The notes below the pieces were generated by a model. That model searched no databases. It had not been told where the DNA came from and worked only from the letters and a program-made list of their open reading frames with translations. A stretch of 63,862 nt of DNA, filler included, from Reticulomyxa filosa (lineage: Eukaryota > Protista > Foraminifera), in the NCBI GenBank assembly GCA_000512085.1. It is 22 parts of 22 records of this genome, joined end to end, with 100 filler letters (N's around TTAATTAATTAA, not from the genome) between each part and the next. Parts side by side here need not be neighbours in the genome. Positions count along the whole stretch, not along the records: positions 14,853 to 22,327 come from ASPP01019498.1; 21 more parts are not named here. The stretch is one strand, 5' to 3'. Position 1 is the stretch's first letter; each line of letters opens with the position of its first letter. Positions 1 to 63,862 of the stretch are shown piece after piece. The position numbers and the translations under genes are program-made.

Positions 1-76
1 CTTTATTTTCATGGAGAAAATCGATTCTCTTCATATAATGCCATTTAGGAATGGCAGTTTTTTTTGCAATATACTG
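1..76 (-). mobile_element. Terminal repeat of a putative Tc1/mariner-type DNA transposon, copy 1
   Basis: Near-identical to 25550-25629, to the reverse complement of 60578-60634 and (more diverged) to 11110-11187. Homology stops at the same point in all copies; the minus strand begins CAGTATATTGC. Confidence 0.65.
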
Positions 77-2179
77 TTACTTTCGATATTTCTTTCAGTT
101 CTTTTCGAATGCTTGCAGATTGAAATGTTCAGCTTCTTATCTTCGTCTGAAGATTTGTCGTAGATAACTGAATAACTTTGTATATTCCTGTAAAAACTGC
201 AGAAAATAATTAGTTTATTTTTACTAGTCACGAAACTTCGACCAAACAGGATTCAAAGACACATTTTTCAAATCCATTTGGTTTGTTCGAAAAAACTCTT
301 TGAGTATATTGAGGGTCACTTCGACACAATATACTTGCTCTTCATGTTTCAATCAAGTGGTGATTGAAGAGAAATTGAACTGGTAATTGATATCCTTCTT
401 CTTGTACGATCGAAATCCTTCTTGAAACTGACAAACATGTTGTTGCTTGCACTTGAAATTTTGTTCCAGTTTGTGTTGTTTGGAGTAAAAACAGTTGATG
501 TTGTTTTGTAATATTAATAGATTATTCATCATTTAATCAGTTCCAATTGTGGTACATTTGTTGTTGCATTTGTCACATTTGATTGTGGTAGATTTCTAAT
601 TTATTTTGAGTTTTTATTCTTCTGTTTGTATCTGTTTATGTCCCATTTTGGAAATTTTTTTTGTTGAAAATTTTTCTGTGTGCTTTTCTTTTCTTTTTTG
701 TGAAATTCTTTCATTCAATTTACACTAACATTCTTCTGTTGTTTGTTTTTTTGCTTAGCTGTTTAATTTCAATATTGTTCGATATTTTCTTTTTTAATAT
801 TGTTTCTCATTTCCTTGTGACTTTGACTACAATTTTTTCACTAGTCTTTCGAATCAAATCACATAGTATATGGTCACTAGTATGATTTACTCTACATAAC
901 ACTAAACGATTTATCTTCTGATTGCTCTTGTGATTGCACTTTGCATAAGCGTAGTTACCAGCAACAGAATTTACATATTGCCTTTTCTTTCATACAATCT
1001 TTTGCGTCGTAGTTGATACAGTTGTATTTTTTGCATTGTTTGAAGTACATTCTAGATCGACTTCGAAACGGATCGAATATCTCGCACTTGGACTATTGTA
1101 TACCACAAATAAATTCTATTCTTTGATAATCTTGTTCAATTCTGTCACATTGCTAAATGTCAACTTTAACACTGACAATCCTTTGAATCGGTCCATTTTC
1201 ACAACATTGTATATGTTGTCTTTGATTGCTTGTTGAATATTTAATATTGTTTTGCGATATTCCACATTCTTCATCAATACGCATCGATTTACGTTTTGAT
1301 TTCTAATTTCTTACTGACGTTTGCTCTTCACTTGTTAGACGCAGTTGCTATGTAAGATGTTACACTTTGTGGTATTTTAACATTGTTTTTTGTAATATTC
1401 TTGCTTAAATATTACATTATCGCTTACAGTTTTTGACTTTGCGTTTCATCTAGGAAATTCACAAATACAGTTCTCCAGTTCATTGATAGAAAATATGCTT
1501 CAATTTTCTTGGCTAGCTTGTTCCGATTCCAGCATATAAGTTAAGTAGATCTGAACTAGTCGTCAGACATCTTCTATTTACTCTGGTGATCAACAATGTT
1601 GGTATATTCGCACAGTAATATTGTACTAGGATTTTATTGTATATTTTTCAATTTCAAGTCTTCTTTCTTTTCTACTATTTCTTCATCGTTGAATCTTTCA
1701 CGATATCGATTGTTGTAATTTTTTTGAATAATGTTCCACCACTTTCGTCTTTTTACTTACAAATGTGCACAAATAATGTTCTTCTTCAACTGTCTCTGAT
1801 AGACTTCGTTTCTTGCGTATCATTATATGTTGTGTTTAAACATACAATCGTTCCATATTGTTGGAATTCTTTGTCATGTTCTTTCGTGTGATGTTATTGT
1901 TGATTTCGTCATTTTCCTTCGAATCGATATCAATATAATTCGAAGATAAAATAAAATTTTTCAACAATCTGATAATAGATATACCAAGAGTTCTAATATC
2001 CACCAGGTTCCCAACAACTCCAATGATGTCCAACTATAAGAATTCTTGCTTGATCCAATAATTTTTGTGGAAATTTTCCGTTGAAAATTACATACAAAAT
2101 TTTCAACAGTATTTCCAAAAATAAACTTCAAATCTTCAAAGATGTCGAAGTATTTTGACAGTTCAAACTCTAATAACAT
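77..2179 (-). mobile_element. Decayed non-LTR retrotransposon (I/Jockey-like LINE): ORF1 with three zinc knuckles plus the start of the ORF2 AP endonuclease
   Basis: Manual translation of ~858-1040 gives QCKKYNCINYDAKDC...ICKFC/AGNYAYAKC...VLCRVNHTSDHILC (degenerate triple CCHC). From ATG 532/529: MNNLLILQNNINCFYSKQHKLE...HVCQFQE, then RASILCR and ESCLVEV...KLIIFCSFYR (APE motifs). Many stops and frameshifts. Confidence 0.75.
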
Positions 2180-2449
2180 TCAAAAAAAGCAACTTTTTCA
2201 GTAAGTTGAAACAACGATGAATGAGCTAAAATTTTTTTTAAAAAAATTGCGCGTATGTATATACTGAGTGCAACTACTTGAATCAATTTCGACAGAATGA
2301 ACATTGTTTTTGGAACATTGTCGATTTCAGATGTTAATTATTGTTTGTATTCGTTTATATGTTTTAAGAATTTTATTTTTCTTTGTGTAAATGTTTTAGA
2401 AATATTTTCATTGTTTGAGTGTTCTAATGCATAATTGCGTTTTTGATAA

Positions 2450-2549
2450 NNNNNNNNNNNNNNNNNNNNNNNNNNNNNNNNNNNNNNNNNNNNTTAATTA
2501 ATTAANNNNNNNNNNNNNNNNNNNNNNNNNNNNNNNNNNNNNNNNNNNN
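2450..2549. other. Artificial contig linker (first of 21): 44 N + TTAATTAATTAA + 44 N
   Basis: Identical 100-nt spacers with stops in all six frames start at 2450, 6088, 8507, 11339, 12888, 14753, 22328, 23451, 25450, 26757, 28134, 29661, 33129, 34896, 38052, 40528, 42521, 44576, 45882, 60635 and 62282. Confidence 0.98.
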
Positions 2550-3163
2550 ACGTCGCTTTGGCTTATTACGCTGTTCAATTCCGACCAATATGTATTGCGA
2601 TGATCTTTTTTGCTTCCTATGTATATGTATATGTATATGTATATCATTTATTTCTTTTTTTTTTTTTTTTTTTTGCGAAAACCCCAAAAAAAAAAAAAAA
2701 AAAAAAAAGTAATGTATGTATACGTTACGTGGAAGGTTCATTTGTGACTCAGTATCCTTGGCTATTGCTTCTTCCGATTTACTTTCTTTCAATTCCTTTA
2801 TTTGACTGGCCTGTCCACGTGCAATCATTTCCTTACGTGCTTGCTGTCTCTGTTTTTTTTCCTTCTTTTGTTTCTCCAGTTCTTGTTTGATGTCCTGTCT
2901 CTTGTGCAATGCTTTTCGTAACAACTTCTCTTTGAACGGAGTTAAGTTCGGTACATCAATTTTTTTGCCTGCAAAAAAAAAAAACAACAAAAAAGTAAAG
3001 GTATATCGAATACATCGTTGAAAGCATCATTTCATTGCTGCGTCCAAAAAAAGTTAAACAATTAGATAGCAACAACTCAGCTCATAATTTTCGGTGCCAT
3101 CCCCATTGTACGTAATTTTTTAGCTTCTTTTTTCATGCTTTTCTGAAAGGACTTGTTGTCCAT
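2550..3163 (-). CDS. GNL3: Nucleostemin/GNL3 (Nug1)-like GTPase, 5' exons, truncated at contig end
   Basis: KKEAKK...VPNLTPFKEKLL matches the GN3L_Grn1 N-terminal motif. After intron 2617-2728 the frame reads RSKKDHRNTYWSELNSVISQSD, the start of the GTPase domain. Start codon uncertain. Confidence 0.75.
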
Positions 3164-3945
3164 TTTCCGGCCTGCCTTGACGCAAAGAATTTGGTAGAGA
3201 AAAAAAAAAGGAACATGACAACGTTCAACGAGAGAAATGAAGATAAATAAAATACCTGTCTTTTTAAAGAATAGGATATATATATCCCCAAATATCAATT
3301 ATTATTACAAAAGGGGTTTTCCTTAGAACTTTTATAGCAACTTCAAACTGTACATTTTCTCATAAACTGTAAAGACTTTTGAAAAATATAGCTCATAGTG
3401 TCCTATGAAATTATCCAAGAGTATTATTGAAAACTAATACTCTTGGATTCGTCACGACTTGACAGTAATGATTATTCACGCAAAAATTTTAATTATTTCT
3501 TAGCTTGGGGGTATTACTGTAGATTATATATGCTGACAAACTCTGATTTTGTTAATGCAACTTTTTAAAACTTTAACGTGGTGTTCATTTTACCATTGCT
3601 GGCAAATGATCGAAAAGCTGGATTAGAAAAAATTAAAACATTGCCTCTTGTTCGAATATTCCTTCAGAGTGAAAATTATTTTTAAGATTACTTTTTTGAA
3701 AGGTACTGCTTGCATAAATTTTTTTGAAACTTGTGTGTACATGTGTGTTTCTGTCAAAAAAGGTTCATTCCAAAAAACTCTTTTAACTAAAAAAATCGAC
3801 TAAAACATTTGATTTGACGAATTTCAATTTAGTGCTACTACAATAAAGGCACAAACTATTGCCTAAGTGAACCGATTTTTCTTGCCAAGAATTTTCAAAA
3901 AATTTCTGACCAATTGTCCTAAACATTAAAAAAATACTAAAAAAC

Positions 3946-4415
3946 TCAAGCTTGCTTTGTGTTGCTACTTTTTTCCTTTTCACGTTTGTTGGGTTGAGAC
4001 GGAGATTGACTTGAATTTGTATTTTTGCTTGTATCTCGGGTTGCATTTTTGCTCGTATCTCGAGTTACATTTTTGCTCGTGTCTTTGTTTTTGTTTGTAT
4101 CTTGTACATGTTTGTTTGACTCTTTGTTTGAGTCTTGGTATGAATGTTTGTCGGAATCTTGGCTTGTGTGTTTGTCCGTATCATGACTTGAGCTTGAATC
4201 TCGGTTTGAGTTTGGTGGAAGATCCAAAGCTTCAAGAGTATCTCCGACAACTTTCATTACTTGTGGTTTCCATCTGTGTTTCATCACAAGAGAAAAGATT
4301 ATTGAACATCGAATAAAGAGATCTTAAAAAAATAAAATAAACTGTTCCATTCTTCTATCGACCCATCTGTCGACACTGGGCATCCATGTGTACTTTTGGT
4401 CCAGATAAACGCCAG
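3946..4415 (-). CDS. Small spliced hypothetical protein with a repetitive D/S/K/N tail
   Basis: Exon-like segment LTGVYLDQKYTWMPSVDRWVDRRME (~4343-4418; weak DUF4535/STMP1-like resemblance), followed by ORF 3946-4287 with ~24-nt tandem units (DTSKN, DSDKH). Confidence 0.35.
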
Positions 4416-4840
4416 TTAAAACTGTACGGTTTTTTTGTCGTTTTGTCTTTCATTTTTTGTTGTTGTTGTATGGATCATAAGTAGAAATAACCTCCACTTC
4501 CAAATACAAAAAATTTGCCAAAACAGCTCATATTTGCTAAAAATGTTGAGACAGTACAAGTGTTGAGTAAAAAAAACTCTTTTGCGGGAAAGTTTTTTGA
4601 TTTCGCAAAAACGTTCAAACAAAAAGAAAGTGTTAACGGCTAAGAAGTAAGTTGCATTTGCGACCAAAGATTAGCAGACGTAAGTATCTAAAATATTTTT
4701 TAAAAATGGAGGAGGTGCAAATAGTTGAAAGAAAAAGTATCTTGAAGATTAAAACAAAACAGTTGCCAAAAAAAAAAAAATAAAAAAAATTAAAACGCAC
4801 ACATGAGTGACGTTGAGAAAACAATTAAAAGCTAAAGAGA

Positions 4841-6010
4841 TCACTGCATTTTCCCCAAGCTTGTGAGTTCTTTTAAAAACTCAGTTCCACTAACAATGTC
4901 GGTCCCACCATAAATGATGTTCCACTTGTTTTGATCGACAAATTGCATGAGATTGGCGAATTCGCTGATGCAAGCCCCGCCAACGATGAAGACAATGGAA
5001 TTGGTATATGATTGATTGCGTATGTTATTATAGGAGACATTGTCAAATTTTTCTTGTGCCCGAACAAACTCGCTTCCATTGAGACTTTCGAAAAGTTTGT
5101 TAACGTCTTGTTTGGAGTTTTTATCATTTTTCATGGCATTTAATATTTTGGGATCAATGGTTACATAGTTTTTATCCAAATTGTAGGCCTGGTTATCATT
5201 GCTTATATGGCGATGAACATTCAGTGTAGTCGACAAGGAGTCGTTGTTCATGTTCAAATGGACCACCCTGGCGAGCACACATTTGCCACTCATCGGTAGC
5301 ATCTGCGTTATTTTCATAGTGAGTTTCGACGCATATTTTTTGCCCCAATGCCAGGCCGTCGATGATTGGCCAGAAGTTTCCTCTTTTTTCACGTCGTCCA
5401 AGCCTAGCTTTTCGCCCAGTTTCATTAGTGTTTTGTGACTTTCCAAATAAGAGACTGCGCAAAGATCATTTTTGTCATTTAAATAGGGTTTGATTTCCTT
5501 TTATTTATATTTGTTATTGTTATTGTTATTGTTATTATCATAATCAATAACAACAACAGCAAAAATACAAAACTTGGATTTGTGAAACAATTTCCAATAA
5601 TTTGGCAAGTTGCTTTGAATCGATTTCTTGATGACACAAATAATAAATCAACAAGAGCCGCAGTTTGTCTTCGACCAAGCCATTGGCGGTGGGTTGCAAC
5701 AAGCCCTCCAACTCTTTGTCCTGTTCGGGGTCCAGCACATGATGGATGAGGGCATCCTCCAAGTGGAAGTACTCGCTAATGGAGCGCGGTTTGAGATACT
5801 CGCCCAGGCCGTTTAGCAGCGCAAAGTGTCGATCAATCTGTTCTTTTTTTTGCACGTACAAAGGAATCGATTGGATCGTCTTCTGCATCAGCTCATTGCC
5901 GCTGTTGATATCACTGCTCGGGTTCAGTTTCGACGTTTCCATTTCGTCGGCTTTCGCTTTGTACCATTTCAGCAATTCGCTGTGTGAGTCTAAGTATTTT
6001 TGTATTATTT
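4841..6010 (-). CDS. SLY1: Sec1/Munc18 family protein Sly1 (SCFD1), C-terminal exons
   Basis: KKEQIDRHFAL, EDKLRLLLIYYL, DPK, IVFIVGGACISEFANL and IIYGGTDIVSGTEFLKELTSLG are Sly1-type motifs. One intron at ~5455-5572. Confidence 0.88.
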
Positions 6011-6053
6011 GTGTGTGTGTAAATGGTTCAAATATCCAAAAAGTCATAAATAC

Positions 6054-6087
<34 letters not shown>

Positions 6088-6187
6088 NNNNNNNNNNNNN
6101 NNNNNNNNNNNNNNNNNNNNNNNNNNNNNNNTTAATTAATTAANNNNNNNNNNNNNNNNNNNNNNNNNNNNNNNNNNNNNNNNNNNN

Positions 6188-6548
6188 TTATCTGAATCAT
6201 TTGATAAAAGTGTTCGTTTGTGGGATATCCGATCTGGTCAACAAATCCAAGTGTTCAATGGACATACAAATACTGTATGGTGTGTTGAATATTCATCATT
6301 TGTAATGAAGAATATTGATGGTGATTCAAATGTGATATGTTCTGGACAAGTGATAATACAATTCGATTTTGGGATATTCGATCAAATAAGAATCAATTGT
6401 ATATGATCAAAGGAGATGAGAAAAAAGTGATGGAATATGTTGTCTTAAATTTATTGAATTGAAAAAGAAAAAGGAGACAAATGATATCAAATATGATTTG
6501 AATTTGTGTTATGGTTCATTGGAAGGTCTAATTCGTATTTGGGGATAA
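6188..6548 (+). pseudogene. WD40-repeat gene fragment with frameshifts
   Basis: DKSVRLWDIRSGQQIQVFNGHTNTVWCVEYS...VICSG / DNTIRFWDIRS / LCYGSLEGLIRIWG*; two frame changes are needed. Confidence 0.88.
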
Positions 6549-6749
6549 TTTACTTTTGTTGAAAAAGAAATGAAAGTGTTTTGTTTGAAAAATTTGATTA
6601 AAAGAAAAGTAAGATGATATTAAATTTGTTTGATTTGATTGAGCATACGCTGAAATATGTGTTTTATCTTACTTTGTTGTTTAAGAAAGTTGAAAAAACT
6701 GCTCTAATGTTTTTTAAAGAATTCAAAAGCATAATTAATGAAAACTGCC

Positions 6750-7040
6750 TTTGAAAAGAATTTATGAAACTTTATTCAAATCAATATTGAATCATTGCAG
6801 ATGGAACATCAACAATGGAAGAATGCTGTGCATATGTTTGTATTAATGATATCATCTTGTAGTGATATTATTGTCTCAAAGTCAATTCACAAGTATTTCA
6901 TTTGAGAAAACAAATGGACAACATTTCAAATAATGAACAGTCAAAAAATGAAATTACATATATTATTCGATATTGGACTCGAAATTTGAAGATAAAATTA
7001 GAATAGATCGATGTTTTGATCAAATTATTTTCAAATACAG
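6750..7040 (+). pseudogene. Decayed Kelch-type family gene (paralog of 44042-44575)
   Basis: CAYVCINDIIL, SKSIHKYFI*ENKWTTFQ and NEITYIIRYWTRNLKIKLE*ID/FDQIIFKY align with the less damaged copy at 44042-44575, with deletions and stops. Confidence 0.75.
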
Positions 7041-8345
7041 TAAGTAAAATATCTATAGGTCATGCTATCTTTAAATATGGTTATCAGATTGTCGATAAAA
7101 TTAATTTTTAAGCATTTTTTTGTTAATACATTTATTTTTAACAAACTGATATCATTAAAAGATTGGAACACATAAACTAATTTTGGAAAAAATAATCAAA
7201 CAAATAACTTTTTGTAGAGAAATATAATATCTTAAGGCTTCCTTCGAGTATATTCACGTTGATGCCTACCAACAACAAATTTTTTTTAATGAAAAATGAG
7301 ATTATTCCCAAATGTGAATTGAACCACTATTTGAGCAATAGCACAAATTAATACACAACTGCTGTCATTGATTTTTACTGTTCATTTTTAACTGTAGAAA
7401 TTTATGATATATTATTTATCATTTTTTTTATAATCTTCTTTAATCACATATTTCTTCTTATTGAATACTGGATATTTTTATTTGAATTGTTATCACTCAA
7501 TTGCAAATAACAAAAGTTTTTGATTCCATTTGATTGATAAGGCAACACATAGTTTATGAACACGTAATTTCTAAGTTAGAATGACTTTGAATCGAGATTT
7601 TTTTTTGTCGACTGCTCTCCACGAGCAAAATAGAAACGCAGTCAAAAAGATTATTTGCACTTTTCTAATACTTTGCCTTGATATTTCAAAAAAAATGTTA
7701 AAAAAAACTAAAACAAAAACAACTTATTCTATTGAACAATTATTTGTTTTGAATGAATTTTAACAAAATTGGAATTATTTGAAAAAGCAATGGTATGCTC
7801 ATGCCTTTGATAAATTCTAAGACTTAGCTTGTTTCAGTTAAATGGAACTGGTTTCTTATTATGTGGGTAGACGTATCTATCTTTTAATCTTTCACTTTTT
7901 GATTATATTTAAGTAAAAATTCAAAAACTCATTCTTTTCATATTTTGCATAAAAAACAAAGAAATAAAGCATTCTGATTCTTGTTGAATCAATTTGATGT
8001 TTCTACAATCTTATTTGTTGAATTAAAAATAAAGAGTATATGCTCGCTATTAAACTTAGTGCATATTTAACAATATGATGTAGTTTTTACATCTGCTTGT
8101 TTGTAATGAAAAATTCAAGACAGAGACAAATACTGAAGAAATACTTGATCAAACAAAATATATAACTTTATCAAATAAAAAAAATTTATCCTACGCTCAA
8201 ATATCTTTCTTCTTGTGATCTATAGCGTTGAAATGTGAAAATCTTGATATTATCAAATTTTTTCTTGGTCATCAATTATATAAACCAGTTTTTTTTGAAC
8301 GCTCAAACAAGAAAAGTGTTTTCTTTTGCAATCAACTTCATCATC

Positions 8346-8474
8346 ATGCTTACACAACTTCAACAGACATTCCCCGAGATGAAAGAAGAGATCATTTCAG
8401 ATGTATTGGAATGGCTTGATCAAGATGCTGAAAAGACAAAGGACGTCTTAACTTGGCTAACGGAGAACACGTAA
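8346..8474 (+). CDS. CUE/UBA-like domain exon, truncated at contig end
   Basis: LTQLQQTFPEMKEEIISDVLEWLDQDAEKTKDVL has the FP motif and helix spacing of CUE domains. Confidence 0.45.
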   Translation: MLTQLQQTFPEMKEEIISDVLEWLDQDAEKTKDVLTWLTENT

Positions 8475-9160
8475 CAATCAATTTCTATTATTTTCTTTTC
8501 TCTTTTNNNNNNNNNNNNNNNNNNNNNNNNNNNNNNNNNNNNNNNNNNNNTTAATTAATTAANNNNNNNNNNNNNNNNNNNNNNNNNNNNNNNNNNNNNN
8601 NNNNNNATGTGGCGGTCTTTGTACAATTGCAACAGCAAATCGAAAAACATCACAAGTATCAATGCTTGGAGAGTATAGTAGAGCTCATAACACATACGTA
8701 CTAAGAATAATGTGGACTCGGTTTTGCTCGAAAGTATTCTATTCAAATATTTTTCCATATCTTCGGCTGCATTATTATTATTATTATTTTATTGTTATTG
8801 TAATTATCATTAGTACTGTTGCCAGTGATTGAATATCCGATTTGCTTCATTATCCAAAGTGAGCGAATGAGTTGATGTCACATGGAAGCATCAAAACAAT
8901 ATTATGTCAACAAACTCAACAATACTCAACAAAAGTGCCTCAAAAGCAACATGTCTTATGTCCCGCTGATTGAGTAGACGACAGGTGATTGACATGGATT
9001 AGACAAAGATTTTTTCAACAATGTAATATTTCGCTTAATGTAAGCCTTTGTGTTGGGTTAGGGACAACTGTTTCGGCAATAGTTGCAAAAGGTCATTTAC
9101 TTGGGATAATTTAATAACATTTGCGTTTTTATCGTTTTCCAAAAACCGAAAAAAAAAAAC

Positions 9161-9325
9161 AACTGACAAATACTTTTTCTGCAGTAAAATTCACATAAAA
9201 TTTTTAAAAAAAGATAGCATTATCGTTTGATTCGATACGAAATAATTTGAAAGCGCCCTTTTGGAATTTGTTTTATGCAAGAATAAGATTTCGTATTGCA
9301 CAAAAACTTAGATTTAAAAGTTCAC
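9161..9325 (+). repeat. Dispersed ~165-bp repeat, copy 1
   Basis: Aligns with the reverse complement of 61233-61400 (shared core gcattatcgtttgattcgatac.aaataatttgaaagcgcccttttggaatttg). Confidence 0.85.
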
Positions 9326-9670
9326 TTTTTGACAAATCATTGTCAGATAGATTTTGTTTGTGGTATGTATTGTTATAGTGTTTGTCTCTTGAAGTGAAGG
9401 AAATAGCTTTTTTAGAAGATGATGATACGTTTGGCAAACTGATGTATGATGTTTGGAGAAAAGTATTGAGTTGATGATTGAACATCTGACTTGGTTTAGC
9501 TTGACATTAAGCAATACAGAAAACAAAGATATGAAGGCTTCAAGTAACATTTTTATGTTGTTCCAAACATACCTCAAATATTTATTTTATCGATGAGCGC
9601 GTTACGTTGATTAGGCTACTTGTTGCAATTAGATCACAAAAAATTTAATCATAAACAATCAGACTAGATA

Positions 9671-10240
9671 TTGGACTGTCAAGACTTGGAACATTTGTTG
9701 AAATTAGACAACAAAGAACATACTAATTATGAATCGATTGCAATAACAATATTAAAAAAAAATTCGACAATAAGCGAAGAATATAGTATATTATCAAGAA
9801 TTGGAAACACAATTAATGAACATACAAGAAAAGTATTACAAAAACTGATTAAGTGAAATAGAATTTAGTTGCTACTAATGGCCGACATCAGAAAAATTTC
9901 AAATGCGAAATAATAATTGAATTGAAAGCAGAAACGAAACTGATAAAACATAAACAATATCCAATTAATCAAATTTACCAAGACAAAGTCAAACGTCAAG
10001 TGATATAATTGAAAAAAGCTAGTATCATTCAGAAAAGTTCTTCCTAATTTGCAGCGCCTATTCTCATTGTAAAAAAAAGGGGTATGTGTGCTGACTATCG
10101 CAAATTGAATCAAGCGACGATTCGATATGAATGGACATTGACAAAGTTAATGATCTAATGAAAAAATTATCACATAAACGATTAAATTAGATTTACGGTC
10201 CGTTACTTACATGTACATATTATAGAAAAGGATCATCAAG
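9671..10240 (+). mobile_element. Decayed Ty3/gypsy LTR-retrotransposon pol (RT N-terminal half)
   Basis: Manual translation: IELKAETKLIKHKQYPIN...VKRQVI*LKKASIIQKSSS*FAAPILIVKKRGMCADYRKLNQAT, then KLDLRS after frameshifts. These are gypsy RT motifs. Confidence 0.9.
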
Positions 10241-10254
10241 ATTATTTGTTTGTA

Positions 10255-10395
10255 TTAGTATTTAGTATGCCCAACTCTAGCTTTGACAACATCTTTGATT
10301 CGACGATGCATGGAGTCAACAAGTTTGTCGCGTAAATCAGCATCAACACTGTATTATTCTTTTGCGAACGCTTCACATAGCTGCTTTTGTTTGTA
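10255..10395 (-). mobile_element. Tc1-family transposase C-terminal remnant
   Basis: QLCEAFAKE*YSVDADLRDKLVDSMHRRIKDVVKARVGHTKY* matches the Tc1 C-terminal consensus EWxxI...LVxSMxRRxxxVIxAxGGxTKY. Confidence 0.85.
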
Positions 10396-11109
10396 AATTA
10401 ACTCAAACTACAAATGAAATAAAAAACAATTACTAGCTTGGATGAACTTTTTTTGAAGTTAAAGGTTTTGGTGAACTTTTTGGGAAAAACAACTTGTGTT
10501 ACAGAACTATTTGATAAACTCTTTTTGAATTACTTATATTAAAAATCTGTATCACTGTGTTGAGTTATAGCCCACCGATAGTAAATCACGCTTGCGAATT
10601 GCAACGCGCAATTATTGGGAACAGCTAGACGGAATTTATAGTGATTTGTGCATTTTGGAGCACAATTGAAGCGGCGTGACATATGTGATACCCATATGTG
10701 ATACCATGATTCCGACCTCGCCGAAAAAAAAAGGGAAAAAGCGCGACGACCAGCAACCGCATAACTTCATTAAAAATTTGCAATTTGGATTTTGGTCAAC
10801 AAATTTATCAAAAATTGCTTTTGACACATATTTTATCAAGATACTTGTCATTCTTTTTTATGTCAAACAGGAAAAAAAAATTCAAGGCTGAAAAAAAGAT
10901 TTTTTTAGAAAGATCTAAAACTCTAAACATGAACAAGATCTTTAGTGTCGTGTTATTGCTCCTTGCCGTCTGTAACTTTTTCATTTTGTTAGGTTTTGGT
11001 TTGCAATGTTCTTGCAAGGAAAACACCCAACCTTTTTTTATAACATTTTTTCATTTTGAAATAAATAGCACAAATCAAATACAAAAAAATTTTATATTTA
11101 AAAACTACA

Positions 11110-11187
11110 AGATCTTATTTTTCATGGAAAAATCGATTCTCTTCATAGAGGCGCCATTGTAGGTTTGCTGTCTCTTTGCAAAATATG
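11110..11187 (-). mobile_element. Tc1-like terminal repeat, copy 2 (diverged)
   Basis: ttcatggaaaaatcgattctcttcata core; ends next to a TA at 11188-11189. Confidence 0.6.
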
Positions 11188-11438
11188 TATTAGAAGTCAC
11201 AGCAAAGTAAACATTAGATTCCAAAATTTACAATGGTAATTAACGTCTCAACCTTTGGCTTACAAAATTTAAAAAAAAAATGTTCATGATAAACATTTTC
11301 CGTTTTTTTGTATTTTAATGCGTGCCATAATTCACCTANNNNNNNNNNNNNNNNNNNNNNNNNNNNNNNNNNNNNNNNNNNNTTAATTAATTAANNNNNN
11401 NNNNNNNNNNNNNNNNNNNNNNNNNNNNNNNNNNNNNN

Positions 11439-11477
<39 letters not shown>

Positions 11478-11484
11478 AAATAAA

Positions 11485-12132
11485 CTTGTAAAAGCCATGT
11501 CTGTGAATCCAAAAACTCTGACACTGCAATTTTATCCAAATGTTCAATACGAGCGTCTGCCAACACACGACAGGCACTCAAGCACATCTTTGATCGTGGC
11601 CCACTATCTGCAATATGATATAATGCCGCCAATAAAATGCGATACACTTTGTTATTATCTGAACAATAACAAAAGCAAAAGAATGTTTCATACGTATTAC
11701 AAATGCAAATGTAATGCGTACAAATATATGCATACACATATATCTGAAGTGCAAAACTGAGATGCTGAAAACAGCCTTTGGAAAATAAATACATAAACTC
11801 CAAAACAGCGTTAATGGGAGACTGCTGTTCGACGGCACCTCCAATATGCTCCATATTATCTCTGCGGACAATCCAAATGAGTATGAATGCCGTCCATGGC
11901 AAAAAGTGGTGATTGTAGTCGTTCAGCAAGTCGTCGACATGGTGGAAAAAGTCCAGCTCCATGTCGTCCACAAAGTCCTCCTCTGTAATCACGAACTTTG
12001 TCTTTCCACCAAATGGAGATTTGGTTTGGAACACCACTTGCGCTTCTGCGCTGGGAGCGCTTCCACTCGCTAACGTTGCACACAAGTACACAGCACAAGC
12101 CATTGCACAATACATACATACATATACATACA

Positions 12133-12163
<31 letters not shown>

Positions 12164-12800
12164 ATATGTATATAGAAGATACAATAGCAAACCTCCTCCT
12201 AATATATCGTCGAGATCGCTCATGACACTCTTGCCACGCGTGTCTTTGGGGGTCAGCGACTCTTCAAACTCAGGAGCACTTTGGCTTCCTTCATTTTCGT
12301 CCAAAGCGTCATCCATAGCAGCAAACACATCTCCTAAGAAACCGTCGGACATGGCTGCGAGTGGATCATTTCCAATGTCATTGTATTAGTATAAATAGAA
12401 CAACAAACACAGCATATGCATATACACATATATGTATATATATATGCATAGGAAGAGATTGAGAAAGCGAACATACAATTTCGTTTTTCGTTGCTCTTTG
12501 TGGCGCTATGTTCGTTTTCGTTGGCTTTGTGGTCGTTGTCATCTGTGTCATCATTTGCGGCGTCCTTTTCATCGTCATCATTTTCGTCGTCTGTGTTTTT
12601 TTTGTCTTTTGCGTTTTCGGGTTGCTCCGACCTCTCCACCTTGGATTGTATGGACTTTTCCAGTTCCTCCAAGCGCACCATCAGTTTCTGGTTGCCCTTC
12701 GAGTCCTTCACACAACCGTGCATGATCTTCCAGCATCGCTCTTCGATCTCTTGATACGAGTATTCGATTTTCTTGATTTCTGTGTTTGATTCGGTACATA
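11485..12800 (-). CDS. Hypothetical multi-exon protein (coiled coil, acidic linker, helical region), partial
   Basis: GC-richer exon blocks in ORFs 12334-12723 and 11387-12352, separated by (TA/TACA)n introns. No family recognised. Confidence 0.6.
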
Positions 12801-12842
12801 TTGCGTTATATAAAAAAGCAACGAAATGTTTAACAGAAACAT

Positions 12843-12882
<40 letters not shown>

Positions 12883-12987
12883 GGAAANNNNNNNNNNNNN
12901 NNNNNNNNNNNNNNNNNNNNNNNNNNNNNNNTTAATTAATTAANNNNNNNNNNNNNNNNNNNNNNNNNNNNNNNNNNNNNNNNNNNN

Positions 12988-13146
12988 TCTCGAATCTGCT
13001 TTTGACTTTTCCAGCATTTTTCCAGCAAATACACTTCTTTCTTTACCACTATTTCGAATAATTGCAATAGCTGGTAATTGGATAGATTTTCATACAATAT
13101 CGATACCTACTCTTTGATCTTCATTGTCGAATTTACCATCTAAATC
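12988..13146 (-). pseudogene. Chaperonin 60 (Hsp60/GroEL) fragment
   Basis: LDGKFDNEDQRVGIDIV*KSIQLPAIAIIRNSGKERSVFAGK matches Cpn60 NxDQxxGIxIVxxAxxxPxxxIxxNAGxEGSVVxGK; internal stop. Confidence 0.75.
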
Positions 13147-13279
13147 ATTCGTTTTTGTATGTGCTGATCGGGGGGTGTTTCTTTTTTTTAGTTTCCTTCC
13201 AGTGGTCATTGATCACGTCAAATGCGGTCGATGACATGGTAGTGTATCACATGGATCGAACTTTGAAATCAGATATATG

Positions 13280-14727
13280 TGCTCAAATACCAATTATATT
13301 GACTTATCCAATTCAACAACGTTTTTCTGTCCAATACAAATAATACTAAATATTTTTTGTATTTGTACATTGTGTTGATCTCTTTCACAATCTTAGTTCA
13401 TCCCCAAGCAAATTCAAAAAATGTATACGTTGTGATGACAACACAGCAAAAAAGAATAATAAATGAAAAAAAAAAACAATGCTATATTTTTGAGAAAGTG
13501 CATAACTCGTTGCTGTAAATCTCTTCATTGGCATGTTGCAACTAATTTGGTCATCGTGGCGGTATTCGGATGGCAAATTAGGATAAATCCCATTATCACC
13601 TTGCTATATTTCGACTGACCTTGCTTTATCTTTTTTGGTTTCCTTATCTTCATTGATGGGTTTCAATTCCACCGACTTCAATCGCTTGTCGCTTTTTTCA
13701 CATTCTTTTATTTGGGCATCATTTTTGGTCTCATCATATAATTCCTTCACGGACTCAAAGAGGACAAACAAACCTAATGAGGGAGGGGGTTGTTTGTCTC
13801 CGTGTCAATATATTTGACAACGCTTCCACCAGCCATAGTGTTGGCATCCTACTCGTCCAGTTCCACTCCAAGATAGTCTTTGTTAGTACTCTCTCTCTAT
13901 ATATCTCTCTCTCAATTTGATCAAAGACCCTATGTAATGGACGATGCTAATGCTTGTTCACAGCCATAAATTCGCGATTGGACTGCACCACTGCATACAA
14001 ATTCACTTCGGACAATTGCGAGAACACTTGTAAATATCTTTCGTAGTCATGTCTCGTCGAAAACTTGCCTTTGTACGTCATGGTTTTGAGCGGTTCCAAT
14101 GCTTTACTTGTTATTGATTATATGTATGTGTACATATATATATACATATATATATATTTTTTTTTTTTTTTTATGTCATTTGTTCATTTGAATAAACAAA
14201 ACAAAATTATACCCTTTGTTCAACAGATAATTCAGGTTCAAATGCTTTTAGGTTGGAAGGGACCTTCAAAACCTTGCCAATGTCTTTTTTTGGGCCTTGT
14301 CCGGTTTTGCAACTGAAGTACCGTTTTCCATGTTTCGACCCATCTATTGTTAATCTCTTTGCTCTTGGACTTGTCGACATGGTTCATTGGCGTGAGAAAG
14401 CTAGGTACAATTTGTATTTTTTTTTTTTTTACAGAACTCAAAGTTAACATAGAGCAATTCATCCCATCAATAAGTATTTGATATTTATTATATACACATC
14501 AATGGGATACTTGTCAAATAATATTACTTTCTTTTAAATCGAATAAAATTTGACGTGTCATGTAAATAGACGACATACATTTAAATATATTTTTAATCAA
14601 GTTCTCAACTTTTTGGGTCCTTGCTGCTCACATCATCCTTTTGAAAAAAGACTTCCACTGTAGTGAGACCGTCATTGTGATCTTTCATGCATAATCAATC
14701 GTCTTTCCCAATGTATTTTATCACACC
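13280..14727 (-). pseudogene. Decayed multi-CAP-Gly domain gene
   Basis: GVIKYIG, DGSKHGKRYFSCKTGQG, SIVHYIGS and DYLGVELDE*DAN...GLFV are CAP-Gly motifs, interrupted by stops and frameshifts. Confidence 0.7.
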
Positions 14728-15260
14728 TGCAAAAAAAGTCAACAGATTGTTTNNNNNNNNNNNNNNNNNNNNNNNNNNNNNNNNNNNNNNNNNNNNTTAA
14801 TTAATTAANNNNNNNNNNNNNNNNNNNNNNNNNNNNNNNNNNNNNNNNNNNNAAAAGAGAACAAGTAATTGCATTAATACAGAACATCCAACAATTGAAA
14901 AGATGTAATTGATTTGCAAAAAAGACCAAATGATCGGATTGAACAATTAAATATTAAATTATCAGTCATGTTTATAAATTTAGACAACACAAAAAAAGCA
15001 CTAAAACCATTTTAGGAAATCAAAACACAAATATTCGATAACTTAAATTTCAAATTATTACACAAATTGAAAAGAAAGAATAAAAAGAAAAAGAGTAAGG
15101 TACACTATGTTTAAATATGGCAAAACTTATTAACACATGACTTCATTTCTCGTTTTCCCAAGTCTAAAAAATGGAATGAATGTTTTTATTGATGAGTAAA
15201 TAAATGAAGGAGATTATTTTTACTTGGAGAATATATCACTTTAACTATTCATATGATAGG

Positions 15261-15485
15261 TGTGGGGAGTCTACTGTGGAGAATCTGCACTAAATGTAAT
15301 ACGAAAGGAACTTAGTTCCAAAAGAACAATTTCAATAAAAGGAAAGTAAATTAAAGAGAATAATGACAAAAGGAAAGTAAGAAAAGACAAGGAAGTAAGA
15401 AGTAGTTAACTGAGGAAGTTTAACCCAAAGGGAGCTATTCAGTTCCATACGAGTTCAACCATGTGTGATAAGGGCTTGCCCTACA
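15261..15485 (+). mobile_element. Solo LTR (225 bp) with 4-bp target-site duplication TAGG
   Basis: Begins TGTGGGG and ends CCCTACA (TG...CA, imperfect inverted termini). Flanked by TAGG at 15257-15260 and 15486-15489, with an internal AATAAA. A second copy of the 3' end at 28234-28275 stops at the same CA. Confidence 0.8.
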
Positions 15486-15590
15486 TAGGTATGAAAAAAA
15501 AAGAAATTTGAATAAAGTATGTTTTATTTTGAAAACGAGCATGAAAAAAAAGATATTATCATGATTGGAACAATCAAGTATTTTGTCATT

Positions 15591-15893
15591 TTTATGCAGA
15601 ATATCTTCAACTACAAAACAAAAAAAGTAAATTTCTTTTGTTAAAAGATGTTAATTATGAGTCTCTGATACATTTCTTTTTTACTTTTTTGGATCCATGC
15701 ACAAGTATTTTACTTTGTTCTTTTCATTGATTTTCAAAATGAAACAGTATCAGTCCATGAAAAGAATAAAGTAAAATACTTGTGCATGGATTCAAAAAAG
15801 TAAAAAAGAAATGTATCAGAGACTCATAATTAACATCTTTTAACAAAAGAAATTTACTTTTTTTGTTTTGTAGTTGAAGATATTCTGCATAAA
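15591..15893. repeat. Long inverted repeat: two 137-bp arms with a 29-nt spacer
   Basis: Arm 15591-15727 is the reverse complement of 15757-15893 with two mismatches. Confidence 0.95.
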
Positions 15894-16429
15894 CTGAAAT
15901 TCGAACAACTTCAATACCATTAAAAATGCAATATCTTTTCATTGATAAAAAAAAAGAATAAAATAGTCGAAATGAGTATACTTTTTCTTGCAAATGTTAC
16001 AGAAATACGAATAACAAAGGCATTTGTTCCTTTTGCGAAAGTATGGAACTTTTGGATAACTATGTTTCCAAACGCATTTGTTAACGGATAAAAAAAAGCA
16101 TAATCATACTTAGAAAGTAATAAAGATTGTTATGAAAACATACTGTCTGAACAAAAACAATCATTTAAACACAATAACGTCCGACAAATGTGAAATGCAA
16201 ATTTTGGTAATTTTTGATAATACATCATATTACATAAAACACACGAGTCAATGCCTTCTAAAAAAAAAGATTAAGTAAAATCAAGTATTGAGTCAACATT
16301 TCTTTGTCAAGATAGAACAACATTTTTTAATTTAACTCTATTTATCAACAAGTTTGTTTGTTATGAATTTCATTTTGTTATTATTATGTAATTCAAAATT
16401 AAAAATATTTTATAAAAATTTCAAAAAAG

Positions 16430-17585
16430 AAAAAAAGAATTGTCTTGCATGTAAAATGAAAATGTTATATATTATCAATATTTTTCTTTACTTTCCATTA
16501 TGATTAATATAAAAAAAATAAAGAAATATATCAATGAAAATGCCATTGACTTGGGCAACAACTGATAATATTTTTAAAAGTTAATTATATGTATTTATTT
16601 TGTCACATGTAACAAACTTTTTATAAAAAATTATTTTTAAAGAATATGAACAATGAAAATTATAATATTTAAATTTCCAATTTTGTGAAAAATTTTTCAG
16701 TTTGAAATTCAGAATACAAATACAAAGAGAATGTCCAAAACAATTTATATTTGTACATTTTGCTTCATGTTCCTAATTAGTGTAAAAAAGAAAATTCTTA
16801 ATTTGAGCAAATGATTGTGTATGCAAACTTCGTTGTGTTTCCTTAAGAAAGAAAACGAAAAAGAAAACGGAGAAAAAAGATAAAATTGCAAAGGCGATAC
16901 TATGTACTTGAAACTTTTTTTTGTTGCCATAATTCTGCAACAGCAAATTATACAAATCAATTCTTTCAAACATATGAAAGTATATAATATGTGTAGACAT
17001 GTTGCCTCTTTGACAGCAGCGTCAATACACCATGATATATTATCTTTTCTTTATAGTTGCAATCATGTTATCAATCTTTAGATGAAAGTGCAAAAGCACT
17101 TGAATACGTTTCCAACGGTGAAAGTATATTTCTTATTATCACTAAAAACATTCAATAAAGTAATTGTTATAGACCTGACATAACGAAAGAGATTGATAAT
17201 ATCCATTTATATTTTTCTTGATTCCAAATCGATAATAAAGAAAAGCTTGTATAAGCTTCCAGCGTAAATTATTAAATAGCACTTTATCTGCGCTGGCATT
17301 CACATTTTTATAAATAATAAATTCGGATTTTCTGTCAAAAAAAAAATTTTCAAATAGAAAAAAGTGTTATGAATGTAAAATTAAAAAGTATATGCATAAT
17401 ATTTTTCTTAAGACAGTCAATTATGATCAATATGAAAAAAAATAATAAATATATAAATAAAATGCCATTGACTTGTGCATCAATTGGAACTATTTTCACA
17501 CAATAAACATAAATTTAAAATTTAATTATATGTACGTATTCAATCACATGAACATCACTTTTTATAATTTTTTTTAAAGAATAAG
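16430..17585 (+). repeat. Diverged direct duplication (~16430-16650 vs ~17350-17585)
   Basis: Collinear shared blocks: atgtaaaat, aatatttttctt, aaaatgccattgacttg, ttaattatatgta, tcacatg, tttttaaagaata. Confidence 0.65.
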
Positions 17586-18110
17586 TTGTAAATTTACTTT
17601 CGTTCTACTACTTTGACAAAATTAATAATGAATATATGAAAATTATTGATTTTTCTATCTTTTCGAAGTTAACGTTTTATTGATTTGAGCCTCAAAAGGA
17701 ATAAGATGAAAAAAATTCACAAAAGTCAATCATTTCGAGAACTGTTCTTCTTCAGGACGTACGTTTTAAATCTTGTCCATGGAAATACAAGATATGGACT
17801 TGTGGAAACCTGCAACAAGAAAAGTTTGCGAATATGCTCGATCCATTGATATCGACATTTGCTTACAATTTTGTATTGCCACCACCATACGACTGGAATG
17901 CCCTATTAAAAAGATCATCATAACAATATTATTTTCAATTAAAAAAAAAAAATGGAATATGTGTATACAAAATGAAAAACGTACCGGAACGGAAATATCG
18001 ACACTTCAACAACGATGAATGGTCGCATATATTTGTATATTTAGTATACCTGGAAATGATAAAAAAGAATGGCAAAGAAATGATTGGGTGGTGGAGTACT
18101 TTATTATGCT

Positions 18111-18507
18111 GGAGACTTGTAGTAGCTGTTAAAAACAACTACTACCTCTCAACCTCGCTAGTCGGGAGACTCGTAGTGATTAGTACTTACCTCTCAACAG
18201 TCGCTATTTTAAATAGCCGGAGATTTGTAGTTATTTCCAACTACCTCTCAACAGTCACTATTTAAAAAGCCGGAGACTCATAGTACTAATTCAAGCTACC
18301 TCTCAACCGACTCTTCTGCTGTAGATGTAATGAGGATCTGCCGTGTCCATCCCTCATTACCTCTCAACGGCCTCGACATTAGATTTGTAATGGTTTACAT
18401 TACCTCTCAAAGTCCTTTTTTATTTTTTTTTTTATTCATTTGTTTATTAATGGCCGGAGACTTGTAATGATTGGGTAGGTACATCTTTGCAGTCTCAACA
18501 TTACTCT
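18111..18507. repeat. Tandem array of 6-7 hairpin units with constant flanks and variable stems (candidate structured ncRNA or ssDNA sites)
   Basis: Six exact TACCTCTCAA copies at 18143, 18188, 18242, 18297, 18358 and 18401, each preceded by a (GG)AGA-YTY-GTA-like motif and a unit-specific self-complementary insert. A seventh partial unit lies at 18456-18507. Confidence 0.9.
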
Positions 18508-19494
18508 TACAGCTTTTTTTCAATGTACTCCCTCTTCACCCATCTATTCCCACCTCCCACCCCCCCCACCAATTATCTATCTTCATTTCCAATCCGGTCA
18601 CAAAGACAATAGCAACTCATTGCAATCGTTGTTGTCGTGTCGTTAAAGAAATAACAGGAACCTGATAACACCATCGCAACTGCATCAATGATCAAAATCA
18701 CATTTATGGTACAATCGACTCCAGTTTAACCATATATTTTAACATTTGGTTTCAATGCTTTGTTTATTAAAAAGAAATAAAATTAATTTTTTAAAAATAT
18801 CCTGTTCAACAAAAAAAAAACAGGAAAAAATTATAAACGATCTTGAGTCTATTATAACTCCGATTGTTTCTAATGTTCCTGGAGTTCATAGCGTTTCTGA
18901 TGTTTTTAAGTTATTTATGACTCCAAACTTCAATACTCGTAAAAAAAAAAAAATATAATAAGATATTTGCATATGATAAAACAAAAATTAAATGTCATCA
19001 CATTTTGATGTTACACAATTAATTTCAAATTCCAAAAAATGTTGACAATGTAATTTTAGTTTTTTAATTGTTATATTGATAATAATTTTTTTTTTAAAGC
19101 AATGCCAATTGTTAAATAATAAATATTTTAGCCAAGAAAAAAATACTTTTTTTTGCTTGTTTAATTTTTGAGTAATGAAAATCAAGTTTTTATACGTTGA
19201 AATGCCCGCTTCGTTTTAACAGGTAGATAAGTTTTTGCTTTTTATCTAATGTGTCACAATTGCTGTAAACTTATTTGAAAGAACTACTATTCGAGTTATA
19301 TTCCGCAATTGCCTTGTACTTTTCATGATAGGCAATTTGAAAATTTTTATAGTCATTACAATTGGAAACAACTACACTTGATTTTTTTAAAAAATTTGTT
19401 TGAAAACCTGAACAACAAAAAAAAAAAGTTGTTTTTCCATCCCAACCATACAAACAAAAAAAGATAAGTTTTCTGATTTGTAGAAAATTTGTCA

Positions 19495-21286
19495 TTATTT
19501 GCGTAAATTTGGTTTAATTTTCCCAATTTGTAAGAGTTCACTCAAACACAATGGTGAAATTGGTAAAGTTCCATGTTTCGCCGGGATGCTATTAACAGTG
19601 GAACTATCAGCATCAATATCACTCAAGCCACTAAATTTCTGATTGCCTGGTGAAACAATGGAAGGAAGGACCGAAGACGAGTTTTCTCTAGAGGTAAAAG
19701 AAGGGAATATGTATTTTCATATGTGCAAGGAGAGTTTTAAAATGTAATATATAAAGGGAAGAAAAGAGAGGAGGAAGGAAAAAAAAACAGAGTCAATTGA
19801 ATTACGCCAAGCTAACCTCGGCAAAGTATTGATCTTGAAACTCTTTGTATTCTTATTATTTGAGTTTTTATGAAATTGTTTATGAGGGTTGATTTGAATT
19901 CCATAAGCACTAAACAACAGCTCATTTCGAATTTGTTTGCGTTGTTTTTTTGTGAGTGCTGTGTTATTAATAATCAGGTGATCCACTTTTTCTTCATGAT
20001 TTTGACTGTCGTTTGTGCAATTGATTTCCAAGTCTCGGGCATGTTGGTCAGTATTCCGAGAATATTGCTGTGCACAAGAAGGTGCGTTGCTATTGCCTTT
20101 TCAATCCAATCAAAAAAAAAAAATAAAAAAATAAAAAAAATAAACACACATATTTTGTGTTTTAAATTTAATTACTATTGTGCAAGGCTCTTCTTTTTTT
20201 TTCTTTTTTTTTTTTTTACTTTTCATTTTCATTTTCCCTCCCTCCGTTTTTTAAAAAATCTTTAGTGGTCTAGGGACGTATGGAGGTATGCATTTTGCAA
20301 AAAAAAAAAAAAAAAAAAAAGTACAAACGTATAAAAACTTACCTTTATTGCTTCCATAATCTTTGGGAGAACGAAAGTTACTTGTGTCCAAGTTTTCATT
20401 GGGTGCCAGAAACAGTTGTTTGTCGTGGCTATTCTTGAAGTTCCGATGACTATTGAAAATGTTCAATCTCTCGCAGTCTTTCAATTCAGTATTGTCACAA
20501 AAGGGTGCGTTTTTATTGCTCCATTGTATCCATTGTTCTGTGGATATGTTGTCCATTTCGAGTGCACTTGTTGATTGATCCCTTTCAAGACCGATCTCTT
20601 GACTTGCTAACCTTTTTTGCATTTTTTTGGCGACTTTGGCCGCCAAAACACGTGCCTTTTCTCTTTTCGTTTGCAGTCTTTTCCTTTCTTCCAATTCGCT
20701 ATTCTGATATTGCTGTATCCTCTCTTTTGCTTTGTTTTGAGCCTCTGCCACCCTCTCAAATTGTCTAAGCACAAATTCTGTTGCTCGAAATGTTGTAAAA
20801 GTTTCAGTCTATTCAAGATTAAGGAAAAAAAAAATTATATATACATATATATATATATATATCGTCGAGTTTTTTTTTTTGTTAAAATATTTTGGGGGAA
20901 TATTTTGGATTTCTAAAACAAATATAATGGCTCTGAGATTTTGTTTTTGGCTAAACTTGCTTTTCCTCGCAGAGAAAGGATTTGGAATCGACCCTTTCTG
21001 TCTTGTTAGCAGTATTGACTTCCCAGTGCCCTTGTGATTTCTGGACATTGCTTTCTGAAAAAGAGTCTCCAACTTCGCTTTTCTCAATTATTGACTCGGT
21101 TTTTTTTTAGATTTGTGTGTCCTTTTTATTTTTGAGCTAATACTCAGAACAGTCGAATTTAACAAAGCTTCTCTATCTGTCGTCTCTTCTTTTTCATCTT
21201 GGTTGCTTTGTTTCCTTTTAGTCTGCGAATAATCCCTTTGACGGGTCATTTTCAAGCTTTTGGATCCTTTGTTTTATTGCACATAT

Positions 21287-21323
<37 letters not shown>

Positions 21324-22226
21324 AGTATATACGTGTATACGTAGATATTAATGAGATTTATTTCTATATGTAGCATATGCAAAACTTTCACGTTTGGATG
21401 TTTGTTCGCCTTTTGTGGCAGTTTTCGAAAGTATAATCGGTCGGGTGACATTGGAAGATTTATTATTTTTGGTGGATATGTCAGTGGATGTGATGGCACT
21501 GACAACGTGGCGTTTTTTCGAAGGGATTGGGTCCCATCTTTTGCTTGGTTGTTTTTTAGTCTTTTGAACAGACTCTTGGAATGTCTCCAAATCTTCAAAG
21601 AAAATAGGAGTGACCATTCTTTCGTTGTGATTCACTGTAAGGCTGACCACTTCACTCGCCGCTTCCGTCGCATTGTTTGAGCGTTTGTACTTACTCCATA
21701 GTGGTTGAACGGAAAGGGGATCAGATCGACTAGCTTGCTCGTTCATTGCTTGCAAACTTGAATTCACTGTCTCTTGGCAGGTTAAATTATTGTTCGCCGT
21801 ATCGTCGAGTTTTGCATCATCTAATGGGGATGGAAATACCAAACACAAGACAAAATAAAAAAGTACGTATACTTCAAAAAAGAAAAAAAGGGAGATCACT
21901 ATAGTTACAAGAATGATAGTAACAACCATAAACATTTTTATTTTATTTTGTTATTGTTGTTACTCGAAGCAAATGTAAAAAAAAAAAAAAAAATAATATA
22001 TATATATACATATATATATTAGTTATTATCAAGCAGTGACTAGACTTTGTTGATTTGCCTGCAATTCGACAGTGACATGTATGTCGTTAGATCCGGGCAC
22101 CTCAGTGCAAGAAAAGATTTCTGTGGCTTTCTTTTGGTCCACGCAGAAGCAGATGAGCATATTTTTAATTTCTTTGTTGGCTTGTTTTGAGGCAATAAAC
22201 ATTGTTGTCGTTCCATAATGAGTCAA
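19495..22226 (-). CDS. Hypothetical multi-exon protein with a basic coiled-coil segment, 5'-partial
   Basis: Chain of same-strand exon-like ORFs (22029-22226, 21348-21935, 20809-21087, 20251-20772, 19717-20031, final exon ending TAA at 19495) separated by simple-repeat introns. Could be more than one gene. Confidence 0.55.
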
Positions 22227-22519
22227 TTTGAATAAATCCTATTTCCAACAATAAAAGAACGACAAATTATACAAAAGGGTAAAAAAAAAAAAAAAAAGAG
22301 GGGGGGGGGGGGGGGGGGAGAAAAAAANNNNNNNNNNNNNNNNNNNNNNNNNNNNNNNNNNNNNNNNNNNNTTAATTAATTAANNNNNNNNNNNNNNNNN
22401 NNNNNNNNNNNNNNNNNNNNNNNNNNNTTTATATTTAAAGAAAATTCATGCAAATCAGTTTTATACTTTTTTTTTAAAGTGTGATCAGAAGCAAAATTAA
22501 AAATAATTATTACAATATC

Positions 22520-22810
22520 AAACACATTGATTGTTTGAATGAAAAAATATCTCATCTCCATTTTGGCAACAATGCTTCAATTACAACAGCTTACATTTGC
22601 ATAAAAACTTGGTGTATTTTCTAACATATACACTACTTTTGAATTTTTCCAGTGTCGTTGTTTGTGTGAATCCTGTCATTGCAACACAAATATTTAACAT
22701 TATAACTACGTTAACCACTATTTTTGGATATGTTTCTCCATAACCGCACTAAATATGTTATTGGAGCTACAACAAATGCAAATGTAAATTTGTAGCTAAT
22801 TGCACGTTAA
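22520..22810 (-). pseudogene. Possible decayed potassium-channel pore fragment
   Basis: YKFTFAFVVAPIT followed, after a frame change, by GYGETYPK and a hydrophobic helix. Heavily disrupted. Confidence 0.25.
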
Positions 22811-23550
22811 TATATTTCAGAGTCATAATCTTTGTGATTATTTGCTCATAACATTCGATTTTCATTAATGTCTTTTTTTAGCAATATTCGCTGTGAAGCT
22901 TCTCTGGATCAAATACTTGCGCTGCAAATTAGATGATTGATAAAAATATGAACATTTACTTATTTATTAAACAAATTTATATCAGTAGAATTACGTTAAC
23001 ACACATGAAAAACTATATAACTTTAATTGTACAAGAACAAAATATTTTTCTGAATTTTGTAAACACTGCCTTATTTTTAGGGGTTAAAAAAAATTGAATA
23101 AAAATATTCAATGAAAACGAAACACGCGTATTCATAAAACACTATTAAGCAAATTACTTTGTATAACTTTCATTTTCTTTACTTATTATTTACAAAAAAT
23201 CGAAATAAGTAAGTTAGCAAACAGCTTTTAAGTTAAAATCATTATAAAATTCTGTCATTGTTTTGTCAAAAGTGTTAAAGTTTTTTGATCATTGCAACTT
23301 TTGGTTTTTTTTGTTGCTTATGAGTCAAACATTACGTTTTATTTTAAAAAAAAAATGCAAATCTCTTTGAATTGTATGAACTTCAAATATTTCTTTTCTA
23401 CTAAAAAAACATCACAAAATAACTAGCAACCTGAACCCATAAAAACAAAANNNNNNNNNNNNNNNNNNNNNNNNNNNNNNNNNNNNNNNNNNNNTTAATT
23501 AATTAANNNNNNNNNNNNNNNNNNNNNNNNNNNNNNNNNNNNNNNNNNNN

Positions 23551-24850
23551 GCACGTTTCTTTCCAATTGTCACTAATCACGATTCTCTGTACATGTGCCC
23601 TTCGCTGCAAGTCTAGGTCTAACCACCATTTTGGTATTGGTTTATTATCATGATGAAGTTATACTACTAACAATTGTCGGATCATATCTCTAAATGCATT
23701 TCGCCATTCCGTATAGTTTTGTTTGTATACCTTTTTTTGAACATATTCCATTACCACAAGATAAACAAACAAACACATCATAAATAATATGATAAAATCA
23801 ACTAATCAAAAAAACAACATTCGAGTGCTAAAAATCCCACACAAAAGTTAGAATGGTGTTTTCATCACTTCTTCAATTTTGACAGTCGTCGTAGTCGTGG
23901 CCACTTTCGTCTTCGCTTCTACCTTTGCTTGTTCTTTTGCTTCATCATCTGTGTCATCCGGGAGTGGGAGCAATGTGTCGTTCGTTGCATAGAGTGGTGG
24001 CAGTCCTGCATTGTTCGTTGCATCAGTGGTTGGTGCTCTACCAATATTTGAGACACTACTGGTGCGAAATCAGCACTAATTGCCGACGACTCAACTCGAG
24101 TTGGTACCTTTTATGATCAAAAAATAATTTATTTTTTTTTGGATATTATCAGTTGTACACACAAATAATATATATGTATAACATATATAATAAATATCAT
24201 ATTCGTGAAAGTAACGTTTTGCAAATGTTGGATATACTCTTTACAAGCTATATTTTCATGGGCCAACTTGATTTGCATATCATTGACGACAACTGCCTTT
24301 TCTTCAGTGGCAGCAGCGTCTGCATTGGGATGTGCACAAGGAGGGGGAGCAAATGCATCTGTTCGATTACGATCACTTTCGGCGATAATACGGCTGAGCT
24401 ATCCAATGCTTGTTGGACGGCATCGTGGAGCTGTTTGTTTTTGGAAACAATGCGATCCAACTCAGTCGCTGGTTTTTCATTCTCCGGTACAATGATGGCG
24501 GTCTGTAAATCTTCCGTCCGGTCTTTCATTTCGGTCAACATATCCTTTTTCACAAATGCGACAATTTGCACCATTTTGAAGATTTAGTCTTGCAATTGTT
24601 GATTTGAGCTAAACTCTCTTTGGTCGGAAAAGAAGTTTGGCGATACCAGCTTCTGTAAAATGAACAAAAAATCATTGTTATGTGATATCACATCATCCAA
24701 CAATTCGTGTCTTGTGTCACTGGATTTCTCAGTGTTGCTTTCGCTTTCGTTCTCGCTTCGTTTCGTCACTTGTTTGTAAAACAGTTCGTTCAAGTCACAC
24801 GTTCGGACGTTGAACTCATTTAGTAATTGGCTTATACTTTCTTCTGATGT
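23551..24850 (-). pseudogene. Hypothetical gene, probably disrupted; last exon resembles an F5/8-discoidin/galactose-binding strand
   Basis: ORFs 24584-24793 and 24248-24574 share a frame across one TAA. 23551-23640 reads PKWWLDLDLQRRAHVQRIVISD. Confidence 0.4.
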
Positions 24851-25549
24851 CTAAATCAGCAAAGATAAACTTCTTTTTATGGAAAAGAAAACAATGGATA
24901 CAACAAAGATATTACCATGATTATCATTCAATATTTCGTATTTGTTTTGAACTACGAAAAACTATCCCTCCCCCCAAAAAAACGAAAGAATTTGTAGTCT
25001 TTCAACATACTTAAAAATCAAATCCAAAATTTTTGAAATAGCCAAAGCCACGTAATTTTCATTTAATTCACACCTGCAGTTGAACAATACGCAATTTTTC
25101 GAGGGGTCTGTTCAATCGAAAAAAAGACGTCATACAAAATGTATTATGAACGAGATTATTCTGATAGTTCAGATTTTGATGCACATCTGCGTATTGAAAC
25201 AGTTGGCCACAAAGCGGTGATGCAGAAACTAAGTTGGCTATGATTTATTGAACGCATTGATTTGTGGCAGACTTGATAACAGACGTCTCAGTAACATATC
25301 AATTTTATGTGAAAGTAAGGAAGATAATTTTGTACTTGCTTCAACCATTTTAGCTTTCACTCACATATGCCACGTAGTGGCGTTTATTTTACATTATGCA
25401 AGGTAAAGCTTTCAGAGCTATAGAGGATTTTTGAGTTTGTAAATCAAAANNNNNNNNNNNNNNNNNNNNNNNNNNNNNNNNNNNNNNNNNNNNTTAATTA
25501 ATTAANNNNNNNNNNNNNNNNNNNNNNNNNNNNNNNNNNNNNNNNNNNN

Positions 25550-25629
25550 AATCTTTATTTTTCATGGAGAAAATCGATTCTCTTCATATAGTGCCATTTA
25601 GGTATGGCAGTTTTTTTTGCAATCTAATG
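25550..25629 (-). mobile_element. Tc1-like terminal repeat, copy 3
   Basis: Near-identical to 1-76; followed by TA at 25630-25631. Confidence 0.7.
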
Positions 25630-26077
25630 TATATATTGGACTGACTCCCAAAGCAGCTGAATCAACCAACGAAATTACTATAGGAAAGGACATTAAAAGA
25701 ATCTCTGGAGGCTTATTTTGGCTTTTTAAGGGATTAATTTTTAATCTCAAATTTAAATATCTCTTTAGTAAGATATTATTTACAATTACTTTTTTGTCTG
25801 GGTGATTTGACCAATAGTTACAATTTTTTTGTGAATTATCCTGAAGCTTATAAGTTATGATAAAAAAAATCGATGATACACATCAATTTTGTGAAGTTGA
25901 TATGAAAATAGCAAAAAAAATTTCTTGATGTCATACAACCACAATAAAAGATTTGAATACAGTTGAGACGAGAACAATTTTTAAAATCTTCAATTAAGTT
26001 AATTCTAAATTTTTTAAATTCCTTTTTGTATTTGCAAAAAAAAAAACAAAACAGCAAAACAAAAGAGTAGAAACTTT

Positions 26078-26756
26078 TTATCTTCTGCGTTGGCGTCGAT
26101 CCGCTTCATTTTGTTCGATAGGAGTTCGACAAATGGGGCACAAGTGATTTCGTGTTAGCCATTCGTCAATTTCTGAAGTATGAAAAATGTGCAAACAAGG
26201 TAATCGACGAATTTCGTCACCATCCTTAAAATTTTCTAAGCAAATGCAGCATTGATTAAATTCATCCTTTTTCTTTCCCTCTTTTTTTTCCTCTTCTTGA
26301 GATCCTTTATTGTCATTCGATTCGGTATTGTTTTGATCATTACTTTTGCTATCACTTTCATTTTTTTCTTTTGGTTTCGACTTTATTTATTTATTTTTTT
26401 TTTTGGAGGGAGAAAAAACAGAGTGTACAAAAAATGTGCAACTAAACAGCTCTTTTTTTTTTTTTCAAAAAAAAACAAAAAAAAAAAACCAACTCTGAAA
26501 GTATCAACAGGCAATTGTTCAATATCACCCTGCTCCGCTCCTCTAGGGGCAGGAGGGAACAAATTCATAAGAGTTTCAAAATCCATATTTTCATTAAATG
26601 CACCAGCGAACATCAATCCCGGGAAGTTTCCCATTGGAAACATACGCAGCGTCGAAGGTATATCTCGTCTGTTAGAACCAGAGTCTGCTGGAAACCACAT
26701 TCCGCCCATGGGTGCCCGTCGAAAAGGGTCATCTCCATCACCAGATAATAAAAGAG
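26078..26756 (-). CDS. RING-H2 E3 ubiquitin ligase, C-terminal exons
   Basis: FETLMNL...RGAEQGDIEQLP, then after an intron CCICLENFKDGDEIRRLPCLHIFHTSEIDEWLTRNHLCPICRTPI. Confidence 0.9.
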
Positions 26757-26856
26757 NNNNNNNNNNNNNNNNNNNNNNNNNNNNNNNNNNNNNNNNNNNN
26801 TTAATTAATTAANNNNNNNNNNNNNNNNNNNNNNNNNNNNNNNNNNNNNNNNNNNN

Positions 26857-27084
26857 TTCTTCTTCTTCTTCTTCTTCGTCCTCCTCTTCGTTTACTGATA
26901 GTTTTGCCTCTTTGCTGTCGTTGTGTACCTTTGTTGAGTCCGTTTCATTCGCTTCGCTGTGCTTCTTCTCTCTTGCCCCGGATTCGGTACCTGGCGCAAC
27001 TAGATAATACTGATTTGGAAACGCTGTCCAAACATATCGTGTCGGGAGTGGAGCATGAAATGCTTGTGGCCCTTGCGCATTCAT
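26857..27084 (-). CDS. Hypothetical protein N-terminus running into an acidic tract
   Basis: ATG-initiated GC-richer ORF ending in poly-E at the contig end. Confidence 0.45.
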
Positions 27085-27499
27085 TCGCTTGCTTCAAAAA
27101 TCAAAAACTCCAAAATAACTAAAATTTTTTTAAAATGTTGATACCTCCCTCTCCCTTTCTTGTTCCTCTTTACTTCTTTTCGCTTCTCAATTTATAAAGG
27201 ATAAACTTAAAGCGAAATTTTTTTGATTCGGTTAGCTACATTTTGACTTTTGCTTTAATTTTTTAAAAAAAAAATAATAAAAAAGAAAGTGCAAAAGAAA
27301 ACGTCGTAATTGTCAAGCAATTGTTCCAAGTTTTTCTTCGCTTGGAATAAATTTAAGGAAAAAAAAAAAAGGTTTTTGTTTCCGAAATGTTGAGTGTATA
27401 GTCTACTTTTGTTCCAATGGTTACGCTTATTTTTAAAAAACAATGTAAACAATTTTTTTTTTTTAATCCGAGATAACACGATCACAGCATTAGGGTTTG

Positions 27500-28041
27500 C
27501 TATGTCTTGCAACTGACCCAATATGCAGCTAAAGTATCGTGTTTTTTGAAATCGATAAGGATATTTTTACATTTTTCTTTCGTTTGAGAACAAGCTGTAA
27601 AACCAAACCAAGCAATTGGAGAGTAGGGAGGGGGATGGGAAAGGGGGGGGGGAGAAAAAAAAAGAGGGATAAGTGAACGTAGATACGTATATATGTATTG
27701 CATATGTATATATTGTATGTGTATATATATACATATATATATATGATAATATACCTAAAATAGAATTGGGAAGACATTGTCCTTCCAATTGGATTGCATG
27801 ATTCAATGCTCTTCCAAAAAGATGAAATCTCAAGCAAGAACGCCCCAAGATACAACCCAAGACCTGGCCATAAGCAATTCCAATACGGATGCGAAGGTTA
27901 ACTGGATCGGAGACATTATCAGGTTGAAATAGGTTTATTATCCGATAATCTGTCAATTCATTGTGTACATGTACCACACTCAAAGCGAATTGAATGATAG
28001 GTTCAGGCGAGCCTTCAAATGCTACGCAAATATATGCATCC
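27500..28041 (-). CDS. Class III adenylate/guanylate cyclase domain, C-terminal exons
   Basis: DAYICV...LRIRIGIAYGQVLGCILGRSCLRFHLFGRALNHAIQLEGQCLPNSIL; intron ~27600-27755; ends YWVSCKT*. Confidence 0.85.
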
Positions 28042-28063
28042 CTTACATATATATTTATATGTG

Positions 28064-28099
<36 letters not shown>

Positions 28100-28233
28100 A
28101 AGTATTTTTAGAATGAAACAAAGATAATAATAANNNNNNNNNNNNNNNNNNNNNNNNNNNNNNNNNNNNNNNNNNNNTTAATTAATTAANNNNNNNNNNN
28201 NNNNNNNNNNNNNNNNNNNNNNNNNNNNNNNNN

Positions 28234-28275
28234 TCCATAGGCGTTCAGCCATGTGTGATAAGGGCTTGCCCTACA
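28234..28275 (+). mobile_element. 3' end of the same LTR family as 15261-15485
   Basis: ccatgtgtgataagggcttgccctaca is shared; homology ends at CA. Confidence 0.75.
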
Positions 28276-29010
28276 TTGACCTAAATTACGACAAATATAT
28301 AACATATATTCACATTATTTCTTTTATTTAGTTATATATTTATCATAATAACATAATCCAAACATATGTCGAATGTTTAAATAATGCAACGCATATGAAT
28401 AAATAAACTTTGATATTTCATTTTGATTTTTGTTTCGCTTGTAGACAGTTGATCTATTGTTTTATTAAAAACATAACAACGCTACATTTCATTATTTCAA
28501 CAAATATGATAAAATAATAATTTTAGTTATTATTTTTTTATGTAATGTTTTGTTTTTGAATCAAGCTGTTACAATTATGAATTCTTTGTAACTGCGAATG
28601 TAAATGCTTCTTTCGGGAAATGCAATTGCAATAATACTTGTTTAAATCTTTCGAAAATGCGTACGTAAATATTTTTTTTGATGAAATAAAATATTCGTCA
28701 AATATCTCAACAAATAAACATTTTCATTCAGGAAAAAAGCATTATAGTTATTCCAAAAGAAGTTTATTTGCAGAAAATTTTGAGTTTTTTCGATTTTTTG
28801 CACGATTATTATTTCTTTATAAAAAGGTATCAAGTTACCTTTGCTTTTGTAAATGGAAAAAAAAAAGAGAAAAAATTTGTTTTAAACAATCACACGATTC
28901 ATTGAAAGAATTTTGAATTACAACCAAAATTAAGATAAATAAAATTGTCAAAAAGAAAGCTAAACAAACTTCTATCTATCTTAAAACTTGTATTATTAAA
29001 ATAAACTTTT

Positions 29011-29590
29011 TTATTTTGAATTTTCACAATACAGTTTTTTTAATTTTGCTTGAGGTACCATTGATGTGATTTCTTCCATCACTTTCACTGTCTGGATCAT
29101 CGTCAGCATTATCATAACCATCACCATCAGCAGCACCATCATCAGCACCATCACCAGCACCGTCAATATCACTATGATATTGCGGTTTGTGTTGTGGTTT
29201 TTTTGAGTTCGAACATGGTCTCGTTCGTGTGGTTTTTTCACGGATGAGGCGTGTTGTCGATTGGGTTTTGGGAGCGGTTTGTTTTTGGGAGAAGGTTTGT
29301 AGTGGTTGTAAAAAGCAGAAGAAGATATTTCTGTCATGTGTCTACTACGTGGAGGGACTGTCGTTTGCGACAAGCGCGACTGCGGAGGCAACAGAGGAAG
29401 AGGTGGATGTTTTTCGCTCGAGTGATCAGGTGTTGATGCCACAAATGGGACTTGTGGCAATGACTGTTGTTTTTTATCTTTTGTCTCAGTCTCAGTCCTG
29501 AAGTCGATATATTCGTATCCATGCATTGTCAAATTCTTCTTTTTTTTTTTATGTCTTCTTTTGCAATTCATTTGGAGTTCCAGGTTCTGT
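29011..29590 (-). CDS. Low-complexity (P/S/H-rich) C-terminal region of a hypothetical protein
   Basis: ORF 29011-29616 with coding-like composition; exon boundaries uncertain. Confidence 0.45.
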
Positions 29591-29622
29591 ACACATAAAG
29601 TATCATATATGTACACATATAC

Positions 29623-29660
<38 letters not shown>

Positions 29661-30737
29661 NNNNNNNNNNNNNNNNNNNNNNNNNNNNNNNNNNNNNNNN
29701 NNNNTTAATTAATTAANNNNNNNNNNNNNNNNNNNNNNNNNNNNNNNNNNNNNNNNNNNNAAAATAATACAAGATTTAGCAAATGTAGACTTTTTTATCA
29801 TAAACAAAAAAATAGTACTTTTGTAGCATGTACAAGTTGATATTTCAATTTGACAAATTTATTCAAAAAATATTATTCATTGCAAAATATCACTGGCAGT
29901 TTGGTTTCGCACAAAAATATTGAAGATGCCAACTTTTGTAAGCCAAAATACTTTGCTATTTGAACATATTTTTATATACATATATTGAATATTTTATATT
30001 TATGTATTGTTTTTTTTACAGTAAAAGAAAATGCCTAGAGCATAAGGTGCAAGCATACATTGATGATCATCAAAAGCGGCAATCACTTGGCTGGAGTCTG
30101 TTGTCTTGACAAAGACTCAAATTTTTTTTGTCTTTGCTTCTTGAGCCAATTGCGAATAGTCTTGGTTCCATGCAAATGGATAATGCATCTTCCAGTTCTT
30201 TTTAATACGCAAATAGAGGGAAAGAAAGAAAAAAAGAATGGATGAAAGTGCCTTTTCTTTTTGTTTATTGAATTTCTTTAGAACTTTTCAGCATTGGACG
30301 CAAAGCCAAACAAAATAAGATGCGTGTGGCGTGATCCATTTGATTGATGGAAATGCAACAATTCACACTCAAATTAGAAGAAAATTGAAACAAGTAAAAA
30401 TATTTGTGAAAGATGGTAAAAAAACTATTTGGAAAAAATATTCAATGTCAATCACTTTTGTGGCACGATGATTGTATTTGAAAATGAAGATCAGAAATCG
30501 CAATGATTTCGTGTGCTATTGTACAATACACTTGTGAAAATCAACATTTAATCAAAATTAATATTTCCAAGCAATATAGTTTTTGTTCAATATTTGCTAA
30601 TATTTTAAAATTTGAATCGCTTATTAATTTTATTTATTTTAAAAAGTTGACAGTCGTGTTTATCAACCAAAAGATACGCTGAAGGGAGTGTTGTAGTGAA
30701 AAAAAATAACTATATTTAATAATCTTAACATCTAAAA

Positions 30738-32628
30738 ATGCTGTCTGGCAATCTGTTCTCAATAAAAGAAGATTCGGTGACAATTCAATTTGAACCAACG
30801 GTGATGGATAAAGCGGCACAAGAATGTTGGTTCAAATGTTTAACGAAATATTTAGAGGACAAGACCACAAGTAAAGAGCGATCAACAGGAAATTCCAACG
30901 AAGCAACGTCGTATTGTAGTGATTTTTCTGCGTTGAAAGATCTTCCAGTCCATTTGTATTTTTCAAATATGGTATTTTCAGTGCCAGTGATAAGTTGGTT
31001 ATGTGAACTTTTGAGTATTTGCACAGACACTCTTGAACATTATGAATGTTATTTCGGTGTAATGCCACGAGCATCGGAAAGCAATAACCAAGAAGAAAAT
31101 GAAGATGAAGATATGAATCAAAATGAAAATAATGACAAAGAGGAATGGAAAACACAAACACGTTTGCAAATGATACATAAAATGTATGATAAATTGATAG
31201 CATGTAAAAAATTGGAAGGTTATAATATAATGTTTACGGAAGATAATGAAGTATGGCAAGAAGACATGTATCATTATTTAAATTGGAAACGAATGAATGT
31301 ATCAAAGGACATAACATATTTGAAATCTTTGAAAAAGATAATAATAGATTTGACCATAACAACAGTAACAGCAACAGCAACAATAATAACAGACTCAAAT
31401 CAGGAAGAAAGGGCGATATGGACAGATCAATTGTGGGAGTACTTTGAAGGAAGGATCGAAAAATGGGAGGACATTGAAATTCGATTGCCAACATCAATGA
31501 CCGCAATCACTGACAAAACAAAAGAGATATTAAATAACATTGGCATGTTTTTGAAACAAAAGATAACAAATGCATCCCCAATTTGGCGTTTACACAAACT
31601 CGCTCTGTACTCCACTAATCCAGACGTATCTGAGCGATATATACGTGATTTGCTCTTGGAAACGATCCTTTCCAATCGTTCCGCTTTCCATTTGCATACC
31701 ATTGTTGTCTTTACTCCTCACTCTCATCAATTATTTATCGATATTGTTCAAGCCATCTCACAATCCAAAATGCTTCATGAACATTTGGAAAGTTTGACAT
31801 TAGTATCCAATCCAAAACTTTTGGTTTGATTATTTGGAGAGATATTACATACATATAATATATATTATAATATATATATTATATGTATGTAATATCATTT
31901 TAAACAAATAAAATAAAATAAAATAAAATAAAAAGAATTCTCCAATGAGTACTCGGACACATGATTTAGAGCGTGTGCTTTGGGATAATTGGACCAGTTT
32001 GGTAACGAATTGCAAGAACTTGAATAGTCTGATGATGGAGACAAATTATGGCTGTGATTCGACTAGCTTCCCCAAGTTTTTGACAACTTTGAGCAAACAT
32101 CCAATAGAGTGGGAATATCTTGATTTGAGACTACCTTCGAATAATGATATTTTCAAATATTTGCCTATTTTATATGCAAATCATGTTACACGCAAAACTG
32201 GCTTGCTTATTCGACATTTGTCCATTGCATTTCAGGGGTCTTTTCGTTCCGTCAATTTTCAAACTCAAATTGTGCCTTTGTTATATCACTTTTTCATTTG
32301 TTGTGATCATAATCGACATTATGTTCAAAACACGACAAATGCCATTTTATTTGCTATTAATTCTTCGCTACATAATCAATTCATTATTCCCATTGATATT
32401 GCTCAACTTATTGTTTCTTATTGTTTGGGCAATTTGATCAAATCCAATGGTAGTGATTGTTTTGATTCCAGAAATGTTATGTTGATGTTAAAAGAAGTCT
32501 TTCTTGCTCAATCTTCAGATAGAATTGATATTCAATCCAAAGTCTCTTCTTATCACAAAGGTTTTGAAAAACAATCACAGCAAAATAAGGTTAAAACTTT
32601 CAGGAAAATTTTATTGCAAGTAGATTGA
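30738..32628 (+). CDS. Hypothetical RNI/leucine-rich-repeat-like protein (at least two exons; upstream exons possible)
   Basis: 363-aa and 227-aa ORFs separated by a TA-rich intron (~31824-31934). Recurring LxxLxL motifs (LHKLAL, LESLTL, LNSLMM, IRHLSI). Confidence 0.65.
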
Positions 32629-32955
32629 AAATGTTGTTCAATAGATGTTTTTTACATTCCATTCTTGTGATTGAACAAAATACTTTTCCTTCTTAGGTCA
32701 GTGATCAATTTCGTTAAGAAACTAATACAACAATAAAAAACAGTATATCAAATGTTACTCAATGACTAAATATGAGAAACGGCCAATCTTAATAATTATT
32801 AATTACTCTTTTTAAAACGATTGAATAGATTGTGCTCTTTAAACTTATTTAACATAGTTTCCAATTTTTAAACGTTGCAAATTGATACTCTTTAATTAGT
32901 TATTGCTGAGTTTGTTAATAAGTTCTAAGTTCTCCTTTCTTTTGGTATATGCAAT

Positions 32956-33101
32956 ATGGAAGAATTACAAATTTGCATTATTGACACTGGAAGTTCAAGA
33001 GTCAAAGCAGGCTTTGCTGGGAACACTGACCCTCGAGCAGTGTTTCCTGCCATCGTTGGACGACCAAGACATCAAGGTGTCATGGTAGGCATGGGAGCCA
33101 G
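32956..33101 (+). CDS. ACT: Actin or actin-like protein, 5' exon, truncated at contig end (not in the ORF track)
   Basis: [47 protein letters not shown], then a GT donor at 33102. Confidence 0.92.
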
Positions 33102-34999
33102 GTAGGAAAAAGTAAAAAAAAAACAAAANNNNNNNNNNNNNNNNNNNNNNNNNNNNNNNNNNNNNNNNNNNNTTAATTAATTAANNNNNNNNNNNNNNNN
33201 NNNNNNNNNNNNNNNNNNNNNNNNNNNNAAGTGTTTTGTGTTTTGTGTTGTTAACATAGGTTCCTCCGTCCGGAAAAATCGTTACAATGTCTATTCCCCT
33301 TCCCTTCACACAAAAGAAAAAAAGAATAAGGGGTTGAACGTTACCCCGTGTCCTCAACGAGGAAGAATGGTATGTAATTTTTATATTTATATATGTGTAT
33401 TCTTTTGTATATAATGTTATTGTGTTTGTGATTTAATAGGTTCCCCCTCAAAGAAAAAACATATACATATATATGTATTTATTTGTTCCCCTCCCTAAAA
33501 CAAAAAAAAAAAATTTGTTAGTGCTTCACAGGAAAAAAATAGAAGGCAGCAAACAAGGTTCCAAATAATAGTTATAAATATATTTTTTTTGATTGTTGTT
33601 TAAAAAATTATAAAATGTAACTTTGTTTGTTTGTGCAAATAGGTTCGACGCGACAAAGACGTTGTGGTGTATGTATTTTCTTGAAAGGGGTAGTTGGAAA
33701 AAATTGATAATAAGGGGGGAAAATTGGATAATAAAAAAAAGGGTAAAGTGAAAAAAAAAGGAAGTAATAAAAAAGAAAACTGAAGAATAAAAAAAAAAAA
33801 AAGGACACTAAAAAAGAAAAAAAAAGTACGTAAAAAGAAAAGAAAAAAGAAAAAAGTTGATAATTTTTTATAAGTAAAAAATGAAAAAGAAAATAATAAA
33901 GAAAGAAAAAGAAAAAAGAATATAAAGTAAAAAAAGTTATATTTGAAATTTTAATTTTTGATTTTGCGGGATGGCAGCATTAGTTAAGTATTTCTTTTTC
34001 TTTGTATGTGTGTTAAAAATATAATGTGTGGGTATTAACACTTTGTCCAAAATAGAATCGGCGTGACATGATCAATTACTGACCGTCTTGGATGAATGGT
34101 CAAGGCTTGAATAGTGAATTGGAAGTATCAAATATCTTATCATCATCGACATATGGTATTGGCATTATTTGTGAGCAACATGATTTCTTTCGATAACATA
34201 GCTGCTCGAATTCATTCATTTCAAAATTGTGTTGATGCAAATAGTCAAATATTGTACATATCCCGTCAACGTATTAACACGGCCAGCAAACAAATGAATT
34301 GAGATCATGTTCAGCAATCTGGAATCGACTTTATGAATTGATCATTGGATCCAAGAAGCAATTTACAATTGCATATCACAAGTTATCAAAAACAACAAAG
34401 AAAATATGAATTAAATTTATCGATACAATGTAACTCAATTATATCGTTGTCCAGTTGGTTTTTTCTTGGTCTATCTCAATCACATGTCCAAGCTGAATTG
34501 TTTGTAAGCTCCAAGTCAATTAATATGATACATACAATCCAGAAAGAATATCTTTATCAGAGTTTTGGTGAATGTACATGTGAGTGACAAAGAAAAGAGG
34601 AAATGTTCAAGTAAATACATATTTTGTGGAGAATTACGTCGTGGCATGTAATCCTGCCATTATTCGAGTTCAATACAGAAAATGCATATCACCGACATCA
34701 AGGCAACGCATACATATGACAAATATCAACCGAACACGAAGGCTAGCAGTTTTATTTGAAGATATATGTTATTTTTATAATATTTTCAGTTGTTGTGAAA
34801 TGTCTTGACCAAAAATAATGTGAACATTGATTGTTTAATTGTAGAATGATTTACCTTAGGTTTGGAATGAAAGAAAGAGAAAGAGGAAGAAGAATNNNNN
34901 NNNNNNNNNNNNNNNNNNNNNNNNNNNNNNNNNNNNNNNTTAATTAATTAANNNNNNNNNNNNNNNNNNNNNNNNNNNNNNNNNNNNNNNNNNNNAACA

Positions 35000-37800
35000 G
35001 CGACTCCAGCAGTTTCATTAAGTCCGACCCCCATACAAATGCAACAGCAATCCGCTCTATGTCAATTCAGATTGTAATGTTGGCCTGTGGATGAAGAGGG
35101 AGGGGGAGAAAGCAAAAGATGACATACCACAGTAGTAGACTGGGCTGGGTCAATATGGAAATCATGGTATTTCTTTTCTTTTTCTTCAATATTAAAGCAT
35201 TCACAGTTGTTCCCATCACTCTGTTCAATTGCTCAGTTGGAATTGGGAGAGAGTGAGTGATGATGGTTCTTTGGTATTAGTGTCAGTATTGACTCTTTTT
35301 ATTTTCTAATGTTCCCGCGATTTCCATGATTCCTTGTTTTTCTTTGGTCCAAGCATTCAACAATTTTTTTCCACGGATGTTCTCTTACTTCCCCAATGAT
35401 CGGAAGATTGCTCCGTACTAGCCGTAGACAGATCATTACGACGTTCCGTATTAGCCACTGTCCGATCAACGCTTTTTGTAAATATGGAGTCGTTGTTTTT
35501 GTGGAGTTGTAGCCGCAGGCACAGTGTTGCCAGGTGGATGCTCCCCATTTTTGTGATTCCGTGGATTTGTTTAAATAATCTCTTATTTTTGCAATCTTTT
35601 TTTAGGCCCAAAAAGAAATACTTGAATTAGCCACTACTATTTTCTTGACCATTATTTTTCATGTATTCTATTGCTTGCTTTTGCTCGGTGCAAGGAGCAT
35701 TAGTAAATGTGATCAAACGTGGTTAGTTGTCCAAAAAATGGAATACGCAAAGTTATGAACAGCTTTCATGGCCACGATCGTATCAATAAAATGTTTATCT
35801 TGATTTTTTTTTTTTTTTTTTAATTAATAGCCTTTACTGTTTGTAATTGTGATGGCAAATGGCCCAGGCTCGACTTTAATTATTGTGAAACCACACAGCT
35901 ATGAATTATGTGTTTATATTTGAAGCATATTTTTTTTTTTTTATACAATTTACTCGATTGAAAAGTTAAGAGATAAACAGATTGCTAACAGAGGCAAGTA
36001 ATATCTTCGGCAGCAGCAAAATCCACACCCACGAATAGCGGCAAATAACATTTCACGAAATTCGAAATGTACTTTGCAACGTCAAATAGAGTGATTTGCT
36101 CCATTAATTCACTGATTACCATGACCATGCCCAATTTGCGTATTTTGAGTAATTCCACAGATTTTTTTTCAAAAAATTTCTTGAATGAGGGCAATTTGGT
36201 AGATAATTGTCGTGTTTATTGTTGGAATTTGTAATCTTCCACCGGACAATGTTTCCAAATCTGTCATAATACATGTTGTGTCAACAAGCAATTGAAACGC
36301 TTCAAACAAAGAAAAAAAAAAAAATCACAAACATGCCAATAATATCTTGGAAGACAGCATTATGCGATTATTTCCAAAACTACCAAATTTATGCTTGAAA
36401 TCGATTTTTGCAATTTCTGTGGATGATCATTATACTTCGGGACTTACTTATATAATTATTTTGTTTTTATGATTTTTTTTTTCAAACAAAACAGATATTC
36501 ATATATATATATATATATGCAAGTGTGCATGCAGATATAGCATGGTGTGATATATAGTTTTTGTATTTGTAGTCTAAAATGAAACTTCAACCATTTATAG
36601 ATCGAGCCAACGATAAATCAATCTTTTTTCCAATCAGATACTTTCGTGGATAGTACGAAATTTGTCATTTTCAATTCGTTGTAACTGCCCTTGCATCGAA
36701 GAGAATGTCTGCTTGCCAGTTTTCAATATTTCACGAACTTGCAAGTCTTCATGTACTTCTTATGCCTACATTTTCAAGTCTTTCATTTCTTGCAAGCAAT
36801 TGAGCTCCATTGGAATGTCTGCAGTGGATTCATCTGGCTTTTTTTTTCGACAAATAAATCAACAGAATTCCCATGCACAGTTTATATCTATGTTTACGTC
36901 ATTGATTTTCTCTTCAAACAATGTATATATATATTTATTTATATGTGTGTATAAGATAAGATATTTGCGACACTAAAGAATGTGCACAAACATGGAAGAA
37001 CATAAAGAATCATCAGTAAATAAAATAACAGGTAAGATCTTGCGCTTGCTTCATTCAAGGACAATAAAAGCATGCGGATTGGTTTTGCGATTTCTCCTTC
37101 CAGCTCTTTGAATTTGTGCTGTTGCTAATTCACTCCATACTGTTGGATTGGACTATTCTTGCATTCGATCAAATATTTGTTGATCCCTTTTACGTGTATT
37201 AGTATAATTATGATGTATTTGACTTCCGATATTGACATACCAAAAGATATACAAAAATATTTCCAACGTACAATTGATATTGCTTTCGTGTTAACTTGGT
37301 GGAAAATATTACCTCAATTTAATTGATTTATGCGCATTGACGAGTTGAGGCGAATCTTGTAAAATTAGTGGTGCTAATTTGAGTGTTGTTATATAATTTG
37401 AAATCCACACATATCATACATAACCATTCAAAGTATTGATGAAACGGAGTTATTGTATCATCCTCTTTGTTCAGATTATCTTCTTGGCCTCTTTCAATAG
37501 CTTACATTTCTTGCACGATTCATTGCCAGCTGCCATAATCCATATACCGGTATACATTTTTGCTTTATTCTTTTTCTTTTTCTTCCCTTAATACAATATT
37601 CTTTTTTCTTTCATTACAAACCTAGAATTAAACGATCCATATTCACATTGGTTTGCATAAGATATTTCACAACAACTAAAGAGATGACAAAAATAACATT
37701 ACATTCAGATAAAGCTAATGTCCTTCTTGCTTGGTTGATTTGTTCATTCTTTTGATTATTCTCGAACTCATTGCCAAACTGGTCTATAACATTCAACACA
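35000..37800 (-). pseudogene. Decayed coding sequence of unrecognised family
   Basis: Coding-like blocks with scattered stops (e.g. DLKM*A*EVHEDLQVREIL) separated by intron-like tracts. Confidence 0.35.
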
Positions 37801-38151
37801 CCACACCAACATATATTTTTTTAAAACAAACACAAAGAAAAAAACTTACTATATTGTTATCCCGCGTGGGATATAATCACTTTCAAATATAATTTTTTTT
37901 CTTTATTATTCTTTTTTCATTATTTTTTCCTAAAAATTATTAACTTTTTTTATTTCTATCACTTTTTTTTCTTTCTTTTTTTTTTCTTTTTTCCATTTTT
38001 CCTTTTTCTTTTATTATCTTTTTTTTCTTATTATCTTTTTTTTTCTTATTANNNNNNNNNNNNNNNNNNNNNNNNNNNNNNNNNNNNNNNNNNNNTTAAT
38101 TAATTAANNNNNNNNNNNNNNNNNNNNNNNNNNNNNNNNNNNNNNNNNNNN

Positions 38152-38190
<39 letters not shown>

Positions 38191-38197
38191 AAACTGA

Positions 38198-39198
38198 CTA
38201 AACATAACTGATGTTATAAAACGAAGGATGTTTGGTCAACGCTTGACACTGTCTCATGAAACATAGAAATCCTCTCGAAACCGACTTATGTTTAGTCTTG
38301 GAAGAAGACGTCTCTTTCATCGTGTTCTGCGACAAGTGCAGCGCACTCAACGCCCACATGTTACTAACCAAGGACCGCACGTTCATAAGGGATGCGTATC
38401 GTGCAGATTGCTCCAACAGGTCATACAAGAAGTAATTGCTTCTCCACTTCTCGTCTTTGAACCATTCCTCATATTGCGCCATCGTCTCCGGCTTCTCTTT
38501 CAAACGAGTTATTATTTGAGCCAAGTGCGTCAACGCCGCCGAACAATGGAGCGGCGTTATCTTTATTTGCCGGTCCGGCTTGCGCAATGCAAGTCCAAAC
38601 GCGTCCAATAGTTCGATTGGCCGTTGACACTCTTTCAACAATTGCACCAACGCTTGTTCGGGAATGTAATCCGAGTTCGACAAGCGCATTCCCCATATTC
38701 GTTCCACTGGACTATTTTTTTTTTAAAGGACACATACCAAAAAAAAAAAAAGTATTGCTATTTGTACCTTTTTTTTAATTTTGTTTGCTATTGAAGAGAA
38801 AAAAAAAAAAAAAAGGTAAAAATATAATGTGTTGGAATTTTCTGGATTTTCCTTCTTTTTTTTCTCCCTTCTATCCCATCCTTTCATCTCTTTTCCTTAC
38901 ATTGGAAAAGGTTAAGGGTCAAAAAAAAAAATAAATAAACATAATGCCAACAGTCCATACAGTGACACACCTGAGATCGTCCTTTCGGGCGACAAATGTT
39001 GGGATAAACAGTTTCGTTCGTCGGCGTGGCATTCTTCTTGGGCTCCCATACAACATACGATAGTTTTTTTTGAACTTTTGAGGCCGAAAAAAAACGTCGT
39101 TGGACGCCAAGCAAAGTAGAGGGGAGCAATTGCACCCCACATACACTTTGTTGCTGAAGTGCTTGGGAATATATGTAATGTCCTTTTGTCAACATCAT
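38198..39198 (-). CDS. Putative mitochondrial helical-repeat RNA-binding protein (OPR/HPR/FASTK-like), 5' exons
   Basis: Presequence-like N-terminus (VQRRFFSAS). HCSAALTHLA and MNVRSLVSNMWALSAL resemble OPR/RAP-protein helices. Confidence 0.55.
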
Positions 39199-39696
39199 TC
39201 ACAATTGTTGCAAGGGGGAAAAAAAAAAAGCTTATTTATTTGCACTGACATTTCTGCTGTCTTAAATACAGTACGATCGAATTGGCCACTGGTCATTCAT
39301 TTCTTTTCTTTAATTTTATGCGCAATTACTTGTCTATTCTCTATACGTTAATTTTACGACACACGTGGTAGGTCTTAGTTAATCAGGTTGCAGTTTTGCT
39401 TTCTGCTTTTAATTTTTTGAATATTTTGCGACGCTAAATTAAATGAAATGAAATATCTTGATAGCTTTTTTAAATATGTGGCAATAATATACTTTGATTA
39501 GCATTATTTTTAATGACAATTTGTAAATCGTTGCTGATTTTCATTCTTTGTCTACGAGATGTATTCTCAAAATAAGGTAATTTTATCGAAATTAAAGAAA
39601 ATAAAAATTTTTATTATTAAAAAAAAATCAATTTGCTGTACGGACAAAAAAGTATTTTGTTTAGCAAAAGGAAAAAAAGAAAACAAAAACTTATAG

Positions 39697-40424
39697 ATGC
39701 TAATTCTCAGAGGTCGTGTTCAAATAGAAAACTGTTGCAAGAAATGGTATGCATCGTTACGTAATGATCATGCGTCCCAGCGGACAAGATTGTTATGTCG
39801 AACATTTTGTGCACAAAGCGAAAGAGGAAAGGCAGTCGTGCTACGAGAAGCAGAGGAAGTGAAAGAGTTTGTGGCGAAAATGTACAAGGAGTTTAACGCC
39901 GAGAAGTGGAAACCGGATAAATCATATTGTTTATCTCACACGGAAGAGTTGAAACAATGGACCCAAAAATCGATAGAAAAAAACAAATTTATTGCAGTGG
40001 ACACAGAGTTCGTAGTTGACAGCGGTCAGAACGGAAAAGTGTACTTGTAAAAAAAAAAGACTGGCTCTTCTTTCTCTTCCTCTTTTGTTTTTTGTTTTTT
40101 TTTTGCCTCCATTCCTTTCAAGAGCTTTTTTGAAATAGAAAATGAATTTTGATTGTAATTAATATTACTGTTATTTGTTTATTTATTTTCCTTATAAAAT
40201 TGTGTCCAATGTATTTGTGTGTGTGCGTGTAAATAAAGAGGGCATGTCAAACGTGAACAATGGAGACCTAATACTGACCTCCATGTATGGACAAGGATTT
40301 GATGACGAATACTTAAACTCTGCATTTGTAGTACAAACATGGGACCCAATTCAACAATGTATAAATTTCGATGTGTTGGAGCAATTGAAAGATATATTTA
40401 TTTCTCCGTGTATCCCAAAAGTTT
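39697..40424 (+). CDS. Organellar family-A DNA polymerase (POP-like), 3'-5' exonuclease region, partial
   Basis: R-rich presequence (LLCRTFC), Exo I motif FIAVDTEF, GDLILTSMYG and VLEQLKDIFISPCIPK, as in plant/protist organellar polymerases. Confidence 0.68.
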
Positions 40425-40627
40425 AGCTGCACATACGCATACACAATATATCACACTATCTTTGTTCTTCTTTATGAGACAGACGCCCGCGTCATTGACA
40501 ACATAAATAAAACGAATTAAAAAAAAANNNNNNNNNNNNNNNNNNNNNNNNNNNNNNNNNNNNNNNNNNNNTTAATTAATTAANNNNNNNNNNNNNNNNN
40601 NNNNNNNNNNNNNNNNNNNNNNNNNNN

Positions 40628-41076
40628 TAAGGAAGATTCAGAAAGATATGCCACCGAATGAAAAAGGCGACACAAAACAACCAGCAGCTACGAGACCTAT
40701 GTCATTCGAATTAGGATTGGAACTTGTGGCTGATGGTAATATTACGGCACAAGGAACAATAGATGATGCGGTAAGTACTTTTTATTATACTCTTTTTTTT
40801 TTTGAAGAAAAAAACTTGAATGTTTTTGATTTGAATTTTTGGATTTAGGTTGAAGCAGTTTTGCGTGATTCAGGTGATGCTGATGAAGTAGCGTCAGCAA
40901 GTGACAAGGCAAGGGCAAGAGAATTTGCAGAAAAGGTGGCAATTGCTTACTTTAAAATGCCTACTTGGGAAGTAATCATAATTTTTGTAAGTGCGTTTTT
41001 AATTGCTTTGGGAAACGGCTTGCTTGTATGGTACTATCCTTGTTTCGCTAGCGACAGCGCTATTTGCAAGGGTTAA
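40628..41076 (+). CDS. C-terminal exons of a hypothetical membrane-anchored protein
   Basis: Two exons with a canonical GTAAGT...TAG intron (40771-40848) and a terminal hydrophobic helix. Confidence 0.6.
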
Positions 41077-41818
41077 AGGGTGTGGATTACTTAATTGTAA
41101 TTCGATCTTTGTGAATGTGGGGCAGCGAAAGTGTGAGGTTGATTGATGTGAAAAAAAAGCCAACGTGTTATTTTTCGGCTTGTTTTTTTTGTGATTTTGG
41201 AAATTTCGTTTTCATTTGGGTTTTGTGAGGTGAAAAATTGTTCTTTTTGATTGTTTTACATTTCATTTCATTTGTTTATTTTTTGATGAACAAACATAAA
41301 ATAATTGCACGATCATCATAAACAACTAAAATCTTCAATAAACATGCATAGATCATCCAATCATGATGTGACAATGCATGATATCATCCCTCCCAAAATA
41401 AAAATAAAAAAAAAATAATATTTCAAATTTTTTTTTATAAGATTCTGCTGATACTTAATGGTTCAGGAGAATCCCTGAGTATAAATTGAATAATATTGTG
41501 GAGGTATGAAATTACCATCCTATTTTGGATGTGTAAACATTCACAGTAAAAAAAAGAACTTGATTCACAATTCTTGCATATCTTTTTCAAATAAAAAAAG
41601 ATGTTTGTTATTTTGATAATTAAAATGTAAATCTCCAGTTTGTAAAAAGTCAAGAAGAAATTTCAAACAATAATTAGCAATGAAAGAAAACATGAAGTGC
41701 AAACATGTATGAAACAAATTAGATTTGAAAACAAATTGTGGTTGACTTGTATTTTTTGTTATGTTGAGTTGAGCTGAGTTGAAAAGTAAGTTGTAAGATT
41801 GCTCTTTTTTTAGTTTGA

Positions 41819-42520
41819 ATGATTCAAAAAGAAGAAAAAGTATTAACAGTACGAAAATGTTGGTTATTCTTGTGTGGTCTCCTACTCTTTGTCTTTAGCC
41901 TTGGACAATACATTTTTTACTTGCTTGTCAATTTGGCAACGCTTGTTCACTGTCTGATCTCACGTCTCCAATTTTATCTAAGTCTCTCATTACATCAGAC
42001 AGGAATAACTTGGATTCAATAAATCCACAATGTGTCTTTGTTTTAACAACAACACGAGATACTCCCCAATCAATGAAATCAGAACATTTTTCTAGAACAG
42101 GAGAACACTTTCTAAATGAAACAATAGCAGTATTAGAGACATGGGCAAAGAATGAATCAAATGTATATTTTGTATTTGAAGAAGATGAATATGATAAAGC
42201 AACAAAATTATTGTGTAATAATAAATTGATATATAAATCAAAATGTATATTTCTAAATGTATCAAAATATCCAAGTTTAAGTTATCGTTGATTTTTATTA
42301 CTTGAAAGTATAAATAATAATAATCTTCAATTGCATCATCAATGTCGATTTTTTATGAAAGCTGATACAGATGCATATCATCGAATCGATCGTATTGGAA
42401 AACGTTTAGCATGTTTAAATGAATCTCAACCATGGATGTTATCAAGTTTCTTTTGGTATTTGGATGGATATCGTTTTCCAATGGGATTTCTAACTGTTTA
42501 TGCAAGAGGTGTGTACAATT
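41819..42520 (+). pseudogene. GT31/Fringe-like glycosyltransferase, apparently disrupted
   Basis: N-terminal TM, VFVLTT, AVLETWAK, FFMKADTDAY (DxD). In-frame TGA at 42289 and a frame change near 42000. Confidence 0.7.
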
Positions 42521-44041
42521 NNNNNNNNNNNNNNNNNNNNNNNNNNNNNNNNNNNNNNNNNNNNTTAATTAATTAANNNNNNNNNNNNNNNNNNNNNNNN
42601 NNNNNNNNNNNNNNNNNNNNAGACAACTTAGACTTAACTTTCATTGATAAGTTTAAGTTCATTCGTGTAACTTTTTTTCTTGATATGTTTTTTGATGATG
42701 CAAGATGAAAAAATGGCTGAACTTTTGTTTAAAAAGGAAAAACTGAACTAATGTGTACATAGAAACATTTTGAAACGAGAGATAAATGCTACATTTTGTA
42801 AAATATCTTTGCATCACAATAATTAGTAATAACAATTTTACAATGCAAAAATTTTGAAATTAAAAATAGAATGCTGCTTATTTTGAATTTTGTATTAGAT
42901 CTGTGTAAGCAGAAATGCGTTTCAGAATAAATTGTAAGATATTTGTGAATGAAATAAATAAGTGTTTATATTTATAATTATTCCTTTAATTGAAACTTAG
43001 AAACATGAATAAGCTAACTTAAAATAAAAAACAACAAAGTATAAAGTTTGTTTGTGAATTTAACGGTATTTTATATGCTTAGGATATTTCAGAATATTCC
43101 ACAAAATATGCAAACGCATTTCTCTCAATATTTTTAGTTCATTTTCTTCTTTCAACCTATCATTTATAATATATCATTTTTATTTTACACTTATATTTGT
43201 ACATGTTGTATATTTAACTCATTAAAGTTAAGGCTCAGATAAAATGACATTGATTGAAATTGTAATGTAAACATTTCAGTAGAATACACTTATACTTAAA
43301 AAAAAGTGATACGTTCAGTTCGAACTGTGAGCATTTCAAGATGGAGGAAAGTATTCTTCGCCTCTTACCGTTTCCTAGGGTTTTGGGGATTTCTCAAAAG
43401 TACATTTATTACTGTATTCCTTTGACATGGAGGCCACACACCCACGGGGAAAACGTTTCAAAACAAAAAAGTCGCTAAGTGTTCATGAACAATCCCCTGG
43501 AAATAAAAAACAAAAACTTTGATGAATTGCAAAAGGACGTTATTGTTACAAAATGCATTCAAAAAAAAGAAAGAGTTTTTTATTATTATTTGTTGGGGTG
43601 GAAAAAACCTACCAAGGATTTTTTTATTGACAACGGAAAAAAATTTGATTCGTTTCTACAAAATTCTTGAAACAATTATTGTTTGTTTATCATGTTTAGA
43701 AAGATAAAGCCATTCAAAATTTAAATCGTAAAAGAGGTTTTATGTTTTCTATTGTAAAAATTATAATATCAGTGATAGTATTTACAACAATAAACATTCG
43801 AATGTATTTTCACAAGTATAAATTTGTTACATTTATAAAATGATGATTATGGAATGGAATTAGCAATTGCTAATAAACCAAACCAATTTGTTACAATTTT
43901 TTTGACAAATGAAGTAAACAATTATTTGATTAGACATTGCATTTAAAAAAATTGGAAAATTTCATAATTATAAAAATTATAAAACCGACAACTGTCAACT
44001 TTTCCTTTCAAAAATTTACAAAATTAATAAAAGATTGAACT

Positions 44042-44575
44042 TTATTGCATTTGAATATATTTGATAATAATTTGATCAAAATCGTCGATCCAACCTAACT
44101 TTATCTTTAAAACCCGATTCCAATGCTGAATAACAAATTTTATTTCATTTTTTAACTGTTAATTATTTGTTAATCGTGTCATAAAATCAAATTTATTTTT
44201 GTTTTATAAAATAGTTTTCAATTGTTTAAACAAAGATTACCAAATGTGGAACATCCCATAGACACAATCTCGTCTTTATGTGTGTTAATACATTGTCATC
44301 GTCCTCATTACGTCCTCCAATAATATGCACATACTTGTTATCTTCACTCAATATTGCAACACAATAATATAATGGACTGGGTAAAGTGTTTTGAAATGTC
44401 ATCCATTTGTTTTCTCGAATTGAATACTTGTGCAATGATTTCGAAATGACATTATAATTCAATCCACCAAAGAACAAGATGACATCATTGATACACACAT
44501 ATGCACAATAACTAAACGGTGTAATATCATGACAAACAGGTAGTTGATGAAATTGGAAAGTGTTGTTATCTTCAT
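44042..44575 (-). CDS. Kelch-type beta-propeller protein, 3' part
   Basis: CAYVCINDVILFFGG...HKYSIRENKWMTF...VHIIGG; last exon LKNEIKFVIQHWNRVLKIKLGWIDDFDQIIIKY. Confidence 0.85.
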
Positions 44576-44675
44576 NNNNNNNNNNNNNNNNNNNNNNNNN
44601 NNNNNNNNNNNNNNNNNNNTTAATTAATTAANNNNNNNNNNNNNNNNNNNNNNNNNNNNNNNNNNNNNNNNNNNN

Positions 44676-44880
44676 ACTGCCCGTGTGTAATTGACGCTCC
44701 TCAGAGCCAAGTACTTTACGCCAATGTAGTTTGCGACAATATGCACTATTGTCAGTCCCAAAAAAGTTATGTAAATAAACCAAGCACTTTCTCCAATCAA
44801 CTGCGTAAAAATTATTCCGCTCACCATTCCAACTAATGTCACAAATGTTTCTTGGATGTTTTCTTTCGCACCAACATCTT
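44676..44880 (-). CDS. RUS1/DUF647 (root UV-B sensitive, RUSF1-like) fragment
   Basis: DVGAKENIQETFVTLVGMVSG...FLGLTIVHIVANYIGVKYLALRSVNYTR matches the RUS-family motif. Upstream exons not recognised. Confidence 0.8.
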
Positions 44881-45981
44881 TTTTTCCCACATAACAAACA
44901 ACAATACGTATACAAACAACACACTCTATTGTCTGTATACGTCGTTGCGTCACTGACTCCATTTCTTGTTCAGACAATGATAAATCCACAAAACTAGCAA
45001 ACAAAATACAAAAATACATATAGATGGAGTATTGAACAGTCACAAAAAATAATTTGAAGATCTTCAAGACAACAATACAATTAATAAAACTACATGCAGT
45101 CTGTAAAGAAAGGTTCGTAGAACTCTATAACAGTGATCAAATGTATCTGGAATACTGATTGCTTTTTTATGTTCGAAATAACTATTATTGTCTCTAGTAA
45201 AGCGCAGTGAGTTGCTACCAATATTTCAGTAGAATTTGCTTGATTCAATTGCTTCTATTGAGAAAAAAGCTGACACGCAATTAAGTTCCTTTGAATGGCA
45301 CCACACTTTACATTTATGTTTAACATAAGACAATCAACATGATAAAAAAAAAATGCTGTATCCGTTGGACACGTTAAAAAAAAGATCAACAAGCATACAA
45401 TAAAACAATATGAATTATCAATTTTAGATATAAAAAAAAGCCAAAGCATAACTTTATTTAAAAAACAACAAAATCAGGAATCGAAAAGGTGCCCAAAAAG
45501 GGGGTGATTCCATTCTTTTAATTTTTTTATCTGTCATGGGACTGCTCATCTAAGTAAGTACAGAGATGATAAACCAATGTTTACAGTTTTTAGAGTTGGA
45601 AGCGACTGAAAAAACATTTGTGTTGTTTTACCAAGTTTGTTCTTAATTTGTTAACAACAAAAGTTTTAATGTATTTTACATTTCAAGTGATATGATTTAT
45701 CTTCTCAAAATTGGCTACTATGATATGAAAAGGAAGATTTCAAAGATAAAGAGAGAAAAAACAACTGTCTCACAAAGTTATTCATGAAAGGACAGTCTAC
45801 TAATTGCAATATGAAAACATGTCCAAATAATTCACACTGATCAAAGACTTTTTGGTCACGTCCTAACCTTGAGAGAAAAAGNNNNNNNNNNNNNNNNNNN
45901 NNNNNNNNNNNNNNNNNNNNNNNNNTTAATTAATTAANNNNNNNNNNNNNNNNNNNNNNNNNNNNNNNNNNNNNNNNNNNN

Positions 45982-46021
<40 letters not shown>

Positions 46022-46059
46022 CAAGACAAAGTGGATATTACACAAATATACTCTCAATT

Positions 46060-48707
46060 GACAAACGTAACACAACATTGGGATGGGGAAAAAAAAAAAA
46101 AAGATATAGAAGAAGAAAAAAATGAAAAAGAAGTAACGGAATTCAATGAACAAAAAGAAGAAGAAAGAGAGCCAAGTCGTGTCATTCGATGCTCGATCAA
46201 AGTCATGGAACATCAGAAAAGAGATGCTGTCAAAAGTGTTTGGATTAGTTTTCAGGCGAGTTTTTGTTGTTGTTTTTTTTTTTAAAAAAAAAAAACAAAA
46301 CAAAACAAAAACAATTGCAATAAGATCCTCCTCCCTTTTTTCGCTTCTCAATGTTTATCCAATCCCCTAATCCATCTTTTTTTTTTTTATAGGTGTACTT
46401 GCCCCAAGAGCCAATTCGAGAACCAAGTCCTTCCTTTTTTGGTGGCGCGCAGCATTCAACGTGGATGGGCGACAGCCAAACACTCACGGAAAACGACTTG
46501 GGAGCGATCAACGAGCTTTCTGGAGAAACACCCACCGCTCCGTTCTTGTTGTCCATGCATGTCGAGCCTGTGATGTCACACTATTACGGACGGGATGAAA
46601 AGCCGCCAAGGTTTCGAGAGCAATACGACACCGTACTCGGCTGCTTGCGAGTTGATCCGAAAAAGGAATCTTATTTCACTCTCATTCCCAACAGTATTGC
46701 CAATGTATGGTGGTGTGTATATTTGCAATATTCTAATTATATACATATATACATATATATGTATATGTATGTATACGTATATGTATATATACATGTTGTT
46801 TCATTTGTCCAATATTATTATTAAAAAAAAAAAAAAAACAAAATAGGGTCACGTAAAGACTTCTGTGGTTCTCAATAACAATGCCAATGGCACTCTGACC
46901 ATTCGGACAGATACAATGGAAACTCCATTTTTCCGAACAGGTGACTGTCCAATTTAGAACAGAGAAGAGAAGAGAAGAAAGAAACACTCTTACATACAAT
47001 ACATATATAACATGTATTAATGTATGACATACTGGGTTCATTTGTTTCTATCATTTGTAATGTATGATACCAACTACACCAGAAATGGACGTATTTGTCG
47101 GCGATAAGAAAAAGTGGGCCGATGGCTGCAAGATTGTAGTGAAATATGAACCAAAAGACGGATTTGCATTCTTTCGATCAGCGAAACAGTTTGCGCACGA
47201 AATTGGGAAAACCAAAATCTATGACAAGTTTTGGCTAAAGTGCATCAAGTTGTCCGAGGATCACACGACAGTGGCGCAAAATGTGTTTTTTGTGGAAGTG
47301 ATCGTTCGTGACGGTGACCAGGGTGCGGTCATCACTCCGCAAATCATCTCTTCGGGAATCCACCACGTGCCTTTATCGTTGTTGCATCCTTGGCCTACTT
47401 CCACCGGCTCAAACGCCAAAACAAACGTTCCAATGCCTCCGCTTTCGATCGATTGGGAACGTTCCACCTGTTCCTTTGGCAAAATCGACAGTTTCTTTGT
47501 CGAAAACACCACGCAATCTTCATCCAAGTTGTTCATCGTCGTCCAAAATTTTCTTGTCTTTAACGCGTCCACATGCAAGCACTGTTATCTGGGAAGAGTA
47601 AAAATGATAATATCAATGGTTGGCTTTACATACGTATATACATTTATATTTGTACATATATGTGTATATACATACATATTTTTTTTTTTTTTTAATATAA
47701 GTAATATATAAATATATATATATATATATATGTATAATACAAAAAAAAAACAAAACAAAAGGATTGCCATTCACTTTGGGATCGGACATATATGTCAGTC
47801 GATTGCAATCGCTGAAGGAAATATTTAGTGATAAGTCGAAGCGCAATGAATACTTTAGCAAATGTGGTGGGCTGTTTGTATTGAACTGTAGCACTGGCGC
47901 ATTGCTGCCGGGCAAAAAAAAGTTCATTCAAATTTGGCATTGCGCTCTAAATACCAGCATTCGCACTTTCACTATTGCTTTGTATCATCAGCCCCTTGGG
48001 ATTGGCTACCAGCGCCAAATCATTCCTTTGCACATCAAGCCGAGAATAGATGCTCTTATTGATATTATTTCGCCTCATTACAAGTATGTTTGTTTGTTTG
48101 TTTGTTTTGTGCATGATGACATGTTTGTATGCTTGTGTATACGTGGGGCAGAAATGGATGCATAGAAGTTGATTCCAATAGAAATGAGACAGTGGAATTG
48201 GTGTTGCATAACATGAGTCCTTTGTGGTGTGGACTGACACTCTACAATTCTTTTGGCCAGCAATTGGCTCTACACTTTGCGCAGAATGATTCGATAGGGG
48301 AAGATGTCATGTGCATGTATCGGCATGAGAGACATCGGGACGAGGGAAAGTTGCATGAGGACGATGAGCAATTGCTTGGAAATGCCTTGTTGCATGAATG
48401 GAAAATGCCACATAGTGATAATCACTTTGGCGTCATGCTGCCCGGAGCCAATGACCAAAACAACAAACATTCTTTCAGTGCAATTGTTTTGCCACCGAAA
48501 AACACACAAAAAATGTTCGTGAAAGTAAACATGATAAAACATGACTCTGTGCGTGTCCCATCTCCAAGTGACCAAGACAAAGACTATTTACAAATGTTAC
48601 ACTATACCCCTGGGTCCATCACCTTTTGGACTCACTTTCTTACCAATTCCAAAGAGTTCCCCATTCTTCAGTCTTTCAATCATTGTTTTTTTGTCAACGT
48701 TTGTTAG
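46060..48707 (+). CDS. Hypothetical multi-exon beta-rich protein (possibly ASH/PapD-like Ig domains)
   Basis: Same-strand exon chain (46393-46704, 46847-, 47064-, 47762-, 48152-48707). FVLNCSTGALLPGKKKFIQI resembles ASH-domain strands; the domain call is weak. Confidence 0.55.
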
Positions 48708-49180
48708 TTTTTTGCAATTCGAATTTTGATTTGTTGCATGTTATTTCAATTTTCGAAAAAACAAACAAACTTTTCGACGCTCGTCAGATTTAGTCCAAAA
48801 AAAAATCTAATGGTTGCAATTTTTAATCCTTCAAATTGTTTTTTCTTTTTATTCCTATTTTATTTTATTTCATTTGGCCATGCGTAAATTTCTTGGATAT
48901 CTACCCCAACTTTTGCAAGTTTTTTTAAAATGAAAATAATGGAACAAAACCTTTCGCATCATATACAATTTTTTTTTATAAGGAATAATCACATTTACAG
49001 TTTTTATATTAAAAATCTACAAGTTTAGGTAGTGCAAAAGCATATTGTGACCCTTACTTTTGACACTTTGCAAAGCAAAAAATTGAAAAGACGAAAACAA
49101 GAGAGTTTGCAAGTGTTGTGTTTCCCTCGATAGCGAACTTTTTTCTTATAATATCTCAATTAATTCCATTTCATTTTGGT

Positions 49181-50560
49181 ATGTCACAAAGGGAGACAAA
49201 TACGAATGTGGAAGATCATGTAAAAGTGCCTGGAGAATGGAAACCAGCTCTTTCTGGTTTGCATTCTTTGTAATTGAGAAGCGAAGAAAAAAAGGAAGAA
49301 AATAAAAACAAGCCCTATTAAACAAAAAAAAAAGGAATTCCTCAAGGACTATTGCCATACATTGAAGCGCAGCTACTTGAACATATTCCTTATCCCTACT
49401 TATCCGCTCGAGCAGGATTTCCTAAAAATATCGAAAAGATTATCGCAGTGTTGGAAGAGCAAGAAAAACAAAGCTAACAATTTCATCTACTCAAATATAA
49501 CAATATGAATAAAAGCTACAACAACAAGCAACAATAACAACAACAACAACAAACAGAGGGCGAAGCAGCTGATTATTGTTGGGCATTAGAGTGGAATGCG
49601 GGCTTCCTTTCACAATTAATATATGAAGGTTTTTTGGTAATTGCATTTGAGATCGGGAATGGATTATATGGTTTGCTTCCAAAACTGCATCAAGAACGAT
49701 GTGTGATTGACTTGACCAAAGCAAAAGCTGATGTGCAAACAAAGACAAACGTGACGACAGACACAACGATAGCAAGTGGTGATGAAAAAAAAGAAAGCCA
49801 AGCACAGCAAGAACAGCAAAAGACAAACAAGGACGAGGAGTCAAAAATACAAAGTTCAACTGGAGAGTTGAAAATTGGAAAAAACTTGACAAAACGATCC
49901 AGCAAATACTCGTTGACGATTGATCAAGCTTTTATTGAAGTTTGCACTGGCTGCTTGAAACAACATGGAATGAATTGGTTGTACCCACCCATGCAGGGAA
50001 TGCTCTACACTCTATATCTCAAAGGTGGAAAAAAAGAGTTTCATGGAGTCAAAATTTATTCGGTCGAGCTTTGGGATAATCAGACTGGCGAATTGGTTGC
50101 TGGAGAAATTGGAAGTGGTGTTGGTGGGGTATATACTAGCTTAACTGGTTTTGTTGCTCCCGACACAATCGATGAAACAAGTGATTCTCCAAACAAAGAC
50201 ACCAAAAAAAAAAGAGGAAAAAACAGTGGATGTGGCGTGATACAAATGGTGGGATTAGCAAGACTATTACAAGAAAAGGGTTTCAAATTGTGGGATTTAG
50301 GAATGTTGATGAGCTACAAAGCCGATCTTGGAAGTATAAATTTACCCCGCCGACAATTTGTTGAAATATATCGCCGTTGGAGAGATTTACAACTTATTAA
50401 ACTTGAATGCCCTCAGAAAAGAAACGTCAAAGAAATTATTACTCGAAAAACTATTGGTTCTACTGACAGCAATGACAAAAACAAGCAAGTTACTACTGCT
50501 GATAACTCGGATGTTGGTGCCTCTGCAAGTCTTGACACCAATTCAGGTGAAAAGTACTGA
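49181..50560 (+). CDS. Leucyl/phenylalanyl-tRNA-protein transferase-like protein (Aat/ATEL1 family), 3 exons
   Basis: YCWA...LIYEGFL, LLPKLHQERCVI, IDQAF, QHGMNWLYPP, SVELW...LVAGEIG, YTSLTGF, GFKLWDLGMLMSYKADLG. Exons 49181-49256, 49335-~49472, ~49557-50560. Confidence 0.88.
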
Positions 50561-51176
50561 GCAAGAAAAACCAAAAACGTTTGCAGCGCATTCAAAAAAG
50601 AAAAGAGGCAAAAGCAAAAGCAAAGCTTGATGCTGCAGAAAAAACTAAAAATCAGAAGCACTTTCTGGCCAAAATTCGCAATCAGTCAAGAATGAAAATG
50701 AAACTGAAGACTTATTGGAAGATACAGGTCAAGACCAATTATTACAACAATAATCTATGTTGTTAATTTTGTAAATTATGTTCAAATTTTTTTGCGGATG
50801 TACTTGCTTTTGAGCAAATAATGCAATCACTGCAATATTTGTAAAACTATGATCAATAGTTCTACCTTTCGCATTTTCACTTTTTTCGCAATTAAAAATT
50901 TTTTATTTTTGACAGCGCTTCTATTTTCTACGCTGGCATCACAAAAAAAAGTTTTAAAACTATTTTTGTTTTTCTTTTTTTGAAGATCAAGTTGAAGTCC
51001 ATTCAAAATTCTGCTTTCACCAGGACAAATGCAGTTACATCTGAAATTTGAAATAAAACAAAAACCTCCATTCACACAAAAAAAAACAGGAAAATTTCCG
51101 TCCGTATGAACAACTCCAAACTCAGTTGTTTTATTTCTTTTTTCCTTGTCCCAAAAAAAAAATTTTTCATAAAGTT

Positions 51177-54100
51177 TCAGCTGTAAGGAGCATATGGGTT
51201 GGGAATGTAGTTAGATTGTTGTGGCGCAGCAAACAATTGTGAGGCCGATTGTGCATATTGGTTTTGTGGAATGTAACCAATCATTAAAGGAGTCGAGGCC
51301 AATAAACCTGCACTTTGTTCAATTTTTTCATTCTCCTGTTTTTGTTCTTTTTCTTTTTGCTCCTGTGCTTGTATTTCGGTTTTTTCCACTTTTGTGGACA
51401 ACGCCTCAATCTTGGAACTAAATTCTCTGAAAGTTTGCACCATGAAAGGCATGCACAATTCCATCAAATTGTATCTCCAGGAAAGCTCCAACACCACATC
51501 AGGATGAATTAAAGGATAACAAGTATACAAACATGCTGCAAAGCAAGATTTTGGACAATCATCACGGGACACGAAGAATCGTAACAATTCCTCAGCTAAT
51601 GCCACATCTCCTGATGCTGCTCCTGTGTCCATTGCATCTTGCCATAACTTGTCTTGTTTCGACAAGTCAATAGAGGTTGTCCAGCGCTGATTTCTGCGAT
51701 ACAATTGAGCGGCAATTCTTCTGAATTCCAACAATTCATGTCTTTGGAGTGTTTGTGCCAATTGGATTTGATCAAAATTGTCATAATCGGCAATACTCTC
51801 GCGCAAGGCTTCATAGTTTTCTTCTTCAACCAACAGACCATTGATGGCTTCGTTCACAACTTTGTTATTTTCTCGTTGGACATGTTGCAAATAAGGCATA
51901 ATCAAAGGCAATTGGCCACCCATGTCAATAGTTTGCACAACACGTTTGTGATCCAAGCGTCCACTTAATTCATTCAACAACTCACTCAGGAACAATGGAT
52001 GTTCACGTAAATAGAAGTTAATGGCACGATAGAAGACTTCCGTGTTGGTTGCTCGGACAATGATCGACTTAAATTGTTCGTGTTCCCAACAAGATGGCGA
52101 GTGGGCAATCATGGTGTCGACAGCATTGTCGTATTGGTCATAATGAGTATACAAAAATACTGTTTCTTTCCAATGCAAGTTATCTTTGCATGCTTGCAAC
52201 AAAGTTGGAATGTTAATACGATTCCAGAATAAGTTAATATGTTCCATCAGTTTCTTTTCTTTGTATTTGGCATATAATATACCCAATTGAGTGTAAATGC
52301 CTTGATGAGCACGATCCAAGTTGATACCTTGTTCCAACAAAGCGATCAATTCTGCAAAGTGACCACCGTTTTCGTAGTGTTGAATTAATTCATTTAAGTG
52401 ATCCATAAACACGATAATGTTGACACCGCACATTTGGGCCAATCGGAATTTGCCATTTTCAACACACGCATAACAAACATCTTTCCATGTTTGGATACTA
52501 TTTGCTTGTCTTGCAGCTTCTACTGCCTCTTGGAATAATTCCAAACGAACTAATGTGGTAGCTAATTTAGCATAATTGCTTATTTGTGTAAAGATGATAC
52601 GGGCAGCAGGATATAATTTTTCCTCAAAACATCGGTCACCGACTTTGTCCAAGTTGGCACTGTTGGGCTTACCAATAAACTGTTCCAATGCGCTGAGATC
52701 TTGTACGCGTGCGTAAGCATAAATTAATTCGCTGTCAACTGCCTTATCTCTGACTTTACTGCGTGCCATTTGCAGATAATCGATTAATCGTTTGAAATCT
52801 TCTGTTTTGTTAGCTTTCAAAATGACTAACTCATAGTGTGTTGCATCCTGAGCTTTTAAAAAGGATTCAATGGATTGGGTCACTAAGTCAGCATCCAATT
52901 GTGCTTTACCTAATAAACTCCAAACTTCTGGTTTGTCCCAGTATTGAGCAAATTCAGTACCTCGTTCAATATCTTTCAAGTCCTCCAAAAGCACTTGAGC
53001 AGCTTCTAATCCTTTCTTGAATTTTTTGTAAATCAAAAATCCTTCTTCGTATAATTTGTACTGTTCGGAAATGCAAATCTTGGCCAAATCAGGTCCATCG
53101 TAATTGTCCAAACGTTCAACATAGCCAGCAACACGTGTAGGATCAGCCTTAATTGCGGTGAGGATCAATAAATTTTGTAAATTCTTGTTATTACGGAAAT
53201 TGTAATCGGCTGAATTACTCAAAACGATGCGTTCCAATAATTCGATCAATTCGTTGGGAAGATTGGCTGTCATAAAAGCTTTTACAGTGCTCGATACTTC
53301 ATCAGGATTACGTGATTCTGGCAATGCAGTGGATACCACTTGATCAATCAACGATCTTCGTTGTTCGTTTTGTTCTGCCAACACCAAAGTCCACAAATCA
53401 GCGTCTTGTCTTTCTACACAATATCTTGCTTGATCTTTGAAAAATCCATGTTTATTGGTAATGTTCACGAGTTCTTTATCACATTTTCCCCAGGCACGTT
53501 TGTATGCAACAAATGCCAAATGTGGATCTCGACTTTCGCAGTATTTTCCAACTTCCATTGAGTCGTAAAATTTGTTGTTCATCAAAAAGTGTTGAGGATT
53601 GTTATTGATGTCAATGTAAATCTTTGCCAAAGCATTGTGCAGAGCAGGATCTTCCAAGCCTTCATGGAATCGACTTTCTAACCATGGCAAAAGCAACGTC
53701 AATCGAACTCGTTTCTCAACTTCTTCCACTAATTCTTTCACTGGACATTGTGGCGGTCTAACGCTATTTATTAAATTTCGGATTTGGTCTTCTGGTGCAT
53801 TCAAATCAATGAGAGATCCAACCACTTTGGGAGTAGCTCCAGGATTCATTCGTTGCACATACACTTCAATGAAACGGTATAATTGGTTTGTGTACAAATA
53901 AGAGGTCAATTCATCCACATAACCATGACGGTCACAAACGTGAATCAAAGGTCTTGGGTCTTTGATTTTGTTTGATTCCAATAAAAATGCTTTTACTTTA
54001 TCAGGATCATAGTGGTTATTTTCTCGGCATATTAATTCAATTTGTGCTACTTGTCCAACTTCAGCAGCAGCTTGGATATATTTAAAAACTACATCACTAT

Positions 54101-57100
54101 TTTCGGTGGAATTTACCATACTTCCCAAATACAAGTAAAGTCCGGACCAGCTATTTATTGATTAAAATTTAATAATTGTCAAAAATATCTGCCAAAAAAG
54201 GAAAATAAATAAAGTGTTAACACAAACCATTCAAAGTCTTCAAACAATTGAATCAATTTTTCAACTGTCAATTGTTCAGAATATCGTTTGGCAACTTCGA
54301 CAACCAACTGCAAGTTTGTGCCAGTGTTTGAATATTTCAATAAATCCTTCAAACAGCTCAGTGCATCTTCTGGTGTCAAATCACCAAAGAATTTCAACAA
54401 AAAGTCTGGTTTGAATGCATTGCTGCCCAATCCCATTTGCAAAACACGCTTAATGTCGTCCAAATTCTGTTATATCAATTAAATATTTATATTTCAAAAA
54501 CATACGTAAAAAAAAATACAACAATTAATGGACTAAACTTCGTAAAGTTCCAAAGCACAATCAAATAAGCGAGCGGATTCGCATAATCTTGCAATATAAG
54601 TTTTATCATAATGAGTAAATTTGTAATCTTCTGATTCTAAAATAGCTTTGGCGACTTGCGGAGCAGCTCGCAAATTGATTTCCAATAATTTTGTTTGCAA
54701 TTCGGCATCTTCTTCTCGATCACCACGATTTCGCAAGTAATCAAGCAAAAATTCAGTTGTTTTTTCGACATCGTTTCGGCCACTTCCCAACAATACAGTC
54801 ATAACATCAGCAGCTGACAAGAAGTTTTGATCAACCAAACTTTGGGCAAATTCTTTAACATCGTCACGACGCATTTGTTGCACATGTGCCAATAACTCAG
54901 GCCATTTTGGTGTATAATTTTCTTGTTTGCAATACTCGACAACTCGTGAGGCTTGTCCCAATTGAATAAAACACAAAATGGTTTTTTGGGGAATTTTTGC
55001 TCCATAATAAATGGATGCTGCCAACTTGACATCGAATGGGGCCAACACATCACCTAATTCTTCTGATTTTTCCAATTTGTTTTCTTTCAAAAATTGTTCA
55101 ATTCGCTGCTTGCCGGCATCTGGTTTAAATTGCAAAATGCGACGACACAATTCCACACTTTCCAATTTGTTCAAAGGTCCTTGTTTCAACAGCAATTGGT
55201 AATACTGTAAATCTGGTGGAGGTTGGTTGGGTTGGGGTTGAATTTTTTTGAAAGCAGCAATAGTTTGCTCGTTTCGCAATGCGGGACATTTAGCGGCAAA
55301 TTCTGCTGCACCTGCATAATTTCCTTGGCGCAATAAAGTCTCAAATTTTTGTTGCAGTACGTCTACTCCACCAAGTCCCAATTCCGCAAACTTTTCACCC
55401 AAGTCAGAATCACCAAGCACGTTAGTAATGTAAGAAACAAAGTTTTTTTCGTCGACATTGAATAGTGCAACTTGTCCACCACGATCAACAGTTAAGACAC
55501 CACCAGTTTCCTCGTCCGCAACCGACAAAAACATTGTTGTCTGACATTAAACATTGAAACATCGCAAAACAACAAATCCGCATTTATTTTTTTTTTCGGC
55601 GTTTTGTAAGCAAAAAAATTTAACCTTGGAAACTTGTCTATTAAATAAGCATTTGCCAGTGGAAATATCAAACAGGAACAAAAACCCGCTTTGAGTGAAT
55701 GCGTACAAGCAGCGATATTTGGCACTTGGTACCATGGACACAATAAAGTCGTTCGAGTTCTGGAATGGGACTTCCGCTTGGATTTTGTGTGGTGGATTTC
55801 CTCCCCCAACTTCAACTATAAACAGCTTGGTTGAGTTCTATCGTAAAAAAAAAAAAAAACACGGGCACACGTATACTAATCACTTCTGCTAAAATGTTAA
55901 TTTTTTATTATTTTAAAAAAAAACAAGATTTTACACCCTGACCCAAAGCCTGCTTCCTCACTCCCCGCCTTTTTTTATTTCTCACCTCTCAAAAACAAAA
56001 AACTTAACTCCATCAGATCTAGTGAAGCAGAACAAGGTAGACGGCGACTCTCGTCCACTCAAGGTGACTTCCGCAAAACATCCTCCATGTGCGTTCATTT
56101 TTGGTTGATAGCGTTTGTGTTGTACGCTGTACAATTGCAACACACCTTCAATTTTTTGCGTTTCTGCATTTTTTGCAATTCCTTGTAAGAACAGCCAGTT
56201 GCCATCTTTGCTTGAATCGTAGTTGATAATCTGCACTTGACGAGTTTCGGCCTCTATTTCAAATTTCTTTTCTGGTGTTGCGTCACCCTCCACACTCCAG
56301 TGATAAGCTGCGGTGCCTGTCACAAAAGCAATCGTGCGGCCATCCAACCACTTCCAATACAACACACTCTCCGATGTCTCTGTTGTTTTCATTCTGGATT
56401 TCAACTCGAGGTTGTAAATCTGCAAGTTGTTCTTTGCTATTTTTTTTGTTTTGTTTTATTTTTTAAAATCAATTGTTCTATTTTTTTTCTTTTTTAAGCT
56501 TTATTTCTTCTTTTTGTCCATTCTCACCCCTTTTTTGTTCAAAAAAAAACCCTTTTTCAAAACCAGCTCATTGATATTTTTTCTTTGCTCTTCTCCCCCC
56601 CCCCCACACCCCTTTTTTTTTTTAACAAATACAACCATCTTTCAATGAGTTTGGGTGTAATTAAAAAAAAACTCGTGGACAATAACGTTTTAAATTAAGG
56701 AGATTTTGGAACAAAGCTTTTTGTCCAAAAATCTTACAAAATTTTTTTTTTGTGAGTAAAGAGAAAAAAAAAAAAGACAACAGAATGGGAACAAGTTACT
56801 ACCTCGCAACCCCATGACCTATGCAAAACATCAACCCATTTTTCGAAATTACGTATACATTAAGATTGAGAAAAGACATTAAAAAAAAGGGGACCCCAAA
56901 GAAATAGAAACAAAACACAAAGTAGAAGGGGCCAAAAATTCACATAAATTGACACAGAACACATCATAACAAACAAATAGAAAACATAGTTATTAAACAT
57001 TGCTAATTGGGTTCATAATTGCAGAATCCACGGTGACTGGCAATGTCGTTGCTTTCTTGGTCGCAACACTTACAATGTGAATCTTGCCATCTTCCCTGAC

Positions 57101-57351
57101 AACAATAAAACGAGCACTTTCCGCTGTGACATTGGTAAATTTTATCGATTGCGGCGATATCCCCAAATCAGACAGCTTTTTTTGTTATTTTGTTATAAGC
57201 TTATTATTTCTTTTGTTTTTTTGGTGTTAGACAAAAAAAACTTTTACGAGACGAAAAATGACTGTTTTGTTTCCCTTACCAGAAGCACTTGTTGTGCTTT
57301 CAAAGGTGACTGAGGAGATTGAGCTTGTGAAGCTTGTGAAGCTTGTGACAT
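51177..57351 (-). CDS. CHC: Clathrin heavy chain, complete, 8 exons, ~1706 aa
   Basis: Exons 57351-57280, 57175-56999, 56818-56803, 56436-56009, 55837-55625, 55540-54539, 54466-54228 and 54150-51177 total 5121 nt in frame. Motifs DSAIMNP, LQIYNLE, HNALAKIYID, NLQNLLILTAIKAD, HELLEFRRIAA. Confidence 0.97.
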
Positions 57352-58157
57352 AACAACCACAATACCAAAATTCAAATCAAAAGGATCTTTTTCGAATCAC
57401 TAGAGGGGTTTGTCTTTGGTTCCTGCACCTGCTTTTTCGCGTCTCCGGCAAACCAAAAAACCTCAAAAACTACTTTTTTTCTTTATGGATATCAATGTAT
57501 TGCTTAATTTATTGAGGATTAATTGGTCATGTCTGAATCGCAACCTGATAAGTTTTCTGAAATATGTGTAATCATTAATCCCGAAATTTTTATCCAAAAT
57601 TATTTGATAAATGACCGGATAAGCTTATATGACTATCAAAGAATCTTTGAGCATCACTTCAATATTTTGGCTATTTTATTTTATATCTATTATTTATCGT
57701 AAATGTTTTTACGATGTAAGACTACGCGAAGATTTTGTATTCTGACTTTTAAACTAATATTGTTTCATTGTTTACTTTGTTTTCACATAATTTAAACTCA
57801 AACGATATTATACATATTTTCGGGCGGAATATACGCAAAGCCGATAATCCTTCGTTTTACTGTTAAACAAGTACTCCGCTTTTTATTAATATTTGTCAAA
57901 ATGACAGTCACTATTCCACATTTAAACATAGGCTCACATATGTGCCCTTCTTGCAACTGAATTTGAGACTTTTTGCATAAAAGAATCCTTTGCTTTCGTG
58001 TAATGTGTATACTCTATCAATTAACAACATTTGAACGAGATAATTGTAAATCAAAATAAAAAACCTTTGATTCTTGAAAAAATTGGTTTTTCTCACTTGT
58101 CTTAAATATATATTTGAACAAACTAGTAAAAGCTTCCCCTTTTCCAGGAAAACATTG

Positions 58158-60320
58158 ATGAGCACAGCATTTGTGCGTGCAAAGCAAAGTCTTTTCAAAA
58201 AAATAAATGTGACTCCTTCGTTGTTATGTAAACGCTGGACAACTGACAATACATATGAGGGTTATATCTCCATGATCAATAATCACGGTTTTGGAGTAGT
58301 AGCGGCAGAGAAAGCACCCTACACTGAGTATCCATTTGCAGAAACAGATTTGAATGTTGCGACAACTCGAAAAGTCAGGTGCAACAAATGTGAACCTTGA
58401 AGTTTCTGATAATTTCTGTATTTTTGAGCTCATGCATTTCATCTCGTAACACGATCGATAAAACAACTCAAATCCAAAAAAAAAAAAAAGAAAATATCAG
58501 CAAGTATCTTTTGAGCTACGGCACCGTAACCAAAGCCTCAATGCAGTAAATATCAGGTCACCAGAAGGAAATCCATTGATGTTTATGCACCCTAATTATG
58601 AACTTCCAAATATTAAAAAAAAATGGTTTTTATCGTCTATTGAAGGTTACAAAACAATGCGGTTCAAAGGAATAGTTCGAAATTACAATCCACAAAAGCG
58701 TGAAGGAATCATCATCCCAACAAAACTTGGATATAAGAATCTAGTGTTTCGTGCCTTTGAGCTTCAAGTAAGAACTACAAAAAGGGGACAACAAACAAGT
58801 TCATTTTTTTAAAAAAAAATTAATAATACATTCATTTCTGTATTAATGTTGTTAACTTCCGTAGACAACTGGACGAGAAATAATTTCGAGTGAAAGTGAG
58901 GTAGAATTTTCAGTAGTGAAGAGGCAGTTCAATGATCTGGACAACGCGATCATGATAACACGGCCAGGTGGTGGGTTGATAAACGAAGAAGAGAACAGCA
59001 GCACAAGAGAACAACGAAGCATGTTAGGAAGACAGTACAGAGTGAAGAACAGCCAGATAAAGTTTGCAAGCAATTCAATTGACACTGACATGAAACGTGA
59101 AGAAGGCTACGTTGAATTTTACCAGCCATTGCAATCGTATGGATTGATACTGTCATTTGCGGACCCCAGCCGCGCATTGCACGTGAGCATAGACGACTGT
59201 CACATCTTTGGTAAGCGAGCACTGCGACGCTTTCAGCACGTCGAATTTTGGGTTTCAAAAGAAGAGATCAATGGTCACGTCAAGGCCATCGATGTAACCG
59301 GGCCGAATGGGACTTTGCTGCAATATAATTGTCCCAACCAATACCTGACCAAATCCGAAATGACTAAACGTTTTTCCCCGTCCGATTCCAAACCTCATCA
59401 AGGGCAAGTGTTCTTTTTGTTACACTCTACTAATCACTTTTTCGTCAAACCCAACGAACACGGCTATGTACCTATTTTCGCAAATCAATCAAAAGTGATT
59501 GTATGTGAATAAACAAAAAAAAAATATTATATATATATATGTATATATTATATATTATATGCCATATGATTTAATATATGTATATATGTACATATATTGC
59601 TTTTGCTTGCTTGGTCGAAAACAAAAAGACAATGGACGTGAAGCGACTACTCGTCGGTGACGTGGTGGAATTTGTGGTGGACAAAGACAAAGGGACGACA
59701 ACTAATCGAAACTATCAAAGAGCTGCAGTGGTGACCGCTCCAGGAGGCCGTCCTTTTTGCACTCATCAAAGCTCGTATGGGGTCTATTTATCCACTCGGC
59801 TTGACTTGGCCAAACCACAGTCGTCACTGCATGATTGTCCGTCCACCGGTCATGACGAACGCTTCAATGGATGGATCACTTCCTTTGATTACAATACTAA
59901 AGAAGGAACCATTGAAGTTTCCTTTTGTTTTCACTTTCTCTTTCTCTTTTTTTGTTGTTTTTCTTTGGAACCAAATAATAATAATAATAATAATGATTAT
60001 TATTATTATTATAATAGGTTGAAGCCCCTCCTGGCCAGAGGTACCATGAAATTTATTTCCACTTACAAAATGCAATTTTAGGAAAACAAGCACTTGACAT
60101 GTCAGCGAAATTTGATCATTATGCTGAAGTCTCCATAGAAGTGAGGCCCCGCCAAAAAGAGGTAGCCGTTCACGGTGGTCAAAAACAAAAGAGCCAGCTC
60201 ACAATGGAGGCTTTCAATGTCATTGCTAGGAATAGTCTTGTCTTAGAATTGCACCAGAAGACCCACAAAAACTACTCGTGGAAGTCGAGTTTTAAAGGGA
60301 AGAGGATACAAAAGAGCTGA
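58158..60320 (+). CDS. Protein with five tandem cold-shock (OB-fold) domains and a mitochondrial-like presequence
   Basis: Five repeats starting YEGYI, FKGIV, EEGYV, HQGQV and FNGWI, most with V(S/E)F and ending AxxVTxPxG-like (e.g. KAIDVTGPNG). Basic, acid-free N-terminus MSTAFVRAKQSLFKK...LLCKRWT. Confidence 0.75.
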
Positions 60321-60577
60321 CTTTTCATTCAATCACACTTTTATGTCTTTGCAGCATTTCTTCAATACGCCCAATCATAAAAACAAAAAACAACACCTTT
60401 TTTTCCTTCTTGTCATGCGTAATTATCATATGCAACGTTATCACGCTGTACAATAAGATTATCACAATTCAATTATCTGCATATATACTCCTTTTTTTAA
60501 AGCTTGTCGATAATATTCTTTTCAATAAAAGAATGATCTAAATCAAATAAATAGTGTGATAAGAGTTTTTACCAATA

Positions 60578-60634
60578 CAGTAGATTGCAAAAAAAACTGC
60601 CATACCTAAAGGCACTATATGAAGAGAATCGATT
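60578..60634 (+). mobile_element. Tc1-like terminal repeat, copy 4
   Basis: TA|CAGTAGATTGCAAAAAAAACTGCCATACC...; reverse complement of copies 1 and 3. Confidence 0.75.
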
Positions 60635-61232
60635 NNNNNNNNNNNNNNNNNNNNNNNNNNNNNNNNNNNNNNNNNNNNTTAATTAATTAANNNNNNNNNN
60701 NNNNNNNNNNNNNNNNNNNNNNNNNNNNNNNNNNATACAAATTATGTAGAAAAATAATTTCAGTATTCTCCATTTATATACTAGCAATATAACTATTTTT
60801 TTAAATAATACTAAAAAAAAATATTTGAATATATATTATCTGAATACTGAGTTTTTTTTCGAAATATACAAACAGAAAAGTGTTTTCAAGGATCTGTATA
60901 CAAGTTGTTATGACAAGATTTACCTAAATTGATATATGTTATTCCTTTTATAATGTTGTTGATATATTATCTCTTTGATGACTAGATTGTTGCTGCTTCC
61001 ATGAATGTTATATCCATTATATCACTTGTTCAAGTCATTTCTTTAATTTCTATTTATTCAGTTATTTAATTTTAGTATATAAAAATTATTTAATGTCTTG
61101 TTTCAATTTCCATTTTTTGTTTATTTTCTATTCCTAGCTTCGTATTATCTTCTTTGCATATTTCAGCTCATGTTATATCATTTATTACTTTTTCATCAAT
61201 TTTTTTAAATATTATTGACATAAATATGTGCA

Positions 61233-61400
61233 GTGGACTTTTAAATCTGGGTTTTTGTGCTAAATGAAACCTTATTTATGCATAATACAAATTCCAAAAG
61301 GGCGCTTTCAAATTATTTTGTATCGAATCAAACGATAATGCGATCGTTTTTACTGCATTTTATTAGAATTTTCCTGCAGAAAAAGTATTTGTAGGTTTTT
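61233..61400 (-). repeat. Dispersed ~165-bp repeat, copy 2
   Basis: Reverse-complement match to 9161-9325. Confidence 0.85.
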
Positions 61401-61605
61401 GAAACATAATTGTTAAATATTAAATTAAATAGACAAAAGTTTTTGAAAATTAATCACAACCATTCAAATCAAACACTTACATAGAAAATTTTATTGAATT
61501 TTTCTGAATTTTCGCAGGGGTAAAACTAAAAAAAAATTGATAATTTTAAAAAGAACATTTTGTTTATCATTATCTATTTATTTGCAAACATGTCTAGTTG
61601 CTTCA

Positions 61606-62115
61606 TTACTTGTTCATCTGCAATGTGTCCAGATAGCGAGAGCATTTCCTTTCTGGAGGCTGGAGACGTTCAAGCTTGTCAAATTGCTGTTGCCAAAGGT
61701 TTGTTTTTTCGTTCATGAATTTTGTCTTGTGGTATTCGTCTCCGACTGGTGTGCTTACAATTTGTGTGTTGAATGTCATATTGTGCGGAATTGACTGTAA
61801 TGCTTCAGGTGGAAGAGTATCGACAGCGGCAATCCACTCACATTTGTTGTGGCTCATTTGAAGGCCATGGGTTGTTTTCATTGCCGTGATTGCAGTCAAG
61901 GCTCTGGTCAACGTGGTAACGGAATCTGCAGCAATTGCGAGATCATCATGATATGCTGCATGTTAGAAGTTTTGGAGATCTACGAAAGCAATGTTGAGCG
62001 CATCCGCCAAGACAATGGCAAATAAAGCACTCCCCAATGGGTCGCCTTGGTGGACCCCAGTTCGCGATGGTATTATCTGGCCGGTGGGTAAAAAAAGGGG
62101 GGCATGCTTTATACA
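61606..62115 (-). mobile_element. Non-LTR retrotransposon RT fragment, CRE/SLACS-like
   Basis: IPSRTGVHQGDPLGSALFA, one frameshift, then AYHDDLAI, GLQMSHNKCEW and IVSTPVGD: RT motifs in the style of early-branching RLE clades. Confidence 0.85.
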
Positions 62116-62458
62116 TTCAATAAAATCGGAGTGAAACAGATCCTTATTGTAAAAGCAAATAAATAAAACATGTAACTCTTTAAAATTATTATGAAATACA
62201 TATAATTTATAAATTAAATAAGTATTGTTGACTTGAATAGACGTGTTAGATGAATCTTATTTTGGATAGCCCTTTTTTTGGNNNNNNNNNNNNNNNNNNN
62301 NNNNNNNNNNNNNNNNNNNNNNNNNTTAATTAATTAANNNNNNNNNNNNNNNNNNNNNNNNNNNNNNNNNNNNNNNNNNNNAAGACCTGTATTTAAATTT
62401 TCATTTTGAAAAAAAATATAAGGAAAAAACTCTTGTATTAAAACCTTTTAGGTTGATG

Positions 62459-62701
62459 ATGTTATCAAACTCTCACTCATCTTATTTTGTGGCCAATTCC
62501 TCTGTCAAATGGAGGGTCTTGGCTTTTTCAAAGCGAAACTTTCTCTCAGATTTGCTTGGAACAGATGTGTTTCGTTGGCAAAAAAAAGACTTTGCAGAAC
62601 TGAGAGCACTAGAACACATCCAATCAAAGTCACAAACAATAAAAGTGGCAGTAACTGGAGCGTCTGGGAATATTGGATATGCACTTTTATTTCGCTTAGC
62701 T
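62459..62701 (+). pseudogene. MDH: Malate dehydrogenase (cytosolic/type-2-like) N-terminal fragment with an N-terminal extension
   Basis: IKVAVTGASGNIGYALLFRLA. No downstream MDH exons recognised in the remaining 1.1 kb. Confidence 0.7.
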
Positions 62702-63862
62702 GTGACATCACTTGTGTCATCTGTTTGCTTTTTTTACCAGATATATAATCAACCAACACAGTGATTGGAAACTTGAGGTGAACAAAATTTTCAACAAAAA
62801 ATATTTTTGCTGTTAACTTTTATTTCTTTTTCACACATTTGATGTGGATCTCAAATATCCAACACAATATCGACAGGTCATTTGTGATTACAAAAAAATG
62901 ATGTATTCATTTTGAACGAAAAAATTAGTGAGTTTATCAAAATTTAATTATTTTCTTTTTTTGCGGTCCTCTTTCTTTGAAAAACACAGTTACATTGCAC
63001 AGAATCATAACTTCCCTTTTGCAATACAAAAACGACAATACCAAAATTGGATCACCACAATCAAAATCCAAACATCAAATAAGAGTCAAAATTTTTGGTT
63101 TTTCAAACTATTGTTCAATCTTTTTTTTTGTCTTTTTTCTTTAAAAGCAGTTTTATTACACAGATGTCTCATGATCATACAACTTTCTTTTGTGAACAAC
63201 AAGACATAATAAAGTATTTGTCGATTTGATTTTTTTTTCAGCACTCCAACGATGGCCCAATGGAATCCGAATTAAATCAGGTAATCTTTGTTCAATTTGC
63301 AGAGTTCTTTGTGGAAGAAAAAAAAAGACAATAATTGCAACATTGCACAAAATAAAGAGAAAAAACAAAAACAAACCTATTTGGTTCATCCAGTTGTTGG
63401 AGAATAAGACCATATCATAAATGGAGTATCACACAACAAATCTCCAAATCAAAAAGCGACTCAAGTACAGTGAAATTATTGGTATTAATAAAGGCTCTCC
63501 CAAGATCATTTCAATTCAAAGCAGGAGGATTTGTATTAAAGCTATGTTCGTCCTTCTAATTGTCCAGCTTTTTGCAGTCTCGCCACATGTTTCGTATTTT
63601 GTGCACTTTCTTGCTGGAGCCAGCCCTTTACTTCTTGGACGGAATCAATCAAAGGCTGAATTACGCTTTGTACTACCCAACTTGTTGATAATCTTTGCCA
63701 CTTTTTACTTTGCACTGCAACTCCTTCTCAATCCATTCTGTCTTTGTTGCTGTGCTATTGTGTTTGCTTTCGTACATTCTTCTGTCGCTTCTATAAATGT
63801 CTTTTCTTCTGCTTCTTCTTTCTTCGAATTTGCCGTTCTTAGTCTTTGTAACATACAAGAGA

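Follow-up and report, generated by a model that had tools for sequence, protein, structure and literature searches.

Two described systems appear, by analogy, to be closest in working logic to the array reported here, namely paralogous microRNA clusters and the Class I RNAs of dictyostelids, although the array qualifies as a member of neither. Paralogous microRNA clusters are composed of hairpins arranged in tandem and in one orientation, with an invariant 5′ block in one arm, divergent 3′ halves, a less conserved opposite arm and stems of ~20 bp or more that accommodate a ~22-nt duplex. Short hairpin precursors that are independent of Dicer are also known and are represented by the miR-451 type. 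The dictyostelid Class I RNAs are 42–65 nt in length and contain a short stem that joins the ends and, next to one strand of it, a conserved motif of ~11 nt, while the rest of the molecule varies in sequence and structure (PMC7919456). Their genes are found in intergenic clusters, with T runs after many of them and a DUSE promoter element ~60 nt upstream of each (PMC7919456).

Three further kinds of element share parts of this architecture. The REP elements, which alternate in orientation within BIMEs, and the attC sites, which are separated by cassettes, are prokaryotic arrays of short imperfect palindromes with a GTAG-like start or conserved ends and a variable centre, and they are linked to a RAYT transposase or to an integrase. 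Spliced-leader (SL) RNAs, for example those of Paulinella (PMC6053224), are ~100 nt long, are encoded by tandem multi-copy genes and carry a GAG-GUA donor junction at a small bulge of stem-loop I; SL trans-splicing is not reported for Reticulomyxa filosa (PMC6053224). Minisatellites with palindromic units are head-to-tail repeats for which uniform divergence along the unit is expected. We know of no small-RNA pathway and no microRNA described from Foraminifera, and to our knowledge the non-coding RNAs of Rhizaria are nearly unstudied.

The array is located at 18111–18507 of the window, the 63,862-nt stretch of joined R. filosa sequences that was analysed, and its limit is extended here to 18520. 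It lies on ASPP01019498.1, a 7,475-nt record of nuclear DNA that was taken whole. Seven head-to-tail units of ~45–60 nt, all in one orientation on the plus strand, are separated by linkers of 6–22 nt and by one T-rich spacer. Each unit is built as (GCC)GGAGA-YTY-GTA, followed by a variable interior and then by TAC-C-TCTC-AAC. The 10-mer TACCTCTCAA is present in six exact copies starting at 18143, 18188, 18242, 18297, 18358 and 18401, and the irregular spacings of 45, 54, 55, 61 and 43 nt given in the preliminary description were confirmed by motif scans. The differences in unit length (43–61 nt) arise in the hairpin interior. A looser 5′ block, GCCGGAGAYTYGTA, was identified by motif scan in U1–U4 and U7 with 0–2 mismatches. 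The original picture of constant flanks around an interior that varies but tends to preserve its pairing, repeated in direct orientation, is an accurate one. The array is non-random and not a product of chance, with four occurrences of the full-unit pattern compared to none in 100 dinucleotide-preserving shuffles of the window. With mismatches allowed, the 3′ motif was found nowhere else in ASPP01019498.1, and a scan of the same record for the 5′ block returned one chance match beyond the array, with two mismatches and on the other strand (20027–20040).

The units differ considerably in the quality of their stems. U1 (18111–18153; GGAGA-CTT-GTAGTAG ... CTACTAC-C-TCTC-AAC) is the best hairpin of the array, with a length of ~42 nt and a stem of ~17 bp. 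U2 (18165–18198) has intact constant parts and an inner helix of just 3 bp, and scored 49.4 bits with a covariance model of the units. Between U2 and U3 lies the palindrome GCTATTT-T-AAATAGC (18203–18217), which had been pointed out as a linker that is itself a hairpin and is indeed present; the other linkers contain no palindrome of this kind. U3 (18219–18252) forms a GTAGTT/AACTAC hairpin and scored 56.1 bits, while U4 (18272–18307) has ATA in place of GTA and a weak inner helix. U5 (18323–18368) contains a 9-bp helix, GTAATGAGG/CCTCATTAC, and a 5′ block that has decayed to GTAGAT. In U6 (18381–18411), the helix is GTAATG/CATTAC, the 5′ block has decayed to TTAGATTT, and the 3′ motif ends in AAA instead of AAC. 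The long T tract noted previously after U6 corresponds to T6 and T11 runs at 18416–18433 within the T-rich spacer (18416–18449), and a T7 run (18514–18520) follows U7. Arms containing TTGAGAGGTA are found among the arms of the units.

U7 (18456–18499; 43.7 bits) is diverged, and its initial parse as GTAATG...CATTAC-TCT had to be replaced. A better fit is provided by a perfect 6-bp closing helix, in which GAGACT (18457–18462) pairs with AGTCTC (18491–18496) and is followed by AAC, with an interior of 28 nt. The internal loop is closed in this unit through changes on the 3′ side, and the TCTCAAC core is retained. The U7 interior also has AATGATTGGGT in common with the left flank of the array at 18079.

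Conservation along the unit is stepwise. With the units aligned by their 3′ motif, a run of ten columns shows no variation across six units, whereas the 15 columns upstream and the 17 columns downstream show pairwise identities of 0.13–0.67, mostly 0.2–0.5, which is the random level for the composition of the array. This conservation step is the strongest signal that the array contains. On the plus strand, the invariant 10–11-mer reads UACCUCUCAA(C). Its minus-strand form, (G)UUGAGAGGUA, has an invariant block that starts with U and occupies the extreme 5′ end of the 5′ arm, and no two units have the same 3′ half. The 5′ block is less conserved than the 3′ motif. U5 and U6 have each lost, without compensation, a 5′-block G whose pairing partner belongs to the invariant block, while the 3′ 10-mer of both units is exact.

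Together, the conservation step and the asymmetry between the arms suggest that the 10–11-mer is a sequence-specific selected element. A signal of a purely structural kind, such as the conserved bulged stem suggested earlier as a cleavage signal, is disfavoured because the 3′ motif is more constrained than its pairing partner, and is unlikely since it would constrain both strands alike. The view that simple slippage does not account for the array stands as well, as the sharp step argues for constraint. Neutral decay is unlikely to leave a 10-mer perfect while the neighbouring columns are saturated, and conversion is unlikely because it would homogenise whole units and not the 10-mer alone. The array is probably under selection, as far as can be judged from the sequence.

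Each unit was folded singly on both strands, and the energies were expressed as z-scores relative to shuffled sequences. On the plus strand, U1 folds with −14.6 kcal/mol (z −3.9), and U3 (z −2.7) and U5 (z −3.6) likewise fold beyond the shuffles; U6 is marginal (z −1.4), and U2 (z +0.3), U4 (z +0.3) and U7 (z −0.5) fold no better than shuffles. The minus strand gave the same picture, with U1 at −19.2 kcal/mol (z −3.9). The claim that every unit folds thus needs to be narrowed: hairpin potential is solid in U1, U3 and U5 and marginal in U6, but absent in U2, U4 and U7. Folded as a whole, the array is more stable than its shuffles on either strand (z −6.6 for plus, z −6.75 for minus). Stems are 9–17 bp long including the internal loop, mostly 9–12 bp, and the inner helices of U2 and U4 reach 3–4 bp. 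Folding energies are alike on both strands, each of which gains about two G-U pairs. Runs of T5 are absent from the interior of the array on the plus strand and present there on the minus strand.

The preliminary description also held that the stems covary, a claim that is upheld in part. Within the core of 9 bp that can be aligned, pairing holds in 92% of cells, a share that drops to 28–54% once the partners are displaced by sliding. Of these nine pairs, five are invariant in all units, and a change on both sides was observed at one core pair only (G:C to A:U). The covariation score of the core was equalled in 43 of 500 shuffles, and this component of the claim is not distinguishable from chance. 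Stems beyond the core cannot be aligned column by column, and the arms of each unit were therefore compared with arms swapped between units. Extension of the units' own arms gave 20 Watson-Crick pairs in total, compared to a permutation mean of 8.3 (P ~ 0.0008). This signal comes mainly from the division of the units into two groups, GTAG/CTAC (U1–U4) and GTAA/TTAC (U5–U7), together with private extensions of U1, U3 and U5. Covarying stems are real but few, with perhaps three to five events, and a quasi-palindrome could acquire such compensation through templated mutation as well. This amount of covariation does not suffice as proof of an RNA structure.

The array is embedded in a GC island (17853–18602) with a GC content of 0.37–0.40 compared to a background of 0.19–0.31, and the plus strand of the island is pyrimidine-rich with a GC skew of −0.30. 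AT-rich repeats flank the island at 17342–17583 and, inverted, at 18945–19204. A weak and patchy inverted repeat brackets the array (17996–18016 with 18625–18645; 86% over 21 nt), and a further weak pair is found at 18051–18070 and 18572–18591. It is doubtful that these repeats belong to the array, as several chance matches of such quality are estimated per 7.5 kb. On the minus strand, an AATAAA (18105–18100) is located 6 nt past the last unit, a signal that is frequent in AT-rich DNA.

The sole annotated gene of ASPP01019498.1, ETO15067.1 (‘NOT family protein’), is encoded on the minus strand at 21746–18991, which places the array ~480 nt past its annotated stop at 18991. In an exhaustive HMMER search, an exon neighbouring the array matched this protein at 100%. 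The annotated model contains introns of ~70–130 nt, and its 5′ splice sites are too heterogeneous for a consensus. The last ~135 residues, encoded by the C-terminal exons, resemble translated AT-rich non-coding DNA. The true 3′ end of ETO15067.1 is consequently uncertain, and from the sequence of these exons the real stop may lie 1 kb or more from the array. No Pfam domain was detected in ETO15067.1 or in the tested ORFs of ASPP01019498.1, and no transposase, Rep or integrase was found on the record. The earlier statement that no partner protein gene is recognisable nearby accordingly holds for this 7.5-kb record.

Location within an in-frame repetitive coding exon, which had been named as an outcome that would count against the original idea, was checked and rejected. 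The spacings are not multiples of three and no frame is open throughout the array, which together indicate that the array is non-coding. The longest ORF (17972–18265) crosses U1–U3 and ends inside U3. Protein searches gave no homologue for this ORF or for a neighbouring ORF of 173 aa, and a protein atlas was likewise without a match.

Searches for relatives of the array were performed at several levels. Rfam was scanned with ASPP01019498.1, and with 18050–18560 alone, at E-values of up to 10; the best match on the array had an E-value of 2.9, far below gathering scores. The array matches no described family, in keeping with the opinion already given that no known element resembles it. The covariance model that had been recommended was built from the seven units and recovered each of them on the plus strand; the best match after these had an E-value of 1.3, and no further unit was found in ASPP01019498.1. 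Metagenome, viral and prokaryote collections, which do not hold foraminiferal genomes, were scanned with a loose pattern of two successive 10-mers, and at least 197 loci were returned, with the 5′ block in none of the matches listed. The matches that were inspected proved to be unrelated coding repeats, satellites and CRISPR-like arrays with a period of 66. The full-unit pattern gave five single chance matches and no arrays among viral contigs. A literature search for the 10-mer retrieved primers and unrelated sequences only.

Several more specific identities were considered and rejected. Tiny GT...AG introns on either strand would require implausible micro-exons of 11–26 nt, GT is absent in U4, and the introns of the neighbouring gene are ~70–130 nt. 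A bulge-helix-bulge motif was rejected for want of a consistent outer helix, and hammerhead and other small ribozymes for want of catalytic cores. Neither strand carries RUGAUGA/CUGA or H/ACA boxes shared by the units, and no Rfam snoRNA model matched the array, which argues against a C/D or H/ACA snoRNA cluster. A k-turn or C/D box assignment, a U12-type branch site, a CRESS-type nonanucleotide origin and excision footprints were dropped. Homology to Paulinella SL sequences was limited to a 10-nt identity in one linker and was judged to be a coincidence.

The explanation that we tentatively favour, at a probability that stays short of even, is a lineage-specific polycistronic cluster of mini-hairpin RNAs in which the invariant strand is the recognised part. 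The location in a GC island, the single orientation, the hairpins, the invariant strand with its degenerate opposite strand and the varying hairpin top all point to this reading. RNA genes in AT-rich genomes are typically GC islands. Further support comes from the folding of the whole array, and of U1, U3 and U5 singly, beyond shuffles, from the longer pairing of each unit's own arms and from the closed internal loop of U7. The seven-unit array would be transcribed as one precursor and fold into a row of mini-hairpins, each closed at its base by a 4-bp GAGA/UCUC helix and continuing through a small asymmetric internal loop into a GUA/UAC-based inner helix with a top of variable sequence and length. 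Selection would act on one strand of the helix base, the 10–11-mer, and not on the helix as such, while the arm opposite the invariant strand would be needed merely for the folding of the unit. The array itself, its lack of coding potential, the conservation step, the difference between the arms and hairpin potential in four of the seven units are observed, whereas transcription, strand, processing and any target are inferred.

The two strands offer different versions of the mini-hairpin cluster. If the minus strand is transcribed, UUGAGAGGUA could serve as a shared 5′ ‘seed’ of small guide RNAs derived from the 5′ arms. This version is suggested by an invariant block that begins with U at the 5′ arm and by the divergent 3′ halves, and the loss of the 5′-block G in U5 and U6 next to an exact 3′ motif is consistent with guide- and passenger-like arms. 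If the plus strand is transcribed, the block would lie on the 3′ side and could be recognised at the base of the hairpin by a protein or nuclease. The T6 and T11 runs after U6 and the T7 run after U7, along with the absence of T5 runs inside the array, are compatible with a Pol III-like transcript of this strand, but T runs are common in the AT-rich R. filosa genome. Against an RNA cluster in general stand the three units (U2, U4 and U7) that fold no better than shuffles, the single doubly changed core pair that does not exceed shuffles, the existence of one known locus, and stems of 9–17 bp at a spacing of 43–61 nt that are too short for canonical Drosha/Dicer substrates.

As in paralogous microRNA clusters, the hairpins of the array are in tandem and in one orientation, and on the minus strand one arm combines a shared 5′ block with varying 3′ halves, while the arm facing it is less conserved. 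The array differs in that its stems, mostly 9–12 bp, do not reach the length needed for a ~22-nt duplex, its spacing leaves no room for a basal stem, and no Rfam miRNA model matches it. The U1 hairpin does resemble short Dicer-independent precursors of the miR-451 type. The architecture of the Class I RNAs is likewise analogous, although the motif of the array differs in sequence and lies partly inside the stem. Class I RNAs are furthermore encoded by separate genes in Amoebozoa, whereas the units of this rhizarian array abut, and their linkers are too small for an element at −60 of each unit.

A rather unlikely, yet not negligible, alternative to the mini-hairpin cluster is an array of cis-acting sites, in which the 10-mer is a binding site present in six copies in one orientation and the array is not an RNA gene. 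The sites could form a homotypic transcription-factor cluster in DNA, or they could belong to a long 3′ UTR or downstream region of ETO15067.1. In the latter variant, UUGAGAG-GUA would resemble a 5′ splice site or U1-binding site that is partly sequestered in a hairpin and is then followed by AAUAAA. The invariant block lies between flanks of random identity, and its length of 10 bp would suit recognition by a protein or by another RNA. The irregular spacing, the retention of the 3′ motif where its pairing partner has decayed, the position past the minus-strand stop and the AATAAA directly after the last minus-strand unit would all be expected of such sites. The inverted, degenerate half-site copy in the 5′ block (GGAGA-YTY-GTA) and the private lengthening of the complementary arms in U1 and U5 are left unexplained, however. 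The UTR variant is further weakened if the real stop of ETO15067.1 is as distant as its C-terminal exons suggest. In addition, five of the six donor-like sites lack a G at +5, and the 5′ splice sites of the neighbouring gene offer no consensus with which they could be compared.

It is unlikely that the array is a neutral, decaying minisatellite with a unit of ~54 nt that is a quasi-palindrome by chance. On this account, hairpin-prone centres would mutate rapidly, and slippage and intrastrand template switching there would generate ‘compensatory’ changes without selection, and the constant parts would be remnants of recent duplication or conversion. Palindromic-unit minisatellites do resemble the array in their head-to-tail units and AT-rich intergenic setting. 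Tandem Repeats Finder (TRF) detected a 54-nt period over U2–U4 only (2.6 copies, 76% matches), where the linkers are also shared, and the AATGATTGGGT match between the left flank and U7 resembles the edge of a local duplication. The single known locus, the formal covariation that is not significant and the three of seven units that fold at chance level are equally in line with a minisatellite. The divergence along the unit is stepwise and not uniform, however. A neutral 10-mer should have become saturated like the columns on either side of it, conversion or unequal exchange would have homogenised entire units, and GC-rich blocks survive amid a background of 19–31% GC.

A quite improbable explanation is that the units are hairpin sites acting at the DNA level or remnants of a mobile element, for instance single-stranded targets of HUH/Rep-type or other recombinases, comparable to REP, attC or Helitron ends, or internal subrepeats of a non-autonomous foldback element. 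The analogy to GTAG-type REP and attC sites drawn in the preliminary description belongs here. Like those sites, the array consists of imperfect palindromes whose ends are conserved and whose centre varies, and both of its strands fold equally well, as expected of DNA. It is also bracketed by a weak inverted repeat, and its GC island is flanked by AT-rich repeats. Rep-like genes have been reported in R. filosa (bioRxiv 10.1101/2022.12.15.520654). The analogy nevertheless fails on membership, given that the array lies on a eukaryotic contig that encodes neither a transposase nor a Rep protein or integrase, and its units are in direct orientation throughout with linkers of 6–22 nt. The bracketing repeats are weak (50–60% identity, or 21 nt at 86%) and near chance level, neither a target-site duplication nor defined termini were seen, and nothing similar was found among the viral or prokaryotic collections.

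A known class of small RNA, whether a let-7-like microRNA cluster, spliced-leader RNA mini-genes or a snoRNA cluster, would fit the tandem arrangement but is highly improbable and has largely been refuted by the Rfam, exon and box tests, as no Rfam family reached an E-value below 2 on the array, all matches were below gathering scores, and C/D and H/ACA boxes are lacking. On the minus strand, U1 contains GAGGUAGUAG-UUGU, which we take to be strikingly near the 5′ part of let-7, but the let-7 family belongs to bilaterians, whereas R. filosa is a foraminiferan. Every unit does have GAG-GUA at the internal loop of its stem-loop, the position of the SL donor site (PMC6053224), but just 7 nt (UUGAGAG) are conserved before GUA, the would-be exon has identities of 0.13–0.67, mostly at the random level, at plus-strand offsets of +11 to +27, and units of 43–61 nt with one hairpin each are half the usual SL RNA length, without a second or third stem-loop or a shared Sm site of the AAU(3-6)GG type.

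Within the favoured reading of a mini-hairpin RNA cluster, a more specific version can be formulated that we regard as distinctly doubtful. The array would represent an undescribed foraminiferal class of polycistronic mini-hairpin RNAs of ~35–45 nt, whose hairpins would carry at their 5′ ends an invariant 10–11-nt strand, UUGAGAGGUA, as the common seed or recognition sequence, and these RNAs would be produced by a non-canonical route without a long stem or a basal junction. The evidence that may speak for such novelty comprises one locus and the conservation within its array.

The significance of the array depends on its nature. If it is an orphan, untranscribed repeat, only its unusual conservation profile would set it apart from other minisatellites. 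Should the 10-mer instead be bound by a protein or snRNP, it would provide a first cis-regulatory motif for the group. If the array is expressed and processed, it would constitute a lineage-specific class of RNA with an unusual biogenesis from short hairpins. As a selected row of mini-hairpins with one invariant strand, the array would offer a concrete and inexpensive entry to the non-coding RNA of Foraminifera, for which one probe and one covariance model would be used.

The sole annotated gene of the contig that carries the hairpin array, ETO15067.1, is located on the minus strand at 18991-21746 and is annotated as a "NOT family protein". A search of its protein for Pfam domains found none, and its distant matches were solely to a coiled-coil part of foraminiferal F-box/ankyrin proteins. 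The final ~135 residues of the model are translated from AT-rich sequence, a (TA)n microsatellite is translated as IYIYIY, and the 5' splice sites inferred for the gene are heterogeneous; the gene model therefore looks unreliable at its 3' end. (TA)n and palindromic TATATACG microsatellites were observed within the introns of ETO15067.1 (20836-20862, 21281-21348 and 21996-22019). Homopolymer runs of A17 and G19 (22281-22318) mark the end of contig ASPP01019498.1 and may be assembly-end artefacts.

Two longer repeats were also identified. The first, at 15541-15946, is a near-perfect long inverted repeat whose 140 nt arms (15591-15730 and 15754-15893) are 98% complementary and enclose a 23 nt loop. 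For this repeat, Rfam returned only plant MIR matches below threshold, the best of them scoring 50.5 bits where the gathering score is 79. The repeat may represent a hairpin-RNA locus or a MITE. The second is an AT-rich dispersed repeat of ~250 nt with copies at 16414-16646 and 17342-17583 (72% identity across 255 nt) and a weaker, inverted copy at 18945-19204, for which identity is only ~60%. The GC island containing the array is bracketed by the copy at 17342-17583 and the inverted copy.

The linker joining units U3 and U4 of the array reads TCCGGCTTTT on the minus strand (18258-18273), an exact match to 10 nt within the spliced leader of Paulinella micropora, TGGATAATCCGGCTTTTCTG (PMC6053224). 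This likeness was judged a coincidence because it is confined to a single array linker and no GT follows it.

Immediately 3' of the array, the plus strand contains a C-rich tract, CCCACCTCCCACCCCCCCCACC (18530-18575), which shows partial complementarity to GGGTGGTGGAG in the left flank of the array (18086-18096).

An exact 11-mer, AATGATTGGGT, is common to the left flank of the array (18079-18089) and to the diverged unit U7 (18466-18476). The shared sequence suggests that the array expanded through local duplication, starting from a U7-like sequence.
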